NCBI GenBank assembly: GCA_036679645.1
Contig: JAZDCY010000060.1
Coordinates: forward strand, 1-64,000
Source: Gemmatimonadota bacterium
Lineage (GTDB): Bacteria > Gemmatimonadota > Gemmatimonadetes > Gemmatimonadales > GWC2-71-9
Reading direction: 5' to 3'
Length of the DNA: 64,000 nucleotides
Part shown: positions 1 to 64,000 of the stretch, piece after piece
Position numbering within the stretch: position 1 is the first letter of the stretch
How the letters are laid out: every line of letters begins with the position of its first letter
Made by a program: the position numbers and the translations under genes
Notes under the pieces: generated by a model
What the model was told of the DNA's origin: nothing
The model's input: the letters and a program-made list of their open reading frames with translations, nothing else
Database searches by the model: none

Positions 1-968
1 TGGCCCTGGTTGGCGGAGGCCACCGTCGCATTCCGTCGCATCCCGATAGCGCCCGGGCGTTCGAGCGGCGTAGAGCCAAAGCGGTGGTCGAAGGTATCGT
101 CGTCGATGGTACGCATCTCGTCCAGGTCGAGGCGAGCCATGCTACCGTCCAGCGCCAACACCGGATCGGTCGACGCACGCGCGAACTTCGCGTTCCACGG
201 GCAGACGTCCTGGCAGACGTCACAGCCAAAGACCCAATCCCCCATCGATTTACCCAGCTCCTGCGGAATGGTCCCCCGGTACTCGATCGTCAGGTAGGAA
301 ATGCATCGTGTGGCGTCGAGCACGCGAGGCTCGACGAACGCGTCGGTTGGGCAGGCGTCGAGGCATCGGGTGCACGACCCGCACCTGTCAGCTTCGAACG
401 GTGGATCGATCGCCAAGCCTAAGCTCGTGAGGACAGTCCCTATGAAGAAGTACGAACCGCGGTCGGGGTCGAGCAGCATCGTGTTCTTCCCGATCCACCC
501 CAGCCCAGCTCGCTGGGCCAACTCGCGTTCCGGGAGCGGACCGGCATCGACGTAGGCGACCGCGATCGTGTCGGCGTTGCCAAGGGATCTGATAAACGTG
601 GCCAACCGGTCGAGCGGTTGGCGCAGGGTGACGTGATAGTCCGGTCCTCTGGCGTACTTGGCGACCCGTCCCGTTCCCCGCACGCGGTCGGCGGCAGGAT
701 CCGGGAGGAAGTAGTTCCGGGTGACGACGACAGCTCTCGTCGTGCCGGGCCGAATCGAGGCCGGGTTCTTCCTTCGATCGGCCTGCCGGTGCATATACGC
801 CATCGTTCCCGCCAGTCCGGCGTCCAGCCAGCGATCGAGGGCGTCTGCGTGGGGGACGGCACGCAGGTCAGTGATTCCGGTAGTCTCGAACCCCAACTCG
901 CGAGCGTGCTCCTTTACCAGGGCCGCCAGACGCGCGGCGGTCAGAGGCGCAGGAGCTTGCGCCGCCAC
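1..968 (-). CDS. queG: tRNA epoxyqueuosine(34) reductase (3' end runs off the window)
   Basis: Manual translation of the minus strand, absent from the ORF track: YARGPDYH, VDAGPLPERELAQRAGLGWIGKN, CGSCTRCLDACPT, CISYLTIE, FGCDVCQDVCPWN. GTG start at 968 is inferred. Confidence 0.93.
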   Translation of the reverse strand, partial: MAAQAPAPLTAARLAALVKEHARELGFETTGITDLRAVPHADALDRWLDAGLAGTMAYMHRQADRRKNPASIRPGTTRAVVVTRNYFLPDPAADRVRGTGRVAKYARGPDYHVTLRQPLDRLATFIRSLGNADTIAVAYVDAGPLPERELAQRAGLGWIGKNTMLLDPDRGSYFFIGTVLTSLGLAIDPPFEADRCGSCTRCLDACPTDAFVEPRVLDATRCISYLTIEYRGTIPQELGKSMGDWVFGCDVCQDVCPWNAKFARASTDPVLALDGSMARLDLDEMRTIDDDTFDHRFGSTPLERPGAIGMRRNATVASANQG

Positions 969-1309
969 TGGGCGAACCTGACGACATCAGCCACGAGCGG
1001 GACGGCATTTTCGTCGCCGTAGGCGGTGTACATCCGCCAGCGCACGTAGGATCGAGGTGGTACGGGAAGAAACGGCGGCCGCGCGTACCAACGCCGCGCG
1101 CGAAATGCCCACACTAGGCTCATCAGATCCAGAGCCAGGCGCGGGCGGATCACGGCGCGCATGACGAGAGCCACCGCCAGTGGCAGCCAACTCCCGTCGT
1201 AGGGGGAAGGAGGATGATGGACAACGTTTTGCAAGTCGTCTCCCTGGCCGGAGCGGTACTCGTGCTCGGGGCCTTCCTCGCCCTCCAGCGCGGGTGGTGG
1301 GCGAGTCAC
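941..1309 (-). CDS. hypothetical protein (true start probably downstream of 1309)
   Basis: Protein-like C-terminal part (WYARPPFLPVPPRSYVRWRMYTAYG); overlaps the queG start. Confidence 0.6.
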   Translation of the reverse strand: MTRPPPALEGEEGPEHEYRSGQGDDLQNVVHHPPSPYDGSWLPLAVALVMRAVIRPRLALDLMSLVWAFRARRWYARPPFLPVPPRSYVRWRMYTAYGDENAVPLVADVVRFAQWRRKLLRL

Positions 1310-1483
1310 GGTCGTGGGTACCTCTGGTCTAATTTCGTGGGCGCGGTCCTCTTGGTGCTAGTCGCCACGCTCGACGGCCGGATGGGCTTCATTCTGCTCG
1401 AGGGCGCGTGGGCGGCAGTGTCCCTACTGTCGATCATCCAGGCTCAGGGCCCTACGCCGCCGCCGGAGCCGGGAGTGCCCTGA
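1214..1483 (+). CDS. small membrane protein, CBU_0592-like
   Basis: Three hydrophobic helices, Y-x-x-x-N-F-V-G-A and GFILLEGAW motifs; AGGAGG RBS. Confidence 0.75.
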   Translation: MMDNVLQVVSLAGAVLVLGAFLALQRGWWASHGRGYLWSNFVGAVLLVLVATLDGRMGFILLEGAWAAVSLLSIIQAQGPTPPPEPGVP

Positions 1484-1500
1484 GTGTATATTGCGCCCCA

Positions 1501-2652
1501 ATGACCCTAGCCAGCACCGCTTCTGCGCATCCGCTCGCCCATTATCGGCAAGAGTTTCCCATCTTCGAGCGCAAGATCTATCTGAACTCATGCTCTCTAG
1601 GTGCACTTTCGCAACGCTCGCGCGCGCAGCTCGGTCGGTTCCTCGACGAATGGGACGCTCGAGGGGCTGCTGCGTGGTACGACGCGTGGCTGGCGCGGCT
1701 GGCCGACCTCCGTCAGGCGTACGGGGCCGTGATCGGTGCCAAGGAGACGGAAATTGCCCTGCACGCGTCGGTGTCCACCGCAACGGCCGTGTTGGGCAGC
1801 GGGATCGACTACCGCAGCCGTCCCAAGGTTGTCACCACCTCGCTCGATTTTCCAACCATCGTCTATCAATGGCTGGTAAAAGAGCCTACTGGTGTCGAAC
1901 TCGTAGTGGTGCAGAGTCCGGACGGCGTGACCGTTCCCGTCGATCTGATTGCCGAAGCCATCGACGAGCGCACGGCGCTGGTCGCGACGTCTCACGTGTA
2001 TTTCACGACGGGCGCGATCCAGGACATTCGCGCCGTTGCCGAGGCAGCACACTCCAAGGGTGCGCTCTGTTTCATCGACGCCTACCAGAGCGTGGGTCAG
2101 ATCCCCTTGGAGGTGCATGCCACCGGCGTTGACTTCCTCTGTGCCGGCGGGCTCAAGTGGTTACTCGGCGGAACGGGGATAACGTTTCTTTATGTGCGCG
2201 AGGACCAAATTGCCTCGTTTGAGCCCACGGTGACCGGGTGGTTCGCGAACGCACGCCAACTCGAGTTCGATGCATCAGCTATTGACTGGCACGAGAGCGC
2301 CCGCCGCTTCGAGATGGGAACGCCGTCGCTCCCCGCCGTACACACCCAGTTGGGCGGATTGGAGCTAATCCGCGAGATCGGCGTGCCCGCCATCCGCGAG
2401 GTCGTGAGTGGTCTGGTGGAGGACCTGGTCGACCGGGCCCGCGCCGCCGGTCGGCCGGCACGGACGGCAGCGACACCGGAACAGCGATCTGGTATTGTCA
2501 CGATCCCATCCGACGATCCCGATCGGGATGTAGCGCGGCTGGCCGAATATGGAATCGTGACCGACGCACGGCCGGGCCACGTGCGAGTCTCACCGTTCTT
2601 TTACAACACGGTTGAGGATAGCGCCGCCGCCCTCGATGTCCTCAAGTCCTAG
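1501..2652 (+). CDS. aminotransferase class V PLP enzyme (kynureninase/cysteine desulfurase-like)
   Basis: YLNSCSLG, IDAYQSVG, GGLKWLLGG (PLP lysine), RFEMGTP, RVSPFFYNT. Confidence 0.88.
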   Translation: MTLASTASAHPLAHYRQEFPIFERKIYLNSCSLGALSQRSRAQLGRFLDEWDARGAAAWYDAWLARLADLRQAYGAVIGAKETEIALHASVSTATAVLGSGIDYRSRPKVVTTSLDFPTIVYQWLVKEPTGVELVVVQSPDGVTVPVDLIAEAIDERTALVATSHVYFTTGAIQDIRAVAEAAHSKGALCFIDAYQSVGQIPLEVHATGVDFLCAGGLKWLLGGTGITFLYVREDQIASFEPTVTGWFANARQLEFDASAIDWHESARRFEMGTPSLPAVHTQLGGLELIREIGVPAIREVVSGLVEDLVDRARAAGRPARTAATPEQRSGIVTIPSDDPDRDVARLAEYGIVTDARPGHVRVSPFFYNTVEDSAAALDVLKS

Positions 2653-3385
2653 ACGCCGCCGGCGCCAGACCGACACCGCAGACTACCAGCTTCTGGCTGC
2701 GCCACCCGTCGCGGAACGCCGGGAGTTCACGAGCACCGATCCGTGGCGTGTGTTTCGCATCATGGGCGAATTCGTCGACGGTTTCGACGCCCTCGCCGAT
2801 GTTCGGAACGCGGTCTCCGTCTTCGGCTCCGCTCGCGTTGCGGAGGACGACCCGTGGTATCAAAAGGCGCGCGAGACCGCGAGGCTCCTGGGAGAGGCGG
2901 GCTTCGCCGTCATTACGGGTGGTGGACCGGGCATCATGGAGGCGGCAAACCTCGGTGCGCGTGAGGCCGGCACACTGTCCATTGGGCTCAATATCGAACT
3001 TCCCCATGAGCAGTACGTAAACCCGCACGTCGATCGCGAGTTGGACTTCCGCTATTTTTTCGTGCGCAAGACGATGTTCGTGAAGTACTCTTCTGCGTTT
3101 GTCGTCTTTCCCGGGGGCTTCGGTACGCTGGATGAGCTGTTCGAGTCGCTCACCCTGATTCAGACGGAGAAGATCGAGCACTTTGTAGTCGTGCTGATGT
3201 CGACAGAGTACTGGGGCGGTTTGCTGGAGTGGTTGCGGGAACGTGTGCTCGGGCAAGAGAAGATCGCTGCTGCCGATATGGATCTGGTGCATCTGACGGA
3301 CGATCCGCAGGAAGCGGTACGGATCATCGTCGACGGCGAGCGACGCTCGGGTCGGCGTGCGGGCAAGACAACCGCGAATCCATAA
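2636..3385 (+). CDS. LOG family protein (TIGR00730 Rossmann fold)
   Basis: [37 protein letters not shown]. Confidence 0.92.
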
Positions 3386-3396
3386 GGACACGTCGT

Positions 3397-4539
3397 ATGG
3401 GTAATGAGCAGAAGAGTCGGTTCTTGGCGGGACCCACGATCGACCCGACCCCGATTGTGGGGAAAGAAACGGTCGCCGAGTTGATCGATAACGTTTTTCT
3501 TGCGTACAACGCAGGGAGGCTGCGCGAGGCCTGCCGGCTGTTCACGGAGCGGATGCTGGCGAACGATGGGACGGTAGGGATGAGCCTGACGGGGGCCATG
3601 ACGCCCGCCGGCCTTGGTATGTCCACAATCATCCCGCTCATCGAGGCGGGGTTTGTCGACTGGATCGTCTCCACCGGCGCAAATCTCTATCACGACGCCC
3701 ACTTTGCGCTGGGATACTCACTGCACCAGGGGCGTCCCGATGCGGACGATATTGCCCTGCGAGAGGAGGGGGTGGTTCGGATCTACGACGTCTTCGTCGA
3801 TTACCATGCGCTGCTCCAGACGGATGTGTTCATCCGGGAAGTGTCCAAGGAGCCCGAATTCCAGCGATCCATGTCGACGGCAGAGTACCACTATCTACTT
3901 GGGAAATACCTGCGCGAGCGGGAGCAATCCTTGGGACTGAGTCAGAAGTCAGTCCTGAGCACGGCGCACGAGTACGCGGTCCCGGTGTACACGTCATCGC
4001 CCGGCGATTCGTCGATTGGCATGAACGTGGCCGAGATCGCGCTCGACGGATACAAGTGTTCCTATGATGTGTCGGCCGACGTGAATGAGACGGCAGCGAT
4101 CGTGCTCGATGCGAAGGGCGATGACGGAACGAGTGGCGTGCTCATCGTGGGTGGTGGGAGCCCAAAGAACTTCGTGCTGCAGACGGAACCGCAGATCCAA
4201 GAGGTGCTGGGGATTGATGAGGTGGGACACGACTACTACCTGCAGATCACAGACGCACGTCCCGATACTGGCGGTCTATCTGGCGCGACGCCGGCGGAAG
4301 CTGTGAGCTGGGGCAAAGTGGATCCAGACCGGTTGCCCGACGCGGTCGTGACATACATGGACTCGACGGTTGGGCTGCCGCTGCTTACGTGCTACGCACT
4401 GGCGAAACACCCGCCGCGCGCGCCGAAACGTCTGTTTGAGCGACGGGAAGAGATGATGGACCGGTTGCGCGAGGCCTATCATGCGGCACGAGATTTTCGC
4501 GACAAACGCGCGCACGCAAGGGCGCTTCCGGGCATCTAG
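3397..4539 (+). CDS. deoxyhypusine synthase family protein (homospermidine synthase-like)
   Basis: [42 protein letters not shown]. Confidence 0.9.
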
Positions 4540-4650
4540 GGCGCAGTACCTCAATGAGCCCGGTACCGTGGTTGACGAGGAAGCGGGCTGCATTGGCGCT
4601 CGCGATGCAGTGCTCTACTACACCGCCATCGTATACCTCTTTCGGCTGCT

Positions 4651-6333
4651 CTAGACGGCGGGAAAAGTCGACTCCTGCGCCTCGGCGAGTTCTGCCCGGA
4701 AGGTGTTCGCGCGCTGAACCTGTTCCAGGTACGCCGACAGCTCTGACGCCTTGCGTGCACCATCCCAGCCCGCCTCCTCCCCTACGAGGTCAACCAAGCC
4801 GGCCGCTTCAGCGGCGGCGTTCCCCAGCACCTCGAAGAAGACGTGTGTCCGGCGCATCATCAGGTCGCAGAGCGTCACGGCCATCTCGCGGCGCAGCGCA
4901 TGGACCAACTCCGCGCGGATGGCGGGGTGACCGCCCGCGATTGGCTCCGCCAGCCGGGGATCCTCTCTAGCCAGTCGGGCGACGGCGGGCGTCTCACTTC
5001 CGAACGCATGTACCAGGTGATGGGCCGTAGCTGGCTCGATGCCTTCGCGTTCGGCTTCGGCGATCAGAATGTCCAGGTCGGCTACCTCGCCACCCGGGAG
5101 GGGGGTGGTGTCGGTCGGCGCGCGTGGGGGAATGGATCGACCGTCGAGCGCGCGTAGCGCCACGGTCACGCGATCGACGATCTGCCTGCTCATCTCCCGA
5201 TACGTGGTGAGTTTCCCCCCGACGATCGAAAGCATCCCCGCCTGCTCGATGATCTTGTGCTCGCGCCTGACCTCGGAGGGCGCGGCGTCCTTGGGCGGGC
5301 GGAGCAACGGCCGCAGCCCGGCCCATGTGCCAATCACGTCGTCGGCCTGCAGCCGCGCATCCGGAAAGACGGCGTTGGCCGATCGCAGCAGATACACGAC
5401 GTCTTCCCCAGTAGCGCGAACGTCTTCCGGCGCTCCGGCATAGTCGGTATCCGTCGTGCCTACGTAGGTGAACGGTCCCCAGGGAAGCACGAACATGACG
5501 CGCCCGTCGATGGGCGAGATCAAGGTGATCGCTTCGGTATTCGCGACTCGGGCGCGCGAGACGATGACGTGGACGCCTTTGGTGGGGCGGAGCATGCGAC
5601 GCCCGTCGTCTCGCAGCATGTCCGACCACGGGCCGGTCGCGTTCACGACCACGTCCGCGTGCACGCTGCGAGTCTCCCCTGTCATCCGATCGGTCACGCG
5701 CGCGCCCCGGACGCGGCCTTCCGCGTACTCGAGCTGCTCCACCTCCGCATAATTGGCCACGAGGGCGCCGTGGCGGTGGGCGTCCCGGGCATTTGCCAGC
5801 GTCAACCGCGCGTCGTTACACTGAGCGTCCCAGTAGCGCGCTCCACCGATCAGCTCGTTGGGGCGGAGACCCGGCTGCGCCCGCAGCATGGCCCGCTTGC
5901 TGAGCCATCGATGGCGGCCCACATTCTTGAAGAGCGCGAGGAGGTCATAGATCCACATGCCGGCCGCGAGCTTCCAGCGCGGCACGCGGCCGCCGGCGAA
6001 CAGCGGGAAGAGAAACGCGCACGGCCACACGAGATGGGGAGCGATGCGGAGCAGCGTCCGCCGCTCCCGACTGGCCTCGAAGACCAGGCCGATATCGCCC
6101 ATCTCGAGATAGCGCAGGCCGCCGTGAACGAGGCGCGAAGAGCGGCTGCTGGTACCGGAGGCAAAATCGTCGCGCTCGACGAGGGCAGTCCGCAGCCCGC
6201 GCATCGCCGCATCACGCGCGATCCCGGCGCCGGTAATACCGCCGCCGATGATGAGAACATCGAGCGGTTTGTGGGCCATGGCGACCAGATGGGCCGCTCT
6301 GGTGTCAACGGAGAAGGGGGAGGGGGAGGCCAC
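4651..6333 (-). CDS. glpD: FAD-dependent glycerol-3-phosphate dehydrogenase/oxidase
   Basis: IIGGGITGAG, DFASGTSSRSSRLVHGGLRYL, WAGLRPL, GGKLTTYR. Start may be 6279. Confidence 0.93.
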   Translation of the reverse strand: MASPSPFSVDTRAAHLVAMAHKPLDVLIIGGGITGAGIARDAAMRGLRTALVERDDFASGTSSRSSRLVHGGLRYLEMGDIGLVFEASRERRTLLRIAPHLVWPCAFLFPLFAGGRVPRWKLAAGMWIYDLLALFKNVGRHRWLSKRAMLRAQPGLRPNELIGGARYWDAQCNDARLTLANARDAHRHGALVANYAEVEQLEYAEGRVRGARVTDRMTGETRSVHADVVVNATGPWSDMLRDDGRRMLRPTKGVHVIVSRARVANTEAITLISPIDGRVMFVLPWGPFTYVGTTDTDYAGAPEDVRATGEDVVYLLRSANAVFPDARLQADDVIGTWAGLRPLLRPPKDAAPSEVRREHKIIEQAGMLSIVGGKLTTYREMSRQIVDRVTVALRALDGRSIPPRAPTDTTPLPGGEVADLDILIAEAEREGIEPATAHHLVHAFGSETPAVARLAREDPRLAEPIAGGHPAIRAELVHALRREMAVTLCDLMMRRTHVFFEVLGNAAAEAAGLVDLVGEEAGWDGARKASELSAYLEQVQRANTFRAELAEAQESTFPAV

Positions 6334-6889
6334 GGAGCTATTCAGTCGACGGTCCCGACGGCGCGGAACGCCGCCGAGTGCGTGGTTCTCGTGGCACGCG
6401 CGGATCTTCGGTCCGCGGGTCCGGGTGCTGGATATTGCGTGCGGAGCCGGTCGTCATTCGCTGCTCGCCGCGGAACTCGGTGCAGAGGTCGTCGCGGCCG
6501 ATTCGGATGGAGAGGCCATCTCCATCCTCGAGAAGGAAGCGGCACGGCGGAAGCTGGCCATCAAGTGTCTGCACCTCGATCTGGCAAGCAGCGACATCAC
6601 GCCCGAATCCTTTGACGTCGTGATGATGTTCAACTACTTGGACCGCGCACGCTTTGCGGAATTTCGCAACGCGGTGCGTCCCGGCGGATACTTCCTCGCG
6701 GAGACCTTCCTCGAGGGGCAAAAGGAACAGGGTTGGGGACCGAAGTCGGACGATCACCTGCTGAAGTACGGCGAGTTGCTCGACCTGGTGGCCCCGTTCG
6801 ACGTGGTCCTTTCTCGGGAAGTCCTCGAAATGGTCGATGGCCGACCCGCGTCGGTAGCCAGCGTGCTGGCGCAACGGCCGCCGAAATGA
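6248..6889 (+). CDS. class I SAM-dependent methyltransferase (TehB-like)
   Basis: VLDIACGAGRH, FDVVMMFNYLDR, RPGG. Start uncertain, probably after 6279. Confidence 0.82.
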   Translation: MMRTSSGLWAMATRWAALVSTEKGEGEATELFSRRSRRRGTPPSAWFSWHARIFGPRVRVLDIACGAGRHSLLAAELGAEVVAADSDGEAISILEKEAARRKLAIKCLHLDLASSDITPESFDVVMMFNYLDRARFAEFRNAVRPGGYFLAETFLEGQKEQGWGPKSDDHLLKYGELLDLVAPFDVVLSREVLEMVDGRPASVASVLAQRPPK

Positions 6890-6948
6890 TGGCCTTTTTG
6901 GGGCGCCAGCGCTACCACGATCTCGGTCAACGCGTGTAGCTTCCGGAG

Positions 6949-8200
6949 ATGACCGTGTCCAACACCGGACGCCGGGTGGCGGTGATCGACGGGTGCCGCA
7001 CGCCGTTCTGCAAGTCCGGCACCGTTCTAAGAGATGTCTCCGCCGTCGATCTCGCCCGGCACGCAACGATAGAACTTCTCCACCGAGCAGAGCTGGACGG
7101 CTCTCTGGTGGACGAGATGTATTTCGGACAGGTAGTGGCCAGTCCGTTGGCGCCGAACCTTGCGCGCGAAGTCAGTTTGCTCCCCCAGTTTCCCAAGGAT
7201 ATCCCGGCGGCGTCGGTCAATCGCGCGTGTGCATCGTCGAACACGGCGGTCTCCATGGGATTCGACCAGATCGCGGCCGGTCGCGCCGACGTGGTCATTG
7301 CCGGCGGAGGGGAGAACCTCTCCGACATCCCCATTCTTCATTCACGCCGTTTTGCGGATCTCCTCCTAGGGTTGAGCAAAGCGAAGACACTGGGGCATCG
7401 CCTGCGACTCGTCTCGGGATTCCGGCCACGCGACTTGGTTCCCGTGACGCCGGCGATCGCCGAGCCTTCGACCGGCGAGTCCATGGGGCAGTCGGCCGAG
7501 AAGATGGCAAAGGAGAACGGGATAAGCCGGCAAGCGCAGGACGAGTGGGCACTGGTGAGCCACGCGCGCGCACACGCGGCGACCGAAGACGGCAGATTGC
7601 TGGCAGAAATCGCTCCGTATTTCCCCGCCCGCGGAATCCCGATCGATCGCGACAACGGCGTCCGCTTTCGACCGCAAGCACGGCTCGGTGACCGCCGGCA
7701 ATGCATCGCCCCTCACCGACGGCGGATCGGCGGTTCTACTCATGAGCGAGGAACGGGCACTGGCGCTGGGGTACGCTCCGCGGGCCTTCATTCGCTCGTA
7801 CGCGGTTGCGGCGGTCGATCCCGGCTGGCAGTTGTTGATGGGGCCGGCCTTTGCGGTCCCGATGGCGCTGGATCGAGCGGGCCTCGCCTTGCGCGACATC
7901 GGCGTGATCGAGATGCACGAGGCGTTCGCGTCTCAGGTGCTCTCGAACATCCAGGCGTTCGAATCCCAAGCATGGGCAGAGGAGCACCTCGGGCGCAGCG
8001 AACGCGTAGGCGAGGTGGATCGCGAGATCCTGAACGTCATGGGCGGGTCCTTGGCCATCGGGCATCCGTTCGGTGCGACCGGTGGACGACTCACCTTCAC
8101 ATTGGCGAACGAGATGCAGCGGCGCGGGGCTCAGTTCGGCCTCATCTCGGTCTGCGCGCAAGGCGGGATGGGGTTCGCCATGGTTCTGGAGCAGCCATGA
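6949..8200 (+). pseudogene. fadI: acetyl-CoA C-acyltransferase FadI, frameshifted near 7666 (real lesion or assembly error)
   Basis: N-half (RTPF, VNRACASS, MGQSAEKMA, DNGVR) is in one frame. C-half (FDRKHGSVTAGNASPLTDG, HEAFA, GHPFGATG, CAQGG) is in another. The stop overlaps the fadJ start (ATGA). Confidence 0.85.
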
Positions 8201-10326
8201 CCGCGCTTACCACCGAGGTGTTGGACGGCATTGCGCGGCTCGTGCTCGATCTCGAAGGCGAGTCCGTCAACAAGATCTCACGTGAGGTCCGCGACGAACT
8301 CGGGGAAGCCCTGGATCGGATCGAACGGGACGGCGACATCCAGGCGGCCGTACTCATATCGGGAAAGCCGGGCAGCTTCATTGCCGGCGCTGACATCGAC
8401 GAGTTTGTGGCCCTCCGTTCGCGTGATGAGGCGCGAACGCTGGTACGAACCGGGCAGACACTCGTAAACCGGATGGGATCGACCGGGAAACCGATCGTGG
8501 CCGCGATACACGGGACGTGTGTGGGGGGAGGCTTCGAGGCCACGCTCGCGTGCACCTACCGCATCGCCACTGATGACTCCGCTACAAAGATCGGCCTGCC
8601 GGAGGTACAACTCGGGATCATTCCTGCCGCGGGTGGTTGCCAGCGTCTTCCCAGGCTCATCGGTGCGCAGGCAGCGCTCGACATCATCCTCGCGGGAAAA
8701 ACGGTACCGGCAGCGTCGGCGTACCGTCGTGGAATGGTCGATGATCTCGTGCACCCGGCTATTCTGGAAAGGGTCGCGCTGGAAGCGGCGCGGCGGCTTG
8801 CCGGTGGATGGCGCCCTCAGCGTCGCAAGCGGGGTGGCGTGCGTCGCGTCGCGCTGGAGGGGAATCCGCTCGGGCGCCGTCTGTTGTTCCGGATTGCGCG
8901 CAAACAGGTGCTCGAGCGCACCGGCGGCAACTACCCGGCGCCGCTGGCCGCACTCGAAGCGGTACAGCACGGTTTATCGTACGGCATCGAGGCCGGGCTC
9001 GACATGGAGGCCGCCCATTTCGCAGACCTTGCGGTGGGCGACGTGTCGCGAGAGTTGGTCGGCATCTTTTTCGCCACCACAGCCATGAAAAGGGACGCGG
9101 GTGTCCCCGATCCGCCGGAGCCCAAGCCGATAGGACAACTTGCCATTGCGGGCGCCGGATTCATGGGCAGTGGTATTGGGGGAACAGCGGTACTTCGTGC
9201 AGGCGTTGATGTGCGGTTCAAGGACGCGAACCTCGACGCGGTTGGGAAAGGCCTCGCGGCCGCGCGCAAGATGCTCGACAAGCGCAAGAAGCGCCGACGG
9301 ATTACCAGGTACGAGCACCGGCGCAAGATCTCGTTGATCTCCGGCGGCGTTGACTGGTCGGGATTCCAGCGGGCAGATCTGGTGGTCGAGGCAGTACCGG
9401 AGGACCTCGAAATCAAGCGCGCGGTGTTTCGGGATCTCGAGCAACACACTCGCGCCGACTGTGTGCTCGCCTCGAACACGAGCACGATTCCCATCGAGCA
9501 GATTGCCGCGGCGACGGGACATCCGGAGCGCGTATTGGGAATGCACTTCTTCTCGCCCGTTGAGAAGATGCCGTTGCTCGAGGTGATCGTGACGGAAACG
9601 ACGGCGCCGTGGGCCATCGTCACGGCAGTGTCCTTCGGTCGCGAGATGGGCAAGACAGTGATCGTGGTACGAGATTGCGCCGGGTTCTGGGTGAACCGCA
9701 TCTTGGCGCCGTATCTCAATGAGGCGGGACGCCTGGTGACCGAGGGTGTTCGCATCGATGTGCTCGATGCTCGGATGACGAAGTTCGGTTTCCCTGTCGG
9801 TCCGGTGAATCTCATGGACGAGGTCGGGCTCGACGTGGGGCAAAAAGCAGTGCAGGTGCTGCACGAGGCATTCGGCGATCGCATGAAACCGGCGGCTGGC
9901 ATCGATGCCTTGGTACGTGACAAGCGGTTGGGCCGGAAGACGGGACGCGGGTTCTACCTGTATGAAGGTGGGAAGAAGCGTGGCGTCGATGAGTCGGTGT
10001 ATGCCATCGTGGGGGCGGCGAGCGATTCCACCGTACACGAGGACGACATCGACCGGCGCCTCATGTACGTAATGCTGAACGAGGCCGCGCGCGCGCTGGA
10101 CGAAGGTGTCGTACGCTCGGCGCGAGACGGTGACATCGCAGCGATCTTCGGATTCGGCTTCCCGCCGTTCCGCGGCGGTCCCATGCGCTACATGGATCGG
10201 ATCGGCATCCGCCAGACCGTCGAGACACTGCAGGAACTCGAGCACCTGTATGGCGACCGGTTCACGCCCGCCCCGGCGTTGGTCCGCATGGCAGATGCGG
10301 GCGACCGCTTCTACTCCGACAACTAG
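8197..10326 (+). CDS. fadJ: fatty acid oxidation complex alpha subunit (enoyl-CoA hydratase/3-hydroxyacyl-CoA dehydrogenase)
   Basis: FIAGADI, GGGFE, GLPEVQLGIIP, GAGFMGSGI, ASNTSTIPI, GMHFFSPV, GFGFPPFRGGP. Confidence 0.93.
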   Translation: MTALTTEVLDGIARLVLDLEGESVNKISREVRDELGEALDRIERDGDIQAAVLISGKPGSFIAGADIDEFVALRSRDEARTLVRTGQTLVNRMGSTGKPIVAAIHGTCVGGGFEATLACTYRIATDDSATKIGLPEVQLGIIPAAGGCQRLPRLIGAQAALDIILAGKTVPAASAYRRGMVDDLVHPAILERVALEAARRLAGGWRPQRRKRGGVRRVALEGNPLGRRLLFRIARKQVLERTGGNYPAPLAALEAVQHGLSYGIEAGLDMEAAHFADLAVGDVSRELVGIFFATTAMKRDAGVPDPPEPKPIGQLAIAGAGFMGSGIGGTAVLRAGVDVRFKDANLDAVGKGLAAARKMLDKRKKRRRITRYEHRRKISLISGGVDWSGFQRADLVVEAVPEDLEIKRAVFRDLEQHTRADCVLASNTSTIPIEQIAAATGHPERVLGMHFFSPVEKMPLLEVIVTETTAPWAIVTAVSFGREMGKTVIVVRDCAGFWVNRILAPYLNEAGRLVTEGVRIDVLDARMTKFGFPVGPVNLMDEVGLDVGQKAVQVLHEAFGDRMKPAAGIDALVRDKRLGRKTGRGFYLYEGGKKRGVDESVYAIVGAASDSTVHEDDIDRRLMYVMLNEAARALDEGVVRSARDGDIAAIFGFGFPPFRGGPMRYMDRIGIRQTVETLQELEHLYGDRFTPAPALVRMADAGDRFYSDN

Positions 10327-10328
10327 GA

Positions 10329-11261
10329 ATGCTCCGCGCCGCGCTGTTGTGGCTCAGCGAACGGCCGGCCGTCTTCGATTTCATCAAGCGCAATGGTATG
10401 GCGCGCCGGATGGCACGCCGCTTCGTCGCGGGTGAAGGTCTCGAACACGCGGAGGAGGCGACGCGTGAACTCAATGGGCGCGATGTCACGGTCACGCTAG
10501 ATCCTCTGGGCGAGAGTGTTCGGAGCGCGGATGAAGCGGCGAGCGCGCGCGACACCGCCATCACGATCCTGGACCGAATCCACGAAACGGGTCTCGCCGC
10601 CAATATTTCCCTAAAACTGACCCAGATGGGCCTCGATCTCGATCCCGAACTCGCCGCCGACAACATGTGCACGATCTTGGAACGTGCGCGCAGCTACGAG
10701 ACATTCGTCCGGATCGACATGGAGGCATCGGACTACGTCCAGCCGACCCTCGATCTCTTTGCAGAGCGGCTCCACCCGGAATACGGCGCAACCGTCGGTG
10801 TCGTGATACAGTCGATGTTGCGGCGCTCCGCCGAGGACGTCGAGCGTCTCATCGAGCTGCACGCTCGGGTGCGTCTCGTGAAGGGCGCATACATGGAGCC
10901 AGGGGAAGTAGCGTTCCCTGACAAACGCGATGTCGATGACAGTTTTGCGCAACTTGCCGAGCGACTCCTCGCCAGCGGCAACTACCCGGCCGTCGCCACC
11001 CACGATGAGCGTCTCATCGAACACGCACGGGCGTACGCCGCGGCGCACGAGATCAAGAACGGAGCCTACGAGTTTCAGATGCTCTACGGCGTGAGACGTG
11101 ATCTGATGGCTAGGCTGCGTGCGGCAGGGCACAACATGCGCATATACGTGCCGTTCGGGACGGACTGGTATCCGTATCTCATGCGGCGTCTTGCCGAACG
11201 GCCCGCGAACCTGGCATTCATCGCGGCAAACATCGTACGGGAGACGTTCGCGCGATCGTGA
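10329..11261 (+). CDS. monofunctional proline dehydrogenase
   Basis: RFVAGE, SLKLTQMG, RIDME, RLVKGAY, ATHD, EFQMLYG, YVPFGTDWYPYLMRRLAERPAN. Confidence 0.93.
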   Translation: MLRAALLWLSERPAVFDFIKRNGMARRMARRFVAGEGLEHAEEATRELNGRDVTVTLDPLGESVRSADEAASARDTAITILDRIHETGLAANISLKLTQMGLDLDPELAADNMCTILERARSYETFVRIDMEASDYVQPTLDLFAERLHPEYGATVGVVIQSMLRRSAEDVERLIELHARVRLVKGAYMEPGEVAFPDKRDVDDSFAQLAERLLASGNYPAVATHDERLIEHARAYAAAHEIKNGAYEFQMLYGVRRDLMARLRAAGHNMRIYVPFGTDWYPYLMRRLAERPANLAFIAANIVRETFARS

Positions 11262-11581
11262 CGGACGATTCTACGCTGGGCGGCTACCTGCAGCGGCACG
11301 CGCGGCCGCCGGCATTCGAGGGAAGTGATGGCGTGCCATATTCGGTCGACATGTATATCAACGACACGCCCGACGCCGAGGGCCGCTACGGCGCGGCGAT
11401 CCTGTTTGTGCGGTGGTCAGATGCCGGTGACGCACCGGTCGGGCATCTCGAGACCGACTATCTGGCCCACGGGAACACGATGACGGAAGCGCAGGATCAG
11501 TTGCAAGAGATCTCGCTCCAGGAGCTAAAAACACATCTCGACCGCCTGATCGGTGAGCAGAGGGAGAGGCCCGATTGGTAG
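11258..11581 (+). CDS. conserved hypothetical protein
   Basis: Start overlaps the upstream stop (GTGA) and its end overlaps the rsgA start; globular composition. Confidence 0.7.
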   Translation: MTDDSTLGGYLQRHARPPAFEGSDGVPYSVDMYINDTPDAEGRYGAAILFVRWSDAGDAPVGHLETDYLAHGNTMTEAQDQLQEISLQELKTHLDRLIGEQRERPDW

Positions 11582-12480
11582 CGCGCGGAGTAGTATTGAG
11601 CCGCGCGGGCGGCCGGTACCGTGTGGATTGTGGCGGGGAGGTCGTCGAGGCGTCCCTTCGCGGGCGAATGAAACGCGGCCGCGTCCGCGTGCTGGTGGGA
11701 GACGAGGTGACGCTCGCATATCAGGAGGACGGTGCCGCAACGATTGAGGATATCGGACCCCGGCGGTCCCTGCTGCGTCGCAGAGCCCCGGGCCGTTCGC
11801 ACGGTACGCGGCCGGTTGCGGCCAACATCGATCAAGTCGTAGTTGTAGGTGCGGCCCGGGATCCCGACTGGAATCCGCTCATGATGGATCGGTTCACGGC
11901 GGTGGCGGAGGCGAACGGGCTCCCGATCGTCGTCGTCCTCAACAAGATCGATCTCGATATTGAGGCAGAGCGTCACGCCGCGCCGTACCGCGATGCCGGT
12001 TATCAGGTGCTGTTGGTGAGCGTAGCGGCGTCGGCTGGGCTCGACGAGCTCGCGGCACAACTCACCGGGAAAGTATCCCTCTTTACGGGTCCCACTGGTG
12101 TTGGGAAATCCAGTCTGCTGAACGCGCTGTCACCGGGGCTGGAGTTACGGACCGCTGAGGTGAGCAAGCGCTCGCGGGCAGGCCGACATACGACGGTGTC
12201 GTCAGAGATGTATCCGTTTGGCGGCGACGGGTACGTGGTCGATACACCGGGCTTACGGGACATCGGGCTCTGGGGGCTGGATGCCCACGAAGTCGCCGCC
12301 GCGTTTCCGGAGTTGGCGCGCTACGGCGGGCAGTGCCGTTTCGACAATTGCCGTCATCTCGAAGAGCCAGGATGTGGCGTCGTAGCCGCGGTCGATCGAG
12401 GGGAACTCAGTGAGACTAGAGTTGAGTCGTACCGACGACTCTTGGAAGAAGCGGATCGGGCTACGAGGCCGTGGGAGTGA
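11575..12480 (+). CDS. rsgA: ribosome small subunit-dependent GTPase A
   Basis: OB fold, NKID, GPTGVGKS, GRHTT, DTPG, CRFDNCRHLEEPGC zinc finger. Confidence 0.95.
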   Translation: MVARGVVLSRAGGRYRVDCGGEVVEASLRGRMKRGRVRVLVGDEVTLAYQEDGAATIEDIGPRRSLLRRRAPGRSHGTRPVAANIDQVVVVGAARDPDWNPLMMDRFTAVAEANGLPIVVVLNKIDLDIEAERHAAPYRDAGYQVLLVSVAASAGLDELAAQLTGKVSLFTGPTGVGKSSLLNALSPGLELRTAEVSKRSRAGRHTTVSSEMYPFGGDGYVVDTPGLRDIGLWGLDAHEVAAAFPELARYGGQCRFDNCRHLEEPGCGVVAAVDRGELSETRVESYRRLLEEADRATRPWE

Positions 12481-12519
12481 TTGCAGAATGCAGATTGCAG
12501 ATTGCAGATCTCAGATTGA
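12481..12519 (+). repeat. degenerate heptamer tandem repeat (GCAGATT-like)
   Basis: TTGCAGAATGCAGATTGCAGATTGCAGATCTCAGATTGA directly after the rsgA stop. Confidence 0.85.
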
Positions 12520-12545
12520 TTCAATGTTCTTGACAGGGCCATTAC

Positions 12546-13763
12546 GTGAACGCTGACCTTCCTTCTCTCGTGCAGCCGTTTCGGGCGCTGCGATACGCGA
12601 CGACCGATCTGCTCGACCCTTTCGTCTCACCGCCGTATGACGTGATCTCGCCGGAGCGGCGGTCGGTGTTGGCGGCGCAAGATCCGCACAACATCGTGCA
12701 CCTCATCCTGCCGGAGGCGGCGGGCGACAAGTACGCGCACGCTGCGGACCTGCTGAATGCGTGGCGCCGTGCCGGTATCCTGGTGCGCGATGTGGCGGCG
12801 GGCGTGTACGTGGTTCAGCAAACGTTCGCGACGCCGGGTGGAACGACTCACGTGCGGACCGGCGTCATTGCAGGGTTGCATGTCGAACCGTACGATGCCG
12901 GGCGCGTGCGACCGCACGAGCGAACGCACAGGGGACCAAGAGAAGATCGACTCGCACTTTCTCGCGCAACCCACGCCATGCTCGAGTCGATCTTCGTTCT
13001 TGCACCCGACACGGACGGGCGTCTGCGGACCGCGTTGCGTAACGAGGTAAAGCGTGCACCCGACGCTGCGGCTACGCTCGATGGTGTGCGGACCCAAGCG
13101 TGGCACGTGACGGGAACGGACGCGGCGGCCATCGCAGATTCAGCGGGGGCCGGAGCCATCTACATAGCGGACGGACACCACCGCTTCGAGACGGCCAACG
13201 CCTACCGGGCGGAGCAGCCGGGCGCCACGCACATCCCCGCGCTCGTCGTCCCGGTCGGCGACCCGGGGCTAGTTGTCCTCCCCACGCATCGTATGGTTGC
13301 GGGCAATGTTCGAGACGTCGCACGCCTGGTTGAGGAGTGGAAGAGCCGGTACCGTGTGGAGGCCGTGACGCTCCAGGGGGAATGGAACGGGGAGCCGGAG
13401 GACCTCGTGGCCGGTCTTCCGCGTATGGAGCCGGCGTGTGTCGTCGTTCTGCCGGGTGGGTCGGGGTATCGCGTGACGGGGTCGGCGGACGCCGCCGGGA
13501 CACCCGTCATTGCGGAGCTGGAAGAGCGAATCGTCGGACCCCTCGAGGTGTTGCTGGGCGGCGATGTATCCTACTCGGCGTCTGCACGGGAGGCGATCGA
13601 TGCGGTCGAGCAGGGAGACTGCGTTGCGGTGCTGGTGCCGCCCACGCCACTGGACGTGGTGCTCGCCGTTGCAGATGCGGGGGGGGTGATGCCGCCCAAG
13701 TCCACCTACTTTGCACCCAAGGTCCCCAGCGGATTCGTCATCATGTCGTACGAAGAAGGATGA
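12546..13763 (+). CDS. DUF1015 family protein
   Basis: PPYDVIS, PHERT, IADGHHRFETA, MPPKSTYFAPK. Confidence 0.9.
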   Translation: MNADLPSLVQPFRALRYATTDLLDPFVSPPYDVISPERRSVLAAQDPHNIVHLILPEAAGDKYAHAADLLNAWRRAGILVRDVAAGVYVVQQTFATPGGTTHVRTGVIAGLHVEPYDAGRVRPHERTHRGPREDRLALSRATHAMLESIFVLAPDTDGRLRTALRNEVKRAPDAAATLDGVRTQAWHVTGTDAAAIADSAGAGAIYIADGHHRFETANAYRAEQPGATHIPALVVPVGDPGLVVLPTHRMVAGNVRDVARLVEEWKSRYRVEAVTLQGEWNGEPEDLVAGLPRMEPACVVVLPGGSGYRVTGSADAAGTPVIAELEERIVGPLEVLLGGDVSYSASAREAIDAVEQGDCVAVLVPPTPLDVVLAVADAGGVMPPKSTYFAPKVPSGFVIMSYEEG

Positions 13764-13833
13764 ATGGCACCGTTGATCATCGACTTGCGAACCGTCACAT
13801 TGTGATGGACGAGCCAACCCGGTCGGAGATGAC

Positions 13834-14085
13834 ATGACTCCACGTCCCAGAACCCGTATCCTAGAGAACCTCGAAGAGGTCTACCGCGAGGCATATGACA
13901 AAGCCAAGACAGTGGCAGACGAGCATCGGATGGCCGAGCTCGACGCTTCGTTCCAGCGGGAGCAACTCCTCCTCGAGGTGTTGCTCGATATTCGGGACGG
14001 TATCTACACGATAGGCGATGCGGAGTCGTCGTCGTCCGCATTGGACAAGCTGAACGTCTTGCGCAAGCTGACGAGGCTGCGGTAG
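13834..14085 (+). CDS. hypothetical helical protein
   Basis: GGAG RBS; amphipathic helical 83 aa ORF in operon orientation. Confidence 0.7.
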
Positions 14086-14134
14086 GTGCGGCAGCATCGC
14101 TAGTGATCTCGATCTGAAGTATCTTTCTCCACCT

Positions 14135-16276
14135 ATGGCAACCAAGACCAGAGCATCCTCCAAAGGCGCGCGACGCGGCCCGGCGGCCCGGCTCGACAAA
14201 GCGGAGCTGCTGGACATGTACCGCCTGATGCTGCTGTCGCGGCGTCTCGATGACAAAGAAATCCAACTCAAGCGGCAGAACAAGATCTTCTTTCAGATCT
14301 CGGGCGCCGGCCACGAGGCGGTACTGGTGGCGGCCGGGAAGCTGCTGAAGCCGGGGTACGATTGGTTCTACACATACTATCGCGACCGCGCGCTTTGCCT
14401 GGCGTTGGGCATGACCCCGACCGAGATGCTGCTCTCGGCGGTGGCGGCGGCGGACGACCCCAATTCAGGGGGACGGCAGATGCCGTCACACTGGGGTCAC
14501 AAGGAACTGAATGTCGTGAGCTCTTCGAGCCCCACGGGAACGCAGTTCTTGAATGCGGTGGGCTGTGCCGAAGCGTGGTACCGCTACGACGTGATCGACG
14601 AGATCGGCGATCGTGAGTTAGCCGCGCAACGGGACGAGGTCACACTCTGCTGCGCTGGTGACGGAACCACCAGCGAGGGCGAGTTCTGGGAGGCTCTCAA
14701 CACGGCGTGCAGCCTAAAACTGCCCGTGTTGTTCCTGATCGAGGATAACGGGTACGCAATATCGGTCACCGTCGACGTGCAGACGCCGGGCGGTTCCGTG
14801 TCCAAGCTCCTCGCTGGGTTCCCGGACCTTCACATCATGGAGGTCGATGGGTGCGATCCGATCGCCTCATACGATGCAATGTCGCTTGCCGTCGCACACT
14901 GTCGCGCGCGAAAAGGTCCGGCGCTGGTCCACGCGCACGTCATCCGGCCGTATTCGCATTCGCTCTCTGACGATGAGGTGGCGTACAAGCCTGCGCCGGA
15001 GCGCGAGAAGGAGGCCAAGCGCGATCCCGTTACGACATTCCCCGCAAGGCTAATCGCGGAAGGCGTCGCGTCAGAAAGCGAGCTTGCGGAGATCCAGCGG
15101 GCGGTCGAAGAGGAAATCGACCTCGCGGCCGAGATCGCACTCGCGGCACCGCAGCCGGCCGCCGACACGATCTACACGCAGGTGTACTCGCCCGACGTCG
15201 ATCCGACCGCGGAACAGTTCGACACGGAGGATGACCCACAGTTCGAGGGGAATCCCACCACGATGGTCGATCTGCTCAACCGGTGTCTCGAAGACGAGAT
15301 GCGACGGGACCCGCGGATCGTGATGTTCGGCCAGGATGTCGCCGACGTCTCGCGTGACGAGCACATCGAAGACGTGAAGGGCAAAGGCGGTGTGTTCAAA
15401 GTCACGTGGGGGCTTCAGAAGAAGCTCGGGAGCCACCGCGTCTACAACTCGCCGCTCGCGGAAGCCAATATTGTGGGGCGCGCGGTGGGTCTTGCCACCC
15501 GCGGGCTGAAGCCCGTGGTCGAGATACAGTTTTTCGACTACATCTGGCCTGCCTATCACCAGATGCGGAACGAGCTCGCGGTGCTTCGGTGGCGGAGTAA
15601 CGGGGACTTCACTGCACCGGTTGTAGTGCGGGTAACATATGGCGGGTACCTGAGAGGCGGCGCTGTGTATCACTCGCAGACCGGAGCCGCCATCTACACG
15701 GGGATTCCAGGACTGCGGGTGGTGTGTCCGGCGACGGCCCTCGACGCGAACGGCCTCCTGCGTACCGCGATCCGTTGCGACGATCCGGTGCTCTTTCTCG
15801 AACACAAACACCTGTACCGCCAGACCTACAACAAGGCGCCGTATCCCGGACCGAACTTCATGATCCCGTTCGGGAAGGCCAAAGTCGTGAGGGAGGGGAC
15901 AGATCTCACGGTGATCACCTATGGGGCAGTGGTTCAACGCACCGTGAACGCCGCACGCGAGCTTGCGGAGGAAGATGGTATCGATGTGGAAGTGATCGAC
16001 CTTCGGTCACTCAGCCCCGTGGACTGGGAGACGATCGCCGCATCCGTGAAGAAGACGAACAAGGTGATCGTGGCCTATGAAGATTCGCTGTCATGGGGCT
16101 ACGGCTCGGAGATCGCGGCCCGAATTGCCGACGACTGCTTCACGTGGTTGGATGCGCCCGTGAAGCGTGTTGCTTCAACCGACACGTTCGTGGCGTACGC
16201 GCCGGAGCTGGAGGATGTAATCCTACCGCAGAAGGATGACTTGGCGAAGGCGATGCGAGAGTTGCATGGCTTTTAG
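14135..16276 (+). CDS. 2-oxoacid (branched-chain/pyruvate) dehydrogenase E1, fused alpha/beta
   Basis: [15 protein letters not shown]...N TPP motif, [30 protein letters not shown]. Confidence 0.93.
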
Positions 16277-16280
16277 ACCA

Positions 16281-18131
16281 CTACGTCCGCAATTCTTCCC
16301 TGATCTCGTCCGCCGCATCGATCGCCGCCTCGACATCGAAGGACAGAGCCTTTGCCGCCTGCGTCGCGCTGGTGAGGTCGTCTAGCACGGCGGCGACGCC
16401 CGCCGAGCGAAGGCGTAGCAAGTCGAAGCGCACGTTCTGGACGGCCAGCACGCAAGATTCGAACTGCGCTTCGACGCTCTGACGTCGCCCCACGAGTTCG
16501 ATCAGGCCTTCACGCTGCCGCTCGAGCAACTGGAGGCGTCGATCGTCGGTGTTCCCCTCTTCCCTGAGCTGGGCGAGCCGCTCGTCGAGCCGAACCAATG
16601 CATCCGGATCGACGTCACCTTCCATGTGACCGAGCGTGCGCGCCAGATCGAGCGCGCGCGCCGACAACCGTTCGACCGTTTCGGTTACATCGGGCAGCAT
16701 CTTGCGCTCCGACTCGGGCAGTTTCTCCACGATGGAGCTGATGGCCTGGCGATCGCGGTTCAGTTGCTTGATCTGATCCGCGAGCGCGCCAAAGTCGTCC
16801 GGCGACGCCACTTCGGGTAGAACCCGGGCTCGTTTTCCCTTGACGGCCTTTGCCGGTTTGGGAGGCATACGAGCCTCGATCGCGTCCGCTGCCGGGGGCC
16901 GGTTGAGGACATCCCGCCAGGAATAGCCCGCGAGCCAAAGACGCCGGTACTTCGCCCCAATACTGAAACCCCAGACACCCCACACGAACAATGACCACGG
17001 TTCGGTGATGCCGGTTGCCACATTGATCAGCGTGAGTCCACCGCAGACGCTCACCCACTGGGCGAAATCGGCGCGGAACCCACGTACAATGGTCGGCTCC
17101 TTCGACGCCTGCTCGCCGGGCCTGTCGGTCGTCGGAAGCGCGCGGTCGCCCCGGCGAGCCGGTCGCCGCTCGCCGCGCTCCCATGACCGCTCTTGGCCCG
17201 TGCCACCCCGAGCCCGCGCGTGGGTACGGCGGCGGGCAACCTGCGCGGCGGGGCGGTAGGGAATCGATTTGCGGCTCTCGAGCGCGCGACGCAAGGAATC
17301 GGCGGTGGGCCACCGGGCCGGTGGGTCTTTCTCGAGACATCGCATGATGCTCGCCGCGAGATCGTCGGGCATCTCGGGCCGGAGTAGCTTGATGTCGGGC
17401 GCCGGCTCCGTGATCTGCTTCATCAGAATGCCGGGAACGGTCGGCGCTTGGAACGGCAACTCGCCGGTCGCCATCTCGTAGGCCACGACCCCGAGCGCGT
17501 AGAGATCACTGCGGTGATCGATGTCCCGCTCCCCGGCGGCCTGCTCAGGGCTCATGTAGTGTGGCGTCCCGATGGCAACGCCGGTGCCGGTCAGCGTTCC
17601 AGGGCTCGCTTCGGAGAGCGCCTTGGCAATCCCGAAATCGGTGACCATGACACGGCGCCGCGTTCCCTCGAGGAGCACATTGTCGGGTTTTATGTCGCGA
17701 TGTATGACGCCCATGGCGTGCGCCATGCTGAGCGCGTCAGCCGTCTCCTTCATGATACGGCGGACCTCTTCGATCGGAAGCGCCTTGCGTCGTTTGAGCC
17801 GCGCGCCGAGGGACTCACCATCCACAAAACCCATGACGAAATAGACGAGCCCGCCCGCGTCGCCAACGGAATGGACGGGGACGATATGGGGATGAGACAG
17901 ACGGGCGGCCGTCTGCGCCTCGCGCATGAATCGCGTCTTGATTTCGGAACGGTACGCCAGCTCGGGTGGCAGGACCTTGATCGCTACCCGTCGCTTCAGG
18001 CTGAGGTCACGTGCGGCAAAGACCACACCCATCCCGCCTCGCCCCACCTCGCGTTCGAGCTCATACGCGCCTTCGAGGATGCCCTCGAGGCGCTCCGCGA
18101 GCGGGCTAGCTTGAAGTTCGGCTTCATCCAT
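16281..18131 (-). CDS. Hanks-type Ser/Thr protein kinase with 2TM segment and C-terminal coiled coil
   Basis: GRGGMG, VAIK, HRDIKPDN, DFG, GTPHYMSPE, DLYALG. Start set at MDEAEL (18131). Confidence 0.92.
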   Translation of the reverse strand: MDEAELQASPLAERLEGILEGAYELEREVGRGGMGVVFAARDLSLKRRVAIKVLPPELAYRSEIKTRFMREAQTAARLSHPHIVPVHSVGDAGGLVYFVMGFVDGESLGARLKRRKALPIEEVRRIMKETADALSMAHAMGVIHRDIKPDNVLLEGTRRRVMVTDFGIAKALSEASPGTLTGTGVAIGTPHYMSPEQAAGERDIDHRSDLYALGVVAYEMATGELPFQAPTVPGILMKQITEPAPDIKLLRPEMPDDLAASIMRCLEKDPPARWPTADSLRRALESRKSIPYRPAAQVARRRTHARARGGTGQERSWERGERRPARRGDRALPTTDRPGEQASKEPTIVRGFRADFAQWVSVCGGLTLINVATGITEPWSLFVWGVWGFSIGAKYRRLWLAGYSWRDVLNRPPAADAIEARMPPKPAKAVKGKRARVLPEVASPDDFGALADQIKQLNRDRQAISSIVEKLPESERKMLPDVTETVERLSARALDLARTLGHMEGDVDPDALVRLDERLAQLREEGNTDDRRLQLLERQREGLIELVGRRQSVEAQFESCVLAVQNVRFDLLRLRSAGVAAVLDDLTSATQAAKALSFDVEAAIDAADEIREELRT

Positions 18132-18215
18132 ATGGCAGTGGCACTTTCTCGGCCGTACATTAAGTCCGGCTCCGGGGCGCTGGCAACCTGGTCCGAAGGG
18201 CAGGCGCGAGAACGA

Positions 18216-18464
18216 ATGCGTTGGATAACCGATGATACCGGACGCCGGTGGTCGGCCGAGCGAGTCGGCCGGACTTCCGGCATTGTACCTACGAGACGCA
18301 AGTCCGCGGGTTTCCCCGAGCCAGCGGATATCGTGCGGTTCGAGTGCGAATCGGACCACGACCAGCCGGCCCGTGAGGTGACTACCCGAGCCGGCCTGCT
18401 GGAGCAACTCACGGACACCGAGCTCATAGCGTTGCTCAACGTCGCTCCCAGAAGTTCCTCCTGA
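18216..18464 (+). CDS. small hypothetical protein (82 aa)
   Basis: MRWITDDTGRRWSAERVGR...LTDTELIALL fills the kinase-lon gap; it is the tail of ORF 17448..18464. Confidence 0.55.
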   Translation: MRWITDDTGRRWSAERVGRTSGIVPTRRKSAGFPEPADIVRFECESDHDQPAREVTTRAGLLEQLTDTELIALLNVAPRSSS

Positions 18465-18633
18465 CGACGCATAGGCTGCCAAATTGACAGTGATTCCGTG
18501 CTGAGCGGACCTGGCCAGTTGGAACGGCAGGAACCGTGGAGGGTGTTTACCACAAAGAGGCAGACATACCTGGCATGGGAGGTGCCGTACGTGGTGTGGC
18601 TAGATCCAGCTTCCAAAACGCAGGGCTACGGGG

Positions 18634-21051
18634 ATGACTGAAACAGACCAGACCACGCCGATTCACCGGGAGCCGGACCGTATCCGTCTTCCCGTTCTTC
18701 CGCTTCGTGAGGTTGTGCTCTTTCCCGGCGTCACCGCACCGATCGGCGCCGGTCGGCCCGGGACGCTCCGCGCCATCGAAAAGGCGTTGCGCGACGATGA
18801 GCGCCTGATCTTCGCTGTTTGTCAGCGGGAGAATACCGACGATGTCGATCCCGCAAAGCTGTACTCGATCGGAACGGTCGCCAAGATCGGTCAGGTGCAA
18901 CGCGGGCTAGGGGGCGTTCAGCTCCTGCTGCACGGTGAGTACCGTGCCAACGTGCTGCAGTACACCAAGGGCGACGGGTTCATGGAGGCCGTCGTATGTC
19001 AGGCGCCGGACCTTCCTCCGCTCGACGTGGAGGACGCGGTGTTCGTCGCACTCCACCGTGAAGTGCGCGAGCGGGCCGCGGAACTGGGGCAACGCTCGGG
19101 GCTCGATGAGGATGTCGTTGAACAGGTACTCGAGGGCGTGAAGGAGCCGTCCAAGTTTGCTGACCTCGTCGCCGGGTACCTCGACATCGCTGCCACCGAC
19201 CGTCAGGGGCTGCTCGAGACCTTCGGTGTCGAGGAGCGGCTGCGTCGGGTACTCGTGCACGTGCAGCGCCAGCTCGAACTCCTCGATGCGCAGGAAGACA
19301 TCAAGTCGAAGGTGCAGGAGGAGCTGGGTGAGCGACAACGCGAGATGTTCCTCCGCGAGCAGCTCAAAGCCATTCGCCGTGAGCTTGGCGACGAGGAGGA
19401 AGGTGAAGCGGTCGACGAGCTGCGCGAGCGAATCCGAGCGCTCGAGTTGCCAGAAGAGGCGCAGAAGGAGGTCGATCGCGAACTGGCCCGGCTGGGGCGC
19501 GCGCCACGGGAGGGGATGGAATCGCAGGTCATTCGCACGTTCCTCGAAACCGTTGCCGAGTTGCCGTGGAGCGATTCGAGCGAGGATCACCTTGACCTGA
19601 AGCGTGCCGGGGGGATTCTCGACGACGACCACTATGGGTTGCTCGACGTCAAGGATCGCGTGCTCGAGTTTCTTGCCGTGCGGCAGTTGCGCGGCGAACG
19701 GAGCCGTGAGGAGGCCGATGCGGAGCTTGCCCCCGGCAACGAGGACGACCGTCTCGGGACGGGTTCGATCCTGCTGTTCGTGGGGCCACCGGGCGTTGGA
19801 AAAACCTCGATCGCGAAATCGATCGCACGCGCCATGGGGCGGAAATACGTGCGGATCTCGCTGGGTGGTGCGCGCGACGAGGCGGATATTCGTGGCCACC
19901 GGCGCACGTACGTCGGCGCGATGCCGGGACGAATCATTCAGGGAATGAAGAAGGCGGGTAGCAAGAACCCCGTCTTTCTCCTGGACGAGGTCGACAAACT
20001 CGGGGTGTCGTTTCAGGGCGACCCGGCCTCTGCCTTGCTGGAGGTACTCGACCCGGAACAGAACGACAGTTTCACCGATCACTACCTCGGCCTGCCATTC
20101 GATCTCTCCGAGGTGTTCTTCATAGCGACCGCGAATTTCCTCGAACAGATTCCCGTGCCCCTACTCGATCGCATGGAGTTGATCGAGTTCTCGGGCTACA
20201 CCGAGCGCGAGAAGCTCGCCATTGCGCGGCGCTATCTCGTTCCGCGACAGCTACAGCAGAACGGGCTCACGAACGAGCAACTCGATCTCGTGGACGACGC
20301 CGTAAACCGGGTGATTTCCGGGTACACGCGGGAGGCCGGTGTACGACAACTGGAACGAGAGATTGGCAAGGTCGCCAGAAAAGCGGCTCGGCAAATCGCA
20401 TCCGGAGATAAGGAGCACGTCACGGTCGACGAGAAGAATCTCACGGATTGGCTCGGCCGGCCGCGCGTACACCCGGAAGAGGCCGCACAAGAAGGTCGCG
20501 TTGGTATTGCTACCGGCATGTACTACACGCCGGTCGGCGGCGACATCATGTTCGTGGAGGCGTCCATCATGCGCGGCCAGGGCGAACTCGTGCTGACCGG
20601 TCAGCTCGGTGATGTCATGAAGGAATCGGCGCGAGCAGCCCTGACGTACGCCAAGACGCACAGCGACGCGCTCGGCATTGCACCCGAGCGATTCGAGAAC
20701 AAGGACATTCACATCCATGTACCCGCGGGCGCCGTCCCCAAGGAGGGCTCGTCGGCGGGGGTTACGATGGCGACGGCGTTGATCAGCGCGCTGGCGCGCG
20801 TGCCGGTGCGGCACGACCTGGCCATGACCGGTGAGGTAACGTTGTCGGGTCGGGTACTCCCTATTGGGGGTGTGAAGGAGAAGAAGGATAACGTTGCCGA
20901 CCTCGACGACATCAGTGAAGCGGAACGCGCGCGCCTGACCGTGCATCCCGTCGAACGACTGCGCGATGTTCTTGCCCTCGCCCTCAAAAGCCCTGAAGAG
21001 CCGGAGGTCGATGTGCGGGCGAGTGGAGATTTTGCGACAAGCGTGCGGTAG
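18634..21051 (+). CDS. lon: endopeptidase La (Lon), with an apparent short in-frame deletion near the C-terminus
   Basis: [59 protein letters not shown]. Confidence 0.95.
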
Positions 21052-21410
21052 GAACGGGGAAGGCCGCGGCAGGCCGATCAGGGTTTATGCCCTTGGACCC
21101 GGTCATCTCGGCGCAGTGCACCAACTGCGGGTGCTAACCTGCGCCATGACCTCGTAAGTGAGCGGTGCGGGCTGCAATAGGATCAAAGCAGTTGAGACCG
21201 CCACACCACGGCCATGTCGCATATTGATATCGGCGCGTCAGCGTTTCGCGACACGGTGAATTCAGAGTGAAGGGCCTGGCTTGCTTCTTGACGACTTTGC
21301 TCCTACGTTGACGACCATGTGAGTCCCAGTTGCTCTTGATCGAGAGCGGCTACATACGGTGGCCCTGACCTCCCGACGAGACACTTAGGCGGCTCGGTTC
21401 TGGACAGTCC

Positions 21411-22721
21411 ATGCGTTCGCCATCCCCCCCCCTCCCTCCCCGTTGTGCCGCACGAAGCGTAGCCGGAGCGGCGCTCCTAGTACTGGCTGCAGGCTGTCAT
21501 CAAGAGCCCACCTCTTCACGACAACAGCCGCTTCTAGCAACAAGCCCGTCCGCGCCGTTCACCATTGACGACCGTTTTGAACTGATCGCTGATCTCGCAC
21601 CGGGGTTTGGCGGCATGTACTTCGTCGGCGATCAACTGGTGATTACAACAACGGGAGCATCCTCCAACGCCGTGGTGCGCACCGCCGTTCGCACGATTGA
21701 TGACGGACGCCATTTCCGTCGCGTTGCCGCAGCTGACGCCCGCGGGACCGTGCAGTACCGCACAGTGGCCTTCGATTACCCGGCCCTCCGAGGATGGGCC
21801 AGGTCGGCTTCCGCCGTTCTGACCGATCCAGGTGTTGTAACACTGGGCATTATTGCACGCACGAATAGCATTCAGATTGGCGTCGCGACTGCGGGCGACG
21901 TTACTAAGGTGACCGCGACGCTGAATGGGCTCGGCATTCCGGCAGCAGCGGTCGATCTGCAGATCGTCGGATCCGTGAGCGACCAGACGGACCTGGACGA
22001 CAAGATCCGGCCATTCCCAGGTGGCGTGATCGTGAACGACGACTGCACGGTAGGGGCCATAGTTGAAGCCCGCGAGTCCGATGACGGCTTCCTCACCGCC
22101 TCGCACTGCACGAACATCTTCGGCGGAAACGGGGATGGCACCAACTTCTACCAACACGAGAACATTCGCGGGCAAACGAACCACGTCGGGAACGAAACGG
22201 CCGATGGTGACCTATACCAGTATGGCTCGGGTGCAGCTTGTCCTTCACCCCTCTGGTGCCGGTATTCCGACGCCGCATTCATTTCGCTCGACGATACGAC
22301 GGACGATTATTACGGGGCGATCGCCAGAACAACCGGGTATGGCAGTACTACCATTAGCAGCTCCACGCCGCGTTTCCTGTTGAATGAGCCGGCGCTCACC
22401 GCTCCGATTGAGGGAGACACGGTGCACATCATGGGTGCCGTCTCTGGGTGGCTGCGCGGCGAAGTACTAGATGAATGCTCGTGGCTCGCAGGTCCTGGAG
22501 CAAACCAACGTCGACTCTGTATGATGGTGGCCGACTACAACTCGGACAACGGAGACAGTGGAGCTCCGGTCTTCACGTGGGATGGGAGCAGCACATACGT
22601 CGACCTCGTGGGGATCCACGCGGCACGGATCGCTAGTCTGGATATTGCTTTTTTTAGCCGCTGGCTCTACGTCGATCTTGAGCTGAACGACAAGATTGGC
22701 ACCCTCAACGTGGCTTACTAG
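21411..22721 (+). CDS. S1 (chymotrypsin/alpha-lytic-like) serine protease lipoprotein with propeptide
   Basis: LAAGC lipobox; catalytic triad motifs LTASHC, DAAFI, GDSGAP. Confidence 0.82.
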   Translation: MRSPSPPLPPRCAARSVAGAALLVLAAGCHQEPTSSRQQPLLATSPSAPFTIDDRFELIADLAPGFGGMYFVGDQLVITTTGASSNAVVRTAVRTIDDGRHFRRVAAADARGTVQYRTVAFDYPALRGWARSASAVLTDPGVVTLGIIARTNSIQIGVATAGDVTKVTATLNGLGIPAAAVDLQIVGSVSDQTDLDDKIRPFPGGVIVNDDCTVGAIVEARESDDGFLTASHCTNIFGGNGDGTNFYQHENIRGQTNHVGNETADGDLYQYGSGAACPSPLWCRYSDAAFISLDDTTDDYYGAIARTTGYGSTTISSSTPRFLLNEPALTAPIEGDTVHIMGAVSGWLRGEVLDECSWLAGPGANQRRLCMMVADYNSDNGDSGAPVFTWDGSSTYVDLVGIHAARIASLDIAFFSRWLYVDLELNDKIGTLNVAY

Positions 22722-22772
22722 CATTCATAATGTGGCGGCCAGGATGGTCGCTCAGCATGCAGGAGGTGGACA

Positions 22773-23309
22773 ATGTACATGAAAGTGGGATTGGTGATTG
22801 TCCCGGTTCTCGGCGCTGCGCTGGCGTGCGCGAATCTCGATCAACCCATTGATGCTCCTGACGGGATCGACGATCCGAATGACCAGGCCGTTGATGTGGA
22901 GTTGTGGAACCAAAACCTGAGTCTTGATGTAACGGTATTCCCAGCGGCGGATTCGCTAGTCTGGGCCAAGATCACGATGACAAATACCGGACCGGAAACG
23001 CTTGAGAGCTTCACGGGCGGGTGCGGATGGTGGTTCCGCGTGTTCGACAGTCCGGGTCGGACCGGCTCACCGCTGTGGCGTGAGGAAGATTCATCGTACA
23101 ACGTGTGCAACAACCGGCGGTTCCATTTCTCGATACCCCCAGGCGCATCACATGAGTTCGAGTACGAACACATGATCGGCACGTTGGAGGAGATCACGGG
23201 CGGTCGGTCCTCCCTCACCTACTACTTCACAGCGGAACTTGCCTTAGGGCCCCAAGAGCAACGCACAAGGGCATACACCGCTGGCGAGGCGACTCTGCCT
23301 CCGAACTGA
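22773..23309 (+). CDS. lipoprotein with Ig-like, BsuPI-like domain
   Basis: AGGAGG RBS, LAC lipobox, ITMTNTG...F..GC...F.V.D...LW...IPPG pattern. Confidence 0.65.
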   Translation: MYMKVGLVIVPVLGAALACANLDQPIDAPDGIDDPNDQAVDVELWNQNLSLDVTVFPAADSLVWAKITMTNTGPETLESFTGGCGWWFRVFDSPGRTGSPLWREEDSSYNVCNNRRFHFSIPPGASHEFEYEHMIGTLEEITGGRSSLTYYFTAELALGPQEQRTRAYTAGEATLPPN

Positions 23310-23694
23310 CCGTGGGCAACGGTGGGCTGGACGGGCATCTGCGGGAAAGCGGGCGGCCCATTCGCTATCTCAGTCTCTTGGGCTAATCGATATCCTAGAG
23401 ATGCAGATCGTGCTGCAGACTGCCGTAGGAGCGCGTGAAGAGACGGCAGTGCGCCGAACGGCATGTTGGCTCTCGGGCTCCTATTCGGTGCGATCACGAA
23501 GCCGCCATCAAATGCCGGACGGAAGCTGGTGCCCCAGGGAACACTTCGACGCCGAGCGGTCCTGCGAAGTCGACGTGCCGGATCTTTCGACGTTCGGACA
23601 GCGCCCATGACGCACGCGAACTCCCGAAGCCCGAACGGACTAGACTACCAACCGGGCCTCCCGTTTCCCTTGGCGTTCGCCGGTATCCGACGGC

Positions 23695-24663
23695 CTACGG
23701 CGTGTTGAAGTTGTGCGTCTCGATCCACGTCCTCATCATGGTCCGAGCCTGGCTATCACCTAGCTGCACTCCCAATGCGGGCATCTCTCCGCGCGAGAAC
23801 CGGAAGTAGATGTAGGAGCTGTCGGGTTGCTGCGGTTTGATTAGGGTCAGTCCGCTCGGCCCGACCTGGTCTACCGTGTTCTGCAGGAACGTCTGGTAGT
23901 TGAAGCTCACCGTGCTGTTTTGGTTGTGACAGTGCCTGCAGTTTCCCTGCACGTATCCCAACACGTCGCGCGTCAGGTTGTCTCCTGCGATGATCTCCGC
24001 CGGAGTGCTCGGCACTGCGGCGTCGAGAAACCCCATTGACGCAAAGCGCTCGAGCTGCGTAGTCGTTTGCGTTGCGAGCGTCGAGTTCAGGTTCAGCTCA
24101 GAGAAACCAATGATGAACGTCGGATTGAGACCGTGGCAGACCTGACATTGTGACAAGCTGGGTATTTGGTGCGTGAACGATTTACCCTGCGCATCCACGA
24201 TTGGGGCGGGTGTTGGGGCGGCGCCGTCGAGCAGATCGGCGTCCGATAGATCGCTCCGCCACCGGTACACCGCTGTTTGCCAACGTCCCTCGCGCCGACG
24301 GATGATGCGGGTCTCGACCGGGACAGGTGTCGTGGGTGAGCCCTGTGTGAGGTACGAAAATGTCTTGGTAAAGCGGATGCCGTCCGGGAAATTCCACTCG
24401 GACCGACTCGCCGTCCCGATCGTCCCCCCCTGCTGCAGCCACACCTTTCGGGTCTTCACAGATCCGTTCGTCCACAGCTTCCACTGCGGCTCGAACAAGG
24501 TGGCTTCCGGGGCGTCGATATCGAGTTGCGACAGAAGAGGCGGGAAGGCGTCGTCAGCCTCGTCTGTCCCATTTGGTCCGGTCGCTTCACCACATGCATT
24601 CATGGCAAGCGCGGTCGCGACGACAAGGGCGGCGCAGGGAAACGCGAATTTGGACGGTCGCAT
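23695..24663 (-). CDS. diheme c-type cytochrome lipoprotein, SO2930-like
   Basis: MNAC lipobox, LWTNGSVKTR, FPDG...KTF, VETR, two CxxCH motifs (CQVCH, CRHCH), MPALG. Confidence 0.8.
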   Translation of the reverse strand: MRPSKFAFPCAALVVATALAMNACGEATGPNGTDEADDAFPPLLSQLDIDAPEATLFEPQWKLWTNGSVKTRKVWLQQGGTIGTASRSEWNFPDGIRFTKTFSYLTQGSPTTPVPVETRIIRRREGRWQTAVYRWRSDLSDADLLDGAAPTPAPIVDAQGKSFTHQIPSLSQCQVCHGLNPTFIIGFSELNLNSTLATQTTTQLERFASMGFLDAAVPSTPAEIIAGDNLTRDVLGYVQGNCRHCHNQNSTVSFNYQTFLQNTVDQVGPSGLTLIKPQQPDSSYIYFRFSRGEMPALGVQLGDSQARTMMRTWIETHNFNTP

Positions 24664-24688
24664 AGGGGATAGTCTTACATGGGATTCG

Positions 24689-25255
24689 CTACCACGCCAG
24701 CCCCCGAGCGAGGAGATCACGGGTTGCACTCGTCCACTCGCCGGGCGAGGCAATCGAACCCACCCACACGCCGCGTAGCGCCAGATGCCCCAGACAGAGA
24801 GTGAGCGCCTGCGCTGCCGCGAGTTCGGGGTCGGCGTCGTCCCGGAAATAGCCGAGCCCCTGTCCTTCCGCGATGGCCCGGCGAATTGGAAAGAGGAGTT
24901 CGTTTGCAGTGACGCGCACCGTGTCCGCAGGACCCGTTTCACCAGAGCGCTCCACCAGCGCGGCGACCACCTCGGAGTGGGACGATAGGAACGCGTACAT
25001 CTGGTTCAGGGCGGCGCGTAGCTGACCGGGCCCGCCCGGGTCCGACTTTCCTTCCCCGCCTGCGGCTGCTGCGGCGTCCCGGACAACGTCCTCGTACAGG
25101 CCCTGCTTGGAGCCAAAGTAGTAGAAAATCAACTGCTTGTTTACACCAGCCCCGTTTGCGATCCGCGCCACGCGAGCTCCGCTAAAGCCATGCTTTCCAA
25201 ACTCTTCTCGTGCAGCGCCGAGAATCCGTGCCCGCGACACACCAGCTTGAGCCAT
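24689..25255 (-). CDS. TetR/AcrR family regulator
   Basis: ILGAAREEFGKHGFSGARVARIA...GVNKQLIFYYFGSK. Confidence 0.9.
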   Translation of the reverse strand: MAQAGVSRARILGAAREEFGKHGFSGARVARIANGAGVNKQLIFYYFGSKQGLYEDVVRDAAAAAGGEGKSDPGGPGQLRAALNQMYAFLSSHSEVVAALVERSGETGPADTVRVTANELLFPIRRAIAEGQGLGYFRDDADPELAAAQALTLCLGHLALRGVWVGSIASPGEWTSATRDLLARGLAW

Positions 25256-25259
25256 GTAC

Positions 25260-25288
25260 TCAACCCTGTGGTTGATTTTCATGGTCAA
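25260..25288. promoter_or_regulatory. putative TetR operator inverted repeats
   Basis: TCAACC-CTGT-GGTTGA (25260-25275) and TTGA-N9-TCAA (25272-25288), immediately upstream of the tetR ATG. Confidence 0.6.
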
Positions 25289-25325
25289 TATGTGCCCGCC
25301 CGTCGCCAACCGCAAACCGCCGCAA

Positions 25326-26009
25326 CTATGACTGTGTGATTGCGTCGAAGGCGGCGTGGACCGACGCCGCCATTACCGTCGCGGACGTCCAGTAGCCCGA
25401 GGGGGCGTCGCCCACCGACGCCGCGAGAACGCCGTCCCCGCAGACGAGCAGGACTGGTAGATCTTCAAACAACCTGCCGATCAAGTGGTGGTCCACCGGC
25501 GCGACCGATGCCGGGATGTCGGGATCGCGATCCGCAGACCAGAGAGAGAGGTCGCCGGTTGCGCTGGCGCGAGCGCGGATTGCGGGCGCAAGTGCCTCGA
25601 GCAACGCCGCTGGGGCGAGAAGGCGGATGGGTCCGCGGCCTCTCACGACGGTCCGGGTGATCAGATCGCGCAACGCCCTCGTTCCCTCCACCCGCACCAG
25701 GCTAGATCCACCGTCGTCCGGCGCCTCGCGAACCTGCTCCTCCAGCCGGTCCATCTTCGCCGCTTGCCGCTCGGCAATGAGGGCCAGCAGGGAGGGTGGC
25801 CGGAGGGGTCGGTACCGTTTGGGTCGCGGTTCGATCAACTGCGCGGCTCCCTTCGCCACTAGGCCATCAAGCGCCTGGTATCCGTTCGCGCGAGCGATCC
25901 CCAGTGACCGCGCGACGGCGTACGCTCCCGATGGTCCCAGCCCGAGCAAGGCGCCGTACGCAGCGCTTTCCGTCGGGGTAAACCCGAACGGCACGAGGTC
26001 TATCGACAT
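25326..26009 (-). CDS. TrmB family transcriptional regulator
   Basis: FGFTPTESAAYGALL...IARANGYQALDGLVAKG...PKRY. Upstream TTGACA and GTAGT-N10-ACTAC inverted repeat (26012-26031). Confidence 0.85.
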   Translation of the reverse strand: MSIDLVPFGFTPTESAAYGALLGLGPSGAYAVARSLGIARANGYQALDGLVAKGAAQLIEPRPKRYRPLRPPSLLALIAERQAAKMDRLEEQVREAPDDGGSSLVRVEGTRALRDLITRTVVRGRGPIRLLAPAALLEALAPAIRARASATGDLSLWSADRDPDIPASVAPVDHHLIGRLFEDLPVLLVCGDGVLAASVGDAPSGYWTSATVMAASVHAAFDAITQS

Positions 26010-26046
26010 GTGTAGTTTGATACGCTACTACGGGCGGCTTGTCAAT

Positions 26047-26086
26047 GTTTCTGAGCTGTCTGTGCGTCTGAGCGTCTAGCTGTCTA
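26047..26086 (-). repeat. degenerate octamer tandem repeat (YAGACGCN-like)
   Basis: Minus strand TAGACAGC TAGACGCT CAGACGCA CAGACAGCT CAGAAAC, starting at the stop codon of 26084..27112. Confidence 0.75.
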
Positions 26087-27112
26087 TGTGTATTCCAATT
26101 CCCACCCGGCGAGCTTCGCAATCAGCGCGAGCCGGAAGGTGACATCGGCCTGCCGGCGCTCGATCGTCTTGCCATCGAGCTCGAGCGGGAAGGCGTGCAC
26201 TGATTGCCTCGACTTCCCCTTCGGGACGGCGCGGAGGTTTCGCGGCGACCAGACGCCGCGCTCGTCGAGTTCGCTGAGCAGCTTGACGAGAATCCGCTGG
26301 GCCACGTCGTTGGTGTGCAGCATTCCCAAGCGTACCAACAGTTCGATCCACATGAGGGCGAGAGGGAGGTCTTTCGGATTGCCCGATCGGTCGGCTTCCA
26401 AGGGATTGCCGAGCAGGGTGAAAGTGGGCTGGACGACCTTGCGACCGAAGAGGATGACGTACTTTCGTTTTGTTTGCGGTGGCGCCAAAAATGCGCAGAG
26501 ACGCTCGATGAATCCGGCGCGCTCACGTTGGAGCGATGGCATATATGCGACGAGCGCAAACGACAGGAACGTAGGAGGATACGCCTTCGGCTGAAGCAAG
26601 TTGCGCGGTCCTTTGCGCACAATGGGTTTCCCGGAGAGATCACTGCGTAGGAATTGCGATATTTCTGTGATTATGCGATGCGCTGATCCTCTCACGCGTG
26701 GGTCCTCGGCCTTGCCGGCATGGGCGAGGGCGAGCGTTGCCGCCTCGCGGAACATGGCACGTGACCAGGCGACGATTGCGTGGTTCTGTTTGGCTGCGGC
26801 CTTGTACTCGAACGTGAGGTTGGGCGACTCGTCTCGCGACAGCAGACGGTACAGGATCCGATCTGCCTGGCGAAATGCCCGAAGCGATGTTGGAGCGCCC
26901 AACTCGAGCAGCCGGCGGTACCGTACGATCGTCCCGACGTCCTTGATTCCCTGGGCCTTGTTGGCCGCCAGACCCAGAATGTTGTCGCCCCATAGGCCAC
27001 TCTTGCGCTGCTTGCGGATCGTCTGGGTGACCAGCTTGTACTCCAGCACCTCGGCCCTAAGGGCCTCGCAATCGGCCTCGGTGGCGGCGCCGGCAGGGAG
27101 GATGTCGTTCAC
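26084..27112 (-). CDS. hypothetical protein (possibly alpha-helical barrel)
   Basis: 342 aa ORF with GC3-biased codons; Q-x-x-x-G-x-W-like motifs (QRKSGLW, ERGVW). Confidence 0.7.
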   Translation of the reverse strand: MNDILPAGAATEADCEALRAEVLEYKLVTQTIRKQRKSGLWGDNILGLAANKAQGIKDVGTIVRYRRLLELGAPTSLRAFRQADRILYRLLSRDESPNLTFEYKAAAKQNHAIVAWSRAMFREAATLALAHAGKAEDPRVRGSAHRIITEISQFLRSDLSGKPIVRKGPRNLLQPKAYPPTFLSFALVAYMPSLQRERAGFIERLCAFLAPPQTKRKYVILFGRKVVQPTFTLLGNPLEADRSGNPKDLPLALMWIELLVRLGMLHTNDVAQRILVKLLSELDERGVWSPRNLRAVPKGKSRQSVHAFPLELDGKTIERRQADVTFRLALIAKLAGWELEYT

Positions 27113-27309
27113 AGTGCGCCACCTTATGGGGGCGCAAGCGTAAGCGCGAAGCCAACTTACGGGAATGCGGTGGCTTGTCGGGAGGTCCAGACGCCGCTCT
27201 CCTGTCTACTAGGGTGGGATGGGCGGCGGGAACATACACGTTTGTGCATGCCGGTGCCAGACATTCTCCCGGATTTCCTGCCCCGCGTGGCCCGTGAGAG
27301 AGTGGGCCG

Positions 27310-28191
27310 CTAGAAGCATCTGAGCGTACGGATCACTCCTTCGCGGCCCCAGGCCTTTTCGCTGGTGACAACGACGGTGCGCTCGTCGATCCAGTCCACG
27401 GCCTCCCACTGCCTGAGCGGCAGACCGAGCCAACAGCCCTCCCCCTCGCGTTGCCATCCCGTCGCGGTGCGGTCAAAGAAGTACAGTTCGGTGAGCGTGC
27501 CCAGCACTGCGCGGTCTCCGGAAGGGGAGATGGCGGCCGCTGTAACCCATCTTCCTACAAGCGGTTGAGGGTCAATAGCGACGGTATCCGGTGCGGTGAG
27601 GACGAGGGAATCCGACGCAAAGGCGCGGGGCTCGATCGAGTATCTGAGGATGAATCCACTGCGACCCTTACTGAAGAGCAGGAGCTGGCCGTCAGGCAGA
27701 ATTGCCAGCGCCTCGGCGTCTCGCGGACCGTCTTCGTATTCGACGTGAAGTGCGCGCGCGACCGCGACGTGCCCGGTAGAGCCGGACAATGAGCCTGGGT
27801 CCGGTTCCGGGACCACATAGATGACCACATCGTCCCGTCGCTCGTCGTTGTCGCCGGTGTCGGCAATGAAAAGGCACGCGACTCCCAAACCGGGATTCGG
27901 GCATGGGCCCAAGGCGATGTCTTCCCAATCGACCGCGTGCGCGCCGTCGACGCGATAGGTCGCGACGAGGTGGCCGGACCAATCGACGGCGTAGAGCAGC
28001 GGGTTGTCGCCCGAGTCATTGTGCGTCCACAGGAGATCCGGGTGATGGCGGCTCACGGCAACGCCAGAACTCTCGCGGATTCCGGCGTCGCCTAGTGCCC
28101 CGGTGACCGTACTCTCGACCGGCACGCGCTGCGCCTGCACTGGGTGAACGGAGAGGAACGCGAGGATGCAGGCGGCAACGAGCGGACGCAT
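27310..28191 (-). CDS. secreted putative beta-propeller protein
   Basis: Signal peptide; ESSGVA, WTHNDSG, DWEDIA, IADTGDN, DAEALA, QWEAV. Confidence 0.8.
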   Translation of the reverse strand: MRPLVAACILAFLSVHPVQAQRVPVESTVTGALGDAGIRESSGVAVSRHHPDLLWTHNDSGDNPLLYAVDWSGHLVATYRVDGAHAVDWEDIALGPCPNPGLGVACLFIADTGDNDERRDDVVIYVVPEPDPGSLSGSTGHVAVARALHVEYEDGPRDAEALAILPDGQLLLFSKGRSGFILRYSIEPRAFASDSLVLTAPDTVAIDPQPLVGRWVTAAAISPSGDRAVLGTLTELYFFDRTATGWQREGEGCWLGLPLRQWEAVDWIDERTVVVTSEKAWGREGVIRTLRCF

Positions 28192-28250
28192 CGTGCAATT
28201 CTACGCGGCGGCTTGCTCGGTCGGGAGGCCCTGATGAGATTTCTCCCCTG

Positions 28251-30299
28251 ATGATAGAGAGTCTCAAGCACAAGCCGCTCACCAAACGACCCGACCGCCT
28301 GACGTTTCCCGGTCGGGTGCTCTTCCTCGTGGACGATGCGCTGCTCATGCGGCGTCAGCTGGAGGGAGGAGACCTTCCCTGGCCGCCCGGTGCGGCGTTG
28401 CGAGACAACATCTCCACCGACGAGATCACGCCGGCCTACATCTGTTACTACTACGACGACACACTCGGTGATTTTCCCTACCTGGGATTGCAGGCGGGCG
28501 CCGAGTTCCCAGTCGAGCGCGAAACCGTACGAGCGGGCGGGTTCGTCTGTTCCGTCAGCGGCAAACGCCGGGGGAAAGGGTCCTCGCGCGAGCAATCGCC
28601 GTACGCAGAGATGTGCGCAGGCATCCAGTTGGTGATCGCGGAAAACATCGAGCGCATTTACCGGGAGAACTGTCAGAACCTGGGCATGCTCACGAGCACG
28701 GATTTTGGGTTGATCGGCCGCGTGCGCGCCGGCGAGGCCATTCCGCTGACCGACTTCACCGCCGGCGAAGGCGACATCACGCGGGGCGTTATCGAGTATG
28801 GCGGTCTCTTCCACTACAATGTGGCGCGTCTGCAGGGCAGGGTATCCGTGCCGGAGGTGGACACCCCCGCCCGTCCAATGACCCTTGCGGAGAAGATCAT
28901 CGCGCGTCACTGGGTGACCGATCTCGCGCACGACACGGTGGGTGTGCCGCACGTGAAGCCCGGCGACGAGGGGTTTGTGCGGACGGACATCCGCTTCAGC
29001 CACGAATACGTCACTCCCATGGCTGCCATCTTCTGGGAAGATCTGGTAGGGACGGACGAGCGCGTGGTCGATCCGGATTCCATTTTCATGTTCCGCGATC
29101 ACCTCACGTTCCTCGACCTCGTGATGACCGAGGCGCGCAAGGCCGAGGGACTCTTGGATGTCGCCCTCGAGCTGAAGGCAAAGCAGGAGGATTTCTCAGC
29201 CAAGCAGGGCATCACGCTCTACGGCGAGTTGGGCCGCCAACTCCAGGGGCGCCACGGTATTCCCACCGGATCCGAGGCGATATGCCACTCGAAGATTCTC
29301 GAGCAGCACGCCCTTCCCGGCCATCTCATTGTGGGAACCGACTCGCACACGCCGCACGCCGGTGCGATGGGCGCGATTGCTTTTGGCGTGGGCACGACGG
29401 CAATCTTCAATTCGTGGCTCACCAAGGACGTGCGCATCAAGGTGCCGCCCTCGGTGCTCGTGCGTGTGACCGGGGACAAGCCGCCGGGGATTACCGCGAA
29501 GGACTACATGTTGCAGATCCTGCGGCATCCGTACGTGAGGGATGGGCACGCGATCGGCAAGGTCGTGGAGTACGCGGGCGATGCGGTGCGAGGGCTGGAT
29601 ATCGATGAACGTGCCACGATGACCAACATGGCGGCGGAGGTCGGCGCGTTCACCGGTGTCATCAGGCCGGATGAGAAGTCGATCGAGTTTCTCTCTCGTG
29701 AACGCGGTGTGGATCCGGAAAAGGTGCGGCCATTGCTGGAGGGGCTCTTCTCAGATGCAGATGCCGAATACGAGAAGATCATTGATATCGACGCGGGCGC
29801 GTTGAAGCCGATGGTCGCCTTGCCCGGTGATCCCGGAAATGGGCTCTTCATTGATGAACTCGGCGACCGGGTGAAGGTCGACATTGCCTATGCGGGCTCG
29901 TGCACCGCCGGCAAGAAATCCGATATGGACATGTACGCCGCCGTGTTCCGTGATGCGCTGGACCGTGGCGAGCGCGTGCACGCGGACGTGAAGTGCTTCA
30001 TTCAGTGCGGATCACAGGAGGTGAAACGGTATGCGGAAGAACGGGGCTACCTCGAGATCTTCGAGAAGGCCGGCGCCGTTTTCATCGAGCCTAGCTGTGG
30101 GGCGTGCATCAACGCCGGGCCCGGCGTGTCATACGACACTGACACGGTGACGATCAGCGCCATCAACCGGAACTTCCCCGGCCGGTCCGGTCCGGGACGG
30201 CTCTACCTCGCTAATCCCTATACGACGGCGGCCTCCGCAATCGCTGGGTACATCACTGCCTGGGAGCCACGGAAGGTCGGTGCCGGGGTCTCGGTCTAG
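28251..30299 (+). CDS. aconitase-family hydratase, LeuD-like swivel domain fused N-terminal to LeuC-like domain
   Basis: DNISTDEITP and GSSREQS (small subunit), then MTLAEKI, GTDSHT, TMTNMAAE, GSCTAG, SCGACI, NRNFPGRSG (large subunit). Confidence 0.9.
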   Translation: MIESLKHKPLTKRPDRLTFPGRVLFLVDDALLMRRQLEGGDLPWPPGAALRDNISTDEITPAYICYYYDDTLGDFPYLGLQAGAEFPVERETVRAGGFVCSVSGKRRGKGSSREQSPYAEMCAGIQLVIAENIERIYRENCQNLGMLTSTDFGLIGRVRAGEAIPLTDFTAGEGDITRGVIEYGGLFHYNVARLQGRVSVPEVDTPARPMTLAEKIIARHWVTDLAHDTVGVPHVKPGDEGFVRTDIRFSHEYVTPMAAIFWEDLVGTDERVVDPDSIFMFRDHLTFLDLVMTEARKAEGLLDVALELKAKQEDFSAKQGITLYGELGRQLQGRHGIPTGSEAICHSKILEQHALPGHLIVGTDSHTPHAGAMGAIAFGVGTTAIFNSWLTKDVRIKVPPSVLVRVTGDKPPGITAKDYMLQILRHPYVRDGHAIGKVVEYAGDAVRGLDIDERATMTNMAAEVGAFTGVIRPDEKSIEFLSRERGVDPEKVRPLLEGLFSDADAEYEKIIDIDAGALKPMVALPGDPGNGLFIDELGDRVKVDIAYAGSCTAGKKSDMDMYAAVFRDALDRGERVHADVKCFIQCGSQEVKRYAEERGYLEIFEKAGAVFIEPSCGACINAGPGVSYDTDTVTISAINRNFPGRSGPGRLYLANPYTTAASAIAGYITAWEPRKVGAGVSV

Positions 30300-30314
30300 G
30301 CGCTAGCGCAAGGC

Positions 30315-30353
30315 GATCTGCAATCTCGAATCTCAAGTCTATAATCTCAAATC
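30315..30353 (-). repeat. degenerate heptamer tandem repeat (GATTnnA)
   Basis: Minus strand GATTTGA GATTATA GACTTGA GATTCGA GATTGCA GATC. Confidence 0.75.
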
Positions 30354-30383
30354 GACCCCCCCGCCCCCCTCTCGGTCCTCAGT

Positions 30384-30782
30384 TCATACGGTACTGTGCG
30401 ACAAGTGCTCCGCCACAACCTCTTCGAAGGTCGTTCTCGAGACGGCGTTGTTGGGTATCTGCACGACTCGTATTCCGGCAGCTTTGAGAACAGCGGTCCG
30501 GCCTTCGTCGTATGTCTCGCGACTGTCGTGCACGGGTCCGTCAATCTCCAAAGCGAGCTTGAGTTCGGGGCAATAGAAATCCAGATGGAACCCGCGCATG
30601 GGATACTGCCGCCGGAACTTGTAGCCCAATACACGACGTGTTCTGAGGAGCGCCCAGGCTGCGCGCTCGGCCACGGTCATCTCCTCCCGCAGCCGGCGCG
30701 TACGATCTCTCACGGGTCTTCCGAAGAGCATGACGCCAGAATGGAGCATGAGGTACCGGCCTGTGCAACCGTCTTGCCGCAC
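30384..30782 (-). CDS. DUF559 (Vsr-like) endonuclease domain protein
   Basis: LREEMTVAE..AW..LR, FRRQYP, DFYC...LEIDGPVH, GIRVVQI.N. Confidence 0.88.
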   Translation of the reverse strand: MRQDGCTGRYLMLHSGVMLFGRPVRDRTRRLREEMTVAERAAWALLRTRRVLGYKFRRQYPMRGFHLDFYCPELKLALEIDGPVHDSRETYDEGRTAVLKAAGIRVVQIPNNAVSRTTFEEVVAEHLSHSTV

Positions 30783-30788
30783 GGCGGT

Positions 30789-30830
30789 GGCGTTTAGCCG
30801 CTTCTGAGCGTCTAGCCGTCTAGGCGCCTT
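30789..30830 (-). repeat. degenerate octamer tandem repeat
   Basis: Minus strand AAGGCGCC TAGACGGC TAGACGCT CAGAAGCGGC TAAACGCC after the stop of 30831..31658. Confidence 0.7.
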
Positions 30831-31658
30831 TCACCTGATCACCACTCCGGCATATGCCACAACGCTCTCGTCATCTCCGGTCACCCATCCGCTGTGCCGG
30901 TAGTCGACGACTTCGGCCGAGGAAGCACCGAGCTGTTTCGCGGCCTCGATCACGATCGCCGCCGGCGCGCGACCACACATCGTTACGTGCTCGCGATGGC
31001 ACACCTGCAAGAGAGCCTCGGCTTGGAGGCGTTCGATGGCGGCCAGCGCATGCTTGTCCTTGTGTGCTGCGCTCGCGGCCGACTCGTAATGAGTCATGTC
31101 CGAGGACGCGATCAACAGCACGTCGTCAGATGTCTGACGGACCACGGCGACCAGTGCGTCCGCGATCGTCCTACAGAAAGCCCAGTCGTCTGATGCGAGC
31201 ACAATGGGGACAATGCTCGTCGTGTCGCTGAGCAGCTGGAGGAAGGGAAGCTCGACCTCGATGCTGTGCTCGCCGCCATGCGCGACGGGGTCGTGCGCCA
31301 TCACGGAGCAGGTGTCGATGAGCGCTTCCGCGAACTCTTTGGCGACCTGGAGGTCTCCAAGGGGAGTCTGGAACGCGCCCCGCGCCCACGTTCCGGCGAG
31401 TCGTCCGGTCCCCACGCGGCCGCGGTGGTTCGGTCCGACGAGTACGGTTATGGGCGGGATGGCCAGGCGGCGGAAAACGTGTGCCGCACACTGGCCCGAA
31501 TAGACGAGCCCGGCGTGGGGTACGATGGCCCCGAAAGCGGGCCCGGGTTCCCCGTCGGCCCCATCGAGCTGGGTCCGGACGAGATCCTGAAGCTCGTCCC
31601 GATCTGCAGGGTAGAAGCGGCCGGCGACGGCGGGGTGGCGGAGATCGTGTTTGGGCAT
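30831..31658 (-). CDS. amrB: AmmeMemoRadiSam system protein B (MEMO1 family)
   Basis: RHPAVAGRFYP, PHAG..YSG, GPNH, EHSIEVELPFLQ, SSDMTHY, TMCG, VVAYAG. Confidence 0.9.
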   Translation of the reverse strand: MPKHDLRHPAVAGRFYPADRDELQDLVRTQLDGADGEPGPAFGAIVPHAGLVYSGQCAAHVFRRLAIPPITVLVGPNHRGRVGTGRLAGTWARGAFQTPLGDLQVAKEFAEALIDTCSVMAHDPVAHGGEHSIEVELPFLQLLSDTTSIVPIVLASDDWAFCRTIADALVAVVRQTSDDVLLIASSDMTHYESAASAAHKDKHALAAIERLQAEALLQVCHREHVTMCGRAPAAIVIEAAKQLGASSAEVVDYRHSGWVTGDDESVVAYAGVVIR

Positions 31659-31735
31659 CGTGTCCGCAGTGTTAGCGCACAGCGGAATTTCCTGCCAAGA
31701 TAGAGCCCCGAGCCTGATTCTGCGATGCGTGTGCG

Positions 31736-31831
31736 ATTGATTGCTTGCGCGCCCTAATTGACCGGTTCCGATTCCGAATTGATGCGTTCCATCCCCACAT
31801 TGACGTTGGCTTGCTTGACGCCGGCTATGTT
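31736..31831 (+). promoter_or_regulatory. phased direct-repeat promoter (putative SARP-type operator)
   Basis: ATTGA at 31736, 31757, 31778 and 31799 (exact 21 nt period), TTGC at 31811, -10-like TATGTT at 31826. Confidence 0.6.
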
Positions 31832-31885
31832 CGGCACGGTTGATCGAACACAGTGAATCTCACACCGGCGTCGGAGGAAGACGGA

Positions 31886-32098
31886 ATGTTGAAGAACAAG
31901 ATTCGGGCGATCGTGCCCATCGTCGCATTGGTCCTCGTTGCAGCCTGTTCGGATTCCACAGGCCCCGGGGCGCCGGAACTGGCGGAGATTCAGCAGGAGA
32001 GTCCGGAACAGGATCAAGCGAATAGAATACGGGGCATCGACACCGACACGAAGCGGAAGACCCCGCTCGATCAAGAGCGCGAAGACAGGGAACGGTAG
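31886..32098 (+). CDS. small lipopeptide 1 (70 aa)
   Basis: GGAGG RBS at 31873; signal peptide with VAAC lipobox, then SDSTGP; acidic tail; paralog of 34412..34603. Confidence 0.8.
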   Translation: MLKNKIRAIVPIVALVLVAACSDSTGPGAPELAEIQQESPEQDQANRIRGIDTDTKRKTPLDQEREDRER

Positions 32099-32110
32099 CT
32101 AGCGGAGAAA

Positions 32111-32197
32111 GCCGGCATACCCTTATCCATCCCACCTGCCACGGAGCAGTGCCGGCCTTAGGGGGTGTACAGCGAAAACGCTGTGCGCTCCCTCCTC
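32111..32197 (+). ncRNA. putative structured 3' RNA element/terminator, copy 1
   Basis: Stem GCCGGCAT/GTGCCGGC, then hairpin GGGGGTGTACAGCG-AAAA-CGCTGTGCGCTCCC. Confidence 0.5.
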
Positions 32198-32243
32198 CCG
32201 TTTTGGGGTGCGCGGTGAGCTGTGCGCGGGTGGGTGGGGGGGG

Positions 32244-34208
32244 TTACCCGGCTTGGTGACGTAGAGATTCGTGTCGCTGCTCGAGGCGCTTTCGCTGACC
32301 GGGAGTGAGGAGTTCCGACAAGACAACCTCGCGGAGCAACGCGGCCTCGACGAAATACCGATCTCCATCGAACGAGACGATGTGATGCCGCTCGAGTTGA
32401 GCGAGTGCATCTTCGATATCTGAGGTTGCGATATCCAGCAGTCCACTCAAGACGTCGGGTTGAACTTCGGAACCGCCGACGCAGGTCCCGACGAGCACGT
32501 CCTTTGCGGTGGCACTGAGCAGTTGGACGCGCTCCATGGTAGCCGCTTTCACTAGCTGCGGGATGTCGAACGGCACCGGAGTTTCGAGCGTGACGTTCTC
32601 GAGCGGCCACACAAGCGCCTCGCCACGCAGCGATGAAACCTCGGCGAGTCCACGCAGCAAGGACACGGTAAGGAACGGATCGCCTCCGGTCTCGAAATCC
32701 ACGCGCCGCGCGAGGCGGGCCAGTTGCTCCTCCCCGTCACACCAGGGCGCCATCTCTTGCACGAGCGCGCGGACCTCGTCACCCGAGAACAGCTCGAGCT
32801 CGACGGTTCCCCCGGCTAGGCGTCTGCCGACATCCCCCAGGAGCTTTGTGAGCCCGGTGTATTCACCCTTGGCGTCTTCGCAAGTGCTGAGCACGACGAG
32901 GATGGGGCGACCGATAGCCGTGCCAATGGCGCCTCGCAACGCCGACAACGTGGCTTCGTCGGCCAGGTGTGCGTCGTCGATGACGACCGCGAGCGGAGTT
33001 TCCTCGGCGATCGCCTCGAATAGCCCGCCCAGGGCATTCCCAATATCGGTATGGCCGAGCCCGGACATCGGCTCGAACCGTTCCGCCAATCGCGGGACGA
33101 CCGACGCGAGCATGCGTAGAGCGGTCGGATCGGTCGCGGCAAGACCCGGCGCATCGAACAGACCGCCTCGCATCAGCTGCCGCAGTGTGCTCCATGGTGT
33201 CCCGGGGTCGGTTCCCAGGGGATTGGCCAGCGCGATCATCCCACCTTCCAATCGCCACCGATTCACGCACTCCGACAGGAGCCGGGTTTTTCCTCGTCCG
33301 GCCAGCGCACTCACGACCAGCACGCGGGGACCTTGGGCAAGTGCCATGGACAACTCGGTGAATGCGCGGTTGTGCTCCCGCTCCCGCCCCACGAGCGGTG
33401 GTTCCGCGTCGGTATGCACCAGCGATGCGCGCCGCCACCGACCTTCGCGAATCCGCTCGGCCAGGGCGCGCAGCTCCTTGCTGGGCGGCACACTGTACTC
33501 GCGCTCTATGTGCCGAGCGAAATCACGATACGTAATGAGTGCGCCGGAGGAGTCGCCGCTAAGCGCGGATGCGCGCATTTGCAGCCGTACGGCCGCTTCG
33601 GCTTCGGCATCGATACCGAGCGCCCGTTGGGCCACAGTCTGAGCGACCTCGAACTCAGATGTCGAGAGCGCCTGCTCTCCGCTGTCGATCAACGAAGAGA
33701 GACTGCGGTTGCGGAGTCGCGCGCGCTCCTGCTCTAGCCACTGCTCGAACGCGGGCGCATCGGGAAGGCTCAGGCCGTCGAGGAACTCTCCGTCCCCTTC
33801 CCCGTCGCCGAGAGCATCCACGCGCAGTTGCTCGCCGCTCAGCGTGATCGCGTCGCCGCGCGAAATGAGGCGCTTGGCGCCAAGTGCGGCCCGCAGCCGG
33901 CGCACGGCCTCGTTGAGTGAATGGCGGGCGCGGGCCTGGTCCTTTTCGGGCCACAACAAGCCCATGAGATGGTCGCGGGACCGTGTGTGCTGCGGCGAAA
34001 GTGCGAGATACGCCAATAACGCCACGTGTTTCCGCCACATGACGTCGGCCGCGGGCTCCTCGCCGTCCACCAGGACGGCCGGGGGCCCGAGGCATCTCAT
34101 CTCGAGAGATCTGGGTTTCCCGAACATTGTACGCAAGCCGCTGTAATATCTCGTTTTGCGGTCAGATGTGGTACTAGACGTCCGGGTTGCATCTGGGTTG
34201 TGACTCAT
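32244..34208 (-). CDS. SARP-type wHTH-BTAD + AAA ATPase transcriptional regulator 1
   Basis: CLGPP...ALLAYLAL...RDHLMGLLWP...ARHSLNEAVRRLR, FEQWL..ER, PLVGRE, ALAGRGKT, VIDDAH, TGGDP. Start may be 34127. Confidence 0.88.
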   Translation of the reverse strand: MSHNPDATRTSSTTSDRKTRYYSGLRTMFGKPRSLEMRCLGPPAVLVDGEEPAADVMWRKHVALLAYLALSPQHTRSRDHLMGLLWPEKDQARARHSLNEAVRRLRAALGAKRLISRGDAITLSGEQLRVDALGDGEGDGEFLDGLSLPDAPAFEQWLEQERARLRNRSLSSLIDSGEQALSTSEFEVAQTVAQRALGIDAEAEAAVRLQMRASALSGDSSGALITYRDFARHIEREYSVPPSKELRALAERIREGRWRRASLVHTDAEPPLVGREREHNRAFTELSMALAQGPRVLVVSALAGRGKTRLLSECVNRWRLEGGMIALANPLGTDPGTPWSTLRQLMRGGLFDAPGLAATDPTALRMLASVVPRLAERFEPMSGLGHTDIGNALGGLFEAIAEETPLAVVIDDAHLADEATLSALRGAIGTAIGRPILVVLSTCEDAKGEYTGLTKLLGDVGRRLAGGTVELELFSGDEVRALVQEMAPWCDGEEQLARLARRVDFETGGDPFLTVSLLRGLAEVSSLRGEALVWPLENVTLETPVPFDIPQLVKAATMERVQLLSATAKDVLVGTCVGGSEVQPDVLSGLLDIATSDIEDALAQLERHHIVSFDGDRYFVEAALLREVVLSELLTPGQRKRLEQRHESLRHQAG

Positions 34209-34314
34209 TCAGTAGAGCAATACGGGTGAAGTGATCGGAAAGATGCGAAGAAGGCGGAATGGCGAGAAGGGCGCTTGAGGGCGGGAATAGGTTAAATGGT
34301 TATACGACAGTGAG

Positions 34315-34367
34315 TTGACAGCAGTTGGCGGGGGATTGAGAGCTGCTTGAGGGGTGGTCCCTAGCTT
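34315..34367 (+). promoter_or_regulatory. phased direct-repeat promoter (putative SARP-type operator)
   Basis: TTGA 34315, TTGG 34325, TTGA 34336, TTGA 34347, -10-like TAGCTT at 34362. Confidence 0.6.
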
Positions 34368-34411
34368 TGCTTTCAGTAAGTGACGGCAATGACCTGCTCT
34401 GGAGGCGAACC

Positions 34412-34603
34412 ATGAAAGCCAAGCGCATTTTCCCCGCAATCGCGATCACGCTGATCCTCGCTCTTTCTGCCTGCTCAGACGCTCTCGGGCCGACCGGTCA
34501 GAACCCAGAAGTCGCCACGGTGCTCGAGAACCAGGACGACTCCAGCCAGGACGCGCAGGGACAGCAGGGCAAGAAGCAGGATAACCCGCTCGAACAGCAG
34601 TAG
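34412..34603 (+). CDS. small lipopeptide 2 (63 aa)
   Basis: GGAGG RBS at 34401; LSAC lipobox, then SDALGP; Q/D-rich tail ending NPLEQQ. Confidence 0.8.
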   Translation: MKAKRIFPAIAITLILALSACSDALGPTGQNPEVATVLENQDDSSQDAQGQQGKKQDNPLEQQ

Positions 34604-34622
34604 GGATCGCTGAGAGGTTCTA

Positions 34623-34701
34623 CCGCCGGGAAGATCGACCATCTCGCCTCGGAGCAAACCGGCGGCCTAGGGGGCGCGGAGGGAAACCTCCCGCCCCTCC
34701 T
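34623..34701 (+). ncRNA. putative structured 3' RNA element/terminator, copy 2
   Basis: Stem CCGCCGG/CCGGCGG, then hairpin GGGGGCGCGGAGG-GAAA-CCTCCCGCCCCT. Confidence 0.5.
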
Positions 34702-34766
34702 TCCTTTCCCCCCAACCCTTCCACACCACCCCCGGTGGGAGGGCGGAAAGGCGGAAAGAGTAGCCG

Positions 34767-35849
34767 CTATCTGCCGCCTCGCATCCGCTCCACCACCATA
34801 TTGCCCATGTCGGAGGTCGCGATGCCGCTGCGGGCGTCGGCCGATTTCACCTGACCGCTCGTGAGGAGGTCCGCGATCGCGTCGTCGATGCGTTTGGCGC
34901 CGCTCGTCTCGCCAAGGAAGTCGAGCATCATGCCCGCGGCCGAGATGGCGCCGAGTGGGCAGGCGACGTTTTTGCCGGCGTACTTGGGTGCCGAGCCGTG
35001 GATCGGCTCGAACATCGACGTCTGACCTGGGTGGATGTTCCCTGAGGCGGCGATGCCCATGCCGCCCTGGAGCATGGCGCCCAGGTCGGTGATGATGTCG
35101 CCGAACAGGTTCGTGGTGACGAGCACGTCGAACCACTCGGGGTTCTTGATCATCCACATACAGCACGCGTCGACGTACGCGTGGTCCTGCTCAACCTGCG
35201 GGAAATCCTCCGCGACTTGCGCGTACACACGCGTCCAGAGGTCGTGGGGCCGTATGGCGTTCGCCTTGTCGACAAGCATCACACGCGCCTGGTGTCCGTT
35301 GCCTTTTTCCTTCGCGCGTCTCTCGGCGAGCTCGAAGGCGTAGCGCGATGCCCGCTCACAGCCCTTCCATGTGTACACGCCGTTCACGAGGGCAACCTCG
35401 TCGGGCGTGTTCTTCTTCAGGTGCCCGCCGATCTGCGCATAGAGTCCCTCGGTATTCTCGCGGACGACGATGAAGTCGATGTCGTCGGGTCCCTTGCCCT
35501 TCAACGGACAGAGGTGCTCGCTATAGAGCTTGATGGGCCGGAGATTGATGTAGAGATCGAGGCCGAATCGCAGTCCCAGAATGACCGATCGCTCGACCAG
35601 CCCAGGCTCGACGTCCGGATGCCCGATGGCGCCGAGCAGTACGGCGTCGAGCGTGCGCCACTCGTCGATGACCGAGTCGGGGACCAACTCCCTGGTCTTG
35701 AGGTAGTAGTCGCCGCTGTAGGGGTAGTCGACCAGTTCGTAGGTGAACCCCTCGAGCTTGGCTACAGCCGCGAGGGCTTTGAGCGCTTCGTCGGTGACCT
35801 CGGGTCCAATACCGTCACCGGGGAGGACCCCGATCGTGTAGGATGCCAT
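34767..35849 (-). CDS. leuB: 3-isopropylmalate dehydrogenase (beta-decarboxylating dehydrogenase family)
   Basis: PGDGIGPEV, NLRP, VRENTEG.Y, VDKAN, NLFGDIITD, FEPIHGSAP. Confidence 0.85.
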   Translation of the reverse strand: MASYTIGVLPGDGIGPEVTDEALKALAAVAKLEGFTYELVDYPYSGDYYLKTRELVPDSVIDEWRTLDAVLLGAIGHPDVEPGLVERSVILGLRFGLDLYINLRPIKLYSEHLCPLKGKGPDDIDFIVVRENTEGLYAQIGGHLKKNTPDEVALVNGVYTWKGCERASRYAFELAERRAKEKGNGHQARVMLVDKANAIRPHDLWTRVYAQVAEDFPQVEQDHAYVDACCMWMIKNPEWFDVLVTTNLFGDIITDLGAMLQGGMGIAASGNIHPGQTSMFEPIHGSAPKYAGKNVACPLGAISAAGMMLDFLGETSGAKRIDDAIADLLTSGQVKSADARSGIATSDMGNMVVERMRGGR

Positions 35850-35867
35850 TGCGCGTGTGGTAGTGGG

Positions 35868-36524
35868 TCAGAAGCCGAAGGAGAGCCCAATCGAGATGAC
35901 CGGATAGTACTTGAACAGATTGAGATCGTCCTCCGCGGCGGCCACTTCCCGGTCGAGGTCGGCCTGGAAGCCTGGCGTCTGGGAGATCGGACCGTTCGCC
36001 GTGAACGTCACGTCGGGCTGTCCCTGAAAGGCGACGCCCAAGTCGAGGATGAACCCGATCCGTCCGCTGGCGATGTTCCCCCATCCGATGCCGATGTAAG
36101 GCGCGATGTCGTTGTTGACGATCGTCCCGGTCAGGCTACCGACATCTGTTCCCGCGTAGGTGGAATCCCCGATATCAACCGTTCCCGTGAATACGCCGGT
36201 GATGTCGAGATCCGGTGAGGAGAACAAGACGCCGCCGCTCACGCGGAACTGACCCGCGAGAAAGAGGTCGACGAATCCGACGAACTGCGGTGAGGGAAGG
36301 TCGACCGTGAAGTCGATGTCCGAGATCGTGAGATCGATATCCGATGGGAAGATGCCACCGCCGACGCGCAAGGTGACCCGATCGTGCACCGCGATGCCGA
36401 TGTCCGCACCCAATCCCAGCGTGCCGACGTGGGGCGCCACGCCAAAGCTCGGGCCTTGGGCCAGGATTGGAGCGGGCGCCGTCGCCACAGCGAGGCACGC
36501 GAAGAGGGTCAGCAGGCGTGTCAT
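35868..36524 (-). CDS. outer membrane beta-barrel protein
   Basis: Signal peptide, GTLGLG, PYIGIGWG, C-terminal aromatic residue (GLSFGF); GGAG RBS. Confidence 0.8.
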   Translation of the reverse strand: MTRLLTLFACLAVATAPAPILAQGPSFGVAPHVGTLGLGADIGIAVHDRVTLRVGGGIFPSDIDLTISDIDFTVDLPSPQFVGFVDLFLAGQFRVSGGVLFSSPDLDITGVFTGTVDIGDSTYAGTDVGSLTGTIVNNDIAPYIGIGWGNIASGRIGFILDLGVAFQGQPDVTFTANGPISQTPGFQADLDREVAAAEDDLNLFKYYPVISIGLSFGF

Positions 36525-36592
36525 AGATATGCTCCAAGTCTTACGGGAGTTCGATAATCGCCGGCCGGGTGAGATCGTTGACCGGTACGGAC

Positions 36593-38488
36593 CTAATCTA
36601 ATCGCGTGCGTGCGCCGGACCACTCTGCGAAACGTGTCTCGAAGCGCTTGCGGCGGCTGGGTGTCAGGAACTCGCCGCGTATTACCGCGGCAATGATCGG
36701 AGCTTCCAAGTGGAACCGATCTCCGTCGAACACCACGAACCGGTGCCGTTCGAGTTCCTCGAGACCACGATCTACGGTGGCCGCGTCGAGTTCCGTGAGA
36801 GCGACGATCGCCTCGGGGTCGATGACGCGCGGCCCGATCGTCGCCGCGACCAGAACGTGACGCCCCTGCTCGGAAAGCTCGTTTGCCCGAGCAATCGTCA
36901 TGAGCCGGACGAGTTCCGGAACGTCGAATGGAACGGCTGAATCGATCGTATGACGTGGAGGCGGCCACTGGGTCGCGTCCTCGCGGAGCGCTGTCACGCG
37001 GCGGAGACCCTGCAACAACGTGGTTGCGAGGAGTGGGTTCCCGCTCGTCTCGTACCAGACCCGGCGTGCGAGCCGGTCGCGCTGCTCATCGTCGGGGCAC
37101 CAATCAGCCAGCAGCATGACGAGCGACGTGATATCGGCCTCGGTAAGGGGACCGAGGCGAACGATCATTCCCGGCAGACGACGGCCGATTTCCCCGACCA
37201 ATCCGATGCGGCTACCTTGTGCGGTCCCGCCGTCCGCGGCGGCAACGGCCAGCAGCACCGGCTCGTCGCGTAGCTGGCCCATGGCTGCCTGCCAGGCTCC
37301 CAACGTGCTGGCGTCCGCCCAATGCCCGTCGTCCACGACGATCGCCACCGGCTGCTCTTCGGCGACCGCTCGGATGAGCGACACGAGTGCCGTGGCGACG
37401 TGTGCGTGATCCAGCGCCGGCGAGGGATCCGCTCGTTCGCACAGCTCCGGTATGACGCTCGCGAGCACCGCGAGGGCGGCGGGATCTGTTCCGGCGAGCC
37501 CGGGGGCGTCGAGTAGACCTCCGCGGGCCAGCGCGCGCAACGTGCTCCACTCGGCATCACGATCCTGTTCCAGCGCGCGACCGACCGCGAGCAAACCGCC
37601 GTCGAGTTGCCAGCGATTCACGCACTCGCTCAGAAGACGAGTCTTTCCACTTCCGCTGTCACCGAGTACGGCGGCGGTGCGGCTCGCTCCCCGAAAAGCC
37701 TCCCCTACGAGCCGGAAGATCTCCTCGTGCACGGCGGCCCGGCCGACGAGCGGGGGATCCACATCCGGCGACGCCACCGAGCGTCGGCGCCAGCGCCCGT
37801 TGCGGATGCGCTCCGCGAGCGCCGTCAGCTCGCGGCTGGGATCCTCGGCGAACTCCGCCTCGAGACGGTTGGCGAATTCGTGGAACCCGCGTAGCGCACC
37901 GGCAGCATCCCCCGCCAAGGTCGCGGCGCGCATCCGCAACCGCGCGGCCGGCTCGGAGTACGGGTCGAGCGCAAGCACGCGGGCTGCCGCCTCGTGCGCC
38001 TCGGCAAACCGCAGCGCGGCCAGCTCCCGCTCGCCGGTCCGCAACAAGGCCGAACTTGCCTGGGTCCGATGTCGCCCGCGCTCGGCCATGACCCAATCCT
38101 CAAAGGCCGGGGCGTCGTCGAGGGTCAGGCCCTCCAGGAAATCCCCGCGCGTAAGCGCCCGCTCGAGATCGTCCGCGTCGACGGAAAGTGCGGTGTCGTC
38201 GAGCGTGAGTGTGTCGCCCTTCGAGCGGATTCGGTCTGTCCCGAGTCCGGAGCGGAGTCGCCGCACCGCCTCGTTGAGTGAGTGGCGCGCCTTCGTCTGG
38301 TCCTTTTCGGGCCAGAGGAGCCCGAGCAGGTGTTCCCGCGACCTGGTCCGGTCGGGCGAGAGCGCCAGGTAGGCCAACAGCGCCACGTTCTTGCGCCATA
38401 GCACGTCCGTGGGCGGCTCCGCTCCGTCGATCCGGATGACCGGAGGGCCGAAACACCGGAGCTCCAGGGTCGGCAACTGATCGGGCAT
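36593..38488 (-). CDS. SARP-type wHTH-BTAD + AAA ATPase transcriptional regulator 2 (paralog of 32244..34208)
   Basis: CFGPP...WRKNVALLAYLAL...ARHSLNEAVRRLR, PLVGR, GDSGSGKT, VVDDGHW, TSGNP. Confidence 0.88.
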   Translation of the reverse strand: MPDQLPTLELRCFGPPVIRIDGAEPPTDVLWRKNVALLAYLALSPDRTRSREHLLGLLWPEKDQTKARHSLNEAVRRLRSGLGTDRIRSKGDTLTLDDTALSVDADDLERALTRGDFLEGLTLDDAPAFEDWVMAERGRHRTQASSALLRTGERELAALRFAEAHEAAARVLALDPYSEPAARLRMRAATLAGDAAGALRGFHEFANRLEAEFAEDPSRELTALAERIRNGRWRRRSVASPDVDPPLVGRAAVHEEIFRLVGEAFRGASRTAAVLGDSGSGKTRLLSECVNRWQLDGGLLAVGRALEQDRDAEWSTLRALARGGLLDAPGLAGTDPAALAVLASVIPELCERADPSPALDHAHVATALVSLIRAVAEEQPVAIVVDDGHWADASTLGAWQAAMGQLRDEPVLLAVAAADGGTAQGSRIGLVGEIGRRLPGMIVRLGPLTEADITSLVMLLADWCPDDEQRDRLARRVWYETSGNPLLATTLLQGLRRVTALREDATQWPPPRHTIDSAVPFDVPELVRLMTIARANELSEQGRHVLVAATIGPRVIDPEAIVALTELDAATVDRGLEELERHRFVVFDGDRFHLEAPIIAAVIRGEFLTPSRRKRFETRFAEWSGARTRLD

Positions 38489-38642
38489 ATCGGGCGAGAA
38501 TATGCCCCGCAGTCCGGTCGCCCGCGAGCGACCGGGACAGGGGCGCCGTAGCGGCTGGCGGTGACGTAGTACAGACTTAGACTCATGTACCGGCCGCGCT
38601 CGGCCGGTCTCCGACCCATTTCCCGTCGCGAGGGACCGCCGC

Positions 38643-39794
38643 ATGGCTCCGACCCTCTCTGATACCGAGTTGCTGGCGTGCCTGGTAGCGTTCGACACGA
38701 CGAGCAGCAACAGCAATCTTCCGCTGATCGACTTCGTATCCGACTACCTGGATCGGCCCGGTATTCGTCTGACGCGAAACCGGTCGCCGGAAGAGACGAA
38801 GTCGAACCTGGTGGTCGAGCTTGGGCCGGAGGCGGGCGACGAGCGGGCGGGCCTCATGCTCTCCGGACACACTGACACGGTGCCCGCGGAGGAGCCCGAG
38901 TGGCGCACGCCGCCGCATCAACTCACCACGGTGGACGGGCGGCTCTACGGCAGAGGCAGCAGTGACATGAAGGGATTCGTGGCGCTGGCCATCAACACCG
39001 CCGCCACGCTCGATCCCAACGCCATGAAAGCGCCTCTCGCGCTCGTGCTGACGTACGACGAAGAGGTCGGCCTACTTGGCGCCAAGCAGTTTGCGGAAAC
39101 TTGGCCGGCGTCCGCCCGTCTCCCGAAGAACACGGTCATCGGGGAGCCGACACGGCTCGAGGTAGTACGCGCGCACAAGGGCTTCGTGGATCTCCGGTTC
39201 ATCTTCAGCGGTGAGAGCGCCCACAGCGGATACCCGCATCTGGGGCGCAATGCCATTGAGCCGGTGGGGAAGGCGATATCCGCGCTCGTCGAACTACGAC
39301 GGTTGCTCGAGGCTGAGGGCGGTCCACACGCAGATGAGTTTCCGGATGTGCCGTACGCTCCGCTCAACGTTGGGCGTGTCGTCGGGGGTGTCGCCACGAA
39401 CGTCGTGCCGGACAGATGTGTCCTCGAGATCTCAACCCGACCCCTGCCCGGGATGCAGCCCTCGGATCTCGCGGAGCGCATCGAGCGGGTCGTTCGCAAC
39501 GCGGCAGATGGAGAACCGCTCGAGGTGGAGACGATGAGCAGCAGCCCACCCCTGCTGCTCGCCCCCGATGCGGAGGTCCACATCGCCGCACGTGAAGCGG
39601 TGGGACAGACCGAGGACAAGGCCGTCTCGTATGCAACGGACGGCGGGTGGTTTCAGCAGATGGGCTTCGAGTGCGTGGTTTGGGGCCCCGGCGATATCGC
39701 CCGCGCGCACAAGCCCAACGAGTTCATCGGTATCGACGAACTCCAGCGTGGGCGTGAAGTGCTGGATCCCTTCGTTCGGCGTTTCTGCTTCTAG
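38643..39794 (+). CDS. argE: acetylornithine deacetylase (M20 family)
   Basis: FDTTS..SNLPLI, LSGHTDTVP, GRGSSDMKGF, DEEVG, IGEPT, AHKG, AHKPNE. Confidence 0.9.
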   Translation: MAPTLSDTELLACLVAFDTTSSNSNLPLIDFVSDYLDRPGIRLTRNRSPEETKSNLVVELGPEAGDERAGLMLSGHTDTVPAEEPEWRTPPHQLTTVDGRLYGRGSSDMKGFVALAINTAATLDPNAMKAPLALVLTYDEEVGLLGAKQFAETWPASARLPKNTVIGEPTRLEVVRAHKGFVDLRFIFSGESAHSGYPHLGRNAIEPVGKAISALVELRRLLEAEGGPHADEFPDVPYAPLNVGRVVGGVATNVVPDRCVLEISTRPLPGMQPSDLAERIERVVRNAADGEPLEVETMSSSPPLLLAPDAEVHIAAREAVGQTEDKAVSYATDGGWFQQMGFECVVWGPGDIARAHKPNEFIGIDELQRGREVLDPFVRRFCF

Positions 39795-39973
39795 CTGCAG
39801 GTCCGACTGCGCGCGGTGCGGTTCGTCTTCCGCTCGGCGATGGCATCGCTGTCGAACTCACCGACGCGCGCTCCAGCACCGACCGGTGTGCTCCGCTGGA
39901 CGAAGGCAGATCGGTTACGCCCACTCCCATCGTGGCGAGAAGAGCGGACTAGCCTCGAATCTCCTTGTGTGAC

Positions 39974-40003
39974 AAATTGCAATCTGAAATCTGCATTCTG
40001 CAA
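39974..40003 (-). repeat. degenerate heptamer tandem repeat (GCAGATT-like)
   Basis: Minus strand TTGCAGAATGCAGATTTCAGATTGCAATTT directly after the ALDH stop. Confidence 0.8.
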
Positions 40004-41584
40004 TCACTCGTCCCCAAACGTGACACCTTGCGCCAGCGGCAGGTCCGTACTCCAATTGATCGTGTTCGTTTGTCGACGCATGTACGCTTTCCATGCGTCG
40101 GATCCCGACTCGCGCCCGCCTCCGGTCTCTTTCTCTCCACCGAACGCACCACCGATCTCCGCTCCGCTCGTACCGATGTTCACGTTGGCGATACCGCAGT
40201 CGCTGCCGCGCTGCGAGAGGAACATCTCCATCTCGCGCATGTTCTCGGTGAAGATCGCGGACGCCAGCCCCTGGGGAACGGCGTTGTGGAGCGCGATCGC
40301 CTCGTCTATCTCCGAAACGGCGTCGGTCGGTGACGCGTCGGCGTTGCCGTAGCTGATGATATACAGGATGGGTGCGAAGGTTTCTTCCTGCACGATATCA
40401 AACTCGTTCCGCGCTTCGGCGATGCACGGCGTGACATAATGGCCGCCGGGGAAGTCCGGTCCGTCGAGTTTTTCGCCGCCGCAGCTAATAGTGCCGCCTT
40501 CATTCTTGATGCGGTCGATGGCTTTCATCATGTCGTCCACTGCGCCGAGCGTGACAAGCGGCCCCATGAGCGTGCCGTCCTCGCGGGGATCGCCGATAGT
40601 GATACCGTCGTACGCTTTGACTAGTCGCTTGACGAGTTCGTGCTTGACCGACGCGTGGACGATGATCCGTCGCGTGGACGTGCAACGCTGACCTGCCGTG
40701 CCTACAGCGCCAAAGAGGATAGCGCGGAGCGCCAGGTCGAGGTTTGCGCTTGGGGTTACAATGATGGCGTTGTTACCGCCAAGCTCGAGGATCGTACGGC
40801 CGAGCCGCTTGCCAACGACCTGTGCCACCCGATAGCCCATCTTACAACTGCCCGTGGCGGAGACGAGCGGAATGCGGGTGTCGTGGAGCAGACGGTCGCC
40901 GACAGTCGAACCCTTGCCGACCACGAGCGAGAAGATGGCGGGATCCACGTCGTTCTCGCGGCACACCTGCTCGGCAATCCGGGTGCATGCAATTGCGGTG
41001 AGCGGTGTCTGGCTGGACGGCTTCCACACCGTACTGTCGCCGCACACGCATGCGATAGCCGTGTTCCAACTCCACACCGCCACCGGAAAGTTGAAGGCGC
41101 TGATTACGCCCACGACGCCGAGCGGATGCCACTGCTCGTACATGCGGTGGTCGGCCCGCTCAGAGTGCATGGTGAAGCCATAAAGTTGCCGTGAGAGACC
41201 GACGGCGAAATCGCAGATGTCGATCATCTCCTGGACCTCGCCCTGTCCCTCCGCGCCGATCTTCCCCATCTCGAGCGTGACCAGTGCGCCGAGTTCGGTC
41301 TTCCGCTCACGCAACCGATTGCCGAGTTGCCGAACGATCTCGCCCCGCTTGGGTGCGGGCACGGTGCGCCACGTGTGAAACGCGGCATTGGCCCGCTCGA
41401 CGATTCCATCGTACTCGTCTTCGGTGACCTGTTGGACGGTGGCGATGCGTCTGCCGTCGATGGGGCTCGTGACCGCGAGGTCCGGGCCGGACCCGATCCA
41501 ATCACCGGCGAACCCACCGGAATTGGCGTCCTGAATGCCCAGTTTTTGCAGAAAATCAGCTGCCGCAAGAGATATTGAAGCCAT
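40004..41584 (-). CDS. aldehyde dehydrogenase family 7 (alpha-aminoadipic semialdehyde/P6C dehydrogenase-like)
   Basis: GEVQEMIDICDFAVGLSRQLYG, SAFNFP, LELGGNN, GTAGQRCT, GAEIGGAFGGEK, SDAWKAYMRRQT. Confidence 0.93.
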   Translation of the reverse strand: MASISLAAADFLQKLGIQDANSGGFAGDWIGSGPDLAVTSPIDGRRIATVQQVTEDEYDGIVERANAAFHTWRTVPAPKRGEIVRQLGNRLRERKTELGALVTLEMGKIGAEGQGEVQEMIDICDFAVGLSRQLYGFTMHSERADHRMYEQWHPLGVVGVISAFNFPVAVWSWNTAIACVCGDSTVWKPSSQTPLTAIACTRIAEQVCRENDVDPAIFSLVVGKGSTVGDRLLHDTRIPLVSATGSCKMGYRVAQVVGKRLGRTILELGGNNAIIVTPSANLDLALRAILFGAVGTAGQRCTSTRRIIVHASVKHELVKRLVKAYDGITIGDPREDGTLMGPLVTLGAVDDMMKAIDRIKNEGGTISCGGEKLDGPDFPGGHYVTPCIAEARNEFDIVQEETFAPILYIISYGNADASPTDAVSEIDEAIALHNAVPQGLASAIFTENMREMEMFLSQRGSDCGIANVNIGTSGAEIGGAFGGEKETGGGRESGSDAWKAYMRRQTNTINWSTDLPLAQGVTFGDE

Positions 41585-41606
41585 GGATTCATCCACCAGT
41601 GGGTAC

Positions 41607-42830
41607 TTACCGCTCCGGCTCGAGTTGGTCGGCGTCGACGGCAACCGCTTCGAGCCAGCGCAGAGTGGGGGGCAGCAGGCGGAACGCGTCCGCCGGATAG
41701 ACCGAGCGAGGATTCCAGAGCACCCACTCGCCAATTCCCAGCTCTTCGGCCGCCCGGATCTGCGCGCGGATCATCTTCGCGTCATACCGCACGCGGTAGA
41801 TCGTGAAGGCTTGAAGATACGGTCGAATCTGCGGGGGATCGTCCATGGCGGCCGCTCGTTCGAGTCCATCCTGGAGCGCACGCCGAACGATGCCATAGGG
41901 CTCGCCGTTGGGGTGCTGGATGCCGAAGGCGCCCCGGTAGTAATGGCTGGGATAGACCATCGGCAGAATCACGTCGGCGAGCGGAGCGAGGTCGGACCAT
42001 CGCTGGCCGATCCCGACATCGCCGTTGGAACTCATCGTGAGTCCAAACACGTCGAGCGTGAACGGCACTCGCAGGTGCCCGAGCCGGTCCCGCATGAGTC
42101 GTACGTTGCGACGCACCGCCGCGTGGAACGGCTCGCGCGCATGGCGCGCGGGGAAAACCGCGTACTGGAGCAACTCGTGCGGCTCATCGGGGAAGCGGAG
42201 ATAGTCGAACTGCACCTCGCGAAATCCGAGCAGGACCGCCTCTGCAGCTATATCCGCGGCATACGTCCAGACCGAGTCGTTGTACGCATCGACCCACTTG
42301 GAATCGATGCGGTCGTGCCAAAACCCGCCGCGGGAATCCTGTACCGCCCACCCGGGTTTTTCCACCGCGAGCAGTGGGTCTTTCGCGACGACGATGCGAG
42401 CGATCGGGTAGATGCCGTGCTCGTGTAGCAGGGCGATGCGCGCGGCCGCGTCCCGCGCGCGGATCATCCCGTTGGCCCCTACTTCGAGCGCGGTGGGGAC
42501 CGACGAACGATACGTCAGGTACCCGGTATCGTCCTTGACGTCGATGACAAAGGCGTTGATCTCGGTTGTATCGGCGAGACTCAATAAGTCGTAGAACCGC
42601 GATCCACCGAACGCCCATGCATTGAGATAGATGGCTCGCACTGCGACCGGCGCCTCACCCGGAGGTGGCGGCGGCAGCTGAATCGATTCGGGTCCTGACG
42701 GCAGGACCTCGGCGAGATAGTTCGGACGCCGGTCGGCGTGATGCCGTAGCGGGTCCGTTGCTTCCTGTGCCGCGCTCGCTGCGGGAACGGCGGCAGCGAC
42801 CGCGAACAGCACTACGAGTACGCGGCGCAC
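41607..42830 (-). CDS. putative glycoside hydrolase (DUF4015-like), secreted
   Basis: VRAIY, INAFVIDVKDDTG, IARIVVAKD, EVQFDYLRFP, PMVYPSHY, RPYLQAF. Confidence 0.85.
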   Translation of the reverse strand: MRRVLVVLFAVAAAVPAASAAQEATDPLRHHADRRPNYLAEVLPSGPESIQLPPPPPGEAPVAVRAIYLNAWAFGGSRFYDLLSLADTTEINAFVIDVKDDTGYLTYRSSVPTALEVGANGMIRARDAAARIALLHEHGIYPIARIVVAKDPLLAVEKPGWAVQDSRGGFWHDRIDSKWVDAYNDSVWTYAADIAAEAVLLGFREVQFDYLRFPDEPHELLQYAVFPARHAREPFHAAVRRNVRLMRDRLGHLRVPFTLDVFGLTMSSNGDVGIGQRWSDLAPLADVILPMVYPSHYYRGAFGIQHPNGEPYGIVRRALQDGLERAAAMDDPPQIRPYLQAFTIYRVRYDAKMIRAQIRAAEELGIGEWVLWNPRSVYPADAFRLLPPTLRWLEAVAVDADQLEPER

Positions 42831-45136
42831 TAATGGTCCCGGAGCAGCGTGTTGAAGAGGAGCGGATAGGTCGCGATCGTCTGGGCGCGGTACTGCGGCC
42901 GGAATCCAAAGAGCACCACATGCCCGTTCCCGACAGATGCGTCCACCATGGCGGCCTTCCCGGCTACGACCTCGGGGCCGAGTACCCAACCCGACAAGAG
43001 CACGTCCTCGGGGTTGCTGGGATACCACGCAACGACATCGATCGAGTCCGAGTTGGTGACCTCGAGGGCAGGGCTGTTCTGAAACCACGCAATGCTGTGT
43101 GACGGCATGCCAGCGGTGAGCGGATGGGTTGGGTCGAGATCGAGTCGGAAGATGCTGCCGGGAGCAAAGAACTGATCGCTCTCGAGCCCGTCCGTGGCGA
43201 CGCGCACGGGGAGATCGAAGGCCGAGATGGCCCACTCGGTGGCATCGTCGAGCGTCACAAGCGTGCCGCCGTCGCGCACAAAGTCTCGCAGCGCCTGCAC
43301 GCCGACCTCACCCAGACCACCCGAATAGGGTGCGGGGTAGTCATCTCCCCGGCCCTCGACGAGGTCGGCGCGCGACTGGCGCGGAATCACGATGACGTCG
43401 AATGAGGCGTGGAGGCTCCCAGCTCGGACGGTCGAATCGACGACTGACTCGTACGGGACGTGCCACGTATCGAAGATCCACCGAGTCCACCCCTCGTCCA
43501 TCGAGGCCGCGTAGGACTTGTAGAGCCCCACGCGAGCCCAGTTCCCGTCACCAGCTGCGTACCGTGGCGCCGGGGCGGCGGGCGGGTCGATCGGATCGGA
43601 GAGCCGGACGGCCACGCTGTCGTGCACGCTCTCAACCTGCACGTCCATGAGCAACGGCAGTGTGTGCGCTGTCACATCGTAGGGTGGGCGAGGCGGACCG
43701 CCCGGGTATTGGCGCAGGTCCGGGTAGTGTTGTCGCTCGAGCAGCGCCTTGGCAAATGCTCCATACGGTTGGCGCAGAACGACGAGGTAGGTCCCCTCTG
43801 GGTACTCGCGCCCGCCGGCAGCGAACGTGCCGCGCGCGGTGCGGATCTCGACAGCGCCACGGTGGAGGATGCCAAGAAGGGTCGCGAGACCAATGGCGTT
43901 CTCCTGTACCGCGGGGATCGCGAACGCATACGGCCATCCCTCCCATCCCTGTACCGCACGTTCGCCGATCGCGAGGAAGTTCTGGAGCCAGGTCCGTCGG
44001 TTCGCCGCAGCGTGGTCCAGCAGTGCGATCGCGCCGGAACTCATGTAGTCCACGATATCGGCGAGCGTCCATTTTCCGCCCGGCCATGGGTTGGGAAAGT
44101 TCCAACTGGGGGTTTGGGCGTCGAAACCGCGTCGCCCGCGCAGGTCAGCGAAATCGACGTCGATGGGCGTTGCCAGTCGCGCGCTCGCGGTCTCGGAGAG
44201 AATGCGCACGCCCGCGTGGTAGTGCTGATATGCGCGCGCGGGCGTCCATGCGTCGTAGGTGGCTTGGACGACGATCCCCTTCTTACCTTGACCCGCCAGC
44301 TCCCACGCCATGTGCGTGCCGAGCGAGTTGAAACCGGAGACGATGAGCGGATCGACGTTCGGCTCGACCGGATCGAGAAACGGCGGGAGAAAGAAGCGGC
44401 TGCCTTGCGAACCCTGTTGGTGAATGTCGTGCACGATCTGCGGATGCCACGCGTTGTGCAGGCTGTCAATCGTAAGCTGTGTTTCGACCTGCGTGAACGC
44501 GTACCAATCGCGGTTGTTGTCGTGCCCGACATAGTGATGGTACAACTCGGGCGGCGACGTCCCTTCAGCCGGCGTCCCGAGAGTCTGGTTATACCAGCGG
44601 CTCACGATCGTGACGCCGTCCGGGTTCAGCGACGGGACGAGCAGCAACACCGTCGCGTCGAGAATGTCCAGAATGCGAGGCTCAGACGATGTCGCGAGCC
44701 GGTGCGCGATGATCGTTGGGGCGAGATGCCCACCGACCTCAGTTGAGTGAATGCTCGAGGTGATGAGCACGATGGTGCGCCCATCGCGCAGCAACCGGTC
44801 GCGTTCGTCGGACGAACCGATACGGCGCGGATCGGCCAGGCGCGCGTTCATGTCGCGGATCTCATCGAGCCGCTCCATGTTCGCGGGGCTGGTAATCACG
44901 AGGGTGACGAATGGGGCGCCAAGCGTCGTCTTCCCCAACTCGCGGTACTGCACACGGTCGCTGGCCGCCGCGAGCCGCTGGTAGTACTCAACCAACACCG
45001 GCCACTCGACCAGCTTGCGGTCCGTCCCGGGTACGAATCCTAGGACATCCTCGGGAGCGGGTATCCCCTGCGCGGCGAGGCGCCCGGGGACGGAGGCGGC
45101 GAGGAGGAGGCAGAGCACGACAGCGGTCCGAAACAT
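42830..45136 (-). CDS. M14 family zinc carboxypeptidase with C-terminal GATase-like domain
   Basis: Signal peptide; SIHSTE, NPDG, DNNRD, DIHQQG; GFRPQYR. Confidence 0.88.
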   Translation of the reverse strand: MFRTAVVLCLLLAASVPGRLAAQGIPAPEDVLGFVPGTDRKLVEWPVLVEYYQRLAAASDRVQYRELGKTTLGAPFVTLVITSPANMERLDEIRDMNARLADPRRIGSSDERDRLLRDGRTIVLITSSIHSTEVGGHLAPTIIAHRLATSSEPRILDILDATVLLLVPSLNPDGVTIVSRWYNQTLGTPAEGTSPPELYHHYVGHDNNRDWYAFTQVETQLTIDSLHNAWHPQIVHDIHQQGSQGSRFFLPPFLDPVEPNVDPLIVSGFNSLGTHMAWELAGQGKKGIVVQATYDAWTPARAYQHYHAGVRILSETASARLATPIDVDFADLRGRRGFDAQTPSWNFPNPWPGGKWTLADIVDYMSSGAIALLDHAAANRRTWLQNFLAIGERAVQGWEGWPYAFAIPAVQENAIGLATLLGILHRGAVEIRTARGTFAAGGREYPEGTYLVVLRQPYGAFAKALLERQHYPDLRQYPGGPPRPPYDVTAHTLPLLMDVQVESVHDSVAVRLSDPIDPPAAPAPRYAAGDGNWARVGLYKSYAASMDEGWTRWIFDTWHVPYESVVDSTVRAGSLHASFDVIVIPRQSRADLVEGRGDDYPAPYSGGLGEVGVQALRDFVRDGGTLVTLDDATEWAISAFDLPVRVATDGLESDQFFAPGSIFRLDLDPTHPLTAGMPSHSIAWFQNSPALEVTNSDSIDVVAWYPSNPEDVLLSGWVLGPEVVAGKAAMVDASVGNGHVVLFGFRPQYRAQTIATYPLLFNTLLRDH

Positions 45137-45243
45137 CCAGCCCTCTGAAAAAGAAGGACCAGGAGTCTAACGCGCCGAGAGGTGAAAGGCGACCGAGTCC
45201 AAGTCTCGGACCCGGCCGCCGGTTTCTGCTGGACTTCGTTCCC

Positions 45244-46809
45244 CTACGGGTTCTGGCCCTCGATGAGATGCAACTCCACCCTGCGGTTGCGGGATCGGCC
45301 GGCGGCGGTGCTGTTGGTCGCGATCGGTTGATCCGGCCCGTAGCCCTGCGCTTCCATCCGACCCGGGGCTACCCCCTTCTGCGCCAGGTACGCTCGCACG
45401 GCGAGCGCGCGTCCCTGCGAAAGGCGCATGTTGAGAGCGCGGGATCCGGTCGCGTCGGTGTGCCCGGCGATCTCGATGCGCACCTCGGGGTGGCCTATGA
45501 GCGAGGCGGCGACCTGATCGAGCGTGGTGTAGGAATCGGTCGTGAGGGCCGAGCGGCCGCTCCGAAACGAGACGCCCTGGAGGACGAGTGGCCGGGCGCG
45601 TCCCTCTTCCACGACGAAGAGAATGGGACACCCGACGCCGTCCACCTGCTGGCCCGCCCGCGTGCCGGGACAGCGGTCCTGCGGGTCTGGGACGCCATCC
45701 CCGTCGGAGTCGCGCACGATGCGGCAACCCCGCGAATCGACCTCGGTCCTCAAGGGCGTGTTAGGACACTCATCCACCGGGTCGAACACGCCGTCGCCAT
45801 CCTCGTCCGTGGAGCAGCCGCGCGCGTCGACCTGCGTGTCGGCCGGTGTGTCGGGACATTGGTCGAGTCCGTCAAATACGCCGTCGCCGTCCTGATCCAT
45901 GGGGCAGCCGACCTCATCGATCGTGGCGCCCGTGGGCGTGTCGGGACAACGGTCGAGCCCGTCGAGCACGCCGTCCCGGTCCCCGTCGCTGGGGCAGCCG
46001 CTCACGTCGACGGTGGCGCCGGTCGGCGTGCGGGGACAGGCATCGATCCCGTCGAGCACCGTGTCAGCGTCCGAATCGGACGGGCATCCGCGCGCGTCCA
46101 CAGTGGCGCCGCCCGGCGTGTCGGGGCACTCGTCCAGCCCGTTGAGGTAGCTGTCTTGATCGTCATCGGATGGGCAACCGACTGCATCTACGGTGGCACC
46201 CGTGGGTGTGTCGGCACACTCGTCCCGCCGGTCTACCACACCGTCGATGTCCTGGTCTCGGGGCGGACCTCCGAATGTGAAGATCGAAAGCCCGGCGCTC
46301 ACACTGAGATTCATCACCGATTGGTCCGGCCCGCGCAGTGACGAACTGGGATAGAAGGATGTGCGCCCCTCGATGCGGAACGCCGCCCGACCGCCGAGAG
46401 GCATCCTTTCACCGAAGACGACCGTGAAACCGGTTTCATCTCCCGTTCGCGTACCGCGATACGTGGTGCGCTCGAGCCCCGTCCCCAGATACAAACCCAG
46501 AATGCGAAAGTGAAAGAGCCCAAGTGCCGCGAGTCGCGTCACGTTGACGCGGTCGATTGCCGTGCCCTCGTTCGTCTCCGTGAAGTCGCCGGCGGCTTCG
46601 ATCGAGATCAATCGGGAGAAGAAATAGGCGAGCCGACCGCCGGCGCCAAATTCGTTGGCGAGGGCGAGTCCCGTCTCGTCGTACCGGGAAATCCCTGCGT
46701 ATCCGCCCAACTCGATCTGTCGTGCCTGCCCGATTTGGGCTGAGGCTGTCGTGACAAGACCGGCGAATGTGACAAGGAAGATGGCGAGAATAGATGACGT
46801 GCGGCGCAT
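45244..46809 (-). CDS. OmpA family protein: beta-barrel + thrombospondin type-3 repeats + peptidoglycan-binding domain
   Basis: Repeats D.DGDGV.D..D.CP.TP.GA.VD..GC; IAGHTD, LSQGRA, NRRVE. Confidence 0.92.
   Translation of the reverse strand: MRRTSSILAIFLVTFAGLVTTASAQIGQARQIELGGYAGISRYDETGLALANEFGAGGRLAYFFSRLISIEAAGDFTETNEGTAIDRVNVTRLAALGLFHFRILGLYLGTGLERTTYRGTRTGDETGFTVVFGERMPLGGRAAFRIEGRTSFYPSSSLRGPDQSVMNLSVSAGLSIFTFGGPPRDQDIDGVVDRRDECADTPTGATVDAVGCPSDDDQDSYLNGLDECPDTPGGATVDARGCPSDSDADTVLDGIDACPRTPTGATVDVSGCPSDGDRDGVLDGLDRCPDTPTGATIDEVGCPMDQDGDGVFDGLDQCPDTPADTQVDARGCSTDEDGDGVFDPVDECPNTPLRTEVDSRGCRIVRDSDGDGVPDPQDRCPGTRAGQQVDGVGCPILFVVEEGRARPLVLQGVSFRSGRSALTTDSYTTLDQVAASLIGHPEVRIEIAGHTDATGSRALNMRLSQGRALAVRAYLAQKGVAPGRMEAQGYGPDQPIATNSTAAGRSRNRRVELHLIEGQNP
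45625..46260 (-). repeat. coding ~69-nt tandem repeats (TSP3-like Ca-binding units)
   Basis: About nine 23-aa units within the OmpA ORF. Confidence 0.85.
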
Positions 46810-46838
46810 GAGAGCCAATCTATAATTGTTCTCGTCGG

Positions 46839-48251
46839 TCAATGCCACCAAACCCCGGTGCGTGGGGTGCCGGCCATGTCCCTTCCCCCAATCAGGATCG
46901 CGATGGCGCGACCCCTCTGGTCCCAGGCGGCGGGTGCCGCGGCGCCGTCGAGCACGCCACCGCCGAGATCGGCGATCGTCACTTGCCCCGTAGTCGCAAA
47001 AGGCCCAATCGTGCCATCCGCCGCGATGAGAGCGAACTCGGACTCGTCCTGGGATGGCCGACCGCCGTAGATGCCGCCGGCGACGACGAGGGCACGCCCG
47101 AGCACGAAGGCGGCGTGCCGGGAACGCGGCTGCAGTAACGGTGCGAGTTCGGTCCAGGCCGAGTCGGCGAAGAATCCCGTACGTTCCGAGAGCCGCATTA
47201 CCCAGACGCTCGAGCGAACGTTGGCGCCGCTCGTATCGCTGACGTTGGGCGACACCGATCCTGTCTCGCCGCCGACCACGTAGAGCCGGTCGCCGTCTAT
47301 CACCGCTGCAGCGAAAGCGAGGCCCTCCGGAAGATCCGGTCCGTCGAACCACCCATTTATGGTGCCGTTGGGGTTGACGATGGCCGCGTTCACGTTGGTC
47401 AGCGCTAGCGAATCCGCGCCAAACCCTCCCATGACCATGAGATTACCGAATGCCGCAATGGCCACGGCGCCCGCGCGAGCGACGGGGAGAGGAGTAAGGC
47501 GGGTCCAGAGTCCGTACTCGCCGGTCGCTGTGATCCCGATGCCGAAAACGTCGGGCAGAAGCCGTCCCGCCGTATCGATCCCGCCGACCATGTATGCGAC
47601 GGACTCGAGTTCCAGAGACGTGTTGGTGCGATCGACTCCCGCCAGTGCGTGGAGATAGCGAGCCGCCGGAACCACGGAGTCGGGGGCGGGCGTCCATGAG
47701 GCGAGCGCACCGGATGCGTCTATCGTCCCGAGAAATGTGGAGTTCTGAACGACGCCGTCCGCATCGACCCCGCCGTTCAGAACGACGATCGACGCCATCG
47801 TGCCGCCCGACGGGTACCGCAGGACGGCGGAGGCCGCACCCCAGAGTCCCTGGGGCAACGACGCGCCCGCCGTCCACGCTCTCGTGGCCGGATCGAAAGT
47901 ATCGGCTTCGCGGATAAACAGGTCCAGCGGACCGAGGGTCTCGCCCCGCACGAGTAAGGAGACTGGTCCGCTGGCTGCCCCCTGAGGCAGCCGCGCGCGG
48001 ATCTCGCCGTCGCTCCATGACAGCACCTCGGCAGGAGTCTGTCCCTGTGTGGTGCTCACGAGAACCGCCCCCGACCCCTGGTCGGCTCCGAACCCGCTGC
48101 CGCTGCAGACGAAGGTGGCTTCCGGCAGGAGCGCGGCGTGCGCCGCGCCGTTCACGGCGATGAGCCGCGCCGCGATGGAAGTTGGCGCCGCCGAGTCACG
48201 ACACGCGAGCGTCGTAACCGCGAGAGCCAGGGCGACTGTCCGGTTCGTCAT
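46839..48251 (-). CDS. lipoprotein with IPT/TIG-like domain and Kelch-like repeats
   Basis: TLAC lipobox, GSGFG...WSDGEI, repeated (Y/V)xxGG...W...LP..R motifs. Confidence 0.8.
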   Translation of the reverse strand: MTNRTVALALAVTTLACRDSAAPTSIAARLIAVNGAAHAALLPEATFVCSGSGFGADQGSGAVLVSTTQGQTPAEVLSWSDGEIRARLPQGAASGPVSLLVRGETLGPLDLFIREADTFDPATRAWTAGASLPQGLWGAASAVLRYPSGGTMASIVVLNGGVDADGVVQNSTFLGTIDASGALASWTPAPDSVVPAARYLHALAGVDRTNTSLELESVAYMVGGIDTAGRLLPDVFGIGITATGEYGLWTRLTPLPVARAGAVAIAAFGNLMVMGGFGADSLALTNVNAAIVNPNGTINGWFDGPDLPEGLAFAAAVIDGDRLYVVGGETGSVSPNVSDTSGANVRSSVWVMRLSERTGFFADSAWTELAPLLQPRSRHAAFVLGRALVVAGGIYGGRPSQDESEFALIAADGTIGPFATTGQVTIADLGGGVLDGAAAPAAWDQRGRAIAILIGGRDMAGTPRTGVWWH

Positions 48252-48293
48252 CTGTGTGGAACCGATACACCCGCGGCCCACGCGGGGTTCGCG

Positions 48294-50504
48294 CTACGGG
48301 CCGGCGTCGCTCGCGTCCGAGCCCTGGAGGAAGCGCACGCCGGCCGCCAACTGCTCCGACGCGGCCGACAGATCCTGGGCGCCCCGATCCAGTTGTTCGA
48401 TGGCGGCGCGTTGCTGTGCCGCGTCGTGCGCGACGGCCGCTGCTTCTTCCGCCGACCGCTTGGCGGCCTCGCGCGCTTGCCGGAGTGCCGCGTGAGCCTG
48501 TTCGGCCTGGCTGAGGGTGGCGCGCGGCACGTCGACCATGCGCTCGCCGGCTCGCCGGGTCTGTTCGGCAGCCTCGAGGATTTCCTCGAGTCCCTGCTGG
48601 GAGGCGGTCGAGCTGTCGAGCAGTCCCTTCAATGCGGTCGCGATCTCCTCCAGCGTATGGGCGACGCGGTCCAGGACCCGACTCGTGGCCTGCGCGCTGC
48701 GACCCATGCGGCGGGCGGCTTCCGTACTCTCTTCCGCAAGCTTGCGAACCTCTTCCGCCACGACCGCGAACCCCTGCCCGTGGATACCCGCACGCGCGGC
48801 CTCGATGGTGGCGTTCAGCGCTAACAGGTTGGTCTGACTCGCGATCGTCTCGATTGTCTCTGCGAAATGCTCGACCTCCTGAGCGGCATCGTGCAGGTGT
48901 GCCACTTCGCTCGCCCCCGCGTCCACGGTGCCCGCGAGGTCGGCCAGTTCCGCCGCCGCCTTCGCGCTGCTCTGCTGCACGCCGGTTGCCCGATCGGACA
49001 TGGCACGCGTGATCCGCTGCGTATTCTGCGCGGTGGTCATCGTATCCTCGACGCCGGACACCAATGCCTCGAGCGTCTGTTCCGCGTCCGCAACGCGGCT
49101 CACCGCGTGCTCTGCTTCGGTTCCCGCGCGTGAGGCCTTGCCTGATACGTGTTCCGCCGTGGCGCGGATATCGGTGATAGTCGTCGCGACGTCGCGTACG
49201 TAGGCCGTCGCCTGATCGCTCGACTCCACGACGGGGCGCAACATCGATGACAGTGCCAGCGATAGCGCCAGTTGGGGCGCCAGCAAGTTGAGGAGGTCGC
49301 CGTCTTCCCGACGGTACATGCCGGGCTGGTCGTGTCGGACACTCCAGAGCCCCACCAGTCGTGGGCCCTGGAAGAGCGGGATGAGGACTTCCGAGGCGTG
49401 CTGGTCCTGCTCGTCGAGCTGGATGTCCGCGTGTTTCGTGACGCGAGCGGCGACCACTGGTCGTTGGGTTCGGACGGCGACCGCAGTCTTTCCCTGGTCC
49501 GCGCTGAACTGCGCCCGCTCGTGGAAGCTGGTGTCGGCGAGCAATTCCATGTGGTGGGTCTCGGGGATGTACCGGGCGAAACCCATCGCGGTCCACGGCA
49601 CGAGGTGGTGCGTGAATTCCTGGATCAGTTCAAAGCTGCGCTCGATGCTGACTTCGGTTGCCACCGCGCCCGCCAGTCCCTGGACCATACGTAGCTCGTC
49701 GGCACGCACGCCCGTCGAGATCAGCCACAGGATCCCCGTGCTGGCGCCGATCAAGGCGATGACAATCGCTGTCGTTGCCCCAGTGCTAGCGCCCGCTGTA
49801 GCCATGGACGTCCACCCCAAGGCCAGGGCCACCGAGGTGACGTAGACGACAAGCTCCCATTTCAGGGTGAGCCGCGCGTCGTTCCAGGCAAAGAACTGGC
49901 GGAGTGCCAGCTCCAGGTAGAACGTACCGTTGACGACCGCGGGGAGCGCGAACAGGTAGATCGCGAGGGGCACGAGATTCTTGGCGGCGACAGCAGCGGC
50001 CCCCACCGCCCCGCCCAAAGCGCCGTACAGCAGGCCGGCTATGGTGGCACCGAACACCAGGTGTGCCGCCGTCGTGAGGGCGGCACGCGGACGCGCCTGT
50101 CGCAAGCCGATGTCCCCGACCAGGAGCCCCACCGAACCGGACAGGACCGCGAGCTGCCACCCGTCGATCAGCTGGGCGACCACCATGGCGCCAAGGGTGA
50201 ACGAGGCGAATCCCTTGCCGGGGAGCGCCACGCCGAACCGGCGGGTGAGCATGATGGCGCCCGCGAGCACGAGCAGCTGCGTGACGTATGCGCCCGTATC
50301 CAAGCCAGGCGTAGTGCTCACGCTGTAGACCGCCGCTACGAGCATGGCGAGCGCACTCAACTCGATGACAGCCCGCGTGCGCACGGCATGCCGCTGGCGA
50401 TTCACCGTCTGCGAAATAGGCGCCTCGGTAGGGATCGCGGGCAATGTTGTGTAGCGCGAACCTTTAATCAAGCGCGAGAGGTTGGCGTCTGGGAAGGGGT
50501 GCAC
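48294..50504 (-). CDS. methyl-accepting chemotaxis-like protein with multi-TM sensor and GAF domain
   Basis: [38 protein letters not shown]; multiple TM helices; GAF-like SEVLIPLF...VGLW. Start uncertain. Confidence 0.87.
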
Positions 50505-50549
50505 GTTAAACTTCGGTCGCCATCACCCTTACGGGATTCAACTGACCTC

Positions 50550-50783
50550 ATGATTATCGCCATCCAGTACTGCGTCGTCTGAAACTACAAACCGCGAGCC
50601 GTCGGTCTGGCGGCTGAGCTTCGCGATCGCTACCACGATGCCGACGTGCGTCTGCTCGAATCTTCCGGGGGCGCCTTCGAGGTGACGGTCGACGGGGATC
50701 TTGTGTTCTCCAAGCTGGCGCTTGGCCGGCACGCGGAAGAGGGAGAGGTCGTAGGTCTCGTCGTCGAGCGGGTTGCGCGCTGA
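50550..50783 (+). CDS. SelW/SelT/SelH (Rdx) family selenoprotein, CxxU
   Basis: MIIAIQYCVV-TGA-NYKPRAVGLAAEL...SSGGAFEVTVDGDLVFSKLALGRH; the frame stays open past TGA 50580 and ends adjacent to the pfkA start. Confidence 0.9.
50583..50615 (+). promoter_or_regulatory. putative bacterial SECIS element
   Basis: Stem AGCCGTC/GGCGGCT with loop GGTCT, beginning 21 nt after the UGA. Confidence 0.7.
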
Positions 50784-51863
50784 GTGCGAGTTGCCATCTC
50801 GACGGGCGGCGGCGACGCCCCGGGCCTGAACGCCGTCATCCGGGCCGCGGTACTCGCCTCCCGACACAGAGGTTGGGATGTGCTGGGAATCCTGCGGGGG
50901 TTTGGCGGGCTGCTGGAGGCAGACGAGGTCATCCCGCTCGATCGGCTGGCGGTCCGCGGGATCACCCACACCGGCGGGACCATACTCGGGACCACGAATC
51001 GCGGGAACCCCTTTTCCTGGTCCGTGACGGAAGAGGATGGGTCGGTCGTGGTCCGTGACCGATCCGACGAGTGCCTCGCCACCTTTCGTGACCTTGGTCT
51101 CGACGCGCTCATCGTGGTGGGCGGTGACGGGACGCTGCGGATTGCCCACGAGCTCTGCAAGAAGGGGCTTCCCGTCGTGGGCGTGCCCAAGACGATCGAC
51201 AACGATGTGCGAGGCACGGTAGTGACGTTCGGGTTCGATACCGCCGTTACGACCGCTACGGACGCCATCGACAAGGTGCATTCCACGGCCGAGAGCCACG
51301 AGCGCGTGCTCGTGGTAGAAGTGATGGGCCGGAACGCGGGATGGATTGCCCTGCAATCGGGACTCGCTGGTACCGCGGACGTGATTCTCATGCCCGAGGT
51401 CGCTTACGACATCGCCAAAGTGTGCCGGAAGATCCGGGATCGGGAAGCCGAGGGCCGCAAATTCAGCATCGTGGTGGCCGCCGAGGGGGCGCGACCGGTC
51501 GGTGGATCGGTCGTCCTCAAGGAATCGGCAGTGGCGGGTCGCGAGCAACGTCTGGGCGGGATCGGGGAGCAGGTTGCTCGCGAGATCACCGCGTGCAGTG
51601 GGAAGGAAACGCGTACGGTGACGCTCGGGCACCTGCAACGAGGTGGCACCCCGACTGCCTACGACCGCGTGCTGGCCCTCCGGTTCGGTGCCGCGGCCGT
51701 ACGAGCGGTCGCGGCCGGCAAGTTCGGCTACATGGTCGCACTCGACCCCCCCGACGTGACGTTAGTCTCGTTTGAGCACGCGTTGGCCGGACCGCGTCCG
51801 GTCCCCCTGGACGGCGATACCGTCTGCACGGCTCGAGAGCTGGGAGTGTGTCTCGGAGACTAG
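50784..51863 (+). CDS. pfkA: 6-phosphofructokinase (group III type)
   Basis: TGGGDAPGLN, GGTILGT, GGDGT, PKTIDND, EVMGR, LGHLQRGG. Confidence 0.93.
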   Translation: MRVAISTGGGDAPGLNAVIRAAVLASRHRGWDVLGILRGFGGLLEADEVIPLDRLAVRGITHTGGTILGTTNRGNPFSWSVTEEDGSVVVRDRSDECLATFRDLGLDALIVVGGDGTLRIAHELCKKGLPVVGVPKTIDNDVRGTVVTFGFDTAVTTATDAIDKVHSTAESHERVLVVEVMGRNAGWIALQSGLAGTADVILMPEVAYDIAKVCRKIRDREAEGRKFSIVVAAEGARPVGGSVVLKESAVAGREQRLGGIGEQVAREITACSGKETRTVTLGHLQRGGTPTAYDRVLALRFGAAAVRAVAAGKFGYMVALDPPDVTLVSFEHALAGPRPVPLDGDTVCTARELGVCLGD

Positions 51864-54409
51864 CGGATATTCGCGACCACTTCCTCCCACCCGACCTCGA
51901 AGCCTACCGCCGCGCGGAGCCCCGGAGCGGCCGACTCATCGTCATCGCCCCGACGCGTGCCGCGTGTGAGACCATTGAGCTGGCGCTCCAGCTCCGGATC
52001 GAAACCGTCCTGGAGCGAGAACACGGTGGGGAGATTCGCTCACTCGCTGGTCGGCCGCACGGGTTCGGTATCGTTGCTGGGACGGGAACGGGAAAGACGC
52101 TCGCGATCCGCCCGATCGCCGAGGAGATCCTGCAGTCGGCCCTCAGGATGGGTGTGGTCAATCGCGAACGGGAGGCGACGCCCGAGACGCCGACCTGGAA
52201 TGTCGTCATCGTTACCACCGGGATCGCGCGCCGCTGGTTCCAGAACGACCTGATCGATCAGCACGACACGCTCGTGGTCGACGAGATTCACCAGACCTCG
52301 GCAGAGCTCGAGTTGTGCCTCGCCCTGGGCAAACGCGTGGGATGTCGGTTCATCTGGCTCTCCGCCACTGTGGATCCCACGTTCTACGCGAATTACCTCG
52401 AGTCGGTCGAGGTGCTCGAAACGTCGGCGTTCGATCCCGACCTGGCGGCCACCGTGACCACGACACCACGCGAGCCGCTCGAATTCCTGGATGCGCGGTT
52501 CATCAAGCGCGTAGTGCGCGAACGGCGGGGTGTTGCGGTGTTTGTTCCGACCCGCGCGGAGGTCGAGCAGGTCGCGGCCGATCTGCGCGCCGCGTTCCCA
52601 CAGATCGAGACGGCCTTCTATCACGGCGGCGAGCCGATTCGAGTGATCCGCCCGTTTCTGGAAGGGACGGCGGAGCGGCCCTTTGTGCTGGCGATGACTG
52701 CGGCAGGACAGTCCGCCCTGAACATCTCCGGTCTCGATACGGTCGTGATCTCGGACGCGCGTTACACCAATCTGGTCCAGCGTGGCCGCAACGTGCTCAC
52801 GCGGCAATACCTCGGTGCTAACGAGGTACTGCAGATGGCGGGCCGCGTGCACGGGCGGGTCCCGAATGGTGAGGTGTTCATCCTGACGGACCGTGACCTC
52901 GAGTTCGACGCGCTGAAGCCTACCCCGCCCGAGTTCCAACTCGCCGGCGATTCGGAGCGAGTGGCGCTGACGGCGGCCGCGATTGGGGTCGACCTGGAGG
53001 AATTGGACCTGCCGGTACCGCTCGACCAGCGAGCGTATCGCGCGGCGGTGCAGGAGCTTACCGAACGGGGCATCATCGCTAACGGGAGGCTCACCGAGTA
53101 CGGCACGAGTGTGGAGGCGATGCCGGTCGAGCGTCCGTGGGGAGAGTTGCTCGTGCACGCCGATGAGTCACTCCGTCCCGTCGTCGCGGTGAGCGCCAAC
53201 ATCGAGTCGCTCCATCGCATGACACGAGACGAACGGGACCTGCGCGGCCTCACCGTGCGGAGGAGCGACCATCTCACCGCCTACCAGGTGTTCGCCGGGG
53301 CCGTGAACGAACACGGGTACATTGGCAAGGTCTACGATCTCGACCGTCACCTGTTCCGGGAGACGATCGATGAGTGGGCCGAACGACGCGGTGTGCTCGT
53401 GAAGGCGCTCGAAGACGCGGCGCTGGGCACCGCGGCCGTCTACCGGACGCTCGAGCGCCAGCTACCGGCCACGCTGCCGCGCATGGGCGGTGAACTGCAA
53501 CGGGCTTTCCGCGAGCTGGTGGCGCGCGTCATGCCATTCGATCTGGTGATTGAGCAGGAGACGGCGGAGGGCGAGCGCGTGCGTGTATCGCGGGGATCGC
53601 TCTGCGCCCCGCACGGCGCCGTGGCGGGCAGCATCCGCTACTTCGCTGACCGCTTTGGGGTGCCGCGCGGAGCCATCGAGGGCACCAACATCGGGTTCGA
53701 TCTCATCCAGCAGCACGCGCGGCGCGGTGCGCCAACCGTTCGCGTGCGGACGACGGGTGGCAAGATCGGTCTCGTCACCGAACAGACGACCCGGTACAGC
53801 GGGTTCGAGTTGGACCGCAAGCGTCAACCGCTACGCGGCCGGTTTCCCGCGGACCTAGCTGTTCAAGCACGGCTCGCCATTGCAGAGGCGGTCGTGGCCG
53901 GCCGGACGCAGCATCCCGACCAGAAGCGCCTGTCCCGTTCGCTCGCGCGGATCGACGAGTACTGGCGCCGCTCCGGCGGAACCATCGAGAGCGCGAGCCA
54001 GGACCACGTTGCCAGTGTCCTGGCGGGCCAACTCCGCGAGATCGAAAGTTGGGAGGACTTCTCGGGGGTCTCACTCCGGCTCGATTCAGGCGAGTTCGTG
54101 GACCCCGGGCGCCAGCAAGAGCTCGACGCCCTCCCTGCGTCGATGCATCTCCTGGGCGATCGCCTCCCGCTGCTCTACGAGGTGGAAGGCGGGGCTGCGG
54201 TGGTCCGGCTCCACTTGCGCGAGGGGAAAGCTCGCCGTGTCCGGCGCCGCGATCTCACGACGCTGGACCGGCCGCTGCGGTTCACGGTGTTGCGGGGCCG
54301 TACGGAAGTGCTTCGGGCGGCGTCGTTTGACGAACTGAAAGAGGGACTCGAGCGGCTCCCCGCCAAGAAGCGCCGGGGAAACCACCCGCGGCGCCGTCGG
54401 CGGCGGTGA
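51848..54409 (+). CDS. DEAH/RHA-like SF2 helicase (HrpB-like)
   Basis: GTGTGKT, DEIH, SAT, FVPTR, QMAGRVHGR. Confidence 0.85.
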   Translation: MSRRLADIRDHFLPPDLEAYRRAEPRSGRLIVIAPTRAACETIELALQLRIETVLEREHGGEIRSLAGRPHGFGIVAGTGTGKTLAIRPIAEEILQSALRMGVVNREREATPETPTWNVVIVTTGIARRWFQNDLIDQHDTLVVDEIHQTSAELELCLALGKRVGCRFIWLSATVDPTFYANYLESVEVLETSAFDPDLAATVTTTPREPLEFLDARFIKRVVRERRGVAVFVPTRAEVEQVAADLRAAFPQIETAFYHGGEPIRVIRPFLEGTAERPFVLAMTAAGQSALNISGLDTVVISDARYTNLVQRGRNVLTRQYLGANEVLQMAGRVHGRVPNGEVFILTDRDLEFDALKPTPPEFQLAGDSERVALTAAAIGVDLEELDLPVPLDQRAYRAAVQELTERGIIANGRLTEYGTSVEAMPVERPWGELLVHADESLRPVVAVSANIESLHRMTRDERDLRGLTVRRSDHLTAYQVFAGAVNEHGYIGKVYDLDRHLFRETIDEWAERRGVLVKALEDAALGTAAVYRTLERQLPATLPRMGGELQRAFRELVARVMPFDLVIEQETAEGERVRVSRGSLCAPHGAVAGSIRYFADRFGVPRGAIEGTNIGFDLIQQHARRGAPTVRVRTTGGKIGLVTEQTTRYSGFELDRKRQPLRGRFPADLAVQARLAIAEAVVAGRTQHPDQKRLSRSLARIDEYWRRSGGTIESASQDHVASVLAGQLREIESWEDFSGVSLRLDSGEFVDPGRQQELDALPASMHLLGDRLPLLYEVEGGAAVVRLHLREGKARRVRRRDLTTLDRPLRFTVLRGRTEVLRAASFDELKEGLERLPAKKRRGNHPRRRRRR

Positions 54410-54410
54410 G

Positions 54411-55007
54411 CTAGGCCGGAGTTCCCAACGACAGCAGGCCTGCCCAGAACGCCGCGTACCCGGCTTCGAGGCCGGTGGGGGGCATGCCGGCATCGAGTTG
54501 GTGCCCGAATCCCGCCACCACCGCGGCAAGCAAGGCTCCCAGCTCCCCCGGTGGGACGGCAGCGGTCAGTCCAATCCTGCTGAAAAGAGCCTCAATGGAA
54601 GCAGCCAGGCACTTCGCAAACGCGGCGCTCGCCTCCTTGACTGCCTGGACAGTCACCTCTCCCTGCTCGACCGCTAGTGACGCGGACGCGGTGGCAACGC
54701 CGGTTCTTGACTCATTGGCCAATAACTGCCAACTCGCGTCAATTGCCTGTTTGGGGTCGGTCGCCGCGAGTGCCTCGTGCCAGTTGTCGGCCCGGTCGGC
54801 CCAGATGCGCGAGGCGGCGGCGGCAAACAGCCTGTCTTTGGTCTTGAAGTGATAGTGTACGAGTCCCTTAGCACTTCCCGCCTCCCGCGCCACCTCTTCA
54901 ACCGTCACTCCCGCCGCAGGCTCCCTGCAGAGGGTTCGAACGGCCGCCGTTAGGATGTCGTCCTTGGTCTTCTTCGCCCGTGTTTTGGGCGCCGCCTTCT
55001 TGGGCAT
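54411..55007 (-). CDS. TetR/AcrR family regulator
   Basis: VTVEEVAREAGSAKGLVHYHFKTK. Confidence 0.88.
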   Translation of the reverse strand: MPKKAAPKTRAKKTKDDILTAAVRTLCREPAAGVTVEEVAREAGSAKGLVHYHFKTKDRLFAAAASRIWADRADNWHEALAATDPKQAIDASWQLLANESRTGVATASASLAVEQGEVTVQAVKEASAAFAKCLAASIEALFSRIGLTAAVPPGELGALLAAVVAGFGHQLDAGMPPTGLEAGYAAFWAGLLSLGTPA

Positions 55008-55028
55008 TGCTCCCCCGATCCTTCGTTA

Positions 55029-55046
55029 CCTGACTAATAGGTCAAG
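55029..55046. promoter_or_regulatory. putative TetR operator
   Basis: CCTGACTAATAGGTCAAG, an imperfect palindrome (TGAC-N6-GTCA) just upstream of tetR. Confidence 0.55.
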
Positions 55047-55202
55047 ATAAGCAAGATGAGGCAAAGCGCCAAGGACGATTGCGTTGGATGGCCGGACAAT
55101 CAACATGCACGCAGATCAGCCCTCGTTCCGCCCCTCCGCCCCTGCGCATTCCCGCCATTTCCATTGTGAAACTCGCCGTCGCCTGAGACGTATGGCCAAG
55201 GT

Positions 55203-55646
55203 ATGAGCGGGACGAGCACACCGAGCGGGGCCACGCTGTTTTCGCCGCTGGCCCGGACTGTCATGGATCGGTTCCACGAGGCCGTCGTTCTTTTTGACGG
55301 CGACGGCAGGTTGAGCTACGCCAACCGGCCCGGTCGGGCGGCGCTCGACATCGTCGCGGGAGAGAACGGCCTGAATAGCAGGTCGTTGCTCCAGAAGTTG
55401 GGACGACTCGGGGCGCGCATCGAGCGACTCGAAGTTGGCGAGATGGTGCTGGGGCACGCGGTCTATCTCTCCAAGCCACACGCGAACACGCTGGCCGAGC
55501 AGGAACGCCACGCGATCGTCGAGACGTTGCACGCTACCGGATGGCGTCTTACCGAAACGGCCAGACGACTCGGTATCTCCCGCACCACCCTCTGGCGGCG
55601 TCTCAGACAATACGGAGTGCGGCCGCGGGAGGCGGGTACGGAGTAG
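55203..55646 (+). CDS. PAS-like + Fis-type HTH protein
   Basis: EAVVLFDGDGRLSYAN; TLAEQERHAI...TARRLGISRTTLWRRL. Confidence 0.82.
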   Translation: MSGTSTPSGATLFSPLARTVMDRFHEAVVLFDGDGRLSYANRPGRAALDIVAGENGLNSRSLLQKLGRLGARIERLEVGEMVLGHAVYLSKPHANTLAEQERHAIVETLHATGWRLTETARRLGISRTTLWRRLRQYGVRPREAGTE

Positions 55647-55648
55647 CT

Positions 55649-57844
55649 ATGCGTAGGTGGGCGCTCGCCGTCCCCACCCTTCTGGTACTCGTGAGTGCCA
55701 GTCTCTCGGGCCAGTCGCCCGATACCACGACCTACGCCAACCGCGCAACGGCGGATCTAGTTGCCCTCGCGCGCCTCCGCCACCTGCGACAAGACTCACT
55801 GGTTCACGATTACCGCGCGGTGATAACCACGCGCATGGACGCTTCGGCGGGCCGCAGTCGATTTGCGCGGATGCTGCCACTCATCGCGCATGAGACGGCG
55901 GCCCGCGTTACCTGGCGCCGGCCTAACGATCTCAAGCTGGACGTGCTCGGTGTACGGGCGCGCTCGATCTTCCGAGGCGTGAATGCAGAGGTCGCGTACG
56001 ACCGGCCTTGGTTCGTGCCGCGCGCGCTCGGTGATTCGATCACGCTGATGGGAGTGCCCGAAACGGCGGCCCTCCATCCGCTGGCGCCGGGTGCGGAAGA
56101 CATCTACCACTATGCCGTCACCGACTCGGTCATCATCTCTCTGCCGGGCCGAACGATCCGCGCCATCAAGATCCGCGTCCAGCCCAAGACCTTGGGGCCC
56201 TCGATGGTGGCTGGCGACATGTGGGTCGACGCAGTGTCGGCTGATGTCGTGCGCTTGATGATCACTTTCCTTGGGGAGTATCTCTGGGACACTCCCAAAG
56301 AGGGGGCGACCGCCGAGGACTCGGCGGACGTGCGGAACGACAACAAGTGGGCGCAGCGGTTTGTGACGGTGCAGGCGGATCTTGAGTACTCACTGCTCGA
56401 GAATCGCTACTGGATGCCGTATCGCCAGCTGCTCGCCATCACGGTGGAGGTCAACTTCCTCATTCAGGGTGCGTTGCCGGTACGCGCCCTTACGACGTTC
56501 CGCGACTACGAGGTCAACGTCGATCCGGTGCTCGCGTTCACCGTGGCAGGCGATAGCCTCGAGGAGAAAACTCGGGAAGAGATCCACTGCGGGGACGCGC
56601 TCGATGATGGGCCAGTGTGTCCGGAGGACGTGGGTCGGGACGAGCGACGCGAGTTGTTCGGGTACGCGCGGTCGGGGTTGTGGTCGGGTGGCCGGTGGGA
56701 GGTATCGATCCCGCCGCAGGAATCGCTCGCGACGTACGCATGGCGCGACTCGCTCGATTTCGAGATGGATGAAGATGTTGCCGAGCGCATTCGCCAGGCC
56801 ATCGCCGATCTCGAGACGATGGTGGAAGATCTTCCCCCCGAATGGGTGGCACGGCAACGGTACGGCCTGGCGTGGGACAAACTCGCCGACATCGCTCGGT
56901 TCAACCGCGTGCAGGGGACGTCGTTCGGGTTGGGGTACGAGGTGCGACCAGGTCCGCGGTTCACGGTCTTTCGTGGCTCAGCGCGGTTCGGCATCTCCGA
57001 TCGTCGATTCACGGGTTCGCTGACGTGGCGTCGCGACGGGCCGGGCGGTGCCCTGGAGATCAGTGCGTACCGATCGATCCTCGAAGTCGAGCCGTGGACC
57101 ACCGGGCAGAGCCTCGGCAACTCGCTCAACGCGGTGTTCGCGGGTCACGATGACGCCGACTACTTCCTGGGTCATGGCGGCGAGCTTTCCTTCTACGCGT
57201 ACACGGGCCGGCTGCACGATACGCGGTTCGCCGTCGCGTTTGAGCGTCACGATGCCATCCGCACACGCGCAGGATCCTCTATCAACAACGCGTTGGGTGG
57301 ACCGGGTGTCTTTCAGCTAAACCCGTCCGTCATCGAGGGCGAGTTCGTGCGCGCATCTATCAGGCCTTCGTGGCGAATCGGTCGCGCACGCATTACGGCG
57401 GGCATCGAGGGGATGGCGGGCGATGGCCTGGCCGGCGGTCGCGGATGGGCGGCGGCACGCGTGCCGTTTGCCATCATGGGGCGCACGGGCGCCCTTTCGC
57501 TCCGGGGTGGGCACACGGCGGGCGATTCCCTGCCGCAACTCCGGTTCAGAGTCGGTGGTCCCGCGACCGTGCGCGGTTACGATTACGGTGCGTTACGCGG
57601 TGAGGGGTTCTGGTCGGCGCAGTTGGATTTCGCGCTGACGCAAGAGTGGGCCCTGGCACCCGTTGCGTTCATCGATGTGGGCGACACGTTCGCCTTCGAT
57701 GAGCGGTTTGATGCCAATGATGCCCTCGTCGGCGTCGGTGTCGGCGCGTCGCTCCTCAATGGGTGGCTCCGATTCAACCTCGCGAAACCGCTGAATTCCT
57801 CCGGTTCCGTGCGGTTCGATCTCTTGTTTGGAGCGCCCCGCTAG
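55649..57844 (+). CDS. large secreted/outer-membrane protein with Omp85-like C-terminal barrel
   Basis: Signal peptide; RFNRVQG; GGPATVRGY; FIDVG...GVG...LRFNLAKP. Confidence 0.75.
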   Translation: MRRWALAVPTLLVLVSASLSGQSPDTTTYANRATADLVALARLRHLRQDSLVHDYRAVITTRMDASAGRSRFARMLPLIAHETAARVTWRRPNDLKLDVLGVRARSIFRGVNAEVAYDRPWFVPRALGDSITLMGVPETAALHPLAPGAEDIYHYAVTDSVIISLPGRTIRAIKIRVQPKTLGPSMVAGDMWVDAVSADVVRLMITFLGEYLWDTPKEGATAEDSADVRNDNKWAQRFVTVQADLEYSLLENRYWMPYRQLLAITVEVNFLIQGALPVRALTTFRDYEVNVDPVLAFTVAGDSLEEKTREEIHCGDALDDGPVCPEDVGRDERRELFGYARSGLWSGGRWEVSIPPQESLATYAWRDSLDFEMDEDVAERIRQAIADLETMVEDLPPEWVARQRYGLAWDKLADIARFNRVQGTSFGLGYEVRPGPRFTVFRGSARFGISDRRFTGSLTWRRDGPGGALEISAYRSILEVEPWTTGQSLGNSLNAVFAGHDDADYFLGHGGELSFYAYTGRLHDTRFAVAFERHDAIRTRAGSSINNALGGPGVFQLNPSVIEGEFVRASIRPSWRIGRARITAGIEGMAGDGLAGGRGWAAARVPFAIMGRTGALSLRGGHTAGDSLPQLRFRVGGPATVRGYDYGALRGEGFWSAQLDFALTQEWALAPVAFIDVGDTFAFDERFDANDALVGVGVGASLLNGWLRFNLAKPLNSSGSVRFDLLFGAPR

Positions 57845-57877
57845 CGATCCTCTATCTGCCCCTCTACGTTCCCGACC

Positions 57878-58342
57878 ATGGCCGAAGCACCGTTTACCAT
57901 TGACGAATACGTCCGCTGGTCGGATGTGGACTACGCCGGGATCATCTTCTACGGTGCGTATGTCCGCTTCTTCGAGATCGCCGAGACCGAGCTGTTCCGA
58001 CAAGCGGGTCTACCGTATGGCGAGGTGTTCGATCGTTTCGATATTTGGCTACCGCGTGTACACCTCGAGGCCGATTTCAAGTATCCGGCCCGGCTCGACG
58101 ACGCCTTGCGGGTGGCGGCGTACATTCCACGGTTCGGGACTAGCTCCGTGAGGCTCAACTTCGACGTGCTGCACCTCGAGACCGGCAAGCTCGCGGCACT
58201 TGGCCACGAGGTTCTCGTCTGCACTGACCGCACGACGATAACAGCGCGTCCCCTCCCGGACGCACTGCGCGCTGCATTAGACGGTTTCTCCATGTCGCCC
58301 GAGGAGGCACGCGAGCGCATGGGCGTGAGTGGGGTAGTGTAG
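57878..58342 (+). CDS. acyl-CoA thioesterase (4HBT/YbgC hotdog family)
   Basis: VRWSDVDYAGIIFYGAYVRFFE, FKYPARLDD. Confidence 0.9.
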   Translation: MAEAPFTIDEYVRWSDVDYAGIIFYGAYVRFFEIAETELFRQAGLPYGEVFDRFDIWLPRVHLEADFKYPARLDDALRVAAYIPRFGTSSVRLNFDVLHLETGKLAALGHEVLVCTDRTTITARPLPDALRAALDGFSMSPEEARERMGVSGVV

Positions 58343-58974
58343 TGAAGTGGGTGGGGACTGTCGCGATCGCGGCGCTTGCGGCCTGTGGGCCTGAGTCGCC
58401 ACAGATTACCGAGTCGGACACGCTTGAGGTGGCGGACGCCTCGATCGACTGGCGCACGGCGGAACTGCCCGCGTATCCGGACTATCCGGACCACAGAGGA
58501 GGGCGTCTGTCCGCACGCGCGGTTGGGGTAACGGATTTCGACGACGCGTGGCGCGCCCACGCCGTGCGGTGCGCGGCTCCGGCGAGGCTTCTTCTGATCG
58601 CGGAGGACGAGGAGGGCGGTGTGTCTGTGCTGCTCGAGATTCCGGATGCCGAAACCGTGGTCGGCGCGTATCCGGTGCACAGCGGAGATCCGCGCGATGT
58701 GCCGGAGCCCCCGGCTGCCGATGTCGGGTTTCAGTTCTTCGAGGAGTTCGGGGCGAGCGCGTACCAGGCATCGGCCGGGACGGTCCAGATCAATCGGTTC
58801 GACGGGCGCGTCAGCGGGCGTTTTCGGTTGGAGATCGAGCACATACGGACTGCGGAGCGCGCGCGGGTCTCGGGCACGTTCGAGCGTGTCAGGGTGGACA
58901 GCGCCGCAGCCGTCCGCTGCGCCCGAGCGGGCGAGCATGCCGACTCAGTCGACGCGTTGGGAGGGGAATCGTAG
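58342..58974 (+). CDS. hypothetical lipoprotein
   Basis: LAAC lipobox; start overlaps the thioesterase stop. Confidence 0.7.
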   Translation: MKWVGTVAIAALAACGPESPQITESDTLEVADASIDWRTAELPAYPDYPDHRGGRLSARAVGVTDFDDAWRAHAVRCAAPARLLLIAEDEEGGVSVLLEIPDAETVVGAYPVHSGDPRDVPEPPAADVGFQFFEEFGASAYQASAGTVQINRFDGRVSGRFRLEIEHIRTAERARVSGTFERVRVDSAAAVRCARAGEHADSVDALGGES

Positions 58975-59009
58975 CATGTCGATCACTGCGTGGGACACGG
59001 GACACTGAG

Positions 59010-60194
59010 ATGACGTATTTCCGGAAAGGATTCGGACTCAAGCGCGAGATCGAAGGAGACCTCGCGGCGTATCACAGCGACCTCGTTTCGGCCATCCGCG
59101 AGCAGGACTACACGCTTGCGGTGGGCGATCTCACAATCCGACTCGCAGGAGAATTCGGATTCTGCTACGGCGTGGACCGCGCCGTAGAGTACGCGTACGA
59201 GACACGGCGCAAGTTCCCAGACCGGCGGCTCTTCCTCGTGGGTGAGATCATCCACAACCCGCACGTGAACGATCGGCTCGCGGCGCTGGGCATCACGATC
59301 ATTGGATACGACCCGAGCGGGGAGTTCGATTTCTCGGCCATTGGGGAGGATGACGTCGTGTTGATGCCGGCGTTCGGGCTGAGCGTTGGGAGCTTTAGGA
59401 CGTTGCGCTCCATCGGGTGCGTCGTCGTCGATACGACCTGTGGCTCCGTGCTGAACGTGTGGAAACGCGTGACACGCTATGCGAAAGATGGGTTCACCTC
59501 GCTAGTGCATGGCAAACACTACCACGAAGAGACCAAGGCGACGGTCAGCCAGGCCACGCAGTTCGATGGGGGCAGGTACCTCATTGTGCTGAACATGGAA
59601 GAAGCGAAGATCGTGTGCCGGTTCATCGAACAGCGGGACAACGTCGAGGAGATGGAGGCGACGTTCCGGCACAAGGTGTCCGCGGGATTCGACGTCGAGC
59701 GCGATCTTGTCCGGATTGGCGTAGCCAATCAGACCACCATGCTCGCTAACGAATCATTGGCGATTGCCAAGCGCGTTGGTGAAGCACTCGAGCGCCGCTA
59801 CGGGGCCGCCAAAATCGACGAACACTTCCGCAGCTTCGATACGATCTGTTCGGCCACACAGGAACGGCAAGATGCGGTACTGGATCTGATCGACGAGCCA
59901 CTCGACGCAATGATCGTGATTGGGGGCTACAACTCCAGCAACACGAACAATCTGGCCAGGATCTGTGCCAAGAGCGTCACGACCTATCACATCGCGGGCG
60001 CGCGCTGCATCGAGCCCGAGAGCGGGTGCATTCTGTTCAAACCCGTCGACTCAAAGGAAGAAACTGTTCTCGAGAACTGGCTCGAGGGCGTCGATCGGAT
60101 CGGCGTGACCGCTGGCGCATCCACACCCAATAACAAGATTGGCGAAGCGATCGAGCGTATCCTCGAGACGAAGGGCCTGACGCTCCCCGCCTAG
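59010..60194 (+). CDS. ispH: 4-hydroxy-3-methylbut-2-enyl diphosphate reductase
   Basis: FGFCYGVDRAV, IIHNP, DTTCG, HEET, NQTTM, DTICSATQERQ, GYNSSNT, TAGASTP. Confidence 0.95.
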   Translation: MTYFRKGFGLKREIEGDLAAYHSDLVSAIREQDYTLAVGDLTIRLAGEFGFCYGVDRAVEYAYETRRKFPDRRLFLVGEIIHNPHVNDRLAALGITIIGYDPSGEFDFSAIGEDDVVLMPAFGLSVGSFRTLRSIGCVVVDTTCGSVLNVWKRVTRYAKDGFTSLVHGKHYHEETKATVSQATQFDGGRYLIVLNMEEAKIVCRFIEQRDNVEEMEATFRHKVSAGFDVERDLVRIGVANQTTMLANESLAIAKRVGEALERRYGAAKIDEHFRSFDTICSATQERQDAVLDLIDEPLDAMIVIGGYNSSNTNNLARICAKSVTTYHIAGARCIEPESGCILFKPVDSKEETVLENWLEGVDRIGVTAGASTPNNKIGEAIERILETKGLTLPA

Positions 60195-60340
60195 GGACCC
60201 CACATCTTCGGCCGGCTCTTCGTGATCTCCTTCATGATCTTCATGACGGCGCGGCAGTCCTTGCGCCGCTCGTCATCGGCGATCGACTTGACGAAATCCG
60301 TCACGCTGCGCTCGGTCGGCTTTGTCTTGAGTTTGGCCAT
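60191..60340 (-). pseudogene. 5' fragment of a DUF1801 (YdhG-like) gene
   Basis: GGAGG RBS; MAKLKTKPTERSVTDF...RRKDC...PKMWGP, then an immediate TAG. Confidence 0.75.
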
Positions 60341-60382
60341 CGTCGTCCTCCTAGGGTAACTCCATCGCGGCATCGTGCTTGG

Positions 60383-60622
60383 TTGTACGTGAAACTGTAT
60401 CGTGGACGGCCGAATGGCCAGCAGCGGGAGGTGCCGCTACTCGTGTTGTCGACAAGGGCGCCGTTCTCGGACTTGTACTCGGAGGATTACCAGGCGTTCG
60501 TGCGGAAGCTCGCGCCGCACGCCACGTTCCAGGTCTGGGAAGACATCTCACACTTCGTCATGATGGAGGATTCGGAGCGGTTCGAGCGCCTGCTCGTGAA
60601 CCTGCTGGCCTCGCTCCGGTGA
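60383..60622 (+). pseudogene. 3' fragment of an alpha/beta hydrolase
   Basis: VPLLVL...APHATFQVWEDISHFVMMEDSERF (catalytic His region only; no nucleophile elbow). Confidence 0.65.
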
Positions 60623-60631
60623 AACCGGACG

Positions 60632-60913
60632 CTACGCTAGCTTGGGCGTTTCCTTCCAGTTCCACCATTTCAACAACTCCGGCTCGTGGGAACCGTTGCT
60701 CGCGTAGTACACCGCGCAGCGGAAGACATAGAGCACGCAGCGGTCCATGTGGGCACCGCGAAGGTGGCACAGTCGATCGTAGAGTTCTTCGGGGTCCCTG
60801 CCGCGGAGGTCACTCACCCGGTGAATCCCAAGATCCCGCAGAACCTGCTCCATACTCGGCCCGATACCGGGGATCTCGCGTAGGTTGGAGACAGTCCTGG
60901 TTGTGGTTGTCAC
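60632..60913 (-). CDS. Cdd1/helix-hairpin-helix family protein
   Basis: LREIPGIGPS...DL..RDPEELY..LC...DRCVLYVFRCAVYYA...KWWNWK. Confidence 0.85.
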   Translation of the reverse strand: MTTTTRTVSNLREIPGIGPSMEQVLRDLGIHRVSDLRGRDPEELYDRLCHLRGAHMDRCVLYVFRCAVYYASNGSHEPELLKWWNWKETPKLA

Positions 60914-60972
60914 CGCGGGAAGCCCCTTCCGTGTTGTGCCTCTTTCAGCATAGCACGGCGGGAGCGGAGTCG

Positions 60973-62094
60973 CTAGAAGACCGATCCCAACAGGAGATAG
61001 GCGAGACCCCCAAGGAGTGCAGCGCAGGGGAGCGTGATCACCCATGAGAGCAGGATACCGCGCATCACGCGCGCGTCGGCTTGCCCGGTGACGAGCCCTA
61101 TGCCGAACAGGGAGCCGACCGACACGTGAGTCGTGGATACCGGGAGGCCGAGTCGGCTGGCCCCGATGACCAGGAGCCCGGTCGTTAGGTTCGCCGCCAG
61201 ACCCTGCCCGTGGTTCAGGGTGGTGATCTTGCGTCCCATCGTCTGCGCCACATTCCGCGCGCTCAAGAATGCACCCACGGCCATGCTGGCGCCTACTATC
61301 AGCAGCGCGCCGGGCACGTGCGTGACACGATGAACGAGCAGGAGTGCCGCAATCTTGGGCGTGTCGTTCAGGCCGCGGGCGAAGCTCACGACCCCGGCGC
61401 TCGCGTAGTGAGCCGTATCGACGAGCTGTTGCCAGGACACGCCGAAGAACTGTCCGTGGTAACGCCTCTCGCAACGCGCGGTTTCGTCCACCGCGACGTG
61501 CAGCTCGCCCACCGTACCGGTTAGGGCGGCCATCCCGCCGGCGACCGCGGTTACGGGGGGTACGACCTGCCCCACGCACACACAGGTGTCACTCGCGATC
61601 CCGAGGTGTTGTCGCGCGTGGTGCAGCGTCAAGTAGAGCAGACCGCCGACGAGCACGGCCAGGAGTGGACTCAGGAGCAGCGGAAGCAAGAACGTAGATG
61701 AGAGAGCGTTCAGGCTCACCGCGGTGCCCGCTGCAGCGAGACCCGCGCCGACAATCGCACCGACCAACCCGTGCGTCGTGGAGATAGGAAAGCCAAGTCT
61801 CGTGGCGAGTGCCACGGTACCGCCGGCACCTACGGCAATCGCCAGCAGAAACGATCCTCCGCCCGCGATCTGATCGGGAACGAGGCCTTTGCCGGAGAAG
61901 GCTGCCAGCAGGGACTGCGCCAGAAAAAGTGATGCGACCGAGCCGAGGAATGTGGTGACGGTACCCCACGTCAGGGCAGTTCGATAATCGGCTGTGTCGC
62001 TGCCCAACAGCGACGCGACGCCCTTGAAGTTGTCGTTGGCGCCGTTTGCGTAGGCCAACAGGCAGGTTGCTGCGAACAGGAAGGAGCCCAGCAA
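60973..62094 (-). CDS. inorganic phosphate (PiT family)/sulfate permease
   Basis: NGANDNFKG, PISTTH, ARGLNDTPK, PVSTTH. Confidence 0.9.
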   Translation of the reverse strand: MLGSFLFAATCLLAYANGANDNFKGVASLLGSDTADYRTALTWGTVTTFLGSVASLFLAQSLLAAFSGKGLVPDQIAGGGSFLLAIAVGAGGTVALATRLGFPISTTHGLVGAIVGAGLAAAGTAVSLNALSSTFLLPLLLSPLLAVLVGGLLYLTLHHARQHLGIASDTCVCVGQVVPPVTAVAGGMAALTGTVGELHVAVDETARCERRYHGQFFGVSWQQLVDTAHYASAGVVSFARGLNDTPKIAALLLVHRVTHVPGALLIVGASMAVGAFLSARNVAQTMGRKITTLNHGQGLAANLTTGLLVIGASRLGLPVSTTHVSVGSLFGIGLVTGQADARVMRGILLSWVITLPCAALLGGLAYLLLGSVF

Positions 62095-62207
62095 TGTGGT
62101 GTCCCGGAAGAAGGCTATGGGTTGGGGTAGATCATTGTGGCAACGGGTGGACGGGATACCGGGTTCCCCGGGAAGGGTGGCGGGATGTGGACCGTGTCGC
62201 CAAACGG

Positions 62208-63020
62208 CTAGCTGGCAAGCTGCAACACCTCCCGAACTCGTGTACTCGCATCCTCGAGCAACCGCACCTTGTAGGCCTCGCTCGCCGGCTTATCGGGGTA
62301 GTGCAGGCTCGAGCCGGCGTCGAGCAACATGCGCACCAGTTCGACATACTCGTCCTGCCGTTGTTCGGCGCCACCGGAATAACGCGAGCCATGGACGGCC
62401 CAGCCGAGCGGCGAACCTTCGTGTGTCGTATCGAAAGCGTCCAGAGGTGCCCCGGCATCGATCAGTAACCGGGTATTGGCTGGTTGACCGAACCATGCGG
62501 CCTGATGTAGCGGTGTTCCCGAGTCGAGTCCGGGAGCGGCCAGGTCGGCACCCGCCGCGATCAGAAAAGCGACCGGCTGGGCATCGTTGCGACCGGCGAC
62601 GTCTGCAAGCAGCCTATCCTCTTCCGCGTTGCCTGTGCGCGCTACGTCATGATGCTCGGCGAGCATACTGCCCGCCTCTTTGAGACGCCCGTTGATGACG
62701 GCGATCGCAAATCGATCTGCGTCATTCAACTCGGCATTGGCACCTCGTCGGACAAACAACGTGACCAACTCGTCAAACCCTCGGCGGGCCGCGTGGGCGT
62801 ACGCGGTCTTCCCGCCCGCCGCTTGCGCGTCGATCTCGGCACCGCGATCGAGGAGAATCGCGACGGCTGTTTCTCTGCGCCGGCGTGTGGCAACGTGTAG
62901 CGGCGTTTCGGAATCGGGACTAGCGCATGCATTTGGATCGGCGCCGTCCTCGAGTAGCCGACGCAGGCCAGCGTCGCCATCCGGTCCGAAGTGGTGGTCA
63001 AGGAATTCGTGAAGAGTCAC
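62208..63020 (-). CDS. ankyrin repeat protein
   Basis: GADPN, TPLHVA, GAEID, TPLHQAAW, SPLGWA. Confidence 0.88.
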   Translation of the reverse strand: MTLHEFLDHHFGPDGDAGLRRLLEDGADPNACASPDSETPLHVATRRRRETAVAILLDRGAEIDAQAAGGKTAYAHAARRGFDELVTLFVRRGANAELNDADRFAIAVINGRLKEAGSMLAEHHDVARTGNAEEDRLLADVAGRNDAQPVAFLIAAGADLAAPGLDSGTPLHQAAWFGQPANTRLLIDAGAPLDAFDTTHEGSPLGWAVHGSRYSGGAEQRQDEYVELVRMLLDAGSSLHYPDKPASEAYKVRLLEDASTRVREVLQLAS

Positions 63021-63478
63021 TCCTCGCCGCCCTTTGCATCGAGGTGCGCTGCCACGTAGTCACAGTCGTATGTCGTCACTTCCAGGCGGTGGGCCCAGGG
63101 ATCACAGAAGTGGAACGAGTACGCGCCGCGGTGATCGCTCACGCTGGCTCGTGAGACGCGCTCGCCGCGGATGTCTTTCAGCTCGAGTGTCGCGAGCTGA
63201 TCGGCGAAAGCAACGAAGCCCGGTCCGTCTATCCGAAAGGCAACCTGATCGTACCCGCCGCGCTTGCCACTCGACGCACTTCCCGTGAAGAGGGCCAGCT
63301 TCGTGTTGCCGGCGTCAGGGGAAATCATCAGGGGGCCGTTGGGGTCTGCGGCCCAGTGCTCGTGTTGCTCGAGGATTGTGAGACCAAGCACCCTCTCGTA
63401 CCAGCGGGCCGCCTCGTAGCGCTCCGGCACGAAGAGTTCGACATGATCGAGCTGCTGAACGCGAAAGCTTTCAAACAT
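63017..63478 (-). CDS. VOC/glyoxalase family protein
   Basis: LDHVEL.V...AARWYERVLG; DPWAHRLEV. Confidence 0.85.
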   Translation of the reverse strand: MFESFRVQQLDHVELFVPERYEAARWYERVLGLTILEQHEHWAADPNGPLMISPDAGNTKLALFTGSASSGKRGGYDQVAFRIDGPGFVAFADQLATLELKDIRGERVSRASVSDHRGAYSFHFCDPWAHRLEVTTYDCDYVAAHLDAKGGEE

Positions 63479-63753
63479 CAGCCCTCGATGATGTTGTGCA
63501 CAGGCCGAATCTGGGGTTGCGGTGGCGCAATGCCGATCTTCTGAAATGCGGGTATGAGGGACTGCGCAAAAGCGCTCAGGTTGTCCTCACTGTCCCATAC
63601 GTCCACAACAAACCAGCCCGCTCCGTCCGGTGACGCGACGTGATAGAGGCGACCTTTCGGGGCACCAGCACCGCTGTTGTCGAGTTCCTTGACCACGGTG
63701 TCGTACTGCTCCGCGGTCATCTCCGGGGCGTTGAAGACTGCCGTGATGGCCAT
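63478..63753 (-). CDS. small dimeric alpha-beta barrel-like hypothetical protein
   Basis: MTAEQYD, GRLYHVA, VVDVWDSE pattern; AAGGGA RBS. Confidence 0.75.
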   Translation of the reverse strand: MAITAVFNAPEMTAEQYDTVVKELDNSGAGAPKGRLYHVASPDGAGWFVVDVWDSEDNLSAFAQSLIPAFQKIGIAPPQPQIRPVHNIIEG

Positions 63754-64000
63754 GTGATTTCCCTTCCGCCCTTGGCGGCGCTATGGTGGAGTGAATCGGA
63801 ATGCGCTGTTTCGTTTGCCAGCGATCACTTTCCTCGAGCACAGTACGTGGACCATCGCCGTCAAGCCAGGCCCTGGCACCGAGTCACGGCCTCTGTTACG
63901 CGTTGCGTACCTCGTATCTCCAGCTACGTGATGAATCTGCACTCATGATTGGGGAACCGACAACCTGTACCGTCCAAGGTCTGTCGAGAAACGGCGCGCT

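Follow-up and report, generated by a model that had tools for sequence, protein, structure and literature searches.

A predicted AfsR-type regulator flanked by short lipoprotein genes in Gemmatimonadota: a probable envelope switch, with peptide quorum signalling unlikely

In this work, we describe a module of a Gemmatimonadota bacterium in which a SARP-type regulator (regulator 1) probably acts like AfsR, as an activator of both genes flanking it, by recognizing TTGAC repeats in their promoters and serving an envelope programme. We regard the module as a likely switch for the cell envelope, and not as a quorum signal carried by a peptide; comparison of the loci indicates that its conserved part is the promoter, not the peptide. 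Similar pairings are found elsewhere in Gemmatimonadota, where the peptides are unrelated to these or where there is just a short predicted RNA. The features below are given by position in the window, i.e., the whole analysed stretch of 64,000 nucleotides.

31779..31831, forward strand: predicted SARP-type promoter 1, with TTGAC-like repeats at 31779, 31800 and 31811 and a −10-like hexamer at 31826-31831
31873..31877, forward strand: ribosome-binding site GGAGG of gene 1, read from the sequence
31886..32098, forward strand: short lipoprotein 1, 70 aa, predicted lipobox Cys21 (31946-31948) with Ser at +2, PL[DE]Q at 32063-32074
32109..32197, forward strand: 3′ structured RNA 1 (predicted), stem 32111-32117/32150-32156, then a terminator-like hairpin at 32160-32193
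32244..34127, reverse strand: regulator 1, 627 aa, OmpR-type wHTH plus BTAD (SARP domain) and STAND-type NOD, ending just past the WHD
34315..34367, forward strand: predicted SARP-type promoter 2, with repeats at 34315, 34336 and 34347 and a −10-like hexamer at 34362-34367
34401..34405, forward strand: ribosome-binding site GGAGG of gene 2, read from the sequence
34412..34603, forward strand: short lipoprotein 2, 63 aa, predicted lipobox Cys21 (34472-34474), PL[DE]Q at 34586-34597
34621..34706, forward strand: 3′ structured RNA 2 (predicted), stem 34623-34629/34659-34665, terminator-like hairpin at 34670-34698
36593..38488, reverse strand: regulator 2, a 631-aa paralog of regulator 1 that shares its architecture and recognition helix

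Both small ORFs with their GGAGG sites, lipoboxes and PL[DE]Q motifs, as well as both regulators, had been reported in an earlier note on this DNA, and all were found where it had placed them, including the second regulator as a paralog of the first (identity 47–48%). The location and the domains of regulator 1 also stand, but its start at 34208 was replaced: since the homologs start at 34127, the ATG at this position is most likely the genuine start. Trans_reg_C, BTAD and AAA_16 were detected in both regulators with Pfam (Trans_reg_C and BTAD over the cut-off). A profile search matched the SARP domains of EmbR and AfsR, and a fold search returned 8K60 and 8HVR for the SARP part and Apaf-1, MalT and NLRs for the NOD part. 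Both proteins bear Walker A, Walker B and GxP of a STAND NOD, the Walker A residue being Lys in 88 and Arg in 39 of the 127 aligned regulators.

A C-terminal TPR sensor was not found in the window regulators, which stop one or two helices past the WHD, and the C-terminal extension in other clade members amounts to only about 80–95 extra residues. None of 126 regulators has a WHD His (HD latch) in the column where C7, an outgroup from the same genome, has it, this column being placed by means of C7 in an alignment that did not contain AfsR; C10 bears His-Asp there, as judged by eye. The conservation of the recognition helix is partly by construction, because the scan patterns contained that helix.

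In both window promoters, the direct repeats are 21 and 11 nt apart, and the −35/−10 spacer, counted from the middle repeat, is 20 nt. Across the loci, the repeats lie 11 and 21–22 nt apart, with 15 and 26 nt from the repeat TT to the −10. When 8,085,272 positions were scored with a matrix derived from four further genomes, promoter 2 ranked first and promoter 1 second, which bears out the shared promoter geometry proposed earlier and points to SARP-type repeats. Sites above 14 bits were found in 44 of the 80 genome loci vs. 0 of 240 resampled sequences, with the matrix refined on the same loci, and also in 44 of 80 metagenome loci. A sigma-70 scan found no promoter in the window region, as expected with a 20-nt spacer, and no boxed promoter was found beside regulator 2. 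A strict box pattern applied to 401 phylum genomes gave 11 matches vs. 12 controls, i.e., no enrichment, which suggests that the module is patchy.

A boxed promoter stands beside 60 of the 85 clade regulators, preceding a lipoprotein in 45 of these cases, and is absent from the available flanks of the other 25. As to its output, the 85 loci comprise 31 with a short lipoprotein, 14 with only longer lipoproteins and 14 with an ORF-less structured transcript. Counted independently of the promoter, a short lipoprotein gene adjoins 28 of the 85 clade regulators vs. none of the 20 sister-group regulators, in loci related by descent, from which only copies of identical sequence had been removed; this agrees with the earlier proposal of a regulator–target module. 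Furthermore, a same-genus genome has an ortholog of lipoprotein 1 (locus L321) and keeps the promoter, the peptide and the 3′ RNA together, while its full regulator lies on a separate contig.

According to the reading that we favour, regulator 1 would bind the TTGAC repeats and turn on both flanking genes. By analogy with AfsR, its protomers would occupy the two proximal repeats, sigma region 4 would use a −35 lying 20 nt away from the −10, and the BTAD would contact RNA polymerase. From each target gene, a peptide anchored to the envelope by a lipid would be made, possibly along with a structured small RNA from the 3′ end. After export by Sec, lipidation and sorting by Lol, in line with the Ser at +2 and with LolA (present in the same genome, over the cut-off), the peptide would be displayed as a flexible tether whose short tail is specific to the lineage. 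Regulator 2 is possibly a further activator of these promoters. The purpose of the module is likely envelope remodelling or protection, because this box is found in relatives ahead of secreted proteins and of Ig-like and SnoaL lipoproteins, so that the likely envelope role rests on the types of targets. The weakest step is the input: since the regulator has neither a TPR sensor nor the His latch, it is presumably not a small ligand at the C-terminus, and our guess is a nucleotide state or a membrane Ser/Thr kinase (cf. AfsK). EmbR controls envelope genes under a Ser/Thr kinase, a mode of control that is a guess for the window regulators. Like them, EmbR of Mycobacterium tuberculosis (PDB 2FEZ, 2FF4) has a SARP domain, but it bears an FHA domain where they bear the NOD.

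The module was also compared with AfsR–afsS of Streptomyces, a large SARP of the SARP-NOD-TPR type (PDB 8HVR, 8K60; PMC10936776, PMC10832544, bioRxiv 10.64898/2026.09.02.748808). The two systems share an N-terminal wHTH and BTAD on a STAND NOD, direct repeats phased by 11 nt that cover the −35 and the spacer at an equal distance to the −10, and an adjoining target gene that codes for a protein of ~60–70 aa. The afs box geometry given in PMC10936776 matches the window promoters, with distances of 15 and 26 nt that we infer for the afs box. Unlike AfsR–afsS, the module belongs to Gemmatimonadota and not to Actinomycetota, its regulators are without the TPR sensor and the HD latch, and its promoters have a third repeat 21–22 nt upstream. 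Where AfsR has a cytoplasmic co-regulator as its target, the module has either a predicted exported lipoprotein, or a long lipoprotein, or an RNA without an ORF; a connection with antibiotic clusters was not seen here.

Both peptides have a basic N-region, a hydrophobic core and a lipobox Cys, and are predicted lipoproteins. A promoter-independent rule finds only six short-lipoprotein ORFs across the 4.05-Mb genome, both window genes among them. No Pfam or NCBIfam family exceeded the cut-off for either peptide, and the ESM Atlas gave just unnamed clusters at 0.90, with recognition below the threshold. The earlier note had called the two genes paralogous, and their kinship seems to hold through the promoter, the 3′ RNA and a common profile, but not through the peptide sequences, which are merely 28% identical and linked by tblastn at E 0.6–0.8. 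The C-S-D-x-x-GP start, previously taken (as ACSD-x-x-GP) for a shared mark, is present but is a generic feature, occurring in 8 of 125 lipobox ORFs of the same genome, with [GE]P at that position in 40 of 47 short targets from other genomes. A dN/dS of 0.35 for the mature peptides, obtained on 12 pairs chosen at 55–97% identity (a choice that biases the ratio down), indicates purifying (coding) selection. The PL[DE]Q motif occurs in 12 of 14 close homologs (3 of these 14 formed the query), where the linker is variable, and in none of the 47 short targets outside the lineage, 25 of which have a two-Cys loop in its place; a looser L-[DEA] core is seen in four of five more distant members without the exact motif and in 4 of the 47 other targets. 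The motif is thus lineage-specific and no functional constant of the family, so that the proposal that it is the functional part of the peptide is not supported in that form.

The exported-peptide circuit put forward earlier had included an envelope response, which fits the data better, and a quorum-like signal, in which the mature tail would be released or displayed, sensed, and would alter the activity of the regulator. We consider such peptide feedback improbable. The retention of PL[DE]Q despite the variable linker, the looser core, and the two-Cys loop, which resembles variable identity tags, argue for it, as do the binding of AfsS to AfsR described in PMC10832544 and a box-like site upstream of a membrane Ser/Thr kinase gene in the same genome. 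However, the 14 ORF-less loci and the 14 with only long lipoproteins, together with the absence of the peptide-1 gene beside a regulator 1 ortholog at 93% identity, argue against it, and the 31–39 kb part of the window showed neither a dedicated protease gene nor one for an importer. The predicted location of the product is outside the cytoplasm, on a lipid anchor, and the regulator lacks the TPR sensor. Besides, in AfsR the BTA domain is filled by RNA polymerase parts, holding sigma region 4 and the alpha-CTD (PMC10936776), so that the BTAD would be a poor peptide receptor. The sole route compatible with the topology would be a periplasmic receptor, e.g., a membrane Ser/Thr kinase. A regulator adjoining a small exported-peptide gene, as here, is also a feature of RRNPP regulators and of the lipoprotein-derived enterococcal pheromones. 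Unlike RRNPP systems, the module has no C-terminal TPR receptor, and its peptide is lipid-anchored, not conserved and sometimes absent.

The shared 3′ RNA fold reported earlier was recovered, with fold z-scores of −5.5 for RNA 1 and −2.3 for RNA 2. An RNA model trained on 8 sequences from outside the window ranks RNA 1 first (29.3 bits) and RNA 2 second (18.9 bits) across the 64 kb and also finds the same-genus copy, its scores being modest. The stem of RNA 1 surrounds a small hairpin and an unpaired, C-rich segment, and the unpaired core (32128-32148) is identical at 20 of 21 positions in the ortholog, as seen in one ortholog pair. The window fold resembles the ORF-less RNAs, where 14 of the 85 loci give only a structured RNA of 60–150 nt, in two separate branches, each having a relative in which this fold follows a lipoprotein ORF (L189; L184 and L259). 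Rfam gave nothing credible in 31600-34900 and no gathering-score match in 20 loci, and the sequencing-run listing for the stretch contained no RNA run; one of the runs covers the stretch in full and is possibly where it came from. An HDV-like ribozyme was rejected by eye, as the strand order does not fit the layout of that family. A CsrA sponge of the CsrB/RsmZ type was rejected as well, there being one or two GGA per copy; CsrA is present in the genome of the window and was not found in 5 of 5 genomes bearing the ORF-less form, whose completeness is not given. A loose RNA pattern had at least 120 matches in viral contigs, which were treated as chance because, of 80 that were folded, the four with the strongest folds all lacked the two-stem form.

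These data leave some room, albeit limited, for a small regulatory RNA as the main conserved output, whose C-rich 3′ element would pair with G-rich translation starts and whose ORF would be an optional passenger, as in cpxP/CpxQ. The ORF-less loci and their relatives, the ranking by a model from outside the window and the conserved unpaired core favour it, and 15 of 21 pairs covary; however, 10 of these 15 belong to the terminator hairpin, in an alignment fitted to the structure. The RNA model applied to 151 class genomes (28 candidates scored per genome) gave six weak matches, none with the promoter or the regulator, so that 27–30 bits are also reached in 6 of 151 genomes devoid of both. Most short-lipoprotein loci have no such 3′ element, Hfq (PF17209) was not found in the 92.7% complete genome of the window, and the purifying selection on the peptides and the lack of an Rfam match likewise speak against the RNA. 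The likeness to cpxP/CpxQ of Enterobacteriales (PMC9438474) lies in an activator-driven envelope-protein gene with a 3′UTR that would contain the most conserved segment and possibly an sRNA; the differences are a SARP-STAND activator in place of a response regulator, Hfq not found, the ORF-less sister forms, and an sRNA that is here a candidate, as are its processing and targets. It is also conceivable, though doubtful, that the 3′ fold is a mere terminator between convergent genes, with the ORF-less promoters as relics after peptide loss. The second hairpin does look like a terminator, and many copies have a U run, half a hairpin remains after peptide loss at L240, and degraded promoters are found at L181 and L274. 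Yet the first stem and the C-rich loop, which termination does not need, are kept across many ORF-less loci alongside intact promoters, and RNA 2 sits behind the gene that does not face the regulator. That another factor reads the repeats seems quite unlikely, be it another of the BTAD paralogs or an activator of the MerR type that twists the spacer and uses the near-consensus −35 with its long spacer. The genome does encode seven BTAD-type proteins, the core of the repeat is similar to an ordinary −35 hexamer, and long spacers are typical of MerR promoters. But the box travels with the regulator 1 clade, its repeats are direct and not palindromic, and the BTAD-AAA regulator on the C7 contig, having a different recognition helix, is paired with its own adjoining promoters bearing a different repeat.

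Beyond the activator reading favoured here, we suggest only tentatively that the sensorless, latch-free SARP-STAND family may drive a dual-output cassette, composed of a hypervariable lipid-anchored peptide and an Hfq-independent C-rich sRNA, where the outputs would be swapped or lost independently, with the RNA alone in at least two branches. If true, this would be the first sRNA class of Gemmatimonadota and the first SARP with a small RNA as its direct target; a loop could moreover be closed by the peptides through periplasmic kinase receptors. To our knowledge, SARPs are known almost only from actinomycetes. A literature search, thin on subscription papers, found no work that deals, for Gemmatimonadota, with regulators of the SARP/BTAD kind, with the promoters they act on or with peptides like these, and supplements might list non-actinomycete AfsR-like proteins; the module thus likely is undescribed. 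The abundant BTAD-AAA proteins of Gemmatimonadota had no described targets in the literature searched, and one of their clades now has a predicted binding site, promoter geometry and target class, which makes it possible to read regulons off the sequence in a phylum that is for the most part uncultured. A natural STAND switch with neither sensor nor latch offers a test case for the control of such proteins, and two candidate small-RNA types with predicted promoters are added, while a new quorum system based on peptides becomes less likely.

Boxes also occur dispersed over the genomes. Two of the five genomes classed as having no adjacent target showed no box excess (3 vs. 6 and 5 vs. 2). Each of five genomes examined has 4–7 SARP-domain proteins (2–3 close ones in G464 and G465), and the dispersed boxes are therefore not attributable to a single regulator. 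In three relatives, 13, 38 and 35 dispersed boxes were counted vs. 4, 11 and 7 for the reversed-pattern controls, and 11 of the 26 sites listed for two of these genomes precede, as judged by eye, exported-looking proteins.

The sequence contains, as the earlier note describes, two small ORFs, each with a ribosome site, a lipobox and a PL[DE]Q motif, and two BTAD-AAA regulators. The features considered here are as follows:

31886-32098: short lipoprotein gene, peptide 1
32244-34127, minus strand: regulator 1
34181-34200: 9-nt direct repeat
34412-34603: short lipoprotein gene, peptide 2
35868-36524, minus strand: beta-barrel-like protein gene
36593-38488, minus strand: regulator 2

Pfam searches revealed Trans_reg_C, BTAD and AAA_16 in both regulators, and no Pfam family matched peptides 1 and 2. 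Regulator 1 is present as proposed, but its 5′ limit at 34208 did not hold: because homologs begin at Met 34127, the protein probably comprises 627 aa. A second 9-nt direct repeat, of different sequence and 11-nt spacing, lies at 34181-34200, 54-73 nt 5′ of the regulator 1 start, and may be bound by a different SARP. Immediately 3′ of regulator 2, the gene at 35868-36524 encodes a beta-barrel-like outer-membrane protein with a signal peptide; the protein matched the CarO model at E 4e-12, far below the cut-off, and no predicted SARP-type promoter repeat (box) was found before the gene.

As judged by sequence comparison, the conserved element of the module is the promoter. Among the five best non-self relatives, four carry a lipoprotein gene (43, 309, 71 or 72 aa) that is convergent and lacks PL[DE]Q. 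In these four, as before the window genes, a TTGAC-like repeat spaced by 21 nt and then 11 nt is present, with a TAnnnT hexamer 20 nt downstream of its middle copy. When a matrix was built from these relatives alone, with columns picked after all six sites had been seen, the window sites ranked 1 and 2 among 8,085,272 positions. In PMC10936776, the afs repeats span -40 to -19, with the -35 element covering -38 to -33; the afs -10 was taken as -12 to -7 from the scaffold presented there. Given this deduced -10, the AfsR/afs box has the same 20-nt spacer and repeat-to--10 distances as the window promoters.

The best 80 of 337 relatives were kept in the genome scan and the best 80 of at least 537 in the metagenome scan; Gemmatimonadota taxa were named for all but one among 80 genome loci with titles. 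The refined matrix, trained on the genome loci, matched 44 of these best 80 of 337 vs. 0/240 resampled sequences, and also 44 of the best 80 of at least 537 metagenome loci, whose organisms are partly the same. Filtering excluded identical copies, incomplete proteins, five outgroup proteins, and loci whose flank on either side was shorter than 1 kb. Of the 85 regulators left, 60 have a boxed promoter beside them. The targets were a short lipoprotein (31), longer lipoproteins only (14) or an ORF-less convergent transcript (14). A promoter-blind rule found short lipoproteins beside 28/85 clade regulators vs. 0/20 sister-group regulators, and at 6 places across the whole genome from which the window comes. 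The association was found across many branches, in which kin are not independent; the two-gene bracket recurs at three loci (L162, L202, L245), and members of the L186 group carry tandem pairs. The strict pattern gave 11 matches in 401 phylum genomes vs. 12 in reversed controls; seven of the 11 drive short lipoproteins, and six of these seven lie next to a regulator, a single one of the six being new, thus indicating that the module is real but patchy. A fourth type of output is seen at locus L177, near 5140-5265 (minus strand), where the ORF behind the boxed promoter encodes 42 aa that lack a lipobox and have a single hydrophobic helix at the C-terminus. Seven loci (L181, L207, L211, L215, L222, L274, L283) have a further conserved non-coding stretch of ~60 nt just downstream of the regulator and upstream of the convergent promoter; scanning three of them against Rfam gave no match.

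In the peptides, the C-S-D-x-x-GP start loses its value as evidence of paralogy, being common to 8/125 lipobox ORFs in the same genome, and PL[DE]Q is not supported as the family's constant functional part, being present in 0/47 short targets outside the window's lineage. These 47 distinct targets are 43-83 aa long, 25 with two further Cys and 22 with none; 39 are convergent and 7 divergent. PL[DE]Q is kept in 12/14 window-lineage homologs (three of the 14 being query); six more distant members have it in one case and only the L-[DEA] core in four. The dN/dS values of 0.35 for mature and 0.40 for signal parts (12 disjoint pairs picked at 55-97% identity) indicate that the peptides are real genes. 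In a same-genus genome (G001), peptide 1, its promoter and the 3′ RNA are kept beside a memo gene, followed by a regulator 3′-end stub, and the complete regulator is found on a different contig (peptide locus L321 on C77, regulator locus L031 on C88). This split arrangement suggests either regulation in trans or an effect of the assembly. A second copy of some 130 nt of the regulator 3′ end lies next to the peptide gene, and the complete regulator is followed by what remains of a terminator, pointing to a recent translocation or an assembly artefact. A metagenome ortholog, 93% identical, bears a thiamine-binding-protein gene in place of peptide 1, with half of the hairpin left.

The short transcripts predicted from the ORF-less promoters fall into two classes: one combines a stem bearing a C-rich bulge, a small hairpin and a terminator (L165, L169, L170, L171, L174, L208, L257), the other a hairpin with a C-rich loop and a terminator (L179, L180, L185, L195, L197 and others). 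Related loci also have each class downstream of a lipoprotein ORF (L189 for the former; L184 and L259 for the latter). A covariance model from 8 non-window sequences ranked the window elements 1 and 2 in 64 kb, at 29.3 and 18.9 bits with the next candidate at 11.9, and recovered the same-genus copy at 33.2 bits within 690 kb; scores of 27-30 bits also arose in 6/151 genomes with no promoter or regulator nearby. Ten of the 15 covarying pairs are in the terminator, in an alignment fitted to the structure. Folding z-scores of three lineage copies were -5.5, -2.3 and -4.4, and the 21-nt core is identical at 20/21 positions between orthologs. This core recalls CpxQ (PMC9438474). A profile search found no Hfq in the window's own genome. 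That the 3′ element acts as an sRNA seems doubtful.

The model of regulator 1 (pLDDT 82, pTM 0.45, 7 sequences) matches, by profile and fold, the SARP domains of AfsR and EmbR and the STAND NODs of Apaf-1, MalT and NLRs. It ends just past the winged helix, and most relatives have only ~85 residues more. Of 127 aligned proteins, 88 have Lys as the Walker A residue and 39 have Arg; the WHD column holding His in the in-genome outgroup has His in 0/126 clade proteins, and the sister group also lacks it. The C-terminal TPR sensor and the WHD His, both of which define AfsR-type large SARPs, are missing from the window regulators. AfsS is cytoplasmic. It binds AfsR (PMC10832544), whose SARP domain is inhibited by NOD and TPR until ATP relieves inhibition and whose BTA accommodates sigma region 4 and alpha-CTD (PMC10936776); AfsR is autoactive once the HD motif is broken (bioRxiv 10.64898/2026.09.02.748808). 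By analogy, we infer that no C-terminal ligand sensor would gate the window regulators and that their BTAD would not be available to a peptide. The module, with a SARP as regulator, is predicted to work like AfsR-afsS; it probably serves to activate an envelope programme, which in minimal form comprises a tiny lipoprotein and perhaps the 3′ RNA. We found no description of a SARP-type module of this kind in Gemmatimonadota in the literature searched.

Boxes also occur away from the regulators. The four sites above 19 in the window's genome are the two peptide promoters and those upstream of a 66-aa CxxC protein and of a membrane Ser/Thr kinase. Among five genomes whose regulator stands without an adjacent target, three hold 13, 38 and 35 boxes vs. 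4, 11 and 7 in controls, an excess that is absent from the other two and small in five genomes where the target is adjacent. By eye, 11 of the 26 distinct sites listed in two box-rich genomes precede lipobox or signal-peptide proteins, these including Big_2, fn3 and SnoaL lipoproteins; other sites lie before an ADP-ribosylglycohydrolase or an AraC regulator, or where the ORF call is unclear. Since the two box-rich genomes have 2-3 close regulator paralogs each, assignment of boxes to one regulator is uncertain.

A protein of 66-88 aa with two CxxC pairs (zinc-ribbon-like) is boxed away from the regulator in three genomes (G000, the window's genome, C7:19661-19713, minus strand, L330; L348; L378); its own-genome copy has no Pfam match, and it is a candidate conserved target in trans. 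A box-like site precedes the membrane Ser/Thr kinase gene at G000 C20 near 18845 (minus strand, L414), and others precede kinase genes, identified by eye, divergent from the regulator (L266, L270, L277, L281); an AfsK-like link is possible. Two other genomes, G464 and G465 (L349-L364, L392-L411), have 35-38 dispersed boxes each, many being near-perfect triple repeats, which would make up a large unannotated regulon with several sites before short ORF-less repeats (L399, L354, L365). Weaker box-like sites precede similar regulator genes at G000 C4:72453-73313 (minus strand, L412) and G465 L359, the latter encoding an AraC-type HTH. Finally, another BTAD-AAA regulator of the window's genome (C7:251660-254689, L413) keeps the WHD His and faces away from three tandem genes for 47-51 aa peptides with an acidic ExLEERIAP-type end. 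Two of the three each have a SARP-geometry promoter of their own, built on another repeat (ATTCAC), and the peptides weakly match an NHLP-clan RiPP leader model (E 0.012); the array may encode RiPP precursors controlled by a SARP.

Follow-up and report, generated by a model that had tools for sequence, protein, structure and literature searches.

TTGA direct repeats upstream of two predicted lipopeptide genes in a Gemmatimonadota genome form a putative AfsR/afsS-like, SARP-type activator-dependent promoter

We analyzed a 64,000-nucleotide stretch of Gemmatimonadota DNA (hereafter, the window), in which two short predicted lipopeptide genes are each preceded by TTGA direct repeats (Table 1). 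The repeats are likely to serve as an operator for a SARP-type activator, the best candidate being the regulator P0003 or else a paralogue with an identical recognition helix. Judged from sequence comparison, the architecture is real and conserved, resembles that of AfsR/afsS and is probably that of a promoter dependent on a SARP-type activator. The box pattern itself is real and not a product of chance.

Table 1. Features of the window, with positions counted from its first nucleotide
Feature	Position	Strand	Remarks
Gene-1 operator array (predicted)	31735..31817	+	TTGA at 31737, 31758, 31779 and 31800; proximal TTGC at 31811
Gene-1 predicted -10 hexamer TATGTT	31826..31831	+	Position fixed in 72 of 97 triple repeats
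Gene-1 predicted start site	near 31838	+	Placed from afsS numbering
Gene 1, 70-aa predicted lipopeptide	31886..32098	+	Signal peptide ending LVAAC
3' structured element of gene 1	32107..32197	+	Outer GC stem, C-rich internal region, then terminator-like hairpin; candidate small RNA
Regulator P0003, 627 aa	32244..34127	-	OmpR-type wHTH, BTAD (SARP module) and AAA_16 NTPase
Gene-2 operator array (predicted)	34313..34353	+	TTGA at 34315, 34336 and 34347
Gene-2 predicted -10 hexamer TAGCTT	34362..34367	+	Same test as gene-1 hexamer
Gene-2 predicted start site	near 34374	+	Placed from afsS numbering
Gene 2, 63-aa predicted lipopeptide	34412..34603	+	Signal peptide ending LSAC
Second copy of 3' structured element (gene 2)	34621..34702	+	Terminator-like hairpin
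Paralogous wHTH-BTAD-AAA regulator	~36593..38470	-	48% identical to P0003; recognition helix identical

A preliminary description of this DNA had listed the boxes and hexamers of both promoters, and all of its coordinates were correct when checked against the window sequence. In gene 1, each of the four periodic TTGA boxes is preceded by A and the period is exactly 21 nt; TTGC follows 11 nt after the last of them and TATGTT lies 15 nt beyond TTGC. In gene 2, TTGA occurs at -47, -26 and -15 from TAGCTT, with an additional TTGG at 34325. The claim that the offsets of -47, -26 and -15 from the hexamer are common to both promoters was confirmed, as was the claim that the intervening sequence differs; just 14 of 52 positions outside the boxes are identical between the two. 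Further TTGA copies that had not been listed lie at 31815 and 31840 (gene 1) and at 34275 (gene 2), the last being at -87 and out of the 21-nt phase. When either upstream region was shuffled with dinucleotide content preserved, the pattern appeared in 0 of 20,000 shuffles, and four equally spaced TTGA at any period from 5 to 40 also appeared in 0 of 20,000. A standard sigma70 scan of the region (TTGACA-like, 16–18 bp to the -10) found no promoter; the actual spacers are 20 and 9. A sigma54-like reading of gene 1, judged by eye, was dropped, the feature being absent in gene 2.

The two genes flank the minus-strand P0003 gene on the plus strand, one convergent and one divergent. Bacterial lipoproteins are marked by a signal peptide II with a lipobox cysteine; read by eye, both gene products have a basic N-terminus, a hydrophobic stretch and L-x-A-C. 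Gene 1 belongs to no Pfam or NCBIfam family and has three homologues of 68–71 aa; an orthologue with the same boxes is present in genome G001. No biosynthetic cluster was seen in the 28 kb annotated.

The full pattern formulated in the preliminary description, TTGA-N17-TTGA-N7-TTGN-N11-TANNNT, matched three times in the 4.05-Mb genome; besides the two window sites, it hit upstream of a conserved AraC-like gene. The objection that such a pattern might occur at background frequency was not borne out, since TTGA-N17-TTGA-N7-TTG-N12-YANNNT had 130 matches in 43 of 251 family genomes vs 4 for the reversed pattern, a control that probably somewhat underestimates background. Outside the window's genome there were 127 matches in 42 genomes, and four genomes of one genus carried 8–29 copies each. 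In five motif-rich genomes picked from the 251-genome pattern count, the triple repeat without a hexamer requirement occurred 97 times, and 72 of these had YANNNT at the exact distance, for which we estimated ~2% from base composition. The distal spacing in the same five genomes was 21 bp at 72 sites, 18–20 bp at 5 (first spacers N14–16) and 22–24 bp at 1 (N18–20), indicating that the period is 21 bp. In a logo of 94 sites, the columns that had not been selected for spelled the unit RRTTGACYG at each of the three boxes, and the skipped turn showed no signal.

The probability that the boxes reflect chance, or the remnant of one local promoter duplication, is negligible. It was from these two sites that the pattern was originally derived, and the C-terminal 27-nt stretch of gene 2 is 78% alike to gene 1; because the genes share this short similar 3' stretch, they may be old duplicates. 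However, the low identity outside the boxes, the shuffles and the matches in other genomes stand against this reading, and as a full explanation it is refuted by the family-wide counts, the fixed spacing and the linkage of the three-box sites described below.

The shorter two-box core, TTGA-N7-TTGA-N11-YANNNT, is far more widespread, with 1,637 matches in 240 of 251 family genomes; the window's genome has 7, vs a mean of 0.82 over the 79 other cells of a spacing grid. The sigma70 promoters of the same genome peak clearly at a 17-bp spacer (66 vs ~7 at other spacings), which argues that the box sites with 20-bp and 9-bp spacers constitute a separate promoter class.

We then characterized the candidate reader. 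The start of P0003 at 34127 was picked from the homologue alignment, and an in-frame ATG is also present at 34208. P0003 has an N-terminal OmpR-type wHTH followed by BTAD, the domain order that defines a SARP; PF00486 (E 1.8e-6) and PF03704 (E 2e-12) were both over the cut-off, with BTAD matched from position 46 of 146. Its recognition helix is ARHSLNEAVRRLR. A phmmer search with full-length P0003 against the PDB gave 0 matches; the profile and the N-terminal piece gave AfsR and EmbR. A profile of 52 homologous N-terminal regions matched EmbR at E 1.3e-12 and AfsR at E 1e-8, and the N-terminal structural model (pLDDT 93.9) had Foldseek matches at E<=0.001 solely to AfsR and EmbR chains, with AfsR as the best structural match. 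Of the conserved DNA-contacting residues of AfsR, a weak HMMER alignment (E 0.21) shows W74, R92 and R94 kept as W59, R77 and R79, and T88 replaced by E73, P79 by Q and K95 by A.

A preprint (bioRxiv 10.64898/2026.09.02.748808) defines an AfsR-type large SARP by an NB-ARC NOD and a C-terminal TPR sensor. P0003 had no NB-ARC or TPR match in Pfam and AAA_16 alone, so it falls outside that definition. By its domain content P0003 is a SARP, though no orthologue of AfsR. In many P0003 orthologues the Walker A lysine is replaced by arginine, which makes control by the NTPase uncertain. Related loci were retrieved with the homologue alignment as query, the single P0003 sequence giving none, and the 80 best homologue loci were almost all from Gemmatimonadota/Gemmatimonadales. 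The paralogue lies ~2 kb from P0003 and has no box in its own flanks of 1.5 kb on either side (locus L023, best score -3.0). As its recognition helix is identical to that of P0003, the adjacent regulator cannot be singled out as the reader.

The arrangement resembles Streptomyces coelicolor AfsR/afsS in several respects. PMC10936776 describes AfsR at afsS on two 11-bp repeats from -40 to -19 with T-38 and T-27 essential, a promoter with a poor -35 (TTCAGC) and a -10 of CACTGT, and SARP sites with repeats 11 or 22 bp apart and 8 bp to the -10; the afsS spacer is given as 20 bp in PMC11301090. With the hexamer set at -12, the window boxes start at -38, -27 and -59. In both systems, 11-bp direct repeats at -38 and -27, a 20-bp spacer and a weak YANNNT -10 occur together; in both, the regulator has wHTH and BTAD followed by a P-loop NTPase, and the small target gene adjoins it. 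The unit RRTTGACYG can be laid in register over CGTT(T/C)ATCG, the corresponding part of the afs repeat CGTT(T/C)ATCGNN (PMC10972967). The two systems differ in host (Gemmatimonadota here, Actinomycetota there), in the AAA_16 of P0003 without a C-terminal TPR array, in the TTGA core vs TT(C/T)A, in extra boxes at a strict 21-bp period and in targets, which here are predicted lipopeptides or short RNAs. The cluster-situated SARPs ActII-ORF4, DnrI and PimR (three heptamers) likewise have three repeats with the 3' one 8 bp from the -10, if the heptamer here is counted from TTG; their published spacing is 11 or 22 bp, whereas here it is 11 bp and then 21 bp, no more than 1 of 78 sites having 22–24 bp. 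A 10-bp variant is reported for PimR in PMC5930380. Mycobacterium EmbR is the closest sequence-profile match and aligns at a TM of ~0.68, but its C-terminus is an FHA domain and it has no NTPase.

Both window promoters have 11-bp direct repeats over the -35 region with the 3' repeat 8 bp from the -10, as SARP promoters do. The SARP/OmpR-type wHTH architecture proposed in the preliminary description holds for the domain pair, the fold and the -38/-27 geometry, and the linkage and covariation described below support it; its distal spacing is 21 bp and not the cited 22.

We assessed whether the boxes accompany the regulator with a matrix for three boxes that had been derived from 48 sites in a different genus, applying a threshold of at least 15 bits. 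Close homologues were defined as a clade at E<1e-100, in which the helix ARHSLNEAxRRLR is nearly invariant. Sites were found beside 14 of 31 close homologues vs 0 of 24 distant homologues; controls gave 0/30 for recA, 0/19 for OmpR, 2/30 for C7-type SARP and 4/30 for AraC-like loci. The window sites ranked second (gene 1) and third (gene 2) in their genome. In a replicate set (80 further loci minus 23 duplicates), sites occurred beside 19 of the 45 close loci that had been added and beside 2 of the 12 distant ones. The triple pattern was present in 29 of 55 genomes with the clade vs 13 of 195 without it, although kin are not independent in this comparison. Most sites are convergent to the 3' end of the regulator, before a predicted lipopeptide of 49–83 aa, the mature part of which is not conserved, or before a short RNA lacking an ORF. 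No box was found in the flanks of 17 of 31 and 26 of 45 close homologues, some flanks being cut by contig ends; in G001, the gene-1 orthologue and its boxes are on a different contig from a regulator 67% identical to P0003. An SOS (LexA) box was rejected, as none of the 30 recA loci has a box; separately, a core box precedes recA in one genome of f5.

The boxes also vary with the recognition helix. A full pattern with TTCA in place of TTGA has exactly two copies in the window genome; each lies no more than 600 bp from the SARP paralogue C7, whose helix is ARASLRQ, and the two precede short ELEERIAP peptide genes. Among C7 orthologue loci (n=30, including the window genome), TTCA double boxes were found in 15 of 30 and TTGA in 0 of 30; among P0003-type loci (n=55), TTGA double boxes were found in 8 of 55 and TTCA in 0 of 55. 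In the 80 best homologue loci, regulators with H69R had TTGG/TTGT boxes (6/6) and those with Q69 had (T/G)TCA boxes (3/3), all in the 21+11+15 geometry, the boxes being read by eye from the best matrix match or the 3' flank. A FastTree phylogeny of 50 regulators that leaves out the helix, starting at residue 100, puts R69 proteins in three separate places; its TTGA rows were chosen by matrix score, and support for its deep nodes is weak. According to the weak alignment (E 0.21), AfsR carries A at the position matching 69, and its box is TTCA. A further rule connecting E73 (AfsR T88) with base 3 was weakened, as two regulators with M or Q at that position have GTGA boxes; the double box upstream of the C35 paralogue is TTGA even though this protein has Q73. 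The pattern at position 69, in which H accompanies TTGA, R accompanies TTGG, and A, T or Q accompanies TTCA, suggests a helix-to-base code visible in natural variation.

The reach of the two-box core beyond the regulator points to other readers. It is present in 18 of 19 family genomes without the top regulator clade (21 candidates scored per genome). G294 has 10 cores and one distant SARP, and G078 has 5 cores and two OmpR regulators with no SARP match among all 45 candidates; the cores of G078 indicate that a second reader probably exists. Since the core occurs in SARP-poor genomes and before the AraC-like gene, we kept the triple-box and double-box claims separate: the triple boxes beside the close clade are likely read by that clade, and the double box found across the family is probably recognized by one or more further factors. 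An earlier two-box matrix gave 31 genome matches vs 12–33 with shifted spacers and has little power below ~17 bits; as AraC-like promoters were among its training sites, its counts for AraC loci are circular and were set aside.

It is improbable that the order-wide AraC-like protein P0004 reads all the boxes and that the SARP genes merely lie near its targets. A 21-bp period is typical of AraC/XylS sites. The AraC-like gene is present in 55 of 55 f1 genomes, including G078; a strict double box lies upstream of 21 of 30 orthologues, P0004's own promoter has a two-box core, and a VTGAC variant is found in family f2. However, the gene is also present in 27 of 28 f2 genomes though TTGA cores are near background there (15, control 10), and in 0 of 6 f5/f6 genomes, which have up to 13 and 9 cores each, a distribution opposite to that of the motif. 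The -59 box is missing from most AraC-like promoters, as the 4 of 30 above indicate, whereas beside the regulator it is the best kept of the boxes, and an AraC-like reader cannot explain boxes that change with the adjacent SARP helix. A weaker version, in which P0004 or another factor reads the two-box core and SARPs read the triple boxes, is fairly likely and compatible with our explanation; the AraC-like gene may autoregulate through the core in its own promoter.

It is quite improbable that a response regulator of the OmpR/PhoP type, or else an alternative sigma factor, reads the repeats, even though PMC10972967 describes PhoP binding to the afsS repeats shared with AfsR. The near-universal core would suit such a factor, and canonical OmpR-type regulators are present (6 in the window genome in addition to the 2 in G078); but no boxes lie near the 19 OmpR loci scanned, and the TTGA, TTGG, TTCA and GTGA variants follow the local SARP helix, which a single trans-acting factor would not produce. 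LytTR regulators bind 21-bp direct repeats before peptide genes, and MerR regulators act at long-spacer sigma70 promoters, so the 21-bp period and the 20-bp spacer from TTGAC to the -10 recall both. That either acts at the window promoters is nevertheless very unlikely: the LytTR domain PF04397 has 0 matches in the window genome (G000, 93% complete), the spacer contains a direct repeat and no palindrome, and neither the TTCA nor the TTGG variant amounts to a -35 element.

Finally, we compared the sequences following the genes. Both window genes end in a conserved structured RNA, which is possibly the real output of these promoters. A covariance model (R1) built from seven non-window sequences ranked the gene-1 copy best in the 64-kb window (28.3 bits, E 0.0009) and the gene-2 copy second (25.3 bits, E 0.0033), the next match being at E 0.37; the fold z was -5.5 for the gene-1 element and just -1.8 for the gene-2 element. 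Rfam had nothing below E 0.44 in the window from 31500 to 34900, and none at the gathering score in five loci. Several regulator loci lack an ORF after the box and have in its place a structured element of ~90 nt and a terminator-like hairpin; a triple box leads to the same element without an intervening ORF in at least eight other loci (L084, L087, L091, L095, L097, L104, L332 and L338). Further copies recovered by R1 lie next to the regulator, without an ORF in G074 and L338 and after a lipopeptide in G119. In an 11-sequence alignment, fitted to the model, 84% of cells pair; two-sided changes are mostly in the terminator, and the outer helix has two. Under strict filters, R1 hit 8 of 141 genomes (4 training, 2 genuine and 2 apparent chance at E ~0.05) and missed G000 and the elements of G001 and L080; this low recovery indicates that the element is lineage-limited or the model narrow. 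Other close-clade loci have different short hairpin-plus-terminator elements after the box.

We hypothesize that the element acts as a small RNA; alternatively, it may be a conserved 3' UTR or a degenerate remnant left after ORF loss. In CiaR csRNAs, an OmpR-type wHTH on 11-bp direct repeats just 5' of the -10 drives short structured RNAs. These and the C-rich-loop small RNAs resemble the present case in having 11-bp repeats near the -10 and structured RNAs with C-rich unpaired regions; they differ in regulator class, and the present element, for which Rfam gave no match, is often preceded by a lipopeptide ORF. A wider reading, which we offer tentatively as somewhat doubtful, would treat the SARP-NTPase genes as portable modules whose conserved output is a C-rich structured small RNA with the lipopeptide ORF optional, and whose specificity follows the position-69 code (H for GA, R for GG, A/T/Q for CA).

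We propose that a SARP-type activator would switch on two promoters that have no correctly spaced -35. By analogy with AfsR, the -38 and -27 boxes would be occupied by two adjacent protomers, which would re-dock sigma region 4 across the 20-bp spacer; boxes 21 bp (two turns) farther upstream would hold additional protomers, possibly in an oligomer under NTPase control. We predict that the resulting short transcript codes for a lipopeptide and ends in a structured RNA.

Our literature searches turned up no described transcription-factor motif for Gemmatimonadota, and relative to what they found the phylum, the strict 21-bp distal phase, the predicted lipopeptide and candidate small-RNA targets and the apparent helix-to-base code are new. 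A promoter type best known from antibiotic-producing Streptomyces would thereby be extended to a little-studied phylum, giving Gemmatimonadota a testable promoter class and regulon, and use of the AfsR 'sigma adaptation' geometry outside Actinomycetota is suggested. The results also point to an undescribed small-RNA output. The covariation of helix and box may serve as a specificity code and could predict the targets of orphan wHTH-BTAD regulators, including those in peptide-precursor clusters.

TTGA boxes were found elsewhere in the genome that contains the window (G000), as listed in the table together with other features and genes. The array preceding the secreted-protein gene on contig C7 gave the top three-box score of this genome, although its hexamer was TTAATT; this gene is likely a distant target. 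The TTGAC sites on C17, with their palindromic spacers, are presumably MerR-like.

Boxes, other sequence features and genes in G000 and at further loci
Feature	Location	Strand	Context
Five TTGA boxes (21-bp period) + one at 11 bp	C7:242088-242203 (L186)		before gene for 896-aa secreted protein
Double box	C35:94971	-	before another SARP-like gene, 1,100 aa
Double box	C20:18843	-	before Ser/Thr kinase gene
Double box	C62:11474	-	before peptidase-like gene
Double box	C89:2951	+	before an unassigned ORF
TTGAC-long spacer-TANNNT sites	C17:13170, 28621, 28636		palindromic spacers
AraC-like gene (PF12833)	C4:72453-73393 (L147); also L148-L176		order-wide
Tandem peptide genes, 47-55 aa, ELEERIAP motif	C7:251660-252400 (L177); also L189-L217		
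Direct repeat, TCGG-N-TTCGG type, ~11 bp apart	C38 (L318); also L298, L317, L321		before recA
Aconitase-family gene, C-terminal-type domain placed first	window 28251-30299	+	
Isopropylmalate/isocitrate dehydrogenase gene	window 34767-35849	-	
Outer-membrane protein gene, 218 aa	window 35868-36524	-	directly downstream of second regulator

The aconitase-family and dehydrogenase genes flank the module in the window, one on each side. The outer-membrane protein showed a CarO-like match (E 4e-12, below the cut-off).

The double-box promoter of the AraC-like gene was highly conserved; in families f2 and f3, it carried variant VTGAC repeats located approximately 10 nt from the -10 element. At two loci (L004 and L025), this gene was divergent from a regulator of the P0003 type (P0003 is the SARP-type regulator beside the two lipopeptide genes of the window). 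We take the RNA gene upstream of it to resemble RNase P RNA.

In genus g54 (G126, G175, G212 and G242), the regulon had grown to 8-29 triple-box sites, mainly before secreted-protein, lipoprotein and kinase genes. Boxes convergent to the regulator were also followed by two additional short elements that lack an ORF and consist of a hairpin plus terminator with C-rich loops (L351, L363, L364 and L371; L350, L356 and L361). The TCGG-N-TTCGG type repeat precedes recA in several genomes and is a candidate SOS box of this family.

Each ELEERIAP peptide gene carried TTCA boxes, the variant found beside the SARP paralogue on C7. These genes are oriented divergently from the paralogue, a GAF/HlyD-type gene then follows, and the peptides weakly matched NF038399 (NHLP clan, E 0.0045). 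The locus looks like a SARP-controlled peptide-precursor cluster, kept in approximately 30 of 151 genomes.

Follow-up and report, generated by a model that had tools for sequence, protein, structure and literature searches.

The window (the whole stretch of 64,000 nucleotides analyzed here, from the Gemmatimonadota genome G000) carried two copies of a conserved RNA element of about 90 nt, each behind a predicted SARP-activated promoter. The balance tilts slightly towards an Hfq-independent small RNA (sRNA) whose C-rich loop would pair with ribosome-binding regions of mRNAs. Since homologues occur both as the tail of lipoprotein genes and in a form free of any protein gene, the element is likely a regulatory small RNA, as judged from sequence.

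Two copies of the element in the window

Both copies of the two-stem motif reported in an earlier note were present, with position and letters as quoted there. They follow paralogous lipoprotein genes (63-70 aa) that flank an AfsR-like SARP-AAA regulator:

31737-31831, + strand: predicted SARP-type promoter 1, four TTGA boxes with a 21-bp period and one more box 11 bp on
31826-31831, + strand: predicted -10 hexamer of promoter 1, TATGTT
31886-32098, + strand: lipoprotein gene 1, for a small protein of 70 aa with lipobox at Cys21 and acidic tail; Shine-Dalgarno (SD) sequence GGAGG
32111-32200, + strand: RNA copy 1 (stem P1, loop, hairpin P2 and pyrimidine tail)
32111-32117 with 32150-32156, + strand: P1 of copy 1
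32118-32149, + strand: loop of copy 1, conserved core at 32128-32148, CCCACC at 32131-32136
32161-32192, + strand: hairpin P2 of copy 1
32244-34130, - strand: SARP-AAA regulator 1 (Trans_reg_C, BTAD and AAA_16), open frame extending to 34208
34315-34367, + strand: predicted SARP-type promoter 2, TTGA boxes spaced by 21 and 11 bp, -10 box TAGCTT at 34362-34367
34412-34603, + strand: lipoprotein gene 2, for a small protein of 63 aa, about 31-36% identical to that of its paralogue, gene 1
34623-34705, + strand: RNA copy 2 (P1, loop, hairpin P2 and pyrimidine tail)
34623-34629 with 34659-34665, + strand: P1 of copy 2
34640-34656, + strand: loop core of copy 2, diverged, CUCGCC where CCYACC is expected
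34670-34698, + strand: hairpin P2 of copy 2
36593-38488, - strand: SARP-AAA regulator 2, paralogue of regulator 1 (48% identity)

Regulator 1 is convergent with unit 1 and divergent from unit 2, and both regulators carry wHTH, BTAD and NTPase domains (PF00486, PF03704, PF13191). A lipoprotein-RNA-SARP module was likely duplicated, with regulator 2 in its second copy; leuB-like and outer-membrane genes now separate this regulator from unit 2. The boxes of promoter 1 were kept in genome G001. Homologues of lipoprotein gene 1 were found (P0002-P0015), one of which (P0007) retrieved only unnamed small-protein clusters from the ESM Atlas. No Pfam family, including DUF1127, was assigned to either small lipoprotein.

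Copy 1 folded stably on the + strand (z = -5.5, with none of 200 shuffles equally stable) and poorly on the reverse strand (z = -0.9), a difference due to G-U pairs. The fold of copy 2 reached z = -2.4 (3 of 200 shuffles equally stable). Strand asymmetry of fold energy was mixed across the family.

The two window copies were the sole copies in G000: an HMM built on both gave no further match at E < 8 in their own genome of 4.05 Mb, and the shared loop pattern occurred three times genome-wide, two of these being the window copies. A hand-written descriptor was too loose to be of use (53 matches in G000, 3 of them intergenic). The claim that the stems differ while pairing is kept held between the window copies for P2 but failed for P1, whose core GCCGG/CCGGC is identical in both, so that this pair by itself gives no P1 covariation, which became visible only across the wider family. 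Copy 2 was not recovered by sequence alone with an HMM of copy 1 and the G001 copy; its probable homology is drawn from its promoter and its position behind a paralogous gene, together with P1 and the GGAGCA block.

Members and distribution of the family

Iterated covariance models yielded 14 copies in 13 genomes and 7 genera of one Gemmatimonadota family. G000 had two copies and each other member genome a single one, which sets the element apart from scattered REP sequences or other dispersed repeats. Rfam 15 covariance models gave no match in the window at the gathering score, only chance matches over positions 31700-34900 (E at least 0.41), and one chance match over ten homologous loci (E 0.54, 25 of 45 bits).

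Model R1, built solely on the three copies of genus g1 (the window copies and that of G001), gave six matches at E <= 1 over 91 kb of promoter loci, all in sense orientation and 3' of this promoter type, and its two best matches over 97 kb of SARP loci were located at SARP 3' ends. Reciprocally, a sequence-only HMM of ten copies from outside g1 ranked copy 1 at the top of its whole genome (E 0.026). Among 49 held-out matches examined for models R2 and R3 (a count that leaves out six weak R2 matches that came without loci), all four with E < 5e-4, in G212, G265, G119 and G310, adjoined a SARP 3' end and carried CCCACC, while none of the 45 weaker ones adjoined a SARP. In a phylum sample of 150 genomes, R3 had no match below E 3.6e-3 beyond the family, and none of its six weak matches was near a SARP. 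No new confident copy was obtained from relatives of G265 (L369 left out), and no convincing copy from seven other loci combining a SARP with a small lipoprotein (G194, G050, G093, G148, G017, G330 and G103).

A SARP gene was linked to the RNA in 13 of the 14 copies. Ten copies were convergent with the SARP 3' end, those of G221 and G096 as well as copy 2 were divergent from the SARP, and the stretch fetched from G003 contained no SARP. On a quick SARP tree, the RNA-adjacent SARPs clustered (2 changes vs 6.8 when shuffled).

Several scans were set aside. The loop pattern matched 24 of 301 family genomes, about the control rate, and a reading of 27 sites left the window copies and that of G001 as the only real ones. 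A plausible-looking site in G207 (L029) was dropped, as R1, R2 and R3 all failed to recover it. A metagenome pattern scan returned 91 stretches, many from one coding context and none with the architecture, and alignment of the lipoprotein to species genomes gave 10 loci with one true orthologue.

Promoter and gene anatomy

A predicted promoter with TTGAC repeats precedes all 14 copies. The repeats lie at periods of 21 and 11 bp with the last TTG 12 bp from the -10 box, and in 13 of the 14 copies the promoter scored higher than any of 400 random windows. Family-wide, the promoter pattern had 66 matches vs 1 in the control.

Five copies are lipoprotein 3' UTRs, and the remaining nine, which span five genera, have no SD-led open reading frame (ORF) between the -10 box and P1. 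Three of these ORF-less copies, from three genomes of one genus, begin 13-15 nt past the -10 box with promoter, P1, CCYACC, nested stem and U-run all kept. The G119 copy combines the 3'-UTR arrangement with a loop of the stand-alone type, and so bridges both forms. P2 is a strong covarying hairpin and is terminator-like in all copies; a U-run ends 7 of the 14, on the promoter strand, and the window copies have none and were not called as terminators. The proposal of a 3'-UTR-derived sRNA made in the earlier note is strengthened by these homologues, which stand alone and have a predicted promoter and a U-run of their own. The leader of the G074 copy contains an SD-like word without a start codon.

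Conservation and accessibility of the loop

Between G000 and G001 the loop core was identical at 20 of 21 positions, compared with 125 of 181 (69%) in the lipoprotein coding sequence and 65 of 159 (41%) at four-fold sites of the SARP gene (binomial P for the excess about 2e-7, for a segment chosen after the fact). The 3' UTR is in its loop core more conserved than its parent coding sequence, a mark of CpxQ-type RNAs. Conserved in both sequence and structure, the element is more than a plain terminator, as had been suspected.

In an alignment fitted to the model, 98.7% of P1 cells were paired, double changes occurred in 10 of 11 P2 pairs, and the pairing score of P1 and P2 was matched by none of 500 shuffles and was lower in all slid registers. 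Within P1, pair 2 covaries (C-G/U-A/G-C) and is alone in varying freely; three pairs are invariant and two more deviate in one copy each, pair 5 being A-U in one copy. P1 is conserved in its letters and not in pairing alone, a pattern that fits protein recognition too.

CCYACC or its variant was predicted to be unpaired in 11 of 13 folded copies (probability 0.79-1.0), in agreement with the exposed C-rich motif proposed earlier. A nested UCCUC/GAGGA stem, which showed no covariation, was predicted in 8 of the 14 copies. It is lacking in the window copies, G001 and G221, and CCYACC in copy 2 and G221, for which reasons the link between the g1 copies and the stand-alone subtype is moderate (R1 E 0.004-0.36). 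The reading of the GGA motif as a protein site of the CsrA type was not supported: GGA is predicted to be paired within the nested stem in these eight copies, and a search of four genomes found CsrA in only one. G001 had no CsrA match although its loop is kept.

Targets and partners

Hfq (PF17209) was found in none of five genomes (86-96% complete), all of which encode RNase E/G. No RNA-binding partner gene was conserved in the loci examined.

None of five candidate targets held up when checked for conservation. The nuoK/nuoL junction was the best of 3522 start regions for copy 2 (-40.3 kcal/mol, beating all 35 shuffled loops), but this pairing was not kept in G001, G002 or G207; since copy 2 has no fetched orthologue, the junction counts as unsupported for that copy, not as excluded. 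The nuoH/nuoI junction failed the conservation test, the SARP mRNA reached p < 0.05 in 1 of 10 cases, and an AhpD-like gene in none of nine other member genomes. Leaders of the regulon gave a combined p of 0.075 (21 leaders), and an SD-pattern screen gave 23 loci in five genomes with no gene in common. Stop-codon read-through, suggested by three copies in which GGAGCA follows TAG in the same frame (expected by chance at 1 in 9), was ruled out by the ORF-less copies.

Proposed mechanism and alternatives

The AfsR-like SARP-AAA neighbour would bind the TTGAC repeats near a weak -10 box and switch transcription on, a step suggested by the analogy with AfsR/afsS and by co-location. The anatomy of the loci points to a window transcript that would be a lipoprotein mRNA of about 330-360 nt ending in the element, and to a transcript from the nine ORF-less homologues that would consist of the RNA alone with a short leader. 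P2 would terminate the transcript and P1, like P2 backed by covariation, would clamp the loop, leaving CCYACC single-stranded next to the nested hairpin, as far as the predictions of that hairpin and of accessibility hold. From the 3'-UTR form RNase E/G would free the RNA, or the entire mRNA would act. The loop, rich in CACC and UCCU, resembles the anti-Shine-Dalgarno end of 16S rRNA and may repress G-rich start regions in trans, as a noncoding arm beside the lipoprotein.

It is unlikely, but deserves weight, that the RNA is a SARP-induced noncoding RNA that binds a protein (an RNA-binding regulator, or SARP-AAA in feedback) through the letters of P1 and the CCYACC bulge, and not mRNAs. The near-invariance of P1 outside pair 2, the failure to find a conserved mRNA target and the linkage of RNA and SARP in all but one copy would fit such a role; the loops are, however, rich in anti-SD-like runs, none of the loci examined has a conserved RNA-binding partner gene, and CsrA, the obvious candidate, meets the rarity and the paired GGA described above. 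Improbable at about half that weight is a module acting at the 3' end in cis, a terminator plus a stem that blocks exonucleases, passed on together with the duplicated lipoprotein gene, with the ORF-less copies as decayed lipoprotein loci. P2 is indeed terminator-like throughout, the G074 leader could be read as such a remnant, and most SARP-lipoprotein loci manage without the element, but a terminator needs no single-stranded loop with 20 of 21 identities at saturated synonymous divergence, and decay is hard to reconcile with ORF-less copies in five genera, three of which, from one genus, start 13-15 nt past the -10 box and keep all parts.

Action on the opposite strand (as the 3' end of the SARP mRNA, or by antisense attenuation of SARP) or as DNA appears quite improbable: the convergent arrangement of ten copies would suit it, but not the three divergent copies or the G003 stretch, nor the U-runs on the promoter strand and the far better + strand fold of copy 1. 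Type I toxin mRNAs are silenced at full length by folding back until they are processed, and the loop could similarly fold onto the ribosome-binding site of its own lipoprotein mRNA. In copy 2, the loop is predicted to pair with the SD and start codon of its own gene at -23.1 kcal/mol, which ranks 40th among 3522 start regions, and the fold predicted for mRNA 2 is governed by this pairing. Such silencing is nevertheless very improbable, the least favoured of these alternatives, given that copy 1 ranks its own start at 2028 of 3522, that predicted whole-mRNA folds of the other four 3'-UTR copies hold 0.3, 3.1, 0.0 and 1.0 pairs between loop and ribosome-binding site, and that the nine ORF-less copies would be left unexplained.

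Comparison with known systems

A trans-acting sRNA would make the element, on its best reading by analogy, the noncoding arm of a CpxP/CpxQ-like output, present as 3' UTR and as stand-alone gene. In the enterobacterial cpxP/CpxQ system (PMC9438474), the gene for a small envelope protein is switched on by a transcription factor, and its conserved 3' UTR is the noncoding arm of the response; the present loci likewise have a small envelope-protein gene, predicted to be regulator-driven, that is most conserved in its 3' UTR. The present RNA differs in that its activator would be a SARP-AAA protein and not a response regulator, in that it also exists as a stand-alone gene, and in that CpxQ requires Hfq (PMC9438474), which was found here in none of 5 genomes; no sequence or Rfam relation was detected. 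The same paper describes s-SodF as an Hfq-independent 3'-UTR sRNA; a 3'-UTR origin is common to the present element and to s-SodF and RsaC, which are Hfq-independent or Gram-positive sRNAs, but sequence, parent genes and regulators are unrelated.

CcsR and the cuckoo RNAs with ccaF1 (DUF1127) of Rhodobacter (PMC8034643) similarly combine a gene for a protein of about 70 aa with co-transcribed RNAs in its 3' UTR whose C-rich anti-Shine-Dalgarno loops are exposed, in an arrangement that varies between lineages. In contrast to those RNAs, the element has no CCUCCUCCC in its hairpin loops (only the tail of copy 1 carries this word), involves no DUF1127, belongs to a different phylum, matches no Rfam family, and has another fold, of closing stem with internal loop, nested hairpin and terminator.

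Like AfsR-afsS of Streptomyces (PMC10936776), the loci pair a large SARP with an NTPase domain with a small neighbouring gene as putative target, and place direct repeats, spaced by one or two turns of the helix, beside a weak -10 box. According to PMC10936776, SARP promoters have direct repeats 11 or 22 bp apart with the last repeat 8 bp from the -10 box; here the TTGAC periods are 21 and 11 bp, and 12 bp lie between last TTG and -10 box. Differing also from AfsR and AfsS, the present SARPs show no TPR domain by Pfam, and the output of the predicted SARP binding would be a lipoprotein and/or an RNA, not AfsS.

A further likeness is the GGA in a small loop of copy 1 and the G001 copy. Protein sponges of the CsrB/RsmZ type carry several GGA motifs in loops, whereas the present element has a single one, predicted as paired in 8 of 14 copies, and CsrA was found in one of four genomes.

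Significance for Gemmatimonadota

Gemmatimonadota are common in soils and sediments. No sRNA was described for them in the literature searched, a scope that excluded most subscription papers. The RNA was not found by keyword in the main text of bioRxiv 10.64898/2026.10.21.760802, whose supplements might list it as an unnamed cluster. Against that background, and with Hfq not found in five genomes, the element gives a tangible starting point for work on RNA regulation in the phylum. Whether a SARP-STAND subfamily of Gemmatimonadota has a dedicated regulatory RNA output, caught as lipoprotein 3' UTR and as free gene behind the same promoter, appears evenly poised; if so, it would, within the reach of the searches, be the first regulatory RNA system in this Hfq-less phylum and also the first under a SARP. 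In Streptomyces, SARPs activate antibiotic and stress genes, and an RNA output would widen what they do. The conserved TTGAC-repeat promoter defines the predicted regulon of a widespread, unstudied regulator subfamily. Because one RNA exists in both the 3'-UTR and the stand-alone form, the proposed route of sRNA birth from UTRs can be tested on a tree, and the RNA would, if true, provide a natural series from 3'-UTR sRNA to independent sRNA gene through ORF loss, or the reverse.

Two structured RNA elements behind paralogous lipoprotein genes

Re-reading of the sequence located both RNA motifs where the earlier note had put them, each starting 12-19 nt past the stop codon of a small lipoprotein gene. 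The features concerned are:

31886-32098: small lipoprotein gene 1, 70 aa, without Pfam family
32111-32200, + strand: RNA copy 1, stem P1 closing a ~30-nt loop, then P2, a strong hairpin, and a pyrimidine tail
32244-34130, strand opposite to the RNA copies and between them: AfsR-like large SARP (wHTH, BTAD and AAA_16 domains)
34412-34603: small lipoprotein gene 2, 63 aa, paralogue of gene 1, without Pfam family
34623-34705, + strand: RNA copy 2, P1 around a ~30-nt loop, then strong P2 and a pyrimidine tail
36593-38488: second SARP, paralogue of the first

No shuffled sequence was as stable as copy 1 (z -5.5, 0/200), whose strong stability was confined to the + strand; copy 2 folded more weakly (z -2.4, 3/200 shuffles equally stable). 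The 4.05 Mb genome holds just these two copies, which are thus not a dispersed repeat, and neither the window nor 10 homologous loci gave an Rfam match. Pairing had been said to persist despite differing stem sequences, which holds for P2 but not for P1: the P1 core is identical in both copies, so their comparison shows covariation in P2 only.

In G001, a genome of the same genus, the orthologous lipoprotein gene was followed by an orthologue of copy 1. Between these two, the loop core was identical at 20 of 21 positions, compared with 69% for the coding sequence and 41% at SARP four-fold sites, and P2 displayed four double changes with the pairing register kept. Together, loop conservation and double changes bear out the claim that the element exceeds what a plain terminator requires. 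The SARP 3' end was present twice in G001 (L019:1570-1720 and L002:3330-3420), on one contig as a fragment after the RNA and on the other as the full gene followed by a hairpin remnant, reflecting a rearrangement, an insertion or an assembly break.

Predicted promoters and gene neighbourhood

Both lipoprotein genes were preceded by TTGA boxes with a 21-bp period, an extra box 11 bp further along and a weak -10 hexamer, and the boxes were kept in G001. Among 301 family genomes, 33 contained this pattern, with 66 sites in total; the reversed control gave one. PMC10936776 describes Streptomyces SARP promoters as having direct repeats that adjoin the -10 and are spaced by one or two helical turns, and from this likeness we infer that the neighbouring SARP would activate the window promoters. 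Loci of the same SARP subfamily often encoded a convergent small lipoprotein behind the same promoter, without the RNA element. All lipoprotein relatives bearing a name were from Gemmatimonadota. Elsewhere in the window (28251-30299), a single ORF fuses a LeuD-like domain N-terminally to a LeuC/aconitase-like domain.

Distribution and structure of the RNA family

The first covariance model, built from the three copies of the window's genus only, gave no new match at E < 0.02 in 150 genomes under strict filters. Without filters, its top two matches in 20 SARP loci lay just beyond SARP stops (G074, G057), and in 37 promoter loci all six matches at E <= 1 (G221, G057, G096, G172, G003, G123) followed a promoter of this type in the sense orientation. 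The reciprocal search, with an HMM of sequence alone from 10 copies of other genera, placed copy 1 at the top in its own genome (E 0.026) and missed copy 2 there. Two successor models were run over two partly overlapping sets of 310 and 230 genome slots, and 49 held-out matches, one seen twice, were inspected. The four with E < 5e-4 (G212, G265, G119, G310) all abutted a SARP 3' end and carried CCCACC, while none of the 45 weaker ones had a SARP within 1.5-kb flanks. The covariance search of related genomes proposed earlier thus yielded 14 copies in 13 genomes and seven genera, with none beyond the window's own family among the genomes searched. SARPs adjoining the RNA clustered on a quick tree (2 changes vs 6.8 shuffled), in keeping with a single origin plus losses. 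A near-match to the copy-1 loop in G207 (L029), behind an LRR lipoprotein gene and followed by a hairpin, was dropped, as no model recovers it and promoter boxes are absent.

In an alignment of 13 copies fitted to the model, P1 was paired in 98.7% of cells, its pair 2 appearing as C-G, U-A and G-C and its pair 5 once as A-U; P2 showed double changes in all but one of its 11 pairs. Neither 500 shuffles nor any slid register came near the observed pairing support. The loop motif CCYACC was found in 12 of 14 copies (missing from copy 2 and G221) and, in agreement with the exposed C-rich loop first described, predicted folds of 13 copies left it or a variant unpaired in 11. A nested CCUC/GAGG stem, showing no covariation, was predicted in 8 of 14 copies, and one of another kind in G003 and G096.

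3'-UTR and stand-alone forms

Five copies formed the 3' UTR of a small lipoprotein gene (both window copies, G001, G221, G119), and nine lacked an SD-led ORF in the interval from the -10 box to P1, which measured 13-15 nt in G057, G123 and G172 and 36-80 nt in G003, G096, G265, G310, G074 and G212. Of these nine, seven finished with a U-run on the promoter strand. For 13 of 14 copies the promoter scored above every one of 400 random windows, a measure partly circular for copies first found via the promoter pattern and not circular for G001, G074, G119, G212, G265 and G310. G119, a lipoprotein 3' UTR carrying a stand-alone-type loop, joins the two forms. The RNA may be likened in kind and way of working to 3'-UTR-derived sRNAs, as proposed earlier. 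In G096 and G003 (L220, L221), two SARP-type promoters occur in tandem, the second predicted to serve the stand-alone RNA; the gene behind the first is, by its motifs, presumably lytic-transglycosylase-like.

Other promoters and small genes

Five ATTGAC-type boxes with a 21-bp period precede an 879-aa secreted protein gene in the window's genome (G000:C7:242086-242175), likely a further site of the same SARP regulon. Genomes of genus g54 (G175, G212, G242) harbored 5-12 SARP-type promoters each (L223, L234, L237-L240, L242, L248-L252, L254), with long 5' leaders of common repeated GACGCC-containing units ahead of genes for secreted proteins or lipoproteins; these may represent a distinct leader RNA or an array of operators. 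The pattern also occurred upstream of groES in G292 (L197), possibly by chance; the inverted repeat there we take to be CIRCE-like.

Three tandem ORFs of 47-51 aa ending in an ELEERIAP-like motif (G000:C7:251660-252301, L313, and 252440-254689) are divergent from another BTAD-type regulator and neighbour kinase, transporter and possible radical-SAM genes. These ORFs presumably encode RiPP precursor peptides; the one tested had no NCBIfam match. In each of 12 genomes read, the frame of an AhpD-like gene (L304:1797-2036; orthologues L314-L324) ends at one shared position, after a CFY/CVY/CRY motif, and conserved sequence runs on beyond; given also a weak match to the AhpD_rel_CFYUT selenoprotein model, the stop probably encodes selenocysteine.

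Possible mode of action

The element is very probably a functional RNA. Since it can occur by itself after its own predicted promoter and with a U-run, it would most simply be an sRNA. CACC/UCCU-rich runs look like the anti-SD sequence at the end of 16S rRNA; of five genomes searched, none yielded Hfq and all had RNase E/G. These points tilt the balance somewhat towards Hfq-independent antisense repression in trans, the exposed CACC/UCCU-rich loop pairing with mRNAs and the RNA forming a noncoding arm of SARP output. Every candidate target tried failed, which counts against trans antisense action. Among 3522 start regions, the nuoK/nuoL junction gave the best pairing with copy 2, better than with any of 35 shuffled loops, but this pairing is not conserved in three other genomes; the AhpD-like gene matches loop 1 perfectly over 11 nt, a match not conserved in nine other member genomes. 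Nothing shared emerged from SARP mRNAs, 21 regulon leaders (combined p 0.075) or an SD-pattern screen.

Binding of a protein is the main rival because most of P1 is invariant in sequence, and has perhaps a one-in-several chance; CsrA is unlikely as that protein, being present in one of four genomes. Other roles fit worse: a purely cis 3'-end function is improbable, action on the opposite strand or as DNA more so, and fold-back onto the RNA's own RBS, strong in copy 2 only, least probable.

As a noncoding arm of a regulator's output, an RNA acting by antisense repression would recall CpxQ/cpxP (PMC9438474), and as a C-rich RNA it would recall CcsR, behind ccaF1 (PMC8034643); it belongs neither to CpxQ or CcsR nor to an Rfam family. 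Literature searches on sRNA, SARP or Hfq in Gemmatimonadota turned up no account of it, and the main text of a recent preprint on noncoding clusters names neither the phylum nor SARP. The elements constitute a real RNA family without an Rfam entry, tied to a SARP and to a predicted promoter and occurring in 3'-UTR and stand-alone forms.
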